IMG/VR virus record: IMGVR_UViG_2529292720_000001
Direction: 5' to 3' (one strand)
DNA from: a virus
Taxonomy: Monodnaviria > Loebvirae > Hofneiviricota > Faserviricetes > Tubulavirales > Inoviridae
Length of the DNA stretch: 12,088 nt
Shown here: piece after piece, positions 1-12,088 of the stretch
Numbering within the stretch: the first letter of the stretch is position 1
Layout of the letters: the number at the start of each line of letters is the position of its first letter
The notes under the pieces: model-generated
Told to the model about the DNA's origin: nothing
The model's input: the letters and a program-made list of their open reading frames with translations, nothing else
Database searches by the model: none
Made by a program: the position numbers and the translations under genes

Positions 1-1455
1 TTATTGATTCGACTCATATGCACTCCATTCATCGCATACATGGGAAAAGGTTGATTTCAGGGCTTCGTTATCAATCACAATTCGCTGAAGATTGGCCGTA
101 TTAGCCTGCTGAGATAGAAATCTTTTAGCGTAAAGATCAGGCATATGGCTATTGTGACTCCAACCGCCAAGTAGCCGTAATTCATCCTTGGCTTCATCCA
201 TCAATCCAACGATAGAAAAGTCTATGGCTGCCAAGTGTGAGTTGGCCTTAATTTTTTGAAGTTTATCACGATAAATACGTTGAAGTGTTAAATAAGCCCA
301 AGTATGCCGCGTTATATGAGGCGAGATGCTTTCAATGGCATCATAATATTCATCTTTTTTATATTCAGGATACTGCACACTCATAATGTCATCAATACGG
401 GTAAAGATATCATAGACTGCATGGTATGACAGTGGCGGATGTAGTCTTTGGGTGGAAGTGAACAGAAAACTATGGGAGGCTTGAGGGCGGATTTTATGGA
501 TATATATATTTAGAAAATGAAAGTCCAGTTTATCTAATGCCAGCACCCGGTTTGCATAAACATTTTTTAATGAAGGCAATCTTTTTCGTTGATCCGAAAC
601 GTCGTCATCTACTGTGGTCACAATCAGGCTGAACTGATCCCCTCGGAGATTTGGTTTGATCGAATGACACTCCAAAAGCAGTAATTCACTGACACGCAAT
701 CCGTAATTTAAAAGCAATCTGCAAATCAGAAAATTACGTAGCTGGATTTCACCAGCGGGGAAGGGATTGAGTGGGTTTTTCTTTGAAATTGAACCGGGTG
801 TAATGATTTGGTAAAAAGCCATGACCATCTCAGCAGTCAGACTTCGAAAGCGTTTATGGGTCGTGCCATTGTTCATCTGACGAGAATGGGTAAGAGTACG
901 GAATTCTGCCTTATGTATCGATAAACGTCCCGTTAACTGCGTGGCAAGTCGTGTAAGCTCTTTAGGCGTGCCATCTATATATCTCGGCGAGATATACGTG
1001 TTAATCAAATATCTGATAAAACGAATAACCGAATGTACATGCCTGATATTTGTACAACGTTGAGGCGTGGTCTGCGTAGTAGACCTTATGGTTAACGCTG
1101 GTACATATAAATGCGTATTTTCCAGATAATGAAAAAAGGCTGTAAGTTCATCAATGGCAATCAATGGATTGTGGTTCGAGGAATAGAAACTGAAGCAAAA
1201 AGTCACACCATGTTTCTGGTGCCAGAATTCATAGAAAAACTTGAGCGCTTGAAGTGAAGCGGATTGCGTGGCTGATGAACGCAAAGCAAGATGGTCGATA
1301 AGATATATTAACGGATATAAAAGCGGCTGGCGCGTGTGAGTATCCATCAGTGCCCATAAACGCTGCCGTTGGTTGATATTGAGTTGTGTAAGTATGAACA
1401 CGCGGCACTTAACCTTATCAATGGTGTGGATATGAACAAAGTAACCGACAAACAT
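1..1455 (-). CDS. tyrosine recombinase / phage-type integrase (large, ~484-488 aa), start uncertain
   Basis: Long minus-strand ORF ending with TAA at 1-3. The translation carries the tyrosine-recombinase catalytic signature in canonical order: box I Arg (NYGLRVSELLLL), box II H-x-x-R-H (SPHITRHTWAY), then LGGWSHNSHMPDLYAKRF with the putative nucleophile Tyr. The ORF-track start at 1467 is a TTG; the first ATG is at 1453-1455 with GCAGGA 4 nt upstream; another in-frame ATG lies at 1345-1347. The gene lies outside the dif-bounded prophage. Confidence 0.7.
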   Translation of the reverse strand: MFVGYFVHIHTIDKVKCRVFILTQLNINQRQRLWALMDTHTRQPLLYPLIYLIDHLALRSSATQSASLQALKFFYEFWHQKHGVTFCFSFYSSNHNPLIAIDELTAFFHYLENTHLYVPALTIRSTTQTTPQRCTNIRHVHSVIRFIRYLINTYISPRYIDGTPKELTRLATQLTGRLSIHKAEFRTLTHSRQMNNGTTHKRFRSLTAEMVMAFYQIITPGSISKKNPLNPFPAGEIQLRNFLICRLLLNYGLRVSELLLLECHSIKPNLRGDQFSLIVTTVDDDVSDQRKRLPSLKNVYANRVLALDKLDFHFLNIYIHKIRPQASHSFLFTSTQRLHPPLSYHAVYDIFTRIDDIMSVQYPEYKKDEYYDAIESISPHITRHTWAYLTLQRIYRDKLQKIKANSHLAAIDFSIVGLMDEAKDELRLLGGWSHNSHMPDLYAKRFLSQQANTANLQRIVIDNEALKSTFSHVCDEWSAYESNQ

Positions 1456-1546
1456 AACGTCCTGCAAGAAGAAGATAGAGGGGTAGGTAAGTGTATGATT
1501 AATCGTATCCTGTGGCCGGTTATGAACTAAATGACCGACGGACTAA

Positions 1547-1574
1547 ATTTAACATAATATACATTATGCGCACC
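1547..1574 (-). other. dif: chromosomal dif site (XerC/XerD recombination site), exact 28-bp consensus
   Basis: The plus strand reads ATTTAACATAATATACATTATGCGCACC; its reverse complement is GGTGCGCATAA-TGTATA-TTATGTTAAAT, i.e. XerC arm, 6-bp central region and XerD arm of E. coli dif as I recall it, with no mismatch. Confidence 0.9.
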
Positions 1575-1785
1575 AATGGTAAGGATGGCAGAAACTGGTT
1601 GGAATCGTTGACACTGGGCGTCGACTGGTTACTATCGGCAATGATTCAAAATCATCCGTTTCTCCAAACGAATCAGAATCGAATGTCTGTCAACAGTAAG
1701 TGAACAAGCCTAACCTCATGACCTCACCAATCAGGCCTGTTCATCATCGTTACTAAGCAATGAATTACAGAAGGCATGAGCATTT

Positions 1786-2031
1786 ATGGACTTATCATAT
1801 CTAGCTGAAATGACGATATCAGAGGAAACACAGTTCTTGACTGTTTTTGAGCAGCAACTAGAACATGATGTCGGTGAAGCAGCCCGAGCCTGTCTTCTTC
1901 GTGGCGTCCCTATTTATTACGCTGAAAAAAATACGCCAGAAGGATGTGTCATTAAAGAGTATCCCGATGGTCGCAAGAAGCTGGTTAGTTTTATGACTGG
2001 CACTGAAAAAGTAGTTAAGATTAAAGTCTGA
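1786..2031 (+). CDS. hypothetical small acidic protein (81 aa)
   Basis: ORF-track ORF with ATG start. The Shine-Dalgarno is weak (AAGG about 11 nt upstream). The protein has no TM segment and no motif I recognise. It lies just inside the left att end of the prophage, convergent with the 82-aa ORF. Confidence 0.35.
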   Translation: MDLSYLAEMTISEETQFLTVFEQQLEHDVGEAARACLLRGVPIYYAEKNTPEGCVIKEYPDGRKKLVSFMTGTEKVVKIKV

Positions 2032-2181
2032 TACTTCCCTAGCCGCGCCGCAATTAACTCCAAAGAAAAATAGAGTACTGTTGCGGCTTGGCCAACGCCA
2101 GACAGCAACAAAAACAAGTTTTGTTACTGCCCGGCGTTTACGATAATTCCGTCAGCATGGAGTTTTAGCGGCTAAAAATGT

Positions 2182-2430
2182 TCACCACCACCATGCAAAC
2201 GGCTTGTTGCTGACCGGAAATGCGATGCCGTCAGCGTCACGACCACGTACAACCTGATTGAGAAGCTTTCTGACTTCACGGCGCTCTGGCCGGGTCATCA
2301 TCATATTGCGATACCAGGACGGCGATTTATCAAACCATCTGGCACAACTGGCAAAATGTGAACCTACACGACGATAAGACTTAAGGCGGCCACTGGGAAG
2401 TCGGTCACGCGCCTTATTTTTTACAGACAT
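2182..2430 (-). CDS. hypothetical small basic protein (82 aa, Arg/Lys-rich, C-terminal WWW)
   Basis: Minus-strand ORF with a good SD (AGAGGA, 6-nt spacer, ATG at 2430), located 88 nt downstream of the secretin gene in the same orientation. It is strongly basic (many R/K), consistent with a nucleic-acid-binding protein. Local GC looks higher than the rest of the prophage (eyeball estimate about 52%). Confidence 0.5.
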   Translation of the reverse strand: MSVKNKARDRLPSGRLKSYRRVGSHFASCARWFDKSPSWYRNMMMTRPERREVRKLLNQVVRGRDADGIAFPVSNKPFAWWW

Positions 2431-2518
2431 AATAAATCCTCTAAGTAACTGAATACCTAGAAGATGTCGTACTGTTCATACCCCATTAAAGTTAACGCCA
2501 TAATAAAAATCCATACAA

Positions 2519-3763
2519 TCAGTTCAGGTTGTCCCGGAACAGTTCACCGCTCCTCGCGGCGCTGCGGGGCGTCGCCCTGCTCCGGTCAACCTTTCTGACC
2601 TGAAGCATCACCATAATATCAGTCTTGTTGCTTTCACTGGTACGGGAACCGAAGACGCTCCAGCCGGAACTGGCCTTACTGTCTTTCTGTTCAGCAAGGC
2701 CACCAAGCAAAATAATATCACCATCTGCAAGGCTGACTTCGGTTGTTACATCACGCTTGATAAGGGTTGGCGAGTTATTGACGCCGGTTTCAGTGGTCAC
2801 AAAGTTGGAAAGCTGCTGCTGAATCTTGAGATCCATTGTCCGACTTTTGATTGATGGCGTCACGTTAAATAAAACACCGCTGGAACGATATTCAACGGAT
2901 TGCGTGGTCGTATTGTTATTCACCGTAACACTGCCCAGTACTGGCACATCAGAGCCGACTGAAAAAGACGCTGAGGCATTATTTTTTACCCGTAGTCGTG
3001 GCGCACTGACAACAGTAAAACGACTGTCGGTTTTCAGCAGATTGAAAATGGCATCAATGGAGCCGGTTCGAATATTGATAAAATTATCCAGTCCGGCAGC
3101 ACCTACTGAAATATTGAATTTATCAGACAAGATTTTAGCCGCTAAAAGAATACCGGAGCCGTCAGACTGCGAGGTCTGAACCTCAAAAACATAACCAGAA
3201 ACAACCACTTCATCACTCATCGTATCCAGCGAAGTGACCAGTGTTTTCAGGATGGCGATGTCCTCTTTCGTACCATAATAAACCAGAATATCACCGGTTC
3301 GATTGATGTAGTTGCTTGCCCCTGATGAACCTTTTAGCGAATCGTCAGAAATCACGGCTCCACTGTTATTGAAGGAGCCTGAAACGTAGCCGCCAAGAAT
3401 ATCAGACAGGTAGGCAACAGAACGGTACTGAGGCGTATAAGTCCATGTATAACGTGGCTTAACCGGCTCTTTCGGCGTATAGGGCGCGATAAAATCAACA
3501 CCCTTTTTCGTCCATATTCGAATGTTCATATTGCCAAGATAACGGGTTACAAATTCCCGTTCATCAATATCAGGTGTTAACCTGAATGTAATCATTCGTT
3601 CATCATTAACAAGCTGTGGATCTAGCATATACGGGACTTTAAGCACCTCACTATAAATAAGAGAAATAGCCTCCGGTAGCTTGACTTTATTTAATTCAAG
3701 CTCTGACCCTGCGAAAGCACATGAAGAAAATAGTAGCGTTAATGCGAGTAAAATCTTTTTCAT
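2519..3763 (-). CDS. filamentous phage pIV-like secretin (outer membrane export channel)
   Basis: 414 aa with an N-terminal signal peptide (MKKILLALTLLFSSCAFAG). The C-terminal half has the secretin-domain character (VVSAPRLRVKNNASASFSVGSDVPV...GGLAEQKDSK). Its ATG overlaps the stop of the upstream Zot-like gene (TAATG at 3761-3765), and it occupies the last position of the morphogenesis operon as gene IV does in Ff phages. Confidence 0.85.
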   Translation of the reverse strand: MKKILLALTLLFSSCAFAGSELELNKVKLPEAISLIYSEVLKVPYMLDPQLVNDERMITFRLTPDIDEREFVTRYLGNMNIRIWTKKGVDFIAPYTPKEPVKPRYTWTYTPQYRSVAYLSDILGGYVSGSFNNSGAVISDDSLKGSSGASNYINRTGDILVYYGTKEDIAILKTLVTSLDTMSDEVVVSGYVFEVQTSQSDGSGILLAAKILSDKFNISVGAAGLDNFINIRTGSIDAIFNLLKTDSRFTVVSAPRLRVKNNASASFSVGSDVPVLGSVTVNNNTTTQSVEYRSSGVLFNVTPSIKSRTMDLKIQQQLSNFVTTETGVNNSPTLIKRDVTTEVSLADGDIILLGGLAEQKDSKASSGWSVFGSRTSESNKTDIMVMLQVRKVDRSRATPRSAARSGELFRDNLN

Positions 3764-4788
3764 TATTTTTTCCCCGTATAAAGCGTCACACGCTCACCAT
3801 CAATAATTCCGCTCATCAACATCCCTTTATAATTAAAACTGGATGCAGGAACGGCACGCAAAACACCGGCACCGTTAACAAGAATCACAAACGCCCTGCC
3901 TTCACTGGTCATTCTCCCTGATATACGCCACTCGGTTGAAAGTGACGGTTCAGCTGGTTCTGAGGGAGTATCTGGTGCAGGAGTAGCAGCGGAAGAACGA
4001 AACATGGCCGCATCACGTACATCTGTTGTAGCCAAATCTGGCGAGGGATCGCTTCGGCCAAACGTGCTGAAAAATGAGTAAATCAGCCAGCCTGACCCGA
4101 TAAACATCAATGGAAAAAGCACAAGAAAGAACCTGACTTTGCCAGAATTCCAGATGCTCTGGCGTTTATCTGTCTGCTTTTCATTACCGTTATTTCCTTC
4201 ATAGCTTTTATAAAGTTCAAAAATATCAGGGTTATATTTATTGCGATAACTGGTGACGAGGTTGCTTTTATAGATTTTGTGGCCTGAATATACGTCAATG
4301 CAGTAATGATTATTCAGGCCCAACGCTTTCAGCTTGCGCATCCGGTAAGTTGTTTCTATTTTGTCTTTCAGAAAGCGAGCAATATTAGAAAGTGACTGAT
4401 TTACAATAACCAAATCACAGCTAATACCCGTTTCAGGGTGCGTAAAATGACGATGTTCAGCAATAAATGATTTCTTCTCAGCCGTCATATCCTTATCGCT
4501 ACCGAAGATTCGCCATGCTTCATCAATAACAATTAAATCACCAAACTGGCAAAAGCTCCCTTCCCCACCTTTAAAAGGAAAGAAATCTGCTTTAAGTACA
4601 TCATCATTATCCACAACAATAATTTCTCCCGTTGCATCAGGATAACGTTCGGTGATTTTATCTTTTTGTAAACCATAAATGTTCGTCACAACTCTCCGGC
4701 CGCTGGTAAATGCAGGAATAATGACATTGCAAACGGCTTCATAACTTTTTCCTGAGCCGGGTATGCCAATATATGCAGAAATAGCCAT
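3763..4788 (-). CDS. Zot-like / pI-like phage assembly ATPase
   Basis: 341 aa with an N-terminal Walker A motif (MAISAYIGIPGSGKSYEAV), comparable to the M13 pI N-terminus (GKLGSGKT), and a Walker B-like LIVIDEAW. A central TM segment (FFLVLFPLMFIGSGWLIYSFF) is followed by a Pro/Ser/Thr-rich C-terminal region. It sits between the pVI-like gene and the secretin gene. Confidence 0.9.
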   Translation of the reverse strand: MAISAYIGIPGSGKSYEAVCNVIIPAFTSGRRVVTNIYGLQKDKITERYPDATGEIIVVDNDDVLKADFFPFKGGEGSFCQFGDLIVIDEAWRIFGSDKDMTAEKKSFIAEHRHFTHPETGISCDLVIVNQSLSNIARFLKDKIETTYRMRKLKALGLNNHYCIDVYSGHKIYKSNLVTSYRNKYNPDIFELYKSYEGNNGNEKQTDKRQSIWNSGKVRFFLVLFPLMFIGSGWLIYSFFSTFGRSDPSPDLATTDVRDAAMFRSSAATPAPDTPSEPAEPSLSTEWRISGRMTSEGRAFVILVNGAGVLRAVPASSFNYKGMLMSGIIDGERVTLYTGKK

Positions 4789-4791
4789 AAC

Positions 4792-5079
4792 TCACCCTAT
4801 AACAGGAATACGTCGAATAATAAAACGAGTAGCCATTGAGGAGATAATCATACTAATCCCCTGTGGTAATTTACTCAGGTTAATGAAGTACCAGAATCCG
4901 TCTGATAAATTGGCAAACAGCGATGAGAGATTGCTTGAATCTGGCAGTAACTCAACAAGGATTTCAACGAAGCCCTGGACTACAAAATACAGCGCAAAGA
5001 ATACGAAGAATTTAATAATCAATGACCGGAATACAAAACCTAACAAAGTATTTAATGCACTAATCAGAATCCCAAACAT
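4792..5079 (-). CDS. pVI-like minor coat protein (small hydrophobic virion protein)
   Basis: 95 aa, very hydrophobic with multiple TM-like segments, placed between the pIII-like gene and the pI gene with 3-nt and 12-nt gaps. This position and size class match gene VI of Ff phages. Confidence 0.6.
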   Translation of the reverse strand: MFGILISALNTLLGFVFRSLIIKFFVFFALYFVVQGFVEILVELLPDSSNLSSLFANLSDGFWYFINLSKLPQGISMIISSMATRFIIRRIPVIG

Positions 5080-5091
5080 AGTTGCACTCCT

Positions 5092-6804
5092 TTAGGCACT
5101 CAGAATAATACGGAGCGCAACAAATCCCCATATAATCAGAAATATGGTTTCTACGGCGCTTCTGTTCTGCTCAATTAACGGACAATGGGAGTCAATTCTG
5201 TACTGGTGATTAAACACGCTGAATTCAACAACGGGGCAGGATGCTGAACGAGAGCCGATGTTAAATTCGTTTGTAAAAGGCAACAAGTTAATAATTGGCG
5301 TTAAAATATCTCTTGCCGTTGGCGTTTCTTCAAGCTCAGGCTCTTTTACACCGGGATCTTCTCCCAAATCTATATTGCCATTATTTCCAGTGTCAGATCC
5401 TGAGTTGTTATTAATGGTAATATCAATATTGACGTCAGCCCCTGCACTGTCAGATACAGGTGAAAGCATATCTAATAACGTTGGAGATAGCCTAAGTTCC
5501 GACATCGCAGAAGTTACTTCAGCCGGTGAAACCTCTTTAAACGGTAAGCCGTTATAATCGGCATTAACGGCAGCTTCAGACCACAGCTCGTTAATCATGT
5601 CGGCAAGAAGTGCTGGCGATACACTAACACTATCAAGATACTCCAGATAATCAATCATGGACTCAATATTTCCGGCCTCCAGTACTTCCGTCATGGCTTT
5701 ATATTTGGTATTGGTCCAGATAGTAAGCTCACTCTTTTCATCAATATCTTTTGCGGTGTAATCCTCTTTTTCAGGAACGGCGCAAATCGTCGAATATCCA
5801 CCATTTGACTGATTAGTCGTTTTACAAGGCGTGTTGTGATACTGATATTGCTTTCCTGCTGTTAAATAAGCAACGCTGTAATACATGGGAAGCCCTGCTA
5901 CATTTTCATACATGGGAATACCTGCGGGAAATGAAGATGCGGCCGGGTTGCTATACAAGTGTGTAATCTCAGGTATTTCATAAAATGAGGAAGGATAAGT
6001 AAACTTATAATTCTGTTCAGTAAAGGATACATCTCCATTACTGTTGACAACTTTATTCGTCACAGTGCGTTCAAAATTCGTTAGTGTTTCAGTATAAGTA
6101 CGCGAGTTATAGTCATTAAGATAATTTCTGGCAATTTCAGTTGGATTATCACCATAGTAATAAATTAGCTCTTTCGAATCCTGATAATAATAAAGCGCAT
6201 TATCTGGCGTGGAATATCCTGTTTCAACACCTACAACTGGAGAACCCGCATCCACATTATTACGACTAACATGAAGGATTACCGGACTTAATTCCTGTGG
6301 TTCAAAATTAACGGTTATCGTCTTACTTTCACCACTTTGACCACTGTACGTTACTTCATATAAATTATCGGAAATCTTTTTACCGTTAGTCATTACCATT
6401 ACCGAGCCGTCAGATGAACTCAAAGAAGACGGAACAAAAGATGATACAGCAGCAGCAATACCCGCCCACGTTGCAACACCGCTCATTTTGTATGATGAGG
6501 CAGCAGGCAAGTATTCGGCAGCATTAGCCGCAGCGCGGCCAACAAAAACACGGGTTGCTGTAAGCTGTGATGCCGTATAAATCGCATCATTGGCAGCAAA
6601 GCGACGAACAAGCACCCGGCCAACGACTTTAGGAATAACAGCCCGCGCAGCCACTGCTGCAATTGCTGGTACAAATGAATATGAATATCGGGGAAAGGAA
6701 ACCCAGAGAAAGGAAAAAATAAAGGAATAAACCGTCAGCCTCTTAGCCCAAGAATAACGACATAAGCTGAGACGATCCCCCATAAAAGGGAACCCAATTT
6801 CCAT
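5092..6804 (-). CDS. pIII-like adsorption / minor coat protein (start uncertain)
   Basis: 570-aa ORF directly after the major coat gene and its terminator. It has a Gly/Asn/Ser/Asp-rich linker (NNNSGSDTGNNGNIDLGEDPG) and a C-terminal hydrophobic anchor (AVETIFLIIWGFVALRIILSA), as pIII has. There is an SD (GGAG, 8-nt spacer) before the ATG at 6804. The first ~110 aa are Ala/Val-rich and atypical, so the true start or N-terminal domain organisation is uncertain. Confidence 0.7.
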   Translation of the reverse strand: MEIGFPFMGDRLSLCRYSWAKRLTVYSFIFSFLWVSFPRYSYSFVPAIAAVAARAVIPKVVGRVLVRRFAANDAIYTASQLTATRVFVGRAAANAAEYLPAASSYKMSGVATWAGIAAAVSSFVPSSLSSSDGSVMVMTNGKKISDNLYEVTYSGQSGESKTITVNFEPQELSPVILHVSRNNVDAGSPVVGVETGYSTPDNALYYYQDSKELIYYYGDNPTEIARNYLNDYNSRTYTETLTNFERTVTNKVVNSNGDVSFTEQNYKFTYPSSFYEIPEITHLYSNPAASSFPAGIPMYENVAGLPMYYSVAYLTAGKQYQYHNTPCKTTNQSNGGYSTICAVPEKEDYTAKDIDEKSELTIWTNTKYKAMTEVLEAGNIESMIDYLEYLDSVSVSPALLADMINELWSEAAVNADYNGLPFKEVSPAEVTSAMSELRLSPTLLDMLSPVSDSAGADVNIDITINNNSGSDTGNNGNIDLGEDPGVKEPELEETPTARDILTPIINLLPFTNEFNIGSRSASCPVVEFSVFNHQYRIDSHCPLIEQNRSAVETIFLIIWGFVALRIILSA

Positions 6805-6827
6805 AATTCAATCTCCATAATAACCTC

Positions 6828-6855
6828 AAGTAAAACGGGCGATATTGCATCGCCC
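6828..6855 (-). terminator. intrinsic terminator after the major coat protein gene
   Basis: On the minus strand a 7-bp GC-rich stem (GGGCGAT/ATCGCCC, plus 6837-6855) with a 5-nt loop is followed by GUUUUA. It lies 14 nt downstream of the coat gene stop, analogous to the terminator after gene VIII in Ff phages. Confidence 0.55.
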
Positions 6856-6868
6856 ATGAATAATGAAT

Positions 6869-7102
6869 TTATGCGGATTTAACGGTACGCAATACCCAGC
6901 GAACGCCAGCGACACCGGCATAAAGTGTTACCAGTGAAGCAGCAACGGCCATAATCGCAACCAGAACTGTACTGAAATCAATGCTGTTCGTCAGCGGCGA
7001 TAAATCAACACCACTTGATGCCGCTCCTTCTGCAGCGAAAGTCGCGCCAGAAACAGCCATTAATGCAGGTACAGCCAGAAAACTAACGATTTTTTTAAAC
7101 AT
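6869..7102 (-). CDS. major coat protein (pVIII-like)
   Basis: 77 aa. Signal peptide MFKKIVSFLAVPALMAVSGATFA with an A-x-A cleavage site; the predicted mature protein begins AEGAASSG (M13 mature pVIII begins AEGDDP). It has an amphipathic N-terminus, a hydrophobic helix and a basic C-terminus (RWVLRTVKSA). SD is GGAG with an 8-nt spacer. Confidence 0.85.
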   Translation of the reverse strand: MFKKIVSFLAVPALMAVSGATFAAEGAASSGVDLSPLTNSIDFSTVLVAIMAVAASLVTLYAGVAGVRWVLRTVKSA

Positions 7103-7136
7103 AACTCTATCTCCATTACATTTTAAAGGTTCGCAT

Positions 7137-7388
7137 TCAAGCAGTACGAACCATCTTTATTACCTGTCCCACACCTACAGAAAAAAGCCAGAGCAGCAGG
7201 ACAGAGCCAAAACCTAATGTCCAGTAATTTCCTATTGCAGAATAATCAATTTGATGAAATGGTTCAGAACGTACCATTATTGCCTGACATTCTTTTGCAT
7301 TGTTCGCATTACATAAATAACCTTCAATACGGTAACCATTTTCAGGAATATGATTATCAAACTGAATATCGAAACCTGATGTATCCAT
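7137..7388 (-). CDS. small membrane protein in the pVII/pIX position (possible minor coat protein)
   Basis: 83-aa ORF tightly packed between the ssb-like and major coat genes (2-nt gap upstream), with a C-terminal hydrophobic segment (WTLGFGSVLLLWLFSVGVGQVI). It is larger than Ff pVII/pIX, and an internal Met start is possible. Confidence 0.45.
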   Translation of the reverse strand: MDTSGFDIQFDNHIPENGYRIEGYLCNANNAKECQAIMVRSEPFHQIDYSAIGNYWTLGFGSVLLLWLFSVGVGQVIKMVRTA

Positions 7389-7390
7389 AA

Positions 7391-7708
7391 TCAGCCTTTT
7401 ATTTCAGTAATGCCGCCATCTGATGAAATGTTATAAGTTACTCCTTCCCTCCCCTCCATTGACCAGACGCGAACATATACAGGTATCTGGACTAACTTAC
7501 CGATAAAATTATTTGCCTGATTCATTACACCGGCATTAACAAGAGCCTGAGATACACGAATAATAATCTGGTCTTGCTTAGTGCCACCAAAACCATCAGG
7601 AATCTCTAAGCCAACACCAATTTCATTATAGTATCCCTGACCATTGACCTTATTACGCTGGCGAGCACCAAGCATTTTACCTTTTACAAAAAGACCATAA
7701 TTAGACAT
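7391..7708 (-). CDS. ssDNA-binding protein (pV-like), putative
   Basis: 105-aa ORF immediately downstream of rep with a strong SD (AAGGAGAG, ATG at 7708). Position and size fit gene V; no sequence motif I can name with certainty. Confidence 0.5.
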   Translation of the reverse strand: MSNYGLFVKGKMLGARQRNKVNGQGYYNEIGVGLEIPDGFGGTKQDQIIIRVSQALVNAGVMNQANNFIGKLVQIPVYVRVWSMEGREGVTYNISSDGGITEIKG

Positions 7709-7719
7709 ATCACTCTCCT

Positions 7720-8772
7720 TTAATGCCAGTTACTGGCATGTGAAATACGGTTATAATCGAAAATTAAACCTTTCTCATAAACCCATGATGGAATTTTGGC
7801 TGGTTTGGCTTCAAGAGTACGAACCAACGGAACAACGTTATTAGAATCCGGTGACTCACAATAAAAGTTAATATCTATTCCGAAAGAAAGTAATTCTTTA
7901 CGGTGTCGGTAGAATGTAGGTTTCGGTAACATCTCTTTCATGTTCGCGCCCTGCTTCCACAATAAATATGTAGACTGTATTTTTCTTGGGAGATTAATTA
8001 TTTTTTCATCAGTTAATATGGTATTTTGATTCATTTCTATTCTCCCTACATAGTCAGAGAATAATTTATTGGGCGTCTCAATATTCCAGCTATTACCAAG
8101 CGTAAGATTCAAATCAATTAATTCAGTTGTTCTTAATGTTAATTCAATGCGTAATTTATCTTTTGACCAGTCCAGTAAACCAGCTTTAACGAATTCGTCT
8201 GCCATCTGGTGCCCTTTTTTGCCAGATGTATGCTCATCATATTTTGAATAAAATTTCAGGCTCCAACGACGGGAGTTTTTCCCTAAGTAAACAGTGCCAC
8301 CTTTACCACAGGCGCGACCGTGGCGAGTTTTAGCTTTAAATTCTGCGGCATATAGCCATGCGCGGACATTTTCTAATGTTGACAATGAATACATATAGTT
8401 GATATCAATACGCGAGATCTTAAATTGCCCTGCCATTACCTGTCGATAGGATGAAAGATCATGAGGAATATGCAGTAATGCCAATATTCTGGCATAAGCT
8501 GTTAATACTAACCCTTGCAAATCATCGGAACCGATAACAGAGTGACCTTGCAAAAACTTTGACGGATTGCCGTCAATATAGAGATGTGTTGCCCGACCTT
8601 CGCCATCAGATCCAACAGATCTTACTTTCATAGTGGATTCATACGAACCGCGAACAGTCAACCGTTTTACTGTTTCCCACTCCACTGCACCGTCAGCATC
8701 AACGCTGACGACACTACCAGCCGGTAATGGTCGGTGTATGCAAGGTAGGATCCCGGTAAACCAGTCAATCAT
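7720..8772 (-). CDS. rolling-circle replication initiation protein (pII / RstA-like, phage CRI family)
   Basis: 350 aa with the N-terminal MIDWFTG motif typical of filamentous-phage replication initiators. SD is GAGG with a 6-nt spacer. It is the first gene of the minus-strand operon and is divergent from the HTH repressor, as rstA/rstR are in CTXphi-like phages. Confidence 0.8.
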   Translation of the reverse strand: MIDWFTGILPCIHRPLPAGSVVSVDADGAVEWETVKRLTVRGSYESTMKVRSVGSDGEGRATHLYIDGNPSKFLQGHSVIGSDDLQGLVLTAYARILALLHIPHDLSSYRQVMAGQFKISRIDINYMYSLSTLENVRAWLYAAEFKAKTRHGRACGKGGTVYLGKNSRRWSLKFYSKYDEHTSGKKGHQMADEFVKAGLLDWSKDKLRIELTLRTTELIDLNLTLGNSWNIETPNKLFSDYVGRIEMNQNTILTDEKIINLPRKIQSTYLLWKQGANMKEMLPKPTFYRHRKELLSFGIDINFYCESPDSNNVVPLVRTLEAKPAKIPSWVYEKGLIFDYNRISHASNWH

Positions 8773-8939
8773 GTATCGCCTCAGAGAACAATTTTGTGAC
8801 CAGAAAGCCTGTCAAGAGCTTATTAGTACCAATTCAGTCACACAAATGTACAACCCAAGATCTTACCTCTCAAGTGATTTTGTACTGGATAAGTGACATA
8901 TTTGTTCTTTTGAAATGGAGCAAAAAAGTAGGATATAGA
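8773..8939. promoter_or_regulatory. divergent control region between rep and repressor (candidate promoters/operators, possibly replication origin)
   Basis: 167-bp intergenic region. On the minus strand there is a perfect -35 hexamer TTGACA (plus 8810-8815), about 40 nt upstream of the rep ATG, with only a weak -10 candidate. GTGAC/GTCAC half-sites recur (TGTGAC at 8795-8800, GTCACA at 8837-8842, GTGACA at 8893-8898), and TTTGT(G/A)AC-like motifs recur at about 8792, 8846 and 8878. Confidence 0.45.
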
Positions 8940-9392
8940 ATGAGCAACAACTTCAACAGTAATGGCTACCCGGAAGAAATGGCAGAAGACATAGACTTAC
9001 AGCGGGCAGAAAGGATAAAAAAAGCGATCCTAAGCAAATTCACATACGAAAGGATGGAAGAACTGTCTGGCATCAACATTGGCACACTGAAACGGATCGC
9101 AAACGCACAGAGGGATGCGAAAATCAGTGAGCTGGAAAAAATTGCTGAAATCACTCAGACAGACATATTTGAACTGATTTTTGGCTCCAGTAGCAGTGAT
9201 ATCTACGATTCCAGCAAACGCTTCTTTGAGACGAGAAGTAAAGATGCGGCTCAGGCGGCTCAATTCATCATCTACAATCTTCGTACCCTTGATGATGAGG
9301 ACATCCTTTGTTTGGGGAGGGTTTCGAGTGCCTTGCAAACAGCAACAACATCAAGAAAATGGGATGAGCTTTTCGGGAAGAAGAAAGGCTGA
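8940..9392 (+). CDS. XRE-family helix-turn-helix transcriptional regulator (phage repressor candidate)
   Basis: ATG at 8940 preceded by AGGA (6-7 nt spacer); the ORF-track start at 8796 is an unsupported upstream extension. 150 aa with a predicted HTH (MEELSGINIGTLKRIANAQRDAKISELEKIAEITQTDIFEL). Divergent from rep. Confidence 0.75.
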   Translation: MSNNFNSNGYPEEMAEDIDLQRAERIKKAILSKFTYERMEELSGINIGTLKRIANAQRDAKISELEKIAEITQTDIFELIFGSSSSDIYDSSKRFFETRSKDAAQAAQFIIYNLRTLDDEDILCLGRVSSALQTATTSRKWDELFGKKKG

Positions 9393-9438
9393 GTCTCAGA
9401 AATGAGACAAACGTGCAGTATTACCAACACTGCACGTT
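9393..9438 (+). repeat. two adjacent stem-loops right after the repressor stop (6-bp GTCTCA/TGAGAC hairpin, then a perfect 10-bp inverted repeat AACGTGCAGT-N9-ACTGCACGTT)
   Basis: Read directly from the sequence (9393-9408 and 9410-9438). No immediate U-tract follows; ATTTTT lies about 13 nt downstream. It could be a terminator or attenuator, or a phage cis element. Confidence 0.5.
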
Positions 9439-9476
9439 CTGGATTGAGCGATTTTTAAACACCAGAAAAAGGGTAA

Positions 9477-9875
9477 ATGATGAACAAAACAGTGTATGTA
9501 CCAAGCTACTTCCAGCCTATCTACAAAGAAGTAACCATCAAAGTTCCTACCGGAAACACAAAACGATTCCTGGGTCTCATCGACATTGAAGAAAAAATCC
9601 GAAAAAGAGAAGTTATTCAGGATGGCTGGTCTGATTGCCAGATTGACGGGGAAAGACTCAATGAAGATGTTGGTCGAGCCATTAATAAACTTAATCGGGA
9701 AGGGTATGAGGTTATTTCAATAACCCCTGCTACCTCAGGAAGCTGGGCTTATAAATATAAACAAAACAGTATTCGTAATGGAAACGGTGATGGCAGTTAT
9801 GGATATGGTTACGGTTATTCATACACCGAAGGCGTTATGATTCTGGCAAAGAAAATTGAGAAAGAGGACGTCTGA
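9477..9875 (+). CDS. hypothetical soluble protein (131-132 aa) with a Gly/Tyr-rich low-complexity insert; first gene of the accessory operon
   Basis: ORF with tandem ATGs at 9477 and 9480; AAGGG lies 3 and 6 nt upstream, so 9480 is the more likely start. It contains NGNGDGSYGYGYGYSYTEG. The 60-nt sample counted just downstream (9878-9937, start of the next gene) is about 33% GC. The stop is 2 nt before the next gene start. Confidence 0.6.
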   Translation: MMNKTVYVPSYFQPIYKEVTIKVPTGNTKRFLGLIDIEEKIRKREVIQDGWSDCQIDGERLNEDVGRAINKLNREGYEVISITPATSGSWAYKYKQNSIRNGNGDGSYGYGYGYSYTEGVMILAKKIEKEDV

Positions 9876-9877
9876 TA

Positions 9878-10240
9878 ATGGATTTTATCCGTAAAACTTT
9901 GGGTGGATTAAAAGCAAGTTATTATATCCGTCACTTCGTTTTTGGTGCATTAATTTCAACTTTCTTTATTTACATGTCAATGCAAAATCCTGGAGGGGTG
10001 AAGGTTGAAAATATAATTTTCTTTTTTATCAATGCGTTACTCTACCCTTACGCAAGGTTTGTATATGAGCAAATCATTGGGTTCATCATGGGTGAAAATG
10101 TCTTTTTCATCAACGTCATAGTGATGCTAACTGCCAAGATAATTACGATGTGTTTATGCTGGATATTTTCAGTATTCATAGCGCCAGTTGGACTGATATA
10201 TCTCTACTATTATCATTCAAAAGCTGATAAACAATTATAG
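9878..10240 (+). CDS. hypothetical small integral membrane protein (120 aa, 3-4 predicted TM helices)
   Basis: Translationally coupled to the upstream ORF (TGATAATG). Hydrophobic stretches: IRHFVFGALISTFFIYMSM, NIIFFFINALLYPYARFVY, VFFINVIVMLTAKIITMCLCWIFSVFIAPVGLIYLYYY. AT-rich. Confidence 0.6.
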   Translation: MDFIRKTLGGLKASYYIRHFVFGALISTFFIYMSMQNPGGVKVENIIFFFINALLYPYARFVYEQIIGFIMGENVFFINVIVMLTAKIITMCLCWIFSVFIAPVGLIYLYYYHSKADKQL

Positions 10241-10251
10241 AGGAAAATAAT

Positions 10252-10320
10252 ATGAGCATGGAAACAGGGGTTGCTATTATTATCTTGCTTGTGATTGTTG
10301 GTAAACTTATAGGACTTTAA
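10252..10320 (+). CDS. candidate 22-aa hydrophobic micropeptide (MSMETGVAIIILLVIVGKLIGL), not in the ORF track
   Basis: ATG at 10252 preceded by AGGAAA with a 7-nt spacer, starting 12 nt after the stop of the membrane-protein gene. It encodes a single TM helix and has a TAA stop at 10318-10320. The bidirectional terminator follows about 40 nt downstream. Confidence 0.35.
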   Translation: MSMETGVAIIILLVIVGKLIGL

Positions 10321-10353
10321 CATAAAACTGGTTCGCACAATGACGTTATGTGT

Positions 10354-10394
10354 AAAAAGGCCGCTGCGGGAGACATTTTAGCAGCGACCTTTTC
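10354..10394. terminator. bidirectional intrinsic terminator between the prophage plus-strand operon and hipA
   Basis: 9-bp stem GGCCGCTGC / GCAGCGACC (10359-10367 and 10381-10389) with a 13-nt loop. On the minus-strand RNA every position pairs (one G-U wobble) and UUUUU follows (plus AAAAA at 10354-10358). On the plus-strand RNA there is one C-A mismatch, followed by UUUU (10390-10393). Confidence 0.6.
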
Positions 10395-10395
10395 A

Positions 10396-10423
10396 ACATA
10401 ACGAGTCGTACATTATGCGCACC
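10396..10423 (-). other. hybrid dif-like site (prophage-chromosome junction; XerC arm intact, central region and XerD side phage-derived)
   Basis: The minus strand reads GGTGCGCATAA-TGTACGACTCGTTATGT. The XerC arm is identical to dif and the central region shares its first 4 bp, but the XerD arm is replaced. A XerD-arm-like TTATGTTGAAA (8/11 match to TTATGTTAAAT) is displaced by 5 bp, giving an ~11-bp spacer. Confidence 0.8.
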
Positions 10424-10499
10424 AGTGTAAACCAAGGAAGAATCCAGTCGTTGGCGGTCATGATTGTCGTGCTCATTAACAACGACCAAACCCCATATC

Positions 10500-11822
10500 T
10501 CACTTACTACCGTATTCTCGGCTTAACCGTCCATGCAACCTCAACACATTGGTTTCAACTGCCGTCACCACGTTCTCCGGAAAATCTGTCGGTAATGAAG
10601 TCTTCACGTTATCCAGTGCTGCCGGAATCATTCTGGCAAAGTCACTTAGGATTTCATGCATCTGCACTTCCGGGAATCTCAGCACCTTTGCTGTCGCCAA
10701 AAAATGTCGCGGATAAATTTTATCGATTGCCGTTTTTTTGCCTTTGGATGCGTTAAGCCCCATTGCCAGTTTGAGATCGCTGATGTGTATTCCCGTACCG
10801 CCAAGGACCGGAAATGCTGAAATGATGTCGTAAAATGGCGTGAGTCGATAACTGCCGCCAGCCTGAATAAATACGGAGAAGTTTTTTGCATGGCCATCCG
10901 TTGCGCCAATCAACCACTGGAAGACCTGGAATTTCATAAAATCATAACGATCGCGAAGCGCCTCGCTGGACCCCATCAAAAACGCCATGATCCGCGCGAT
11001 GCCTGGGCCTCCATCTGATTCATATTTCACAGATGAAGGTAAACCGAATGTCTGACACATATCCTCCTGTGGCAAGCGAAGTAAAACCGTTCGCTCAGTA
11101 TTCCAACGCCTGTCAAAACGTTCGACCGCTAACGCGCGCACCCTTCCCGCTTTAATGATTTCTGCGTCCGGAACATTCAACCCAAGTTCTTTCGCCAGCA
11201 GCAGACAGTAATACTCATTATCAACGCTTTGGCTGAGATCGAGCGTCGCATTGGGCTGCCTGATTTCGCCAATCGGTAATTTAATGATGTGCGTCGTCGG
11301 CGTTATTCCTTTCGGAATGCACCAGTCATTGCCTATTCTAAGCAGCGCTGTCTTCTCCTGCGCGCCAGCAACCGAGATGCGAAAGTCATTTTCTTCTCTA
11401 ATCATGCCCAGAGGGATATCTGCTTTATAAGCCGTTAATACTTCTTCAAGCCTGGCTTCAGTAAGCTTTTCCCATGCCATTATCGGGCGCGTTATGGTTT
11501 CATTTTCGGGTAATAACGTTACGGCACCAACGCTGTCTCGCCCTATTTCTGACAATAAATCAAACGGTTGTCTGGATTTAGCATGATAACGTTTAACGAT
11601 CCGGTCACGTACAATCGGGCTATCGGGTAACAGGTTATCGAAGAAGTTAAATACGGCATCTGAGGTGATATTCCCCCTCTGCAATGGCAGCGAAAGTGAC
11701 AACGGTCTGGCATAACGGCTGGCTAACCACTCCGGTGCATACTTAAAGGTGTGCGCGCCGTTGGCTAACTTCGTTAACTCGCCTACCCGCTGGTTGTTCA
11801 TCCAAGTGACAAGTTTAGGCAT
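10500..11822 (-). CDS. hipA: serine/threonine kinase toxin HipA
   Basis: The translation from the ATG at 11820-11822 (MPKLVTWMNNQRVGELTKLANGAHTFKYAPEW...REYGSK, 440 aa) matches E. coli HipA as I recall it. The 459-aa ORF-track version is an in-frame upstream extension into hipB. The hipB stop and hipA start overlap (TAATG). Confidence 0.95.
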   Translation of the reverse strand: MPKLVTWMNNQRVGELTKLANGAHTFKYAPEWLASRYARPLSLSLPLQRGNITSDAVFNFFDNLLPDSPIVRDRIVKRYHAKSRQPFDLLSEIGRDSVGAVTLLPENETITRPIMAWEKLTEARLEEVLTAYKADIPLGMIREENDFRISVAGAQEKTALLRIGNDWCIPKGITPTTHIIKLPIGEIRQPNATLDLSQSVDNEYYCLLLAKELGLNVPDAEIIKAGRVRALAVERFDRRWNTERTVLLRLPQEDMCQTFGLPSSVKYESDGGPGIARIMAFLMGSSEALRDRYDFMKFQVFQWLIGATDGHAKNFSVFIQAGGSYRLTPFYDIISAFPVLGGTGIHISDLKLAMGLNASKGKKTAIDKIYPRHFLATAKVLRFPEVQMHEILSDFARMIPAALDNVKTSLPTDFPENVVTAVETNVLRLHGRLSREYGSK

Positions 11823-12088
11823 TACCACTCCAGATCTTGCTGTTCTGTTGATTCTGGCGAGGCATTTTTCGTGTCGCATAGTGTCATTGAGAGTTCAAGC
11901 GACTGTAAAATCTTAAAAAATGTCGTGAGCGTGGTATTGTCAGGGTTGTTTTCGAAATTGGAAATTGTCGCCTGCTTAATGCCAATTTTTTTCGCCAGCT
12001 CGCTCTGCGTCCAGCCATTTTGCTGGCGAACCAGTTTCATTGCATTCGCCAATTGCGTTGGGCTATAGATCTTCTGAAAGCTCATCAT
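11822..12088 (-). CDS. hipB: HipB antitoxin / HTH transcriptional repressor
   Basis: 88 aa (MMSFQKIYSPTQLANAMKLVRQQNGWTQSELAKKIGIKQATISNFENNPDNTTL...) matching E. coli HipB as I recall it. The start codon is the last 3 nt of the window. It overlaps hipA by 1 nt. Confidence 0.95.
   Translation of the reverse strand: MMSFQKIYSPTQLANAMKLVRQQNGWTQSELAKKIGIKQATISNFENNPDNTTLTTFFKILQSLELSMTLCDTKNASPESTEQQDLEW

Follow-up and report, generated by a model that had tools for sequence, protein, structure and literature searches.

The stretch of DNA analysed here (the window, 12,088 nucleotides) carries the end of a genomic island with a recombinase gene, the intact chromosomal dif site and, on the other side of dif, a filamentous prophage. 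The features are arranged as follows, with coordinates given along the plus strand.

1..17, minus strand: start of ginB (17 nt, ATGAGTCGAATCAATAA), which overlaps the ginA end and continues left of the window (sequence read and annotation of locus L003)
1..1401, minus strand: ginA, first tyrosine recombinase gene of the ginABCD cassette of a GInt, 466 amino acids from the GTG at 1401 (open reading frame; RefSeq coding sequence in identical genomes)
758..765, plus strand: KOPS-type octamer GGGAAGGG within ginA, pointing to dif, which is the FtsK-permissive orientation
1402..1546, no strand: ginA-proximal end region of the island with phased GTTCAT boxes; the island ends at 1546 and no K-12 homology is found left of 1547
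1431..1438, minus strand: Box 2, GTTCATAT, its TTCAT at +111 from the XerD arm
1520..1527, minus strand: Box 1, GTTCATAA, its TTCAT beginning 21 nt from the end of the XerD arm
1547..1553, no strand: ATTTAAC, the outer 7 bp of the XerD arm, common to both E. coli island junctions
1547-1574, minus strand: intact chromosomal dif, an exact 28-mer match, the reverse complement of GGTGCGCATAATGTATATTATGTTAAAT; XerD arm 1547-1557, central region 1558-1563, XerC arm 1564-1574
1575..10423, no strand: filamentous (Inovirus-type) prophage on the XerC side of dif (open reading frames, RefSeq annotation of identical DNA and sequence read)

The leftmost open reading frame extends at most over 1..1467 on the minus strand (488 amino acids from a TTG at 1467) and ends in a stop codon at 1-3, with in-frame alternative starts at an ATG at 1455 (484 amino acids) and the GTG at 1401. 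The ATG is preceded by an AGGA Shine-Dalgarno sequence and gives the form present in public databases (P0001); the GTG is the choice of RefSeq (WP_001388361.1, 466 amino acids) and agrees with the conserved N-terminus MFxLxQ of the homologues. The frame of about 485 amino acids described in the first-pass annotation of this DNA is thus real (484 from the ATG), and the low GC that had been judged by eye is computed as 41.1% for ginA. A search for a promoter reading from dif into ginA returned weak consensus matches only.

The dif site and its flank are the same as those of K-12 dif, which lies between yneL and hipA. The gap between dif and the gene is 91 nt from the ATG at 1455 or 145 nt from the GTG at 1401, so that the first-pass placement of the gene, 92 bp from an intact dif, transcribed away from it and outside the prophage, is confirmed: ginA reads away from dif on the minus strand, and the prophage begins at 1575. 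The prophage encodes a pII replication protein, a Zot-like protein and a secretin, and ends in a hybrid dif-like site (XerC arm 10413-10423), followed by the hipA/hipB chromosomal flank; homology to K-12 resumes at 10409. No tRNA or tmRNA gene was found in the window.

GinA is a divergent tyrosine recombinase

Residues R236, K279, H362, R365, H366, W414 and Y424 of GinA (466-residue numbering) are invariant or near-invariant in alignments of 22 and 38 sequences, so that the R...HxxRH...W...Y motifs initially read from the translation hold up and a loss of the catalytic Tyr or Arg, which would have spoken against a recombinase, did not occur. An AlphaFold2 model (pLDDT 86) has Cre, XerH, the Tn1549 integrase and XerA as its top fold matches in the PDB, and the predicted fold resembles those of Cre and XerH. 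At the level of sequence, a single-sequence search of the PDB with GinA gave no match and a profile search gave marginal Xer and Int matches only, and it was the comparison of folds that decided the point; since the Pfam Phage_integrase score of 23 bits lies under the cut-off of 27.1 bits, GinA is best described as a divergent member of that family. It does not belong to the XerC/XerD family, scoring 34.6 against a cut-off of 220 for NCBIfam XerA, 18.7 against 335 for XerC and 14.6 against 330 for XerD. GinB scores 41.4 bits for Phage_integrase, over the same 27.1 cut-off, and GinC has a faint recombinase match only (E=0.018). Of the four proteins of the Gin module, two are catalytic tyrosine recombinases; the third is large and related to recombinases, and the fourth is small and helical.

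The ginABCD cassette and its islands in relatives

In E. coli TW10828, dif is followed by genes encoding 466, 516, 788 and 144 amino acids (ginABCD) and then by cargo, and the intact cassette is found likewise in H3, TC24 and VG1046-3E9, with genes that overlap or abut; in locus L003, for example, ginB is annotated at 18467-20017 and overlaps ginA at 20001-21401. The islands of these intact relatives range from 11.5 to more than 50 kb, carry the cassette at one end and bear anti-phage cargo (CBASS, Gabija-like and Avs4 systems, that of H3 being a type III CBASS). In E. coli they are located at hipA-ydeT, "hotspot #20". One of two proposals in the first-pass annotation, that another mobile element, of different organisation, abuts dif from the left by its integrase end, is thereby borne out: the element is the ginABCD island, the far end of which adjoins the yneL-side flank of K-12 in TW10828 and H3.

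Two genomes are identical to the window over 1-9426, and in them ginB is truncated and ginC and ginD are deleted; many IS elements and deletions lie left of ginA in the nearest genomes. Because the window as a whole has no contiguous match in any genome of the E. coli collection, the left-hand context of this strain is taken from these two closest genomes, and because their cassette is truncated the copy of ginA in the window is probably immobile. It is most likely what remains of a formerly mobile, CBASS-bearing defence island, and the data support the view that dif in this strain divides a GInt island on the XerD side from a filamentous prophage on the XerC side, as had been proposed when dif was called a junction of two mobile elements.

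Relationship to described elements

The gene order given for GInts is two catalytic recombinases, a large protein and a small protein, and the E. coli Sakai genes ECs_3512-3509 are listed as a GInt in Additional file 10 of Idola et al. (PMC10214605). BLASTP against the Sakai proteins gave 28% identity for GinA (E=6e-17), E=5e-5 for GinB and E=2e-8 for GinC, and no detectable similarity between the GinD proteins; the proteins and genomes of the present islands are not among the entries in the available portion of the GinC-GinD list of Idola et al. As in published GInts, ginABCD stands at one end of the island in the same order and with similar sizes, variable cargo follows ginD, the element integrates at a specific site and is flanked by short imperfect repeats, and conjugation genes are lacking. 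The relatives have three consecutive recombinase-related genes and a small fourth at the island end (the window itself shows ginA and 17 nt of ginB), GinA and GinB are both catalytic tyrosine recombinases, and tripartite islands, made up of cassette, cargo and an AT-rich short far end, with short imperfect direct repeats at a specific site are seen in H3 and in Enterobacter, the repeat being missing in one Acinetobacter element. The proteins of the dif clade are only about 20-28% identical to those of Sakai, with a GinD that is not detectably similar. Experiments in Pseudomonas GInts show that integration and excision as a circle need all four gin genes (Bardaji et al. 2017, PMC5385486).

Homology to described Gin proteins is found here against Sakai and was found independently by Hochhauser et al. 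2023 (PMC10121019), who, from BLAST comparison with the Bardaji proteins, had already given the GInt label to the hotspot #20 islands of the E. coli strains H3 and S43. The H3 island consists of the same elements as those described here (the 89% ginA allele and a type III CBASS), the S43 island belongs to a second lineage, and the reported occupancy of the hotspot, 62 of 783 genomes, fits our counts. That study defines the hotspot by its flanking core genes; the attachment site, the junctions and the specificity for dif across genera are not described, and the term "dif" occurs 0 times in it. Neither dif nor Xer is mentioned in the GInt, SE and hotspot papers, and in the literature searched we found no link of GInts, Tn6571 or multi-recombinase islands to dif, although this is no proof that such a link is unpublished.

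GInts have also been placed as the Tn6571 subgroup of the Tn554 family (PMC8865565). The islands share with SE and Tn554 elements the use of several recombinases, a non-conjugative and site-specific mode of integration, imperfect inverted motifs at the ends and a core of 6-7 bp. The gene orders differ, with intA-tfp-intB-srap in SE and tnpA-tnpB-tnpC without a GinC-like protein in Tn554, and membership of either group was rejected for an order that here runs two catalytic recombinases, large non-Pfam protein, small protein. We know of neither an SE nor a Tn554 element that targets dif. An integrase of the P4 type or another that targets a tRNA was likewise rejected, since the window is without tRNA or tmRNA and the junction lies in dif.

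E. coli island junctions lie in the outer part of the XerD arm

Homology to K-12 is lost left of 1547, that is, within the XerD-binding arm of dif. The empty site in K-12 reads ..CAGACATG-ATTTAAC-ATAATATAC.., the far end of the island in H3 and TW10828 reads ..CAGACATG-ATTTAAC-TTATGTTGA.. and the ginA end reads ..GACGGACTAA-ATTTAAC-ATAATATAC.., so that the second att repeat which was to be looked for leftwards is the ATTTAAC found at both ends of the intact E. coli relatives. The H3 element is a clean insertion of 11,527 bp relative to K-12 with ATTTAAC at each end, the flanking repeat being perfect over 7 bp and matching at 9 of 11 positions if extended, and in tandem arrays the old ginA end is joined through ATTTAAC to the new far end (L007, position 2020; L008, position 12135). 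From these junction sequences we infer that ATTTAAC at 1547..1553 is the crossover region (the attL core). The first-pass alternative, that the recombinase itself acts on sequence near dif, is in turn suggested by a junction inside the XerD arm with this motif at both ends, and the two alternatives then form parts of a single answer.

Elements termed IMEXs (CTX-phi, VGJ-phi, TLC-phi and the gonococcal genetic island) are without a recombinase of their own and are flanked by dif and by a dif-like site composed of XerC and XerD arms; they rely on XerCD, which exchanges strands at the central region of dif. The islands resemble them in lying at dif, in regenerating dif at one end and in the ability of arrays to stack, and with a genuine Xer-dependent phage on the other side of the same site it could be supposed that host XerC and XerD integrate the island as well and that its own recombinases are irrelevant to site choice and cutting. 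After Xer exchange at the borders of the 6-bp central region, however, the far end would carry the XerD arm in its native form, and the far-end sequence is ATTTAACTTAT-GTTGAG-TGCAAACTTGG, with neither an XerC arm nor a dif-like centre. In lineage 1 the arm ATTTAACTTAT keeps 9 of the 11 native positions and is changed at positions 1 and 4 from the inner (central-region) end in four independent junctions; the exchange is therefore placed further out than these two positions and away from the central region. Together with the presence of a recombinase cassette, which IMEXs characteristically lack, the far end without an XerC arm and the two altered inner positions exclude the islands from the IMEX class, and integration by host Xer recombinases is very improbable; in lineage 1, the arm sequence points to integration independent of Xer catalysis.

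Two lineages depart from the 7-bp pattern. No island far end was recognised in the 56 loci fetched from other genomes (below) with the first motif pattern, and one was recognised by a search for exact arms, in Enterobacter wuhouensis, where the far end of the element carries a second copy of the full 11-bp XerD arm; for that lineage central-region exchange of the IMEX kind would be compatible with the repeat. The one Acinetobacter element with a visible far end has no 7-bp repeat, so that an identical 7-bp core is not a general rule, and this far end recalls the "footprint" behaviour of SE/Tn554-type elements. When an empty Acinetobacter dif was sought in metagenomes, the two matches were both merely the hybrid site of locus L025.

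Distribution in E. coli and other genera

At least 80% of ginA is present in 138 of 5426 complete E. coli genomes (about 2.5%) and it is absent from K-12, which has the empty site, in line with the first-pass annotation. The gene is thus accessory and neither part of the conserved E. coli core, the finding that would have undone the proposal of a mobile element, nor a conserved core gene of the XerC/XerD family. The E. coli alleles of ginA, with 100%, about 95% and about 89% nucleotide identity, all meet dif at the same base, as does a second lineage in 82 genomes (its relatives having a GinA about 56% identical to that of the window). In all, more than 200 E. coli genomes, drawn from several lineages, share this base-precise junction.

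When 185,579 species genomes were scanned with a profile, 56 loci were obtained, 40 of which have the exact XerD arm TTATGTTAAAT in a species-type dif 125-270 bp upstream of ginA. These dif-linked loci span more than 12 gammaproteobacterial genera and GinA identities down to 31%, and in 625 kb exact XerD arms occur 44 times on the ginA strand versus once on the other. Loci of Yersinia, Pleionea and further Acinetobacter are consistent with the same geometry of ginA and XerD arm, and the synteny of the cassette is kept in more than 25 loci of other genera, with ginA always the first of four genes.

This breadth bears on the simplest reading of the window, in which an ordinary single integrase of the phage or P4 type, or an Xer paralogue, came to lie beside dif by accident through deletions and IS activity. 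IS elements and deletions do abound left of the gene in the nearest genomes, and the best, if weak, NCBIfam matches of GinA are Xer families. Such an accident is nevertheless scarcely credible when more than 200 E. coli genomes, together with 40 loci from other genera, share a junction precise to the base, when ginA always heads a four-gene cassette, when the Xer-family scores lie far under their cut-offs and when no tRNA is found in the window; the differing host genera and cargoes exclude a single vertically inherited segment.

Sequence features of the island end

The region 1402..1546 between ginA and dif is kept in the 95% and 89% alleles and is also found, as a fragment of an island end, on plasmids and within tandem arrays. 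Of 42 island ends taken from many genera, 41 have the TTCAT of Box 1 at +21/22, with neighbouring sequence that is not conserved, and from this constancy the box is a candidate recombinase-binding site. The TTCAT of Box 2 is found at +108 to +113 in 34 of the 42 ends, and a third copy of the box at 1393-1400 overlaps the GTG start of ginA. Inspection by eye for inverted symmetry about the 7-bp core revealed nothing convincing except the GTTCAT boxes about 20 nt off. A KOPS-type motif occurs at the same position of ginA in other enterobacterial lineages, and in the element parts of the loci 13 such motifs point towards dif versus 2 away from it.

Because the 7-bp core alone cannot explain the exclusive use of dif, some further recognition would be needed. 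One way to supply it is that XerD, bound to the dif arm and to the arm-like sequence of the island joint, serves the Gin recombinases as a required partner or landmark. The dif site itself is the only sequence conserved in all targets, the outside flank varying by genus, and the island joint has an XerD arm matching at 9 or 11 of 11 positions. There is also a precedent in the XerC-like recombinase associated with Tn6022, an element-encoded tyrosine recombinase which, like those considered here, is linked to a site with a perfect XerD arm, and which works only with host XerD (PMC11014353). That protein is of the Xer family (38% identical to XerC) and acts on the element's own hybrid dif-like site, whereas GinA is not of the Xer family and the GInt inserts into chromosomal dif. 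A bound XerD would, moreover, be expected to obstruct an exchange within its own footprint, and the cassette already has two catalytic recombinases, so that we regard this cooperation as unlikely.

A model for integration at dif

The reading that we prefer, and consider very probable from the comparison of these genomes, is that the open reading frame is ginA of a GInt clade that uses chromosomal dif as its attachment site, with the Gin proteins recombining in the outer XerD arm. A circular island with the joint ...GACGGACTAA-ATTTAAC-TTATGTTGAG... would be the substrate, and its own Gin proteins would recombine the circle with ATTTAAC in the arm; Gin catalysis, the circular intermediate, independence of XerCD and retained dif function are each parts of the model that we infer. 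With the exchange taking place towards the outside of the arm, the junction beside ginA at 1546/1547 would rebuild a perfect 28-bp dif, and dimer resolution should therefore be kept and the site stay available. The far junction would hold only the crippled arm ATTTAACTTAT without a central region or XerC arm, a half-site from which XerCD could not delete the island. With dif rebuilt and the far site dead, new GInts could then stack on the XerD side, the newest nearest dif, and Xer-dependent phages such as that at 1575-10423 would stack on the XerC side.

A bolder extension would have the whole GInt clade specialised on dif as a universal gammaproteobacterial landing pad; insertion into the outer XerD arm would restore dif and let defence islands accumulate on the XerD side. 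In its boldest form, recognition would proceed through XerD bound to the arm or through the FtsK/KOPS context, exploiting the Xer machinery without Xer catalysis. We offer this as speculation that is rather doubtful as it stands.

Significance

The dif site is essential, unique and near-invariant across the Gammaproteobacteria, and to our knowledge it was previously known as a target only of elements that borrow XerCD. The part without precedent in the literature searched is the link of ginA to dif; the hipA-ydeT locus and the GInt label were already catalogued (PMC10121019). For this window the consequence is more modest, its gene being probably a defunct island remnant at a catalogued GInt locus. 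If the model is true, the integration site would be portable and host-independent and could be of use for engineering, dif-targeting GInts would account for the hotspot of E. coli defence islands at hipA-ydeT, and the same hotspot would be predicted at the terminus in Klebsiella, Enterobacter, Yersinia, Acinetobacter, Psychrobacter and others.

The recombinase gene beside dif

To the left of dif, the chromosome-dimer resolution site, lies the tyrosine recombinase gene ginA; to its right is a filamentous prophage, and hipA and hipB come after the hybrid dif-like end of that prophage.

Features of the window around dif
1..1467, minus strand: ginA open frame, with starts at GTG 1401 (466 aa), ATG 1455 (484 aa) and TTG 1467
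1547-1574, reverse orientation: dif, exact E. coli 28-mer (sequence match)
1547-1557: XerD arm of dif, on the side facing ginA
1564-1574: XerC arm of dif, on the right-hand side
right of dif, ending at about 10413-10423: filamentous prophage encoding pII, a Zot-like protein and a secretin, with a hybrid dif-like site at its end

The K-12 dif is flanked by the yneL pseudogene and hipA with no recombinase gene beside it, in line with the first-pass annotation; K-12 and the window share sequence at 1547-1577 and from 10409 onward only, and on sequence comparison everything left of 1547 is foreign to K-12. Of 5426 complete E. coli genomes, 138 have window 1-1580 at a coverage of at least 80%, in every case on the chromosome and beside hipA, so that the gene, which K-12 lacks, is not part of the core genome. 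The annotation was equally right about a frame directed away from the exact dif 28-mer (1..1467, minus strand), its low GC content (41%, against 47.5% in the adjacent hipBA segment) and its recombinase motifs. It chose ATG 1455, which is preceded by AGGA, as the start; GTG 1401 is the RefSeq start in identical genomes and agrees with the N-terminus that homologues conserve.

Across two alignments, one of 22 and one of 38 homologues, R236, K279, R365, H366, W414 and Y424 of GinA are invariant, and H362 is invariant in one and near-invariant in the other, so the catalytic residues (R236/K279/H362/R365/W414/Y424) are present. At the position of the second His in most relatives, GinA has a Trp, as does Cre. 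An AlphaFold2 model (mean pLDDT 86) is matched by Foldseek to Cre, XerH, the Tn1549 integrase and XerA with E values of 1e-7 to 1e-4, while Pfam and NCBIfam detect the protein weakly. Given the conserved residues, the Cre/XerH-like model and these weak scores, GinA is a genuine but divergent two-domain tyrosine recombinase.

Inside ginA, a KOPS-type GGGNAGGG directed at dif (window 758-765) is conserved in position in enterobacterial lineages. Such motifs in the element parts of all loci (L010-L063 of the fetched genomic loci) number 13 towards dif and 2 away, few and non-independent, and the one in ginA may be relevant to FtsK loading beside the XerD arm. Sigma-70-like matches aimed at ginA (1554-1591, minus strand) are weak matches to the consensus; their -10 hexamers, TATTAT and CATAAT, lie within dif and their -35 hexamers in whatever DNA sits across the XerC arm. 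Bardaji et al. describe transcription that enters ginA from outside the element.

On the prophage side, window 10330-10423 holds two oppositely oriented dif-like sites, GGTTCGCACAATGACGTTATGTGTAAAA at 10330-10357 and one ending in the XerC arm at 10413-10423, with a GC-rich inverted repeat between them, the layout of a CTX-phi-type single-stranded attP. The prophage array varies among otherwise identical strains: E. coli 90-9280 (L001 27720-33054) has three tandem phage pII-regulator modules, the window one (7592-9426).

The element on the left is a GInt

One reading in the first-pass annotation placed a second, differently organised mobile element to the left of dif. In E. coli TW10828 we find there, leftwards from dif, ginA (466 aa) and three further genes, whose products are a second integrase of 516 aa (41 bits to Pfam Phage_integrase), a protein of 788 aa in which a recombinase signature is only faint, and one of 144 aa. 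The cargo beyond them includes nucleotidyltransferase, E1-like, JAB and HNH proteins, a set resembling type II CBASS. The four genes have the ginABCD order that defines GInts, the three-integrase genomic islands (PMC5385486), and it is unlike those of SEs and Tn554, from which the GInt order is distinct (PMC10214605). By BLASTP against the GInt of E. coli Sakai, taken from the list of Idola et al., GinA is 28% identical (E=6e-17) and GinB and GinC match at 5e-5 and 2e-8; similarity between the GinD proteins was not detectable. The hipA-ydeT interval is defence-island hotspot #20, occupied in 62 of 783 genomes (Hochhauser et al., PMC10121019), whose islands in H3 (CBASS III, 12.5 kb) and S43 (CBASS II, 24 kb) are tabulated as GInts in the same paper; H3 holds an 89% allele of the window ginA. 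Gene order, homology to the Sakai GInt and the label of the H3 island together establish the element as a GInt, an identity already published at catalogue level. As the annotation had proposed, two mobile elements meet at dif, and they are of different kinds, with a GInt end on the left and a filamentous prophage on the right.

The E. coli genome collection contains no single-piece match to the whole window, and ETEC-2264 and 90-9280 are identical to it over 1-9426. Both have a truncated ginB and have lost ginC and ginD, so the window copy is probably an immobile relic.

The cassette itself is a mosaic: relative to TW10828 (L003), loci L014, L015 and L035 show 54-56% identity in GinA, 66-77% in GinB, 88-92% in GinC and 95% in GinD. 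Either divergence is much faster in the terminal DNA and the recombinase nearest the end than elsewhere, or there has been exchange of modules. The TW10828 island region (L005 28666-33696) also contains a second ysgD-corA copy and a 3.1-kb 'chromate transporter' gene between IS elements, which may be chromosomal DNA captured by the island.

Insertion in the XerD arm

We compared the junctions of the empty site of K-12, E. coli H3 (a single clean 11,527-bp element), TW10828 and the window.

Junctions of the island with dif
K-12 empty site: ...CACTCAGACATG ATTTAAC ATAATATACATTATGCGCACC...
Island far end (opposite ginA): ...CACTCAGACATG ATTTAAC TTATGTTGA...
ginA end (window 1518-1574): ...GGTTATGAACTAAATGACCGACGGACTAA ATTTAAC ATAATATACATTATGCGCACC

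The annotation suggested looking for a second att repeat, and a copy of ATTTAAC stands at the far end in H3 and TW10828. This heptamer, present at both ends, forms the outer 7 bp of the arm that XerD binds, so these junctions place the island within dif. A perfect 28-mer is rebuilt at the ginA-proximal junction; the far junction retains ATTTAACTTAT, 9/11 of the XerD arm, after which the central region and XerC arm are absent. Xer strand exchange occurs at the edges of the central region, and a native XerD arm would be expected at the far end. At four independent junctions the far-end arm has non-native bases at positions 1 and 4, counted from the inner (central-region) end, which places the exchange within the outer 7 bp and, on sequence grounds, excludes canonical Xer catalysis for this E. 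coli lineage.

Recurrence at dif

E. coli ginA alleles at 100%, about 95% and about 89% nucleotide identity are all joined to dif at the same base, as is a second E. coli lineage of 82 genomes (for example VG1046-3E9, with Gabija-like cargo); Enterobacter elements sharing the terminal sequence of that lineage have a GinA about 56% identical to that of the window. In two genomes with tandem arrays, the older island's ginA end is joined through ATTTAAC to the newer island's far end (L007 2020-2026, L008 12135-12151), the expected outcome if each insertion regenerates its target. In the arrays (L007, L008, L009 1041-5027) the older island lies away from dif and is often decayed, and the defence systems carried as cargo differ (Gabija-like, type III CBASS, Avs4).

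A profile-guided scan that took one genome from each of 185,579 species gave 56 loci, 40 of which have the exact XerD arm TTATGTTAAAT within a complete, species-typical dif located 125-270 bp upstream of ginA, foreign DNA starting straight after the arm. The dif reads GGTGCGCATAA-TGTATA- in enterics and ATTTCGTATAA-TGTATA- in Acinetobacter, with variants in Psychrobacter, Shewanella, Rheinheimera, Moraxella and Pseudoalteromonadaceae. Over the 625 kb fetched, exact XerD arms occur 44 times on the ginA strand and once on the other, against a chance expectation well below one per strand. The remaining 16 loci are contig-end fragments or truncated copies; a truncated ginA is common to ten Acinetobacter loci; four of these were inspected, and three have an island end that adjoins TTATGACAATT, which is 8/11 XerD-arm-like. 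The same arrangement is found in Yersinia intermedia, Pleionea litopenaei and four further Acinetobacter genomes, and ginB, ginC and ginD follow ginA in order wherever contigs extend far enough. GinA identity within the dif-associated set falls to 31%; the more distant Sakai GInt (23-28%) is located elsewhere, and dif specificity therefore marks one clade, not GInts as a whole.

Anatomy of the island ends

The interval between dif and ginA is poorly conserved across lineages except for two TTCAT boxes.

TTCAT boxes
1520-1527: box 1, at +21 or +22 from the arm in 41 of 42 ends
1431-1438: box 2, at +108 to +113 in 34 of 42 ends

The lineage of the window ginA has a third copy over the GTG start, and at the far ends in E. 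coli an inverted GTTCA(T/C) lies some 20 nt from the core. The phased boxes are candidates for recombinase binding.

In one Acinetobacter element, a GInt of about 7.3 kb with ginABCD and a PhdYeFM-type antitoxin gene, homology of the far end to that of E. coli runs up to ...AACATA(A/C); there, unlike in enterobacterial elements, the native dif flank follows directly, without a GTTAAAT copy (L073-L076 17050-17120; L025 3120-3175; L077 230-290). The metagenome scan yielded no empty Acinetobacter dif site. Tn554/SE-like handling of the core, a tolerated mismatch or a later small deletion may account for the absent copy.

Other elements also lie at dif. In TC24 (L007 13575-15080) an ISNCY/ISKpn21-family IS lies directly on its XerC side, and 116 bp from the ginA-proximal end of the second lineage are present on about 50 large E. 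coli plasmids (e.g. pYPE10-190k-tetX4, L067 6001-6240), in the order 116-bp island end, XerD arm, hybrid centre (TCCTCG), TTATATGTACC and ISNCY transposase. The plasmid fragment looks like a chromosome-derived island-end/dif piece moving with the IS, and from both observations dif seems to attract a third kind of element. Two Enterobacter genomes have extra exact XerD arms with degenerate XerC-side partners 2-4 kb past dif on the XerC side (L014 4779; L021 3025), which probably mark small IMEX-type elements beside a GInt-bearing dif.

Mechanism and significance

The best-supported account is one of Gin-driven recombination at the outer XerD arm. The joint of a circular island would recombine site-specifically with that arm. 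GinA and GinB from the island itself would carry this out together with GinC and GinD, on the model of Pseudomonas GInts, in which all four gin genes are required (PMC5385486). The reaction would regenerate dif and leave a dead half-site at the far junction; further islands could stack on the XerD side. The XerC side is the one used by Xer-dependent phages. The sequences show the anatomy of the ends and how it recurs; the chemistry, the circular intermediate, independence from XerCD and retained dif function are what we infer.

A 7-bp core is insufficient for exclusive use of dif; the remainder of the arm and the centre must be recognised by the Gin proteins, or else XerD contributes. That XerD itself helps choose dif alongside the Gin proteins seems to us improbable; the island joint does have 9/11 of the XerD arm (11/11 in Enterobacter wuhouensis), and there is precedent for element recombinases partnering host XerD (PMC11014353). 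Recombination driven by the Gin proteins at the outer XerD arm remains our preferred reading.

The GInt as a kind of element and hotspot #20 as its E. coli locus are known already. The GInt, SE and hotspot papers do not mention dif or Xer, and a full-text search for GInt and dif together, with coverage short of the whole literature, returned nothing. What appears new on that basis is a dif-specific clade of GInts that inserts in the XerD arm, restoring the site, across many genera.

Follow-up and report, generated by a model that had tools for sequence, protein, structure and literature searches.

The question raised by this locus is how a filamentous phage genome in which no recombinase is recognised has come to be inserted at dif, beside hipA, in the Escherichia coli chromosome, and whether the manner of its insertion is the one described for CTX-phi. 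[quoted passage not shown]

The prophage and its junctions with the chromosome

At the lower-coordinate end of the insert, positions 1547-1574 (minus strand) are the exact 28-bp E. coli dif, GGTGCGCATAATGTATATTATGTTAAAT, with 0 mismatches and as the single match in the window, as a sequence-only reading of this DNA had stated; none of 200 shuffles (0/200) matched it, even when up to 3 mismatches were allowed. An exact dif is found in the equivalent prophage-adjoining position in 3 other prophage loci. At the other end there is a hybrid site, which on the minus strand consists of the XerC arm GGTGCGCATAA (10413-10423), an 11-bp spacer TGTACGACTCG (10402-10412) and a XerD-like arm TTATGTTGAAA (10391-10401), 9 of the 11 bases of the latter being as in dif. 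The earlier description of this site as having the XerC arm of dif and a longer spacer holds, while its extent, given as 10396-10423, has to be enlarged slightly to 10391-10423. A 16-bp direct repeat, TACATTATGCGCACCA, can be read at 1560-1575 and 10409-10424, and its spacing of 8,849 bp is also the period of the tandem copies in strain DA33137.

The hybrid site lies on the hipA side and the perfect dif on the side away from hipA, as had been noticed before. The hipA stop codon (10500-10502) is 76 bases from the hybrid site, and in K-12 the dif (2988-3015 of the K-12 locus read) is likewise 76 bases from the hipA stop, in agreement with the position given for K-12 in the sequence-only reading. 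An empty hipA-dif junction, which had been proposed as a check on the insertion, is present in K-12 and in about 5,300 other E. coli genomes, with the match to the window beginning exactly at 10409.

It is noted that the central region begins with TGTA in the window variant versus TGTATA in dif. The form TGTG in the circular CUS-1-type record and in a Brenneria contig, as opposed to the dif-like TGTA in the integrated copies first compared, was suspected to be a footprint of strand exchange; this idea was dropped when a census put the TGTG form in 17 chromosomes too, making it a polymorphism.

All genes of the insert are full length, and together they make up a complete inovirus genome (Table 1). 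The gene set comprises G2P, G5P, the major coat protein, a pIII-like protein, a DUF2523/pVI-like protein, Zot/pI, a pIV secretin and an HTH regulator, and no ORF in 1575-10408 matched a recombinase family in the Pfam and phrog profile searches, so that the suggestion of an integrase-free, complete inovirus genome of about 8.8 kb is confirmed by the 8,849-bp unit. The structure matches of the secretin are f1 pIV (7ofh, E 4e-10) and the GspD structures of T2SS. The pIII-position protein, which is 99-100% identical in CUS-1 and Ypf-phi, is probably, judged by its position, the homologue of puvA, the role of which is described in PMC4266046. The regulator gives an HTH_3 match of E 7e-4 (under the Pfam cut-off) and a match to phrog_3557, transcriptional regulator, of E 1.4e-68, and it stands where rstR is placed in CTX-phi in a review (PMC4266046). 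Rfam and tRNA scans of the window gave nothing; the counts from promoter and terminator scans were within or moderately above shuffle expectation, the only addition being the inverted repeat at 9409-9439.

Table 1. Features of the window (positions of the whole stretch; E values and identities as obtained in the searches)
Feature	Position	Strand	Evidence or remark
Tyrosine-recombinase-like gene	1-1401	-	Flank, outside the prophage
Intact dif	1547-1574	-	Prophage 3' end; XerD arm 1547-1557, central 6 bp 1558-1563, XerC arm 1564-1574
Conserved non-coding phage-genome end, adjoining attP XerC arm	1575-1745	-	85-89% identical to CUS-1, Ypf-phi and Klebsiella copies; next 320 bp unrelated
orf81, small variant-specific ORF in replaced module 1746-2066	1786-2031	+	Full-length phrog_21003 match, E 4e-59
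orf82, small ORF of the CUS-1/Ypf-phi core	2182-2430	-	Amino-acid identity 90% to CUS-1/Ypf-phi, 80% to Brenneria
pIV-type secretin, outer-membrane export channel (by homology)	2519-3763	-	Pfam Secretin E 2.5e-24; phrog_1012 'assembly (protein IV of M13)' E 3e-137
pI/Zot-family assembly ATPase	3763-4788	-	Pfam Zot E 2.2e-26
pVI-like minor coat protein (DUF2523)	4792-5079	-	Pfam DUF2523 E 4e-19; phrog_974
pIII-position adsorption protein, 520 aa per RefSeq (open frame extends to 6804)	5092-6654	-	phrog_3942 E 4.5e-253
Major coat protein (pVIII-like)	6869-7102	-	phrog_2186 virion structural protein E 4e-29; Pfam Phage_Coat_B weak, E 0.0016
83-aa membrane protein, pVII/pIX position	7137-7388	-	phrog_3679 E 3e-32; 'membrane protein' in RefSeq copies
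G5P single-stranded DNA-binding protein	7391-7708	-	Pfam Putative_G5P E 1.2e-52
G2P rolling-circle initiator with C-terminal gene X domain	7720-8772	-	Pfam Phage_CRI E 1e-72, G2P_X_C E 3.5e-34
Replaced regulatory module: divergent control region 8773-8939 and HTH regulator gene 8940-9392	8773-9392	+	HTH_3, phrog_3557
Candidate (+)-strand origin for G2P: 31-nt imperfect inverted repeat GAACGTGCAGTGTTGGTAATACTGCACGTTT	9409-9439	-	Invariant island in divergent DNA
orf132, cargo gene 1: soluble alpha/beta protein with Gly/Tyr-rich loop	9477-9875	+	
orf120, cargo gene 2: small four-helix membrane protein (predicted)	9878-10240	+	Model pLDDT 77
attP2, inverted dif-like site with 5-bp spacer: GGTTCGCACAA TGACG TTATGTGTAAA	10330-10356	+	Sequence reading; inverted repeats; pairs with hybrid site in predicted fold
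Apical stem-loop of the attP hairpin	10357-10390	.	13-nt inverted repeat, 92% complementary
dif/phage hybrid junction	10391-10423	-	XerC arm common to dif and attP, then attP1 11-bp central region and phage XerD-like arm
Chromosomal flank, hipA 10500-11822 and hipB 11822-12088	10500-12088	-	Pfam HipA_C, Couple_hipA, HTH_3; RefSeq annotation of matching genomes

The attachment site and the mode of integration

The attP obtained by joining 10380-10423 to 1575 onward, as the sequence-only reading had proposed, is carried exactly by a sister phage, the circular 9,565-bp record NZ_CP128883.1. The reconstituted attP thus exists, but the second, inverted site at 10330-10356 had been overlooked. The phage (+) strand corresponds to the minus strand of the window and bears two inverted dif-like sites, attP1 with a central region of 11 nt and attP2 with one of 5 nt. 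It is predicted that attP2 and the hybrid site pair into a forked hairpin (z = -7.0), and relatives in Photorhabdus and Brenneria retain this hairpin and show compensatory changes, those in the apical stem being found in Brenneria. The attP is therefore predicted to be a CTX-type folded single-strand site, rather than a single duplex one, in which the hairpin mimics dif. Note that a single-stranded attP of the CTX-phi type has already been proposed for CUS-1/Ypf-phi (PMC4266046, PMC4246890).

Based on the analogy with CTX-phi and on the predicted fold, the integration would be carried out by the host XerC on the folded strand, as follows. XerC would swap one pair of strands between the attP hairpin and dif at the border of the XerC arm and the central region, where the first central-region bases are common to attP and dif, and replication would then resolve the junction. 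The arrangement in the window is the product expected, with the hybrid site, the loop and attP2 on the hipA side and the regenerated perfect dif on the far side; since the dif is regenerated perfectly, chromosome dimer resolution would be preserved. The duplex phage sites are expected not to be Xer substrates, and because neither of them would be one, the integration would be irreversible.

The element is like CTX-phi of Vibrio cholerae in that it has no recombinase of its own, in that its insertion at dif has left an intact dif and a hybrid site with a common XerC side, in that tandem arrays occur, and, according to the computed fold, in that a long and a short inverted dif-like site fold into a forked (+)-strand hairpin, attP(+), with central regions of 12 bp in CTX-phi versus 11 bp here and of 5-7 bp versus 5 bp. 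In both, the replication gene has a divergent (putative) repressor gene as its neighbour, and the cargo adjoining attP is variable. By contrast, the arms are about 90 nt apart in CTX-phi versus about 34 nt in the window prophage, and the cargo of the latter is not a known toxin. The secretin used by CTX-phi is EpsD of the host, whereas the window prophage encodes its own pIV secretin, and no CTX-phi match was obtained by tblastn of G2P and the secretin against the phage collection.

Another way of integration would be that of VGJ-phi, in which the double-stranded replicative form recombines reversibly via the duplex attP at 10391-10423 and attP2 is irrelevant. VGJ-type elements, too, should show identity on the XerC side and leave a regenerated dif (table in PMC4246890), and the duplex 10391-10423 does have good XerC and XerD-like arms. 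However, the central region here is 11 bp, as compared with 6 bp in dif and with the 29-bp VGJ-phi attP, and CTX-phi attP1, with its central region of 12 bp, was reported to be unsuitable for duplex recombination. In addition, the phage has a further, inverted site, the hairpin of which is conserved and covaries, and CUS-1/Ypf-phi is classed as CTX-type in PMC4246890. We thus consider the VGJ-type integration improbable.

Relationship to CUS-1, Ypf-phi and other filamentous phages

The kinship with CUS-1/Ypf-phi that had been suspected is borne out by the core of the element (2067-8772, 6.7 kb), which has 97.8-98.0% nucleotide identity to NU14 CUS-1, NZ_CP128883.1 and Y. pestis Ypf-phi. Judged by these sequences, the window prophage is a mosaic member of the described CUS-1/Ypf-phi family, with three modules swapped relative to CUS-1/Ypf-phi, namely the regulator with its control region, the two-gene cargo beside attP and the small ORF near dif. 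The core identity is present, while a shared regulator and shared terminal accessory ORFs are not, orf132, orf120 and orf81 being absent from both CUS-1 and Ypf-phi. This does not exclude membership, because CUS-1 and Ypf-phi themselves have been found to be unlike each other in their terminal ORFs. As such, the prophage is an ordinary, though mosaic, example of a described family, and the current understanding is unchanged by it.

The CUS-1 copy compared here is that in strain NU14, CUS-1 being known from E. coli O18:K1:H7 (Gonzalez et al. 2002, cited in PMC4266046). It has the same dif insertion site, orientation, regenerated dif and attP hairpin architecture as the window prophage, tandem arrays occur in both, and the core proteins are 97-100% identical except orf82 (90%). 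By contrast, the nucleotide match ends at 8772, and within 8773-9391 the control region is unrelated and the regulator protein is only 40% identical to that of CUS-1/Ypf-phi versus 99% to a Klebsiella spallanzanii copy. CUS-1 also has its own attP-proximal orf1/orf1a where the window has orf132 and orf120, and 1746-2066 is replaced in the window, giving the opposite-strand orf81.

Ypf-phi (Derbise et al. 2007; PMC4266046) resembles the window prophage in its core (97.8% identical), its genome size (8.7-8.85 kb), its modules for replication, morphogenesis and secretion, among whose genes is a secretin, and its inverted XerC/D sites; at its 3' end, too, dif is intact. It differs in that the dif of the Y. 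pestis host is one base off in the XerC arm (GGTGCACATAA) and in that its regulator and its ORFs next to attL (YPO2271/2272) are unlike those of the window. The combination of Xer integration with an own pIV secretin, to which attention had been drawn, is indeed found in the window prophage, but it is not new, as Ypf-phi has the secretion module YPO2279-YPO2280 (PMC4266046).

A nucleotide search of 50,697 phage records gave no match, and at the protein level only phage I2-2 (Lineavirus I22) and metagenomic inoviruses matched; for G2P, tblastn against these records gave only I2-2 and one metagenomic virus. The gene order II-V-(VII/IX)-VIII-III-VI-I-IV is that of I2-2 and Ff, and G2P is 58% identical to I2-2 gene II. 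Unlike the window element, I2-2 and Ff are non-integrating, without attP, repressor or cargo, and there is no detectable nucleotide similarity to them outside the replication module. The label "Ff-like" given before to the morphogenesis module is thus apt for the gene order, including the own pIV secretin, but in its replication module the phage resembles I2-2, and its secretin and f1 pIV are distant relatives only.

The candidate replication origin and the lone copy

The 31-nt repeat at 9409-9439 is common to CUS-1, Ypf-phi, Brenneria and the I2-2 intergenic region, amid otherwise divergent DNA, while the Ff origin core is absent from the window even at up to 3 mismatches. From this one conserved inverted repeat, present in an I2-2 record that carries no origin annotation, we infer that 9409-9439 may be the origin recognised by G2P. 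New genomes would then be made by G2P rolling-circle replication from 9409-9439 toward lower coordinates, and from a single copy the replication would exit through dif into the chromosome. Because 9440-10408 would be missed in this way, a lone prophage, unlike the tandem arrays of other strains, would probably be unable to make complete genomes, a conclusion at two removes from the sequence. Tandem arrays are common for the window variant and its relatives; the window itself has one copy.

The single copy and this CTX-type logic, by which a lone copy gives no genome production, would also fit a decaying, immobile remnant without phage activity that is kept by vertical descent only, as would the internal stop in the 83-aa gene of the relative DA33137 and the heavy deletions in Y. 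enterocolitica relatives (PMC3161016). Against this, all genes are full length in the window, and copies that are 99.9-100% identical occur in human, chicken, wastewater and marine-sediment strains, with three left flanks and often in tandem. Near-identical copies in such varied sources and flanks argue that a functional phage has spread horizontally in recent times, and that the insert is a remnant is very unlikely. We give virtually no credence to the idea that the gene at 1-1401, a Phage_integrase-like ORF ending 146 bp from dif, is the integrase of the element and the dif-like repeats its attachment sites, since genome comparisons contradict it, the gene being unlinked to the phage elsewhere.

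Distribution and implications

The exact window variant is found in 12 of 5,426 complete E. coli genomes. The RefSeq labels 'GspD', 'zonular occludens toxin family' and 'hypothetical' hide what is one dif-integrated filamentous prophage, and the value of the present analysis lies in its correct annotation. For CUS-1 and Ypf-phi, links to fitness or virulence in E. coli K1 and Y. pestis have been described, the effects being modest (PMC4266046), and a rare variant with another regulator and other cargo is therefore a natural comparison for identifying the module behind the effect. Moreover, the family makes it possible to study in enterobacteria, with E. coli genetics at hand, the CTX-type single-strand Xer integration known from Vibrio.

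The cargo genes

The two-gene cargo beside attP is also found in inoviruses of Y. enterocolitica, Brenneria and Photorhabdus. For orf120 there are 141 homologues across Proteobacteria, nearly all of them unnamed or 'hypothetical', and its model gave no informative fold match. Outside inoviruses, the gene neighbourhoods of distant homologues show that orf132 and orf120 are not an obligate pair. PADLOC defence models gave no convincing match to the small ORFs and the flank gene, the best being at E ~1e-3.

A Y. enterocolitica contig, which is likened to, rather than equated with, the prophage PhiYep-1 (PMC3161016), has 99.7% identity to the segment 9426-10427 with the origin side, orf132, orf120 and attP. 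By contrast, the remaining backbone of that contig is another inovirus, with nucleotide identity of 66-75% and a secretin of 420 aa.

A joint reading of these data, which we put forward tentatively as possible rather than probable, is that the window prophage represents a distinct CUS-1/Ypf-phi immunity type, that the origin-cargo-attP cassette is mobile as a unit and that orf132/orf120 give a phenotype to the lysogen. The immunity type is suggested because the whole regulator and control region are exchanged, as in the CTX-phi types defined by rstR. The cassette would have moved between differing inovirus backbones of E. coli, Yersinia, Brenneria and Photorhabdus. As to the phenotype, the widely distributed orf132/orf120 might bring about, e.g., membrane-level protection or superinfection exclusion.

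Identity of the element

It is noted that the sequence-only reading was correct both in what it observed and in how it interpreted it, and that the element belongs, as a mosaic, to a family that has been described before. Its suggested kinship with CUS-1 and Ypf-phi holds, with the backbone (2067-8772) having 97.8-98.0% identity to the CUS-1 prophages that lie in tandem in strain NU14 (O18:K1:H7), to the circular record of TUM14759 and to the tandem Ypf-phi of Y. pestis, and with a matching layout. The layout is the same as that reviewed for Ypf-phi, which has an 8.7-kb genome, modules for replication, morphogenesis and secretion, an rstR-like regulator, inverted XerC/D sites and, at the 3' end, a regenerated intact dif (PMC4266046). 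That phages of this group integrate via Xer and also encode their own secretin is already known, and a specialist would find no surprise in the prophage. What is new is modest, namely an exchanged regulator module, a mobile origin-cargo-attP cassette, a candidate origin of I2-2 type and the prediction that the single prophage copy in the window would be unable to produce phage.

On the minus strand the genes run in the order G2P, G5P, an 83-aa membrane protein, the major coat protein, the pIII-position protein, a DUF2523/pVI-like protein, the Zot/pI ATPase and the secretin, the last matching the structures of f1 pIV (7ofh, E 4e-10) and of T2SS GspD. A recombinase-like ORF was sought among the ORFs of the insert and none was found. 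The gene of the 83-aa protein, intact in the window, is interrupted by a stop codon in each of the two tandem copies in strain DA33137 (L003 11563-11814).

Features of the window and their coordinates
Feature	Coordinates	Strand	Sequence or content
Tyrosine-recombinase-like ORF, left of dif	1-1401	minus
Canonical E. coli dif	1547-1574	minus	GGTGCGCATAATGTATATTATGTTAAAT
Direct repeat, 16 bp	1560-1575; 10409-10424		TACATTATGCGCACCA
Replaced segment 1	1746-2066		contains orf81
83-aa membrane-protein gene	7137-7388	minus
pIII-position protein		minus	520 aa
G2P		minus	Phage_CRI and G2P_X_C domains
Replaced segment 2	8773-9391		control region and HTH regulator
HTH regulator and two small ORFs		opposite to G2P-secretin genes
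Imperfect inverted repeat, 31 nt	9409-9439
Replaced segment 3	9484-10325		contains orf132 and orf120
Second inverted dif-like site	10330-10356		GGTTCGCACAA TGACG TTATGTGTAAA
Hybrid site near hipA	10423-10391	minus	GGTGCGCATAA / TGTACGACTCG / TTATGTTGAAA

Integration site and predicted attP fold

The dif and the 16-bp repeat noticed from the sequence are exact, the dif match being the only one in the window (0 of 200 shuffles gave a match). The hybrid site had been placed at 10396-10423, which is the right location but too short an extent, because the full site starts at 10391; its XerC arm is perfect, its spacer has 11 bp and its XerD-like arm agrees with dif at 9 of 11 positions. The 8,849 bp between the repeats equal the period with which this element recurs in tandem in DA33137. 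The distance of 76 bases from the end of the hybrid site to the hipA stop codon, also as claimed, is identical to that of the empty dif in K-12. Moreover, the attP join that had been predicted occurs exactly in the circular TUM14759 record (9,565 bp, deposited as a plasmid), where attP is uninterrupted (...TTTTCAACATAACGAGTCGCACATTATGCGCACCAATGGTAAGG...) and which we read as a replicative form.

Overlooked before was the second inverted dif-like site, with a 34-nt stem-loop between it and the hybrid site. The phage (+) strand, which is the minus strand of the window, is also the one in which the structural genes read in sense. In its predicted fold the dif-like sites pair arm to arm, and their central regions, being unequal, leave an asymmetric internal loop. 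This fold has a predicted energy of -29.7 kcal/mol (z = -7.0; for the CUS-1 circle, z = -7.15), and the structure is kept in six sequences from E. coli, Brenneria alni and Photorhabdus tasmaniensis, with both sides changed in five pairs. The attP(+) of CTX-phi has the same architecture, with central regions of 12 bp in attP1 versus 5-7 bp in attP2 (PMC4246890); there the single-stranded DNA is integrated via XerC alone, replication completes the process and the integration is irreversible, and the literature assigns Ypf-phi and CUS-1 to this class (PMC4246890; PMC3442271). The arrangement in the window is the product predicted by the CTX-phi model: next to hipA lie the hybrid site, the loop and attP2, and the other end has a perfect dif. 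As far as sequence can show, the prophage would work like CTX-phi, with the catalytic steps of integration presumably being of that type.

Candidate origin and exchanged modules

G2P has 58% identity to gene II of phage I2-2, besides which no close relative was found among 50,697 phage records. The 31-nt inverted repeat is unchanged across CUS-1, Ypf-phi, the Brenneria phage and the intergenic region of I2-2, while the DNA around it is otherwise divergent; we propose it as a candidate (+)-strand origin.

Compared with CUS-1 and Ypf-phi, which themselves have unrelated terminal ORF pairs (PMC4266046), the prophage has three replaced segments. Its HTH regulator shares 40% identity with that of CUS-1/Ypf-phi and 99% with a copy from Klebsiella spallanzanii. 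The stretch 9426-10427, from the origin side through orf132 and orf120 to attP, has 99.7% identity to a Y. enterocolitica contig (L024 1-1002), the remaining inovirus genes of which have only 66-75% identity and form a different backbone; this points to a recent exchange of the module between genera. To the Brenneria and Photorhabdus relatives this stretch has 76-78% identity. Each of the two cargo proteins falls in a broad family whose members lack annotation. Elsewhere the two do not form an obligate pair, and a fold search with their predicted structures gave no informative match. A remote homologue of orf120 in Variovorax (L021 711-6384) is encoded downstream of a ShlB/TpsB two-partner-secretion gene, with small ORFs that lack annotation around it; toxin/immunity arrays typically have such surroundings, which may hint at what orf120 does.

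Flanks of dif

In strain 0H25 (L005 2104-7401), the recombinase-like ORF left of dif is the last of three overlapping genes abutting dif, which encode a 788-aa unknown protein and integrases of 516 and 466 aa; a multi-recombinase island may end here, directly beside dif. K-12 (L004 2970-2988), DA33137/WP9 (L003 5955-5973) and the window (1530-1547) all differ to the left of dif, starting at the first base beyond the XerD arm. Since an insertion of CTX type should spare the left side, another process diversifies it. In some strains (L005 7575-12903; L006 22850-25620) an islet with an ISNCY/ISLad2 transposase and a defence-like FRG-domain or SIR2_2-domain protein separates hipA from dif or from the phage hybrid site; in L006 its end (25497-25570) is what is left of a CUS-1-like phage, namely attP2, the loop and the XerD arm.

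Distribution

Among 5,426 complete E. coli genomes, 167 have CUS-1-like DNA and 12 have the cargo of the window variant (at least 99% identity), the latter with a median of 2 copies per genome; these 12 isolates came from human, chicken, wastewater and sediment sources. Tandem CUS-1-like prophages are also integrated in the 248-kb IncFIB/IncHI1B plasmid NZ_CP132684.1 of K. pneumoniae (L023 3600-15300), adjoining a dif-like site (3440-3467, ATTTAACATAA CGTACA TTATGCGCACC), so a large plasmid can carry a filamentous phage. The large E. coli plasmids CP099215.1, CP099211.1 and NZ_CP078136.1 have remnants of 67-70 nt (hits H145-H147, also H30) with 87-88% identity to the attP2-loop-attP1 segment (about 10331-10400). 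Finally, the contig JARKOR010000214.1 goes under the label of a Candidatus Nanosynbacter MAG. It has E. coli hipBA (97.6% identity) and a dif-integrated inovirus, and almost certainly comes from E. coli and was mis-binned.

Follow-up and report, generated by a model that had tools for sequence, protein, structure and literature searches.

Two small convergent genes at the dif-proximal end of a CUS-1/Ypf-phi-like filamentous prophage of Escherichia coli: a conserved basic gene and a replaceable acidic gene

CTX-phi carries ctxAB where Ypf-phi has two open reading frames (ORFs) of no predictable function (PMC4266046). At the same end of the prophage analysed here, two small ORFs converge, and the question raised by this locus is whether they act together as cargo or are separate genes, and which role each of them may have. 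A sequence-only reading had placed them at the cargo end, in accordance with the Ypf-phi review, which puts two ORFs lacking a function there (PMC4266046), and had proposed a DNA-binding factor and its partner. The explanation favoured here, with restrained confidence, is that of two independent prophage genes with a structured spacer between them, the acidic gene being a putative orphan antidote carried as cargo and the basic gene a putative conserved nucleic-acid-binding modulator.

Prophage setting and reality of the two genes

The analysis covered the whole stretch of 12,088 nucleotides, called the window. Both ORFs sit in a dif-integrated, CUS-1/Ypf-phi-like inovirus (filamentous) prophage of E. 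coli. The left boundary is an intact chromosomal dif site for XerCD on the minus strand (1547..1574), showing an exact 28-bp match to the E. coli dif sequence GGTGCGCATAATGTATATTATGTTAAAT; the left att end named by the earlier reading was therefore real. The same 28-33 bp are found alone in many E. coli genomes. The right end of the prophage (10296..10430, minus strand) comprises a hybrid dif-like site (10396-10423) and an inverted second site, giving a forked hairpin on the packaged strand as in an attP of the CTX-phi type. The fold of this DNA has an energy of -30.2 kcal/mol (z = -6.2). Because of the exact dif on one side and the hybrid site on the other, the prophage spans ~1575-10395. Searched with blastn, the region had no match among cultured phages, and an Rfam search of the window gave no RNA family. 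A circular record of 9,565 bp represents the replicative form of a CUS-1-like phage and carries the basic ORF along with an ORF in the slot described below.

The secretin (pIV) gene (2519..3763, minus strand; Pfam Secretin 2.5e-24; PHROG 1012, assembly protein IV, 3e-137) is the upstream neighbour of the basic ORF and the last of the recognisable morphogenesis genes. Next to dif lies conserved non-coding phage DNA (1575..1745), which is 87% identical to UTI89 and 92% identical to LSN03. This DNA holds a sigma-70-like site on the plus strand (1608-1635, TTGACA-16-TACTAT, a 10/12 promoter match) and a hairpin formed by 1701-1711 and 1733-1743 (inverted repeat I4), and its overall folding was no stronger than that of shuffled sequences (z = -0.16).

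The two ORFs were found as described, the acidic one at 1786..2031 (plus strand, 81 aa, ATG start) and the basic one at 2182..2430 (minus strand, 82 aa, ATG start), with a spacer of 150 bp between them. The 82-aa protein is highly basic indeed (pI 11.5, 19 K+R, 6 D+E), and the good Shine-Dalgarno sequence (SD) of its gene was confirmed as AGAGGA, 6 nt before the ATG; that of the acidic ORF is weaker (GAAGG, 11 nt upstream). The 81-aa protein is acidic in sign and only mildly so (pI 5.1, 13 D+E, 10 K+R). The basic ORF is richer in GC than the prophage, as had been noticed (51.4%, GC3 48%, against 41.6%), and this excess could indicate a horizontal origin; the GC content of the acidic ORF (41.5%) equals that of the backbone.

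The length of the ORFs is in itself no evidence of genes, because 33% of the shuffles of 1575-2518 yield an ORF of at least 81 aa. Their status as genes follows from conservation across genera. The full-length cross-genus homologues reach 66% identity for the basic and 53% for the acidic ORF, and dN/dS was low (0.09-0.28 and 0.12-0.34 respectively), even at saturated synonymous sites. Both ORFs are under purifying selection and are genuine genes. Lack of conservation had been named as one point on which the cargo proposal could fail, and with dN/dS of 0.09-0.34 for the two ORFs it was not encountered. Both are listed in RefSeq as hypothetical proteins (WP_000366203.1, acidic; WP_001388362.1, basic), and neither matches an inovirus core gene in Pfam, PHROGs and other profile scans, in agreement with the earlier reading, which saw no resemblance to core phage proteins.

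The variable slot and the acidic gene

The alignment of the window with UTI89 and LSN03 revealed that homology breaks at ~1745 and resumes at ~2042, which delimits a variable cargo slot (1746..2041). In CUS-1/UTI89 this slot holds a different ORF of 65 aa, having a homologue in Y. pestis, for which the homology search gave no function. Of the 116 E. coli genomes in which the basic ORF occurs, ~17 (~15%) have the inovirus version of the acidic ORF, which is found in ~17/5,426 genomes overall. Since the slot is swapped in CUS-1/UTI89 and so few genomes carry the acidic ORF, this gene behaves as a replaceable moron, which some phages have and others, though related and otherwise collinear, lack. 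Other slot genes accompany the basic ORF in Xenorhabdus and Morganella phages. The convergent 86-aa ORF of Morganella was considered as a distant relative of the acidic ORF and rejected (hhalign probability 7%). Sites similar to dif on the flanks of the slot, looked for with a pdif module in mind, were absent at 9 or fewer mismatches.

The distribution of the two genes bears directly on the proposal that both ORFs are cooperating moron cargo, comprising a basic DNA-binding factor and an acidic partner and possibly forming a convergent pair similar to a toxin-antitoxin system. They are adjacent, convergent and opposite in charge, and they travel together between the backbones of the window and LSN03, which share 92.5% nucleotide identity over 1547-2502 though their morphogenesis backbones differ. 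This joint transfer is explained by sharing of the whole att-proximal and replication block. About 100 of the 116 genomes of E. coli containing the basic ORF are devoid of the inovirus-type acidic ORF, the basic ORF of the Xenorhabdus and Morganella phages keeps other company, and the acidic family elsewhere (plasmids, integrative and conjugative elements (ICEs), chromosomes) neighbours a zeta-like kinase and never the basic ORF. The two families occur independently of each other, so the idea of a factor and its partner was largely refuted by distribution and is very improbable. By presence and absence, the term moron suits the acidic gene and fails for the basic gene, which is fixed after the secretin gene.

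The acidic ORF was compared with Pfam, NCBIfam, PHROGs and PADLOC profiles, and phrog_21003, whose function label is unknown, was its sole match, extending over the full length. Its homologues are 53-78% identical, and the family is present on 84 plasmid records. In 9 of the 12 non-inovirus loci the homologue abuts a Zeta_toxin/AAA_33 gene, and in L008, L010, L014, L015 and L017-L021 the zeta-like gene starts 0-15 bp past the stop of the homologue. The partner is a short P-loop kinase of the zeta-toxin family (~195 aa) carried by IncP-like plasmids, conjugative elements and chromosomes, and it scores above the gathering thresholds of Pfam (Zeta_toxin 34.4 bits, threshold 22.3; AAA_33 30.7, threshold 27). 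In pYDC107_41 and pMTY18780-4 the pair lies between kleE and trfB/korA, and RefSeq annotates it as a hypothetical protein followed by a zeta toxin family protein; the kinase of pYDC107_41 is WP_019842075.1, and the small protein cognate to it is WP_000061334.1. The zeta-like toxin gene was found in 30/5,426 E. coli genomes, being plasmid-borne in all of them. The small gene comes first in these pairs and overlaps the kinase gene, a layout typical of type II toxin-antitoxin operons. Because the homologues sit directly upstream of the ~195-aa kinase gene, we read the acidic ORF from gene order as a putative orphan antitoxin-like gene. In the literature searched, neither experimental neutralisation of short zeta-like kinases by this small-protein family nor a demonstration of toxicity or neutralisation for this kinase subfamily was found.

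The acidic ORF had no Pfam match to Epsilon or PezA, and its AF2 model, which is of low confidence (pLDDT 67), was of alpha/beta type and not a helix bundle. The PDB matches to the beta-hairpin repeats of CPAP/TCP10 were rejected as homology, being weak and driven by a YPDG motif.

The phage may have taken up only the gene in the antidote position, cut precisely at the toxin start. The nucleotide homology of the window to the plasmid pair ends at ~2038, where the toxin begins, and neither a toxin gene nor a remnant follows the acidic ORF in 2032-2181. The gene, which is presumably expressed, has the promoter-like site at 1608-1635 in front of it and hairpins downstream. The acidic protein would most likely bind and neutralise zeta-family kinases from co-resident plasmids or ICEs, and it might protect cells harbouring the phage against post-segregational killing or against abortive responses based on toxins. 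With such an activity the acidic ORF would be an anti-addiction or counter-defence moron.

The same gene might also be a functionless relic, that is, a module was captured, its toxin was lost and the gene in the antidote position is now drifting. The missing toxin, the weak SD and the rarity of the ORF (~17/5,426 genomes) are consistent with a relic. The toxin does not co-occur with the prophage among the strains listed either, as none is shared between the 30 toxin-bearing E. coli strains and the eight prophage strains, a result of little weight since ~0.1 would be expected. The state of the gene argues against drift. It is full length and intact in every inovirus copy seen, its conserved core GVPIYYAE.NTPEGCVIKEYPDGRK.LVSFMTGTEK is unbroken and unchanged in the phage copy, and dN/dS between two phage backbones was 0.34, a value derived from only 9 substitutions. 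The homology boundary coincides exactly with the toxin start and is not a ragged deletion, and orphan copies of the family were retained independently on a guaA-adjacent ICE in ~56 genomes. Orphans retained in this way and so precise a boundary are what one would expect of an antidote gene that is useful on its own. A relic is thus considered rather unlikely, and the acidic gene is best regarded as a candidate antidote gene.

The conserved basic gene, its leader and the spacer

In all dif-integrating enterobacterial inoviruses examined, the basic ORF is the next gene after the secretin gene, and its position stays constant alongside three Rep families (II/X, Phage_GPA and Rep_trans). It is present in 116 E. 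coli genomes, at full length in all of them, and 32 homologue clusters of ~82 aa from Enterobacterales represent its family, which is unannotated and marked by RPxRR...KPHxYYW. In related inoviruses the gene is better conserved than those of Zot and secretin, showing 72-76% amino acid identity where Zot has 43% and secretin 46-50% or no detectable similarity. Because it is a fixed gene after secretin in all these relatives, the basic ORF is not variable cargo and lacks the presence and absence pattern of a moron.

The family extends beyond these phages. The superfamily of at least 137 clusters has a median pI of 10.4, an RPxRR motif 36-37 residues from the end and a C-terminal aromatic tripeptide in 125 of 129 members, the motif at the C-terminus being KPHxYYW. 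Its members are spread over inoviruses, tailed-phage contigs, plasmids and integrative elements. Distant members adjoin a tyrosine integrase in Zobellella and form part of an integrative element with HTH_17 genes in Methylobacterium. The family also occurs beside HNH/terminase and tail/protease genes on phage contigs of 30-260 kb and in the accessory region of an IncFIB plasmid, and it is present on plasmids and chromosomal islands without virion genes. An association of these distant relatives with tail genes is not claimed, as the neighbouring large ORFs have no Pfam domains and the 'tail protein' PHROG matches are short. When the basic ORF was compared by tblastn with 50,697 deposited phage genomes, there was one match, an unannotated record of 3.6 kb, so the family is missing from the inoviruses among those genomes.

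The basic protein has an Arg/Lys-rich N-terminal arm followed by a C-terminal domain of ~50 aa, which includes RPxRR and ends in an aromatic tip. Neither a signal peptide nor a membrane segment was found, and the protein appears cytoplasmic in character from its sequence. Pfam, NCBIfam and PADLOC contained no family for it and PHROGs gave marginal matches only; phrog_12343 (7e-4) and PADLOC JetB (6e-4) were below threshold and treated as noise. Profile scans of 74 family members found no family, the PDB sequence search returned nothing, and fold or profile searches with the basic ORF gave no convincing match of any kind. The profile and structure searches suggested by the sequence-only reading gave phrog_21003 for the acidic ORF and only sub-threshold matches for the basic ORF, with AF2 models of low confidence for both (pLDDT 58, a poor model, for the basic ORF).

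The basic ORF is the last gene on the phage coding strand. No promoter-like site was recognised for it on its strand, and it is probably co-transcribed with the secretin gene. Such a terminal, co-directional position after pI/pIV without a recognisable promoter of its own would suit a gene for a structural part of the virion or for its assembly, i.e. a lineage-specific inovirus core gene, and on tailed-phage contigs morphogenesis genes are enriched around the distant relatives. The known inovirus coat and assembly proteins differ from the basic protein, which is devoid of a signal peptide or membrane segment. The single match among the deposited phage genomes and the presence of the family on plasmids and chromosomal islands without virion genes also speak against a virion part, and divergence lower than that of Zot and secretin is more in keeping with a host or nucleic-acid target that is conserved. 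A role in the virion is therefore regarded as improbable.

The location of the gene led to another possibility, namely a recombination accessory that controls integration or excision at dif, such as an XafT-like Xer activation or directionality factor or an excisionase-like protein. The basic ORF is always 0.5-2 kb away from dif or from the att end (here 0.6 kb), its product shares small size and strong basicity with directionality factors, and the relatives from Zobellella and Methylobacterium accompany a tyrosine integrase and HTH_17 genes respectively. Genes of the XafT type are terminal in Vibrio inoviruses as well (PMC12715192, PMC6744903). A DUF3653 or HTH match was not obtained: the protein of the window had no Pfam hit at E<1, and the 74 family members had none at E<0.01. 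The attP of this prophage folds into a forked hairpin of the CTX type, in which the XerC arm is good, and sites of the CTX-phi type are known to integrate with host factors only. On the 30-260-kb phage contigs and the IncFIB plasmid, moreover, dif recombination is irrelevant. An accessory function in recombination is accordingly quite unlikely.

Our best guess for the basic protein, one of low confidence that draws on composition, is a modulator that binds nucleic acids and is produced in small amounts. It would act as a low-abundance modulator on a conserved host or nucleic-acid target and not as a part of the virion. The leader of its gene (2431..2486, minus strand) is a conserved segment of ~55 nt, with an anti-SD hairpin whose stem is 2436-2465 and an outer helix that covers the first codons. 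In eight phages the leader is conserved from about -56 and the sequence upstream diverges. The SD of the basic ORF was paired by RNAfold in 8/8 phages, and in the main helix 98% of the cells were paired against 40-52% in slid controls. Double compensatory changes were absent from this helix, which shows conservation without compensatory covariation. The leader hairpin is predicted to occlude the ribosome-binding site of the basic ORF; as it pairs with the SD and the first codons, gated and low translation is predicted.

The structured spacer after the basic ORF (2042..2181, minus strand) is also conserved. The fold of its packaged-sense strand has an energy of -31.6 kcal/mol (z = -4.6), and it holds a hairpin with a 20-bp stem (2094-2138) and the inverted repeats I1, I2 and I5. 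The hairpin, which is kept in E. coli-type relatives, is a candidate terminator or packaging signal.

Meaning of the locus and comparison with known systems

The end of this phage can now be split into a conserved module with the basic ORF and a swappable slot. The slot gene of this variant gains a concrete candidate role from its gene neighbourhood, namely that of the antidote for a zeta-family toxin of plasmids; should this hold, filamentous prophages would join the conflicts between mobile elements. The conserved basic gene is not confined to phages, and Pfam, NCBIfam and PADLOC have no annotation for it (marginal in PHROGs). It is the enterobacterial tip of the family of at least 137 clusters found on many kinds of mobile elements, a tractable target for giving function to a recurrent 'hypothetical protein'. 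A stronger claim would combine two novelties, a basic family forming a new functional class, for instance of tightly dosed host-targeting factors (anti-defence, growth modulator, nucleoid- or RNA-binding) common to filamentous and tailed phages, plasmids and integrative elements, and an acidic ORF being the first filamentous-phage orphan antidote against a zeta-kinase toxin system. We regard this combination as a tentative possibility. Current understanding is not overturned by these findings.

The closest likeness is to the Ypf-phi ORFs YPO2280a/YPO2281 and their CUS-1 homologues, two small ORFs at the att end after secretin, at the same position as here (PMC4266046). The basic ORF of CUS-1 (UTI89; WP_001399975.1) has 90% amino acid identity and the same position, and it is also present inside the ~9.5-kb circular replicative form. 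The basic ORF is of the YPO2280a type by position, being the first small ORF after secretin, on the same strand and conserved in CUS-1; this equation relies on position and on the published 99% identity of CUS-1 and Ypf-phi. The YPO2281-type ORF of Ypf-phi/CUS-1 is replaced in the window by the unrelated and oppositely oriented acidic ORF. The comparison with these phages, which the earlier reading had recommended, thus supported a shared position for the basic ORF and a replacement for the acidic one.

The variable att-proximal slot downstream of the assembly genes resembles the cargo ends of other Xer-dependent inoviruses, which have ctxAB or, in Vibrio inoviruses, pHVRs between zot and xafT (PMC12715192). 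Compared with these, the slot here is tiny (~0.3 kb, one ORF), and it is bounded by the conserved basic-ORF module and the dif-proximal DNA, not by xafT. The XafT/DUF3653 protein of TLC-phi (PMC6744903) is, like the basic protein, small and encoded near dif in an element exploiting XerCD. The basic ORF differs from it in having no DUF3653 or HTH match, another attP type and a family not confined to dif-integrating elements.

With regard to epsilon/zeta and PezAT, the acidic homologues take the epsilon position, as they directly precede a Zeta_toxin-family P-loop kinase gene and overlap it, and the pair often belongs to a stability region of a plasmid. PezT and zeta toxins have 253-287 aa, and the kinase partner here is shorter (~195 aa). 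The acidic protein has no sequence similarity, and in its model no predicted-fold similarity, to Epsilon (a three-helix bundle) or to the C-terminal domain of PezA. An adjacent, co-oriented kinase gene accompanies the homologues elsewhere in 9 of 12 cases and is absent from the window, where the copy is an orphan. Orphan antitoxin-like genes for counter-defence have been documented in phages, e.g. against DarTG1 in T4-like phages (PMC11825919). The acidic ORF is similar to these orphan phage antitoxins (PMC11825919) and to chromosomal anti-addiction modules in that only the antidote half is kept and the pair is found on other elements. It differs from the orphan antitoxins of T4-like phages in its carrier, a non-lytic filamentous prophage, and in its presumed target, a zeta-family kinase.

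The prophage and its boundaries

The window contained the E. coli chromosome around dif and hipBA with a filamentous prophage inserted. The minus strand, read from right to left, carries phage genes for a replication protein of the II/X family (7720-8772), for an ssDNA-binding protein (7391-7708) and for small coat proteins, followed by those for a pIII-like and a DUF2523 pVI-like protein, Zot/pI (3763-4788) and secretin/pIV (2519-3763). The prophage was taken to span about 1575-10395 because an exact 28-bp match to dif lies at 1547-1574 and a hybrid dif-like site, whose XerC arm is perfect and whose XerD arm is degenerate, at 10396-10423. Its relatives are CUS-1 of UTI89/NC101 and, according to the literature, Ypf-phi of Y. 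pestis. E. coli O114:H49 90-9280 was 100% identical to the window over 1400-2600. The circular 9,565-bp record NZ_CP128883.1 (E. coli TUM14759, deposited as 'untypable plasmid') was found to be a complete CUS-1-like inovirus genome, presumably the replicative form. Since this circle includes both the basic ORF that follows the secretin gene and the ORF in the adjoining variable slot (1746-2041), this end belongs to the phage.

A 488-aa tyrosine-recombinase-like gene (1-1467) lies outside the prophage and stops about 80 bp from dif; its dif-proximal part is common to many E. coli genomes. In 90-9280 this gene (L001 9560-12002, NZ_CP024240) has as its neighbours a second integrase pseudogene, a ThiF/HesA-family gene, restriction and HNH endonucleases and IS elements. 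The region could be another dif-adjacent island. The replication/repressor block is single in the window, whereas 90-9280 (L001 18321-23655) carries the unit truncated ssDNA-binding gene, replication gene and repressor three times in tandem, as an RS1-like array. At the other prophage end (9477-10240) lie two ORFs, one of 132 aa (phrog_15841, weak DUF4177) and one of 120 aa that is membrane-like; both are unlike the UTI89 ORFs at the same position, and in the circular phage they share a strand with the acidic ORF, with attP in between.

Two convergent genes with independent distributions

The two small convergent ORFs described in the sequence-only reading are present at 1786-2031 (plus strand, 81 aa) and 2182-2430 (minus strand, 82 aa). 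The second is highly basic, as claimed (pI 11.5), with a good SD and a GC content of 51.4% compared with 41.6% across the prophage. The first is acidic, but only mildly so (pI 5.1), and has a weaker SD and backbone-level GC. Their length was no evidence of coding, as 33% of shuffles yielded an ORF of at least 81 aa. Homologues of the basic ORF formed 32 clusters, nearly all with a length of about 82 aa, from Salmonella, Pantoea, Brenneria, Xenorhabdus, Morganella and Pectobacterium; those of the acidic ORF formed 20. Pairwise dN/dS, computed also for pairs saturated at synonymous sites, was 0.09-0.28 for the basic ORF and 0.12-0.34 for the acidic one. Both are thus regarded as genes on account of conservation, not length.

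The proposal of a DNA-binding factor with its partner was not supported, because the distributions of the two ORFs are independent. They occur together in the window phage and in the LSN03 phage (L003 8001-16923, NZ_CP035884), a mosaic inovirus. This joint presence is explained by the whole att-proximal and replication block being common to the two phages while the morphogenesis block differs. The replication/repressor block is shared (pII 97.7% identical) and the att-proximal block, from dif to just short of the secretin stop, has 92.5% nucleotide identity, whereas the morphogenesis module of LSN03 is unrelated (DUF5455, different Zot, secretin and attachment protein). The earlier interpretation of the two ORFs was therefore supported in part: of the two candidate moron genes, the acidic ORF keeps this standing since its slot is swapped among relatives, and the basic ORF loses it through its fixed place after the secretin.

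The acidic ORF and zeta-family kinases

Alignment of the window, UTI89 and LSN03 revealed that the slot 1746-2041 is swappable; in CUS-1 it holds an unrelated 65-aa ORF on the opposite strand (L002 10170-10367). The slot region was found at ≥95% identity in about 17 of 5,426 complete E. coli genomes and at 60-80% identity in 86, the latter copies sitting on ~40-kb IncP-like plasmids and an ICE at guaA. The acidic-ORF family occurred in 84 plasmid records (Escherichia, Zymomonas, Salmonella, Ralstonia, Burkholderia and others). In the conjugative element at guaA, orphan copies lie at the end with the integrase, adjoining a gene for an entry-exclusion lipoprotein of the EexN family (L045 5021-5686; L012 10001-10666), an arrangement seen in about 56 E. 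coli genomes.

On the IncP-like plasmids the gene of an 83-aa homologue runs into the start of one for a 'zeta toxin family protein' of 196 aa, the pair lying between kleE and trfB/korA. In 9 of 12 non-inovirus loci from genomes and metagenomes, with Salmonella diarizonae, Anaerobiospirillum, Erwinia, Brenneria and Azospirillum among the hosts, the homologue is followed at a distance of 0-15 bp by a zeta-like gene; of these nine, one is a remnant and two seem to be interrupted. The partner kinase scores above the gathering thresholds of two Pfam models, Zeta_toxin and AAA_33. No kinase-like sequence was found downstream of the acidic ORF in the window, and nucleotide homology to the plasmid pair stops about 7 nt past the stop codon, the expected toxin-gene start. 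Orphan genes in the antidote position (ICE and inovirus) outnumber complete pairs, because the kinase gene was present in only 30 of the 5,426 E. coli genomes, plasmid-borne in all.

From this arrangement we infer that the phage ORF is an antitoxin-like gene on its own. Most likely it would neutralise zeta-family kinases of co-resident elements, which would amount to an anti-addiction or counter-defence function; a literature search found no experimental work on the short-zeta subfamily. Phage orphan antitoxin-like counter-defence genes are documented (PMC11825919), and the acidic ORF would be an orphan antitoxin-like moron of this known kind.

Two ORFs occupy the slot of the Morganella phage (L005 10515-11302): one is convergent, 86 aa long and bears a YPDG hairpin motif, and the other, of 65 aa, weakly matches an 'addiction module antidote' (PF21716, E = 0.0098). 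The Xenorhabdus slot has a 44-aa ORF (L004 10439-10573). The N-termini of the Xenorhabdus and CUS-1 slot ORFs resemble those of Xre-type antitoxins. These contents hint that this dif-proximal slot may often gather antidote-like genes.

The basic ORF as a conserved module

In every locus with enough flank, the basic ORF was the first gene past the secretin, on the same strand and 0.5-2 kb before dif; these included two different E. coli morphogenesis backbones, the Xenorhabdus and Morganella phages and IMG/VR loci (21 fetched). The accompanying replicase was Phage_GPA in Xenorhabdus and Rep_trans in Morganella. The ORF kept 72-76% identity in comparisons in which Zot was 43% identical and the secretin either 46-50% identical or undetectable. 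It was full length in all 116 E. coli genomes carrying it, typically in two copies, which fits tandem prophages. By these comparisons it is a conserved module and not swappable cargo. By position and the published 99% identity of CUS-1 and Ypf-phi, it corresponds to YPO2280a, a small Ypf-phi gene with no predictable function according to a Ypf-phi review (PMC4266046).

The leader of about 55 nt is kept in eight phages, the sequence further upstream having diverged. A 12-bp stem was predicted between CTTCTAGGTA and TACTTAGAGG, the latter containing the SD, and the first codons are predicted to be covered by an outer helix. The stem was 98% paired over the eight phages compared with 40-52% in slid controls, with no double compensatory changes among them; the pairing, which is not proof of structure, predicts gated and low translation. 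Nested inverted repeats lie 3' of the gene (2042-2138), including a 20-bp-stem hairpin at 2094-2138 (z = -4.6) kept in E. coli-type phages. They could be a (bidirectional) terminator or a packaging signal, and they lie where Ff phages have their packaging signal, past gene IV.

When 1.84 billion representative proteins were searched with a profile, 137 clusters were obtained at E<1e-3 (50-146 aa). What defines the family is a domain in the C-terminal part, P-x-W-W ... T-R-P-x-R-R ... G-x-D-x-D ... [FW]-P ... K-P-H-x-Y-Y-W, reaching the extreme C-terminus; the last three residues are aromatic-rich in 125 of 129 members (YYW in 83), RPxRR lies 36-37 residues before the end, and pI has a median of 10.4. 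No model in Pfam, NCBIfam or PADLOC covers it, PHROGs gave marginal matches only, and PDB sequence and fold searches gave no match. The basic ORF is a known, uncharacterised gene of a large family unnamed in the searched libraries. From its composition we infer nucleic-acid binding, and its slower divergence may point to a host or nucleic-acid target that is conserved.

Members were located on viral contigs of 30-260 kb, with genes for HNH endonuclease, terminase and protease and tail-annotated genes nearby. Others lie within an integrative element of Methylobacterium, next to a Zobellella integrase, or on Salmonella plasmids of the IncFIB type. A distant member on the Fluoribacter gormanii chromosome (L099/L100 9179-10249) lies directly 3' of a RelE/HTH_3 toxin-antitoxin-like pair; many effector-like genes occur in its region. 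Only one of 50,697 deposited phage genomes, an unannotated 3.6-kb record, had a member. By its distribution the family is a general mobile-element accessory gene, and this spread speaks against a part in the virion and equally against a dif-specific function like that of XafT, the DUF3653 Xer activation factor. The family differs from XafT in having no DUF3653. At the right prophage end (10296-10430), the minus (packaged) strand was predicted to form a long forked hairpin (-30.2 kcal/mol, z = -6.2) in which the hybrid dif-like site pairs with a XerC/XerD-like site in inverted orientation, some 50 nt off. This CTX-type attP, which was counted against an XafT-like role for the basic ORF, matches the CTX-phi-type single-stranded attP proposed for Ypf-phi.

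What the first reader, a model, noticed from the sequence alone, without database searches (positions are those of the whole stretch)
9477..10394. AT-rich three-gene cargo operon at the att-proximal end of the prophage: soluble GY-repeat protein + multi-pass membrane protein + 22-aa micropeptide
Seen in sequence: three tightly coupled plus-strand ORFs (9477-9875, 9878-10240, 10252-10320), each with its own SD, ending at a terminator that abuts the prophage att site. A 60-nt sample (9878-9937) is about 33% GC. None has a motif of the core inovirus replication or morphogenesis proteins. The first protein carries a short Gly/Tyr repeat (GYGYGYSY); the second has 3-4 TM helices; the third is a single TM helix. 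Established knowledge: dif-integrating filamentous phages carry accessory cargo near attP (ctxAB in CTXphi). Inference: this could be a membrane-acting module such as superinfection exclusion, abortive infection, a toxin/immunity pair or a host-interaction factor. It may correspond to accessory genes of known CUS-1/Ypf-like prophages, which I cannot verify.
Basis: partly seen in the sequence, partly recalled or inferred. Interest (0 to 1): 0.7.

Follow-up and report, generated by a model that had tools for sequence, protein, structure and literature searches.

The report
Filamentous prophage cargo with colicin-immunity-like gene
The three small genes at the end of this E. coli filamentous prophage are real, conserved cargo, but they are three independently mobile genes rather than one system, and the middle one is a distant relative of the membrane protein that protects cells from the pore-forming toxin colicin E1.

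Summary
Three coupled plus-strand ORFs are present: A 9477-9875, B 9878-10240, C 10252-10320. Each has a Shine-Dalgarno site, and they lie in a 34-35% GC stretch at the hipA-side end of a CUS-1/Ypf-type inovirus prophage integrated at dif.

- **Cargo slot.** The genes sit between a conserved origin-like hairpin (9409-9439) and attP. Related phages carry unrelated genes in this slot.
- **Not one unit.**
  - Only 2 of 80 genomes carrying B have A next to it.
  - A also occurs alone or with other partners.
  - C follows B only in inoviruses.
- **B.** It is a remote homologue of the colicin E1 immunity protein (hhalign probability 94.5%, E 7e-8; shuffled controls score far lower). No toxin gene is linked to it anywhere. 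I read it as an orphan immunity gene that protects the lysogen from a pore-forming toxin (confidence about 0.45).
- **A.** It defines a stand-alone family with a nearly invariant GYGYSYTEG motif (preceded by a less conserved GY) and no informative fold match. Its function is unknown.
- **C.** It is a conserved single-helix micropeptide.

I rate this a new variant of a known kind, of moderate interest.

The parts
8940..9392 (+). Phage repressor (RstR/YPO2273-like HTH protein). It is co-directional with the cargo and is probably the source of cargo transcription in the lysogen.
   Evidence: phrog_3557 transcriptional regulator E 1.4e-68; weak HTH_3. RefSeq 'transcriptional regulator'. No sigma-70 consensus promoter lies between it and A.
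9409..9439 (.). Conserved hairpin (10-13 bp stem, loop ATTACCAAC) forming the left boundary of the cargo slot. It is probably the phage (+)-strand origin or nick site.
   Evidence: Inverted repeat I1. Identical in phages with other cargo. The 9401-9472 block is matched in many E. coli genomes. Tandem-duplication junctions in strain 90-9280 fall inside its loop.
9477..9875 (+). Gene A: a 132-aa soluble, beta-rich protein. It is a stand-alone family with a nearly invariant C-terminal strand GYGYSYTEG and a weak DUF4177-like core.
   Evidence: phrog_15841, unknown function. dN/dS 0.05-0.11. No informative fold match.
9878..10240 (+). Gene B: a 120-aa inner-membrane protein with 3-4 helices. It is a remote homologue of the colicin E1 immunity protein (E1-type pore-forming colicin immunity).
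   Evidence: dN/dS 0.08-0.16.
10252..10320 (+). Gene C: an unannotated 22-aa single-helix micropeptide with a strong Shine-Dalgarno site (GAGGA).
   Evidence: The ORF and its hydrophobic sequence are conserved in E. coli, Photorhabdus, Brenneria and Xenorhabdus inovirus loci, with synonymous changes.
10330..10357 (+). First dif-like site of attP (GGTTCGCACAA-TGACGT-TATGTGTAAAA), 10 nt after the C stop codon.
   Evidence: Read from the sequence. Conserved in all cargo variants. Pairs with 10390-10423 in the ssDNA fold.
10359..10389 (.). GC-rich apical stem-loop.
   Evidence: Compensated stem in related phages (GGCCGCTGC/GCAGCGGCC, GCCGCCTGC/GCATGCGGC).
10390..10423 (-). Second, inverted dif-like site, which is the hybrid prophage/chromosome junction. 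It carries the XerC-arm sequence GGTGCGCATAATGT.
   Evidence: repeat I2.
1547..1574 (-). Intact chromosomal dif site at the other end of the prophage.
   Evidence: 28/28 match to GGTGCGCATAATGTATATTATGTTAAAT.

Best explanation
The stretch between the phage's origin-like hairpin (9409-9439) and its attP (10330-10423) is a cassette slot of CUS-1/Ypf-type, XerCD-dependent filamentous phages. Different phage isolates carry different small genes there. The slot points the same way as the repressor gene and away from the replication and assembly genes. Its genes are therefore probably expressed in the lysogen, as lambda rexAB are with cI (inferred, not shown).

In this variant the slot holds three genes that travel independently elsewhere.

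Gene B is the interpretable one. It is a diverged member of the colicin E1-type immunity superfamily. Established knowledge of E1-type immunity proteins says they sit in the inner membrane and block the toxin's channel through helix-helix contacts inside the bilayer. I infer that B does the same for an incoming pore-forming toxin: a colicin-like bacteriocin, or a contact-dependent or secreted ionophore toxin. That makes it an 'orphan' immunity gene, so the prophage converts its host to toxin immunity. The cognate toxin is unknown.

Gene A is a cytoplasmic, beta-rich protein of a separate family found on mobile elements and in defence islands. Gene C is a one-helix membrane peptide that accompanies B only in inoviruses. 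Neither has an assignable mechanism. They may modulate B or act independently.
For: Cassette slot:
- Left and right boundaries are identical while the contents differ among UTI89, ERP001, strain 82.0311 and this window.
- The variants occur in 14, 10 and 3 of 5426 E. coli genomes, while the phage backbone occurs in about 150.
- The literature already notes unrelated ORF pairs at this position in Ypf and CUS-1 (PMC4266046).

B is homologous to the colicin E1 immunity protein (Cei):
- 20 and 16 of 112 family members give weak Pfam hits to Colicin-K immunity and Colicin E1 immunity respectively.
- Profile versus Cei of plasmid ColE1 (sequence): hhalign probability 94.5-94.6%, E 7e-8, covering Cei residues 2-108.
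- The B-family HMM hits Cei at E 4e-7.
- Pairwise BLASTP gives E 2e-5.
- Controls: the real score is 47.1, against a maximum of 23.2 for 60 shuffles, 17.7 for 60 hydropathy-preserving shuffles, 13.4 for the reversed sequence, and 17.7 or less for unrelated membrane proteins.
- Shared motifs are YYI[KR]..FG, PY[AS][KR][FY]..E and C....(A/I)(I/A)P.GL.
- Size and helix layout are similar.

B has an orphan, mobile lifestyle typical of orphan immunity genes:
- 169 genome loci were found. In the 80 kept, neighbours are unrelated.
- It occurs on 77 plasmids, 35 of them conjugative, and as a moron in a Pseudomonas siphophage.
- In Variovorax it sits downstream of a CdiA/ShlB cluster.

All three genes evolve as coding sequence; dN/dS is low for A and B, and the evidence for C is weaker.
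Against: - No pore-forming colicin domain or any recurrent toxin gene lies next to B in the window or in any of 80 genomes. A bona fide immunity family would be expected to be toxin-linked in at least some genomes.
- B does not reach the Pfam gathering score of either immunity family.
- The loop between helices 2 and 3 is hydrophobic in B but charged in Cei.
- B is about 50% identical from E. coli to Campylobacter and Pseudomonas. That is unusually conserved for an immunity protein, which normally diversifies with its toxin, and it could indicate a conserved host target instead.
- A and B are translationally coupled in every enterobacterial copy and in one distant metagenome contig. This hints at a functional link that this explanation does not account for.
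- Expression in the lysogen was not shown.
Confidence: 0.45

Rival explanations
1. B is a superinfection- or entry-exclusion factor. As an inner-membrane protein carried by elements that enter through the envelope (inoviruses, conjugative plasmids, temperate phages), it would block entry of a second filamentous phage, a plasmid or phage DNA. It could do this by binding incoming coat or pilot-protein helices or a conserved host entry component such as TolQRA. The immunity-protein fold would have been re-used for this purpose.
For: - B is carried by inoviruses, by 35 conjugative plasmids (inside the transfer region of PromA plasmids, between the primase gene and traQ) and by a siphophage moron slot.
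- Its high conservation across phyla fits a conserved host target.
- No toxin partner was found anywhere.
- Ypf lysogens are partly protected against superinfection (PMC4266046).
Against: - Most B genes lie alone among housekeeping genes in chromosomes, not on recognisable mobile elements.
- The Ypf review attributes superinfection protection to the repressor, and Ypf carries other genes in this slot.
- The only characterised relatives are toxin immunity proteins.
Confidence: 0.2
2. A and B (with or without C) form one new two- or three-component system, for example an anti-phage defence. In it, the soluble protein A would sense or bind something and act through the membrane protein B.
For: - The 2-nt spacing or 4-nt overlap between A and B is kept in all enterobacterial copies at 75-100% identity, and in a distant contig where both proteins have diverged (L110: A 134 bits, B 98 bits).
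- A alone lies in mobile-element or defence-island settings: next to Thoeris and HEPN genes in Aeromonas, an Mks/toxin-antitoxin island in Vreelandella, integrase islands in Pantoea and Castellaniella, and an ICE-like region in Elizabethkingia.
- One A homologue is fused to a C-terminal membrane domain (P0381).
Against: - Only 2 of 80 B loci have A.
- A occurs without B in at least eight unrelated contexts, and with a different downstream partner in a sister inovirus.
- Neither protein hits PADLOC models.
Confidence: 0.15
3. B and C form a small membrane toxin-antidote pair. C would be a depolarising 22-aa peptide of the type I toxin kind, and B would neutralise it in the membrane, stabilising the prophage or aborting infection.
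For: - C is a very hydrophobic 22-25 aa peptide with a strong Shine-Dalgarno site. It is conserved next to B in four genera, including a Xenorhabdus locus that has B and C but not A.
- B's relatives neutralise membrane-inserted helices.
Against: - 76 of the 80 genome loci with B lack a C-like ORF.
- Sister phages have A+B followed by unrelated third genes.
- No Rfam family and no antisense-RNA signature was found in 9300-10500.
- dN/dS for C is as high as 0.73 in one comparison.
Confidence: 0.1

Closest known systems
Colicin E1 immunity protein (Cei/ImmE1) and the E1-type immunity group (Pfam PF03526 'Microcin', PF17500 'CKI')
   Same: Gene B shares significant profile-level homology over almost the full length, with three shared sequence motifs. 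Size is similar (120 vs 113 aa) and so is the layout of hydrophobic helices. Orphan copies of bacteriocin immunity genes are a known phenomenon (PMC5358913).
   Different: - B is only about 28-30% identical to Cei and scores below the Pfam gathering cut-offs.
- Its helix 2-3 loop is hydrophobic rather than charged.
- It is never linked to a colicin gene in the 80 loci examined.
- It is spread across Proteobacteria, with full-length relatives at 25-29% identity on Bacillus plasmids.
- It is carried by a filamentous phage rather than a Col plasmid.
Accessory ORFs downstream of the repressor in Ypf-phi (YPO2271/YPO2272) and CUS-1 (orf1/orf1a)
   Same: Same phage family, same slot between the repressor and the att site, and likewise of unknown function (PMC4266046). 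The CUS-1 cassette in UTI89 has boundaries identical to this window's.
   Different: The genes are different. UTI89 carries a 140-aa membrane protein and a 369-aa protein. I could not obtain the YPO2271/2272 sequences, so identity with the Ypf pair is untested. The exact A and B proteins are recorded from Y. enterocolitica, Salmonella, Pectobacterium, Enterobacter and Klebsiella.
ctxAB in CTX-phi and rexAB in lambda (cargo or moron genes of temperate phages)
   Same: The cargo is placed next to attP in a XerCD-dependent inovirus with a forked-hairpin attP, as in CTX-phi (PMC4266046). It is co-directional with the repressor, as rexAB are with cI.
   Different: There is no sequence relationship. 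No secreted toxin is encoded. Expression in the lysogen is inferred only.
DUF4177 (Pfam PF13783)
   Same: The central part of A (residues 49-88) gives weak DUF4177 hits in 23 of 112 family members. One homologue is named DUF4177 by UniRef.
   Different: A scores below the gathering threshold (16.7 vs 25 bits). It has two 20-residue beta-hairpins and the GYGYGYSYTEG strand, which the 65-residue DUF4177 domain does not span. DUF4177 itself is uncharacterised apart from one bacteriocin-like claim for a 66-aa clostridial protein (PMC11322243).

Membership tests
E1-type pore-forming colicin immunity proteins (PF03526 / PF17500) | Detectable sequence homology to characterised members | tested here: met
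   hhalign probability 94.5-94.6%, E 7e-8. HMM E 4e-7. Shuffle, reversed and unrelated-membrane-protein controls all score 23.2 or less against 47.1.
E1-type pore-forming colicin immunity proteins (PF03526 / PF17500) | Scores above the Pfam gathering threshold of the family model | tested here: not met
   The window protein gives no hit to either model. The best member E-values are 0.0029 (CKI) and 0.0031 (Microcin).
E1-type pore-forming colicin immunity proteins (PF03526 / PF17500) | Small inner-membrane protein with three transmembrane helices | tested here: inconclusive
   The AF2 model (pLDDT 83.5) has helices 13-35, 43-71, 80-96 and 98-119. Hydropathy gives 3-4 segments, against 3 in Cei. 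Topology was not determined.
E1-type pore-forming colicin immunity proteins (PF03526 / PF17500) | Encoded next to the gene of its cognate pore-forming colicin | tested here: not met
   There is no colicin-like gene in the window. None was found in 80 genome loci by clustering, by Pfam scan of neighbours, or by phmmer with the ColE1 pore domain.
E1-type pore-forming colicin immunity proteins (PF03526 / PF17500) | Confers specific protection against a pore-forming toxin | not testable with these tools
   This needs colicin, CDI or T6SS killing assays with B expressed in a sensitive strain.
CTX-type XerCD-dependent integrative inovirus (CUS-1/Ypf group) | Integrated at chromosomal dif, no phage integrase, inovirus core genes | tested here: met
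   dif at 1547-1574 and a hybrid site at 10410-10423. Between them lie Rep II/X, an ssDNA-binding protein, coat protein, Zot-like protein and secretin, with no integrase. hipA/hipB flank the prophage.
CTX-type XerCD-dependent integrative inovirus (CUS-1/Ypf group) | Two dif-like sites in inverted orientation that fold into a forked hairpin in ssDNA | tested here: met
   10330-10357 pairs with 10390-10423; dG -26.4 kcal/mol, z -5.9, 0 of 200 shuffles fold as well. The arrangement is conserved in relatives. It is described for Ypf in PMC4266046.
DUF4177 (PF13783), for gene A | Scores above the Pfam gathering threshold | tested here: not met
   16.7 bits against a cut-off of 25. 23 of 112 members give weak hits, best E 0.0036.
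Known anti-phage defence systems (PADLOC-DB 2.0) | Any of A, B or C matches a defence-system protein model | tested here: not met
   No family at E up to 1 for A, B or C.
Type I toxin-antitoxin (small hydrophobic toxin plus antisense RNA), for gene C | Known antisense or regulatory RNA family overlapping the peptide gene | tested here: not met
   No Rfam match at E up to 1 in 9300-10500. Toxicity is not testable here.

The most novel reading that the evidence does not exclude
B may represent a very large, unrecognised superfamily of MGE-borne three-helix membrane proteins. It spans Proteobacteria, with distant relatives on Bacillus plasmids, and the colicin E1/K immunity proteins would be only a small specialised branch of it. 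Its general role might not be colicin immunity. It could be protection of the inner membrane against a broad class of inserted helical hairpins, such as toxins, incoming phage or pilot proteins, or holins. In inoviruses it might work together with the GYGYGY protein A as a new two-component exclusion or defence system.
Probability: 0.15. Interest if true: 0.7.

Novelty: new variant of a known kind. Interest (0 to 1): 0.5.

Why it matters
The genes at the ends of Ypf/CUS-1-type prophages are the unexplained part of phages that modestly raise the fitness of Y. pestis and E. coli K1 in animals. The Ypf review names their function as the open question (PMC4266046).

Two things follow if one cassette carries a colicin-immunity-type gene. 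First, there is a concrete hypothesis to test: the prophage protects its host in bacterial warfare. Second, a filamentous phage that crosses genera could spread bacteriocin immunity. The exact proteins are recorded from E. coli, Yersinia, Salmonella, Pectobacterium, Enterobacter and Klebsiella. That matters for colicin- or pyocin-based therapeutics.

The work also gives a first annotation to a widespread 'hypothetical' membrane family (169 species loci, 77 plasmids). And it flags a 466-cluster family (A) with a nearly invariant motif and no known fold relative.

Tried and rejected
- **Family libraries.** Pfam, NCBIfam, PHROGs and PADLOC scans of the single proteins gave nothing above threshold.
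- **Solved structures by sequence.** PDB searches with both family profiles found nothing.
- **Phage records.** There is no DNA match and no match to A. B matches one Pseudomonas siphophage.
- **Conserved partner of B.** All-against-all clustering of neighbours, tblastx of 900 nt on each side, a Pfam census of 140 neighbouring proteins, and phmmer with the ColE1 pore domain found nothing recurrent.
- **Fusions of A.** Only a zinc ribbon and a C-terminal membrane tail turned up, which is uninformative.
- **A as toxin with B as its immunity.** Rejected, because A is found without B in many genomes.
- **Suspected second A-B pair.** A match suggested by equal contig length (P0098/P0194) proved to be coincidence.
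- **Literature.** The accession numbers appear in no held paper. Gonzalez et al. 2002 and the colicin review were not held.
Full report
**Setting.** The window is an E. coli chromosomal segment carrying a filamentous prophage of the CUS-1/Ypf type. An identical region in strain 90-9280 is annotated with the inovirus core genes: secretin, Zot-like protein, DUF2523 protein, coat and adsorption proteins, DNA-binding protein, Rep II/X and a regulator. hipA and hipB follow. A perfect dif site lies at 1547-1574 and a hybrid site with the XerC arm lies at 10410-10423. The prophage therefore spans about 1575-10409 and has no integrase.

**The observation.**
- ORFs A (9477-9875, 132 aa), B (9878-10240, 120 aa) and C (10252-10320, 22 aa) are present. 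They are tightly spaced and each is preceded by a Shine-Dalgarno-like motif.
- GC is 0.34-0.35 across B and C, against 0.40-0.52 nearby. Another prophage segment (7801-8250) is just as AT-rich.
- A and B evolve under strong purifying selection (dN/dS 0.05-0.16).
- C is retained as a hydrophobic ORF, with synonymous substitutions, in E. coli, Photorhabdus, Brenneria and Xenorhabdus.
- RefSeq calls A and B hypothetical proteins and does not annotate C.

**The 'terminator' is attP.**
- Ten bases after the C stop codon lies a dif-like site: GGTTCGCACAA-TGACGT-TATGTGTAAAA (10330-10357).
- It is followed by a GC stem-loop (10359-10389) and then an inverted dif-like site (10390-10423).
- As single-stranded DNA, the 109 nt fold into one long imperfect hairpin with an unpaired central region (dG -26.4 kcal/mol, z -5.9).
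- This architecture is conserved in every related phage examined. It is described for Ypf and CTX-phi (PMC4266046).
- The stem-loop could also stop transcription, but it is first of all the tip of attP.

**A cassette slot.**
- The left boundary is a conserved hairpin at 9409-9439. It is identical in phages that carry other cargo.
- In strain 90-9280 a 1.8-kb unit (5' part of the ssb gene, rep, repressor) is triplicated. Each junction falls in the loop of this hairpin. That is what aberrant rolling-circle termination at a nick site would produce, so I read the hairpin as the (+) origin.
- Between this hairpin and attP the content varies:

| Cargo | Where seen |
|---|---|
| A + B + C | this window; 14 of 5426 complete E. 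coli genomes |
| A + B + 114-aa protein | circular 8.5-kb viral contig; inovirus remnant on a Pantoea plasmid |
| A + B + roughly 70-aa membrane protein | L094 |
| A + 103-aa + 249-aa proteins | L093 |
| B + C without A | Xenorhabdus L013 |
| 140-aa membrane protein + 369-aa protein | UTI89, i.e. CUS-1; 10 genomes. The 140-aa gene alone is in 128 genomes |
| 140-aa + 110-aa proteins | 3 genomes |

- The Ypf review states that this slot holds unrelated ORF pairs of unknown function in Ypf and CUS-1.

**A and B are separate families.**
- B was found in 169 species genomes. Among the best 80 loci, only Photorhabdus and Brenneria have A next to it.
- B's neighbours are unrelated housekeeping or island genes, and B usually stands alone with its own intergenic spacers.
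- B is also on 77 plasmids, 35 of them conjugative. In PromA plasmids it lies inside the transfer region. It also occurs on Xylella and Xanthomonas plasmids, and full-length relatives at 25-29% identity occur on Bacillus plasmids. It sits in a moron position in a Pseudomonas siphophage.
- A has 466 clusters at 50% identity, almost all stand-alone proteins of 100-145 aa.
- A occurs without B in several settings:
  - an Mks/toxin-antitoxin island in Vreelandella;
  - next to HEPN and Thoeris genes in Aeromonas;
  - integrase islands in Pantoea and Castellaniella;
  - an ICE-like region in Elizabethkingia;
  - among housekeeping genes.
- Against full independence, A and B are translationally coupled in all enterobacterial copies. 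An overlapping A-B pair also exists in one distant metagenome contig where both proteins have diverged.

**What B is.**
- Scanning all 112 aligned family members against Pfam gave recurrent weak hits to Colicin-K immunity (20 members) and Colicin E1 immunity (16 members).
- I read the Cei sequence from plasmid ColE1 and compared it with B:
  - hhalign of the B profile against Cei gives probability 94.5%, E 7.9e-8, over Cei residues 2-108;
  - against a Cei family alignment it gives 94.6%;
  - the B HMM finds Cei at E 4e-7;
  - BLASTP of the two proteins gives E 2e-5.
- Controls exclude a composition artefact. The real score is 47.1. Sixty shuffles reach at most 23.2, sixty hydropathy-preserving shuffles at most 17.7, the reversed sequence 13.4, and unrelated small membrane proteins 17.7 or less.
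- The conserved blocks YYI[KR]..FG, PY[AS][KR][FY]..E and C....IAP.GL coincide with the nearly invariant columns of the B family.
- 'Colicin transporter', the odd name attached to a Xenorhabdus homologue of B, is a name NCBI gives to Cei homologues.
- B differs from Cei in three ways. It scores below Pfam thresholds, its helix 2-3 loop is hydrophobic, and it is never linked to a colicin gene.

**What A and C are.**
- The AF2 model of A (pLDDT 86) shows a small alpha/beta core with two very long beta-hairpins. The nearly invariant GYGYSYTEG (G111-G119) lies in the last strand.
- Weak DUF4177 hits are seen in 23 of 112 members. That family is itself uncharacterised.
- A has no signal peptide and no hydrophobic segment.
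- C is a single hydrophobic helix. No Rfam family overlaps it.

**Mechanism.**
- *Shown:* the slot architecture, the homology of B to Cei, and the independent distributions of the three genes.
- *From established knowledge:* E1-type immunity proteins block the colicin channel by intramembrane helix contacts.
- *Inferred:* B is an orphan immunity gene expressed with the repressor, protecting the lysogen from a pore-forming toxin of unknown identity.
- *Caveat:* no toxin is linked to any B gene in the 80 loci, and B is unusually conserved. These keep confidence near 0.45.
- *Rivals left open:* entry exclusion (0.2), a genuine A-B system (0.15), and a B-C toxin-antidote pair (0.1).

**Novelty.** The slot and its 'unknown ORFs' are already in the literature, and orphan bacteriocin immunity genes are a known concept. 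New here are the assignment of B to the E1-immunity superfamily, its breadth across mobile elements, its carriage by a broad-host-range filamentous phage, and the definition of the A family. I rate it a new variant of a known kind, with interest 0.5.

Noticed in passing
window 9395-9439 (and L001 7331-7365, 9162-9196): Two adjacent hairpins follow the repressor gene: GTCTCA-GAAA-TGAGAC, then AACGTGCAGT-ATTACCAAC-ACTGCACGTT. In strain 90-9280 a 1831-bp unit (5' part of the ssb gene, rep, repressor) is tandemly triplicated. Each junction lies in the loop of the second hairpin (GTATTACCA|TCAGG, with ACCA microhomology to window 7588-7591). This looks like the Rep nick site, i.e. the (+) origin, generating RS1-like satellite repeats.
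   Followed up: partly
window 1-1467 (- strand): Just outside the intact dif site lies a 488-aa ORF running off the window end. It has a weak Phage_integrase match (E 7.7e-5, below the gathering score) and an RHTW-type motif. It may belong to another integrative element beside dif.
   Followed up: partly
window 1786-2031 (+) and 2182-2430 (-): Two further small ORFs (81 and 82 aa) at the dif-proximal end of the prophage have no Pfam match. They occupy the second accessory slot described for Ypf (YPO2280a/YPO2281).
   Followed up: partly
L002 (strain 82.0311) and L003 (strain ERP001): The prophage is present as tandem or partial tandem copies, each with its own cargo cassette. This matches what is reported for Ypf and is required for CTX-type phage production.
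   Followed up: no
L105 4271-5910 (UTI89): The 140-aa multi-pass membrane protein that opens the CUS-1 cassette is in 128 E. coli genomes, but its 369-aa partner is in only 10. The second position of that cassette is therefore itself variable. None of these proteins has a Pfam match.
   Followed up: partly
L093 7850-8161 and L099 8387-8698: A 103-aa soluble protein (MxxNxYKxMSCEG...) directly follows gene A both in a sister inovirus and in a Pantoea vagans integrase island. This is a second recurrent partner of A, unrelated to B.
   Followed up: no
L005 1-8366 (Variovorax sp. Root318D1): A B homologue lies at the end of a string of small unannotated ORFs, downstream of a CdiA-like haemagglutinin gene and a ShlB/CdiB transporter gene. 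This is the only B context seen that suggests a contact-dependent toxin locus.
   Followed up: partly

Follow-up and report, generated by a model that had tools for sequence, protein, structure and literature searches.

Does the short hydrophobic reading frame at the end of a filamentous prophage in Escherichia coli represent a gene and, if so, what could its product do? The stretch of DNA analyzed here (the window; 12,088 nucleotides) is E. coli chromosome with hipA on its minus strand (positions 10500 to 11879). Beside hipA, an inovirus prophage of the CUS-1/YpfPhi type is integrated at dif; it extends from about 1575 to 10426, roughly 8.85 kb. Prophages of the CUS-1/Ypf type have been associated with the fitness of invasive E. 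coli K1 and of Yersinia pestis. To answer both parts of the question, we consider how the reading frame is placed within the prophage, how it varies among related loci, where it is missing, and which partners or targets its product may have.

The micro-ORF and the prophage that carries it

The micro-ORF lies on the plus strand at 10252 to 10320 and consists of 22 codons and a TAA stop codon (ATG AGC ATG GAA ACA GGG GTT GCT ATT ATT ATC TTG CTT GTG ATT for codons 1 to 15, then GTT GGT AAA CTT ATA GGA CTT TAA). Sequence and translation confirm the initial annotation, which had reported a 22-codon hydrophobic ORF here and had described it as unannotated; indeed, no source annotates the peptide. 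The product, MSMETGVAIIILLVIVGKLIGL, has one predicted transmembrane (TM) helix, a GRAVY of 2.1, an acidic N terminus (E4), a basic residue near the C terminus (K18), and a conserved small-xxx-small motif (G17-x-x-x-G21). A Shine-Dalgarno (SD)-like GAGGA occupies 10240 to 10244 on the plus strand, so that its first G also ends the TAG stop codon (10238 to 10240) of the preceding gene, p120. Between AGGA and the ATG at 10252 are 7 nt. A strong SD had thus been recognized correctly, but its description as AGGAAA-N7-ATG misstates the spacing, as only 5 nt follow AGGAAA; likewise, the gap between the membrane protein gene and the ATG is 11 nt and not 12 nt. We found no promoter or terminator between p120 and the micro-ORF.

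Could such an ORF arise by chance? In 300 dinucleotide shuffles of the window, ATG-initiated ORFs of at least 20 amino acids with an SD core and a GRAVY of at least 2.0 occurred at 0.003 per shuffled window, compared with one observed, under thresholds set post hoc, when the ORF had already been seen. Conservation in related loci, described below, is a stronger argument against chance than this test.

On its minus strand, the prophage carries a II/X-family replication gene, a gV-like DNA-binding gene, a coat gene, a gIII-like gene, a DUF2523 gene, and genes for Zot and a secretin; an HTH regulator and two hypothetical genes are on the plus strand. One prophage end is a perfect 28-bp E. coli dif (1547 to 1574, minus strand). 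The other is a CTX-type attP at 10327 to 10426, formed by two inverted XerC/XerD-like sites. These dif-like sites lie at 10330 to 10357 (plus) and 10396 to 10423 (minus), with GGTKCGCAYAAT at 10330 (plus) and 10423 (minus). As single-stranded DNA (ssDNA), the region from 10322 to 10432 folds into a forked hairpin with a bulged center (dG of -26.4 kcal/mol, z of -5.9; 0 of 200 shuffles were as good), and its apex consists of a GC-rich stem (10359 to 10390) followed by TTTTC (to 10394). The locus therefore shows the features of a CTX-type IMEX attP, namely, inverted dif-like sites, a forked ssDNA hairpin, and a dif at the opposite prophage end. This CTX-type arrangement has been described for the YpfPhi phage family (PMC4266046). 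The initial annotation had placed a terminator downstream of the micro-ORF; the hairpin is there, but it is the apex of the attP forked hairpin. With its stem and T run, this apex could still terminate transcription. On the minus strand, the attP stem is followed by TTTTT and may also terminate hipBA transcripts. In strain 90-9280 (L001, 5759 to 11093), the cargo is preceded by three tandem copies of a unit made up of the replication gene, the regulator, and a truncated gV, in agreement with the tandem arrays reported for YpfPhi.

The cargo begins after the regulator gene, which encodes an RstR/Xre-like HTH protein (8940 to 9392, plus strand). It is followed on the same strand by a spacer at 9409 to 9465 (ACGTGCAGT...ACTGCACGT) with a hairpin at 9409 to 9439, common to prophages with differing cargo. 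This spacer is probably the left recombination boundary of the cassette or a regulatory site for it. The cassette itself (approximately 9470 to 10321) comprises three plus-strand genes: p132 (9477 to 9875), which encodes a hypothetical protein of 132 amino acids (PHROG 15841); p120 (9878 to 10240), which encodes a four-helix membrane protein of 120 amino acids and always directly precedes the micro-ORF; and the micro-ORF, whose stop codon lies 9 nt before the first attP site, so that attP is the right boundary of both cassette and prophage. L003 and L004, sister prophages integrated at this dif/hipA site, align with the window as far as about 9465 and again from about 10322, with unrelated genes in between; therefore, p132, p120, and the micro-ORF form a variable cassette. 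It is carried by 14 of 5,426 complete E. coli genomes, none of which has the micro-ORF annotated.

ORFs between an rstR-like regulator and the attP end differ between YpfPhi and CUS-1, and their function is not known (PMC4266046). The genes described here resemble YPO2271/2272 of YpfPhi and orf1/orf1a of CUS-1 in being swappable ORFs between the regulator and inverted XerCD sites (PMC4266046), whereas the published descriptions mention two ORFs there, with no micro-ORF as a third. With p132, p120, and the micro-ORF, the cassette of the window adds another variant to this position.

This placement bears on one possible role. In size and hydrophobicity, the peptide is similar to pVII and pIX of Ff phages, and it too is a tiny hydrophobic protein of a filamentous phage; the initial annotation had drawn this analogy. 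Yet the analogy fails, and a minor virion or assembly protein of this kind is very improbable. While pVII and pIX are encoded within the morphogenesis module (gV-gVIII), on the virion gene strand, the micro-ORF runs opposite to all morphogenesis genes and lies in a swappable cassette outside the conserved backbone. It is also absent from closely related phages that share this backbone and attP (L003, L004, L044, and L088) and remains intact in L040, where only a fragment of the replication gene is left.

Alleles of the micro-ORF and signs of coding

Using p120 and p132 as handles, we searched GTDB genomes, IMG/VR, metagenomes, and a large protein collection for alleles of the micro-ORF. Six were found, each directly after a p120 homolog (76 to 100% identical) and a few bases before an attP of the same type. 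They encode MSMETGVAIIILLVIVGKLIGL in the window (Ec1), MSMEIGVAIIILLVIVGKLIGL in other E. coli loci (Ec2; L002 and L037), MSMETGIAIIILLVIVGRYIGL in L036, MELETGAGIIILLVIVGSYLGIGK in L047, MALETAVGIIFLLVIVGSYIGIGK in Brenneria (Ba), and MDLSTGIVIIILLVLVSNYLGIGK in Photorhabdus tasmaniensis (Pt). All six retain the ATG, the reading frame, and a gap of 11 to 12 nt after the p120 stop codon, together with an SD-like purine motif (GAGGA, AGGGG, AGGGGG, AGGTG, or GGCGAGA) at the same distance. The initial annotation had proposed conservation of the ORF and its SD in related prophages as a check, and both are kept in these alleles.

The peptides are 22 to 24 amino acids long, have a GRAVY of 1.4 to 2.3, and are uncharged from residue 6 to residue 17. 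M1, I9, I10, L12, L13, V14, V16, and G21 are invariant, and (G/S)17-xxx-G21 is kept across the alleles. The charge pattern is kept as well: the N terminus is acidic, and either position 18 or the C-terminal end carries a basic residue, consistent with a helix oriented N-out/C-in. The 24-amino-acid alleles of Brenneria, Photorhabdus, and L047 are in the frame of p120, separated from it by one stop codon and four codons (L041, 2344 to 2453; L040, 2344 to 2453; L047, 1188 to 1297). The E. coli micro-ORF is in a frame different from that of p120.

The alleles are not equally informative. Ec1 and Ec2 are nearly identical over the 3' end of p120, the micro-ORF, and attP, whereas the rest of p120 has a pS of 0.54. 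Along the alignment of the window with L037, identity rises from about 0.8 to at least 0.9 at approximately 10150 to 10180, within the last helix of p120. This step indicates a recombination breakpoint that would link the 3' end of p120, the micro-ORF, and attP. Because of this breakpoint, the comparison of Ec1 with Ec2 says nothing about selection.

Across the six alleles, the minimum numbers of changes at first, second, and third codon positions are 11, 10, and 24, respectively, a third-position excess of 24 in 45 (binomial P = 0.004); for the core codons 9 to 16, they are 3, 0, and 8. By Nei-Gojobori counts, Ec1 and the Brenneria micro-ORF differ with a pS of 0.64 and a pN of 0.25, while p120 at the same two loci has a pS of 0.60 and a pN of 0.12. 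The micro-ORF thus has a pS like that of p120 and a low pN, suggesting that replacement sites are held back, although to a lesser degree than in p120. In the comparison with Photorhabdus, omega (dN/dS) is 0.6 to 0.8, that is, weak selection, and the replacements exchange one hydrophobic residue for another. We also scattered as many substitutions as had been observed randomly over the E. coli sequence and counted as successes those outcomes that kept an open frame with a start codon, an uncharged core, and an amino acid identity at least as high as that observed; the resulting P values were 9e-5 for Brenneria and 6e-3 for Photorhabdus. The sense frame is the only one of the six frames open in all alleles, and the antisense ORFs of E. 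coli are interrupted in both Brenneria and Photorhabdus. These tests draw on six related alleles and are not independent of one another. On the pattern of substitutions, the micro-ORF is under purifying selection at the amino acid level.

Alternatively, the micro-ORF could be nonfunctional, either a chance ORF in an AT-rich spacer or what is left of the TM-coding part of an older gene beside attP. That selection on it is weaker than on p120 would agree with such an origin. Its start codon, SD, spacing, and frame have nevertheless been kept over about 33% nucleotide divergence, and the third-position excess, the pN below pS, and both simulations argue in the same direction, so that we regard a nonfunctional ORF as improbable. 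Our assessment is that the micro-ORF is very likely a real, translated gene. The initial annotation had suggested a component of the cargo operon, and its suggestion is supported by the position inside the swappable cassette with no promoter or terminator of its own after p120; the short gap and SD-like motif of the six alleles and their coding-type substitutions, from which we infer translation, add to this.

Conservation at the RNA level does not offer another explanation. We detected no conserved RNA structure over the SD, start codon, or ORF (consensus fold of -3 kcal/mol) and no Rfam match for the region; an RNA element therefore does not account for the conservation. A hairpin sequestering the SD, which appears when the single sequence is folded, was rejected because it is not conserved.

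These observations also weigh on the possibility that the peptide is a toxin. Ibs, TisB, and ShoB-type toxins are small and extremely hydrophobic and consist of a single helix. The micro-peptide, with its size, its GRAVY of 2.1, and its one helix, resembles them and, more generally, the type I toxins of 19 to 35 amino acids (Ibs/Sib, TisB/IstR, ShoB/OhsC, and Ldr/Rdl). It is also borne by a mobile element and adjoins a small multipass membrane protein, p120, that might serve as an immunity protein. As a free-standing membrane-active toxin, either of type I or similar to a small holin, it would depolarize the membrane in the service of prophage maintenance, abortive infection, or exclusion. However, tightly repressed type I toxins differ from the micro-ORF, which closes a three-gene unit, is probably cotranscribed with the genes upstream, and is preceded by a strong, unstructured SD. 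The structured leader or occluded ribosome-binding site of such toxins has no counterpart here, as no pairing at the SD or start codon is conserved. Nor is there a sign of an antitoxin: no small RNA family in Rfam matches, promoter-like sequences on the antisense strand are at chance level (5, compared with 4.6 expected from shuffles), and the antisense strand has no conserved structure. Overall, we consider a toxin unlikely.

Loci in which the micro-ORF is missing, decayed, or replaced

We next turn to p120-bearing loci that lack an intact micro-ORF. In the Salmonella inovirus L044, attP directly follows p120. In the inovirus L088 and the plasmids L017 and L023 to L026, p132 and p120 are followed by a terminator and a gene encoding 114 amino acids, again with no micro-ORF, and it is likewise absent from other p120-bearing plasmids, Oxalobacteraceae chromosomes, and an integron cassette. 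Two loci show decay next to an intact p120: a 1-nt frameshift in Lonsdalea (L038), where a profile HMM detects it in two frames, and a deletion of most of the micro-ORF in L028, where a 3' remnant is left. The initial annotation had named loss of the frame in homologs as evidence that would count against the gene; the frame is lost in L038 and L028 but kept in the six alleles. Since p120 is intact where the micro-ORF is missing or decayed, p120 does not need the micro-ORF. Judged by this distribution, the micro-ORF is accessory and dispensable both for the phage and for p120. Its absence or decay in L028, L038, and L044 would also be expected of a nonfunctional ORF. Furthermore, p120 is common without the peptide and so is not a dedicated immunity protein, contrary to what a toxin-immunity pair would imply. 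The idea that the micro-ORF decays once the phage is lost fits L028 and L038, but we do not adopt it, as intact copies are also present in L040 and L041, where only fragments of the phage remain.

The converse association is strict. In IMG/VR, we compared about 20 distinct cargo ends adjoining this type of attP; their last gene is highly variable, and the micro-ORF occurs only after p120; in none of the collections searched did we find it without p120. A back-translated IIILLVIVG pattern retrieved from IMG/VR only the known E. coli loci and unrelated TM segments. Three peptide variants (two from E. coli and one from Brenneria) were absent from about 15 billion predicted proteins, and the literature searched yielded no mention of the peptide. 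Searches with the peptides by tblastn against phage and plasmid collections gave no matches, a result for which the default low-complexity filter may be responsible by masking hydrophobic queries. Among curated families, the best Pfam match had an E value of 0.28, a PHROG of unknown function matched with E values of 0.03 to 0.4, and NCBIfam, PADLOC, and Rfam gave none.

In Kosakonia radicincitans (L045, 2377 to 2583), a gene encoding 68 amino acids with two TM helices occupies the position of the micro-ORF, between p120 and the dif-like site. An 'ETG...LLVV' resemblance between the two products is superficial, and homology is not supported by profile search; the same holds for ALETAPGLIVWLLVVGAGIFFG, an internal TM segment of a 140-amino-acid cargo protein of L003 and L004. 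When these 68- and 140-amino-acid candidates were compared by tblastn in a tiny database, 12 of 22 residues were identical, yet neither protein was among the top hits of a profile HMM built from the six peptides and run against 11,123 open frames. The Kosakonia gene thus shows that the same place can hold something else, as a nonfunctional micro-ORF would allow, but the failure of the HMM to recover either protein speaks against a leftover fragment.

What, then, might a dispensable membrane peptide act on? Many bacterial single-TM small proteins act on membrane protein targets (reviewed in PMC12648545). The micro-peptide could accordingly be a phage 'moron' micro-protein that acts not on p120 but on a host membrane protein, such as a sensor kinase, a transporter, or the envelope stress machinery engaged in filamentous phage secretion. 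The wide occurrence of this mode of action (PMC12648545) and the many unrelated small membrane proteins that hold the same cassette position in sister phages would agree with this. In contrast, the peptide is never found apart from p120 in the collections searched, and its sequence points to no host target. A host target thus seems to us unlikely, if slightly less so than a toxin.

p120 as a candidate partner of the micro-peptide

Strict adjacency to p120 is the sole functional clue, and for this reason we rank an accessory partner of p120 first among the possible mechanisms, with low confidence. The micro-ORF would share a transcript with p132 and p120, as the final one of the three cassette genes, and initiation at the ATG at 10252 would use the GAGGA that overlaps the p120 stop codon, through either reinitiation after p120 or direct initiation. 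The 22-residue product would enter the inner membrane as a single TM helix, probably N-out/C-in because an acidic residue is N-terminal and a basic residue lies at or near the C terminus. There, by analogy with KdpF, CydX, and AcrZ, it may serve the four-helix p120 as a small accessory partner or as a modulator and may pack through its conserved (G/S)17-xxx-G21 face. That the peptide acts together with p120 is, in our view, a tentative proposition. For the account as a whole, in which a translated gene of the cargo cassette encodes a single-TM inner membrane peptide that is a partner or modulator of p120, we hold the prospects of its being right or wrong to be evenly balanced.

Comparison with the class that includes KdpF, CydX, AcrZ, and MgtS helps to place the peptide. 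Like these proteins, it is shorter than 50 amino acids and has one hydrophobic helix, and its gene is tightly beside and co-oriented with a larger membrane protein gene; it is likewise dispensable, poorly conserved in sequence, and routinely overlooked by annotation. As expected of an accessory subunit, it is encoded in the same operon as its putative partner and always with it, although p120 often occurs without the micro-ORF. Unlike members of this class, the micro-peptide shares sequence similarity with none of them, its gene belongs to phage cargo and not to a housekeeping operon, and p120 is functionally uncharacterized. The micro-peptide is a new family within the well-known class of small hydrophobic single-TM proteins.

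A further variant of the p120 partnership is that the peptide is a detachable fifth helix of the p120 family, a split-off or added subunit that gives the prophage a membrane-level function. It draws on the in-frame arrangement with p120 in Brenneria, Photorhabdus, and L047. We saw no C-terminal TM extension, the sign of a split gene, in the longer p120 homologs, and this variant appears doubtful, about on a par with a toxin. If it were true, a p120-peptide complex tuned by the peptide could provide superinfection exclusion, defense, or relief of envelope stress, and it would constitute a new phage-borne system of a small protein and its partner.

Little can be read from p120 itself: it matches no Pfam, NCBIfam, or PADLOC family and has no sequence relative in the PDB, and its AF2 model (pLDDT of 79) had no match in the PDB at an E value of 0.001 or lower by Foldseek. 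Its family consists of widespread, uncharacterized four-helix membrane proteins, with relatives on plasmids (Xylella, Xanthomonas, Vibrio, and uncultured-bacterium records), in a Pseudomonas phage, and on Oxalobacteraceae chromosomes. The relative on the Vibrio gangliei plasmid pVgang (L019) adjoins the resistance genes dfrA15 and aadA13. Homologs of p132 also occur paired with an unrelated soluble protein of 103 amino acids and not with p120 (L034, 2477 to 3212; L027, 1524 to 2221); p132 may be a common module with exchangeable partners.

One regulator-adjacent cargo cassette thus holds a third, conserved, and never-annotated candidate gene for a membrane micro-protein, an example of a selected small ORF overlooked by PGAP and by Prodigal-based collections. 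Until it can be tied to a phenotype, its practical value is modest. The same prophage contains a second unannotated small ORF, on the minus strand at 6735 to 6818, with an SD and an ATG and a predicted product of 27 amino acids, MEIELWKLGSLLWGIVSAYVVILGLRG. It is identical in L002, leaving no divergence for a test of selection, and it is located just past a hairpin and T run, within the 214 nt without annotation that separate the coat gene from the annotated start of the gIII-like gene.
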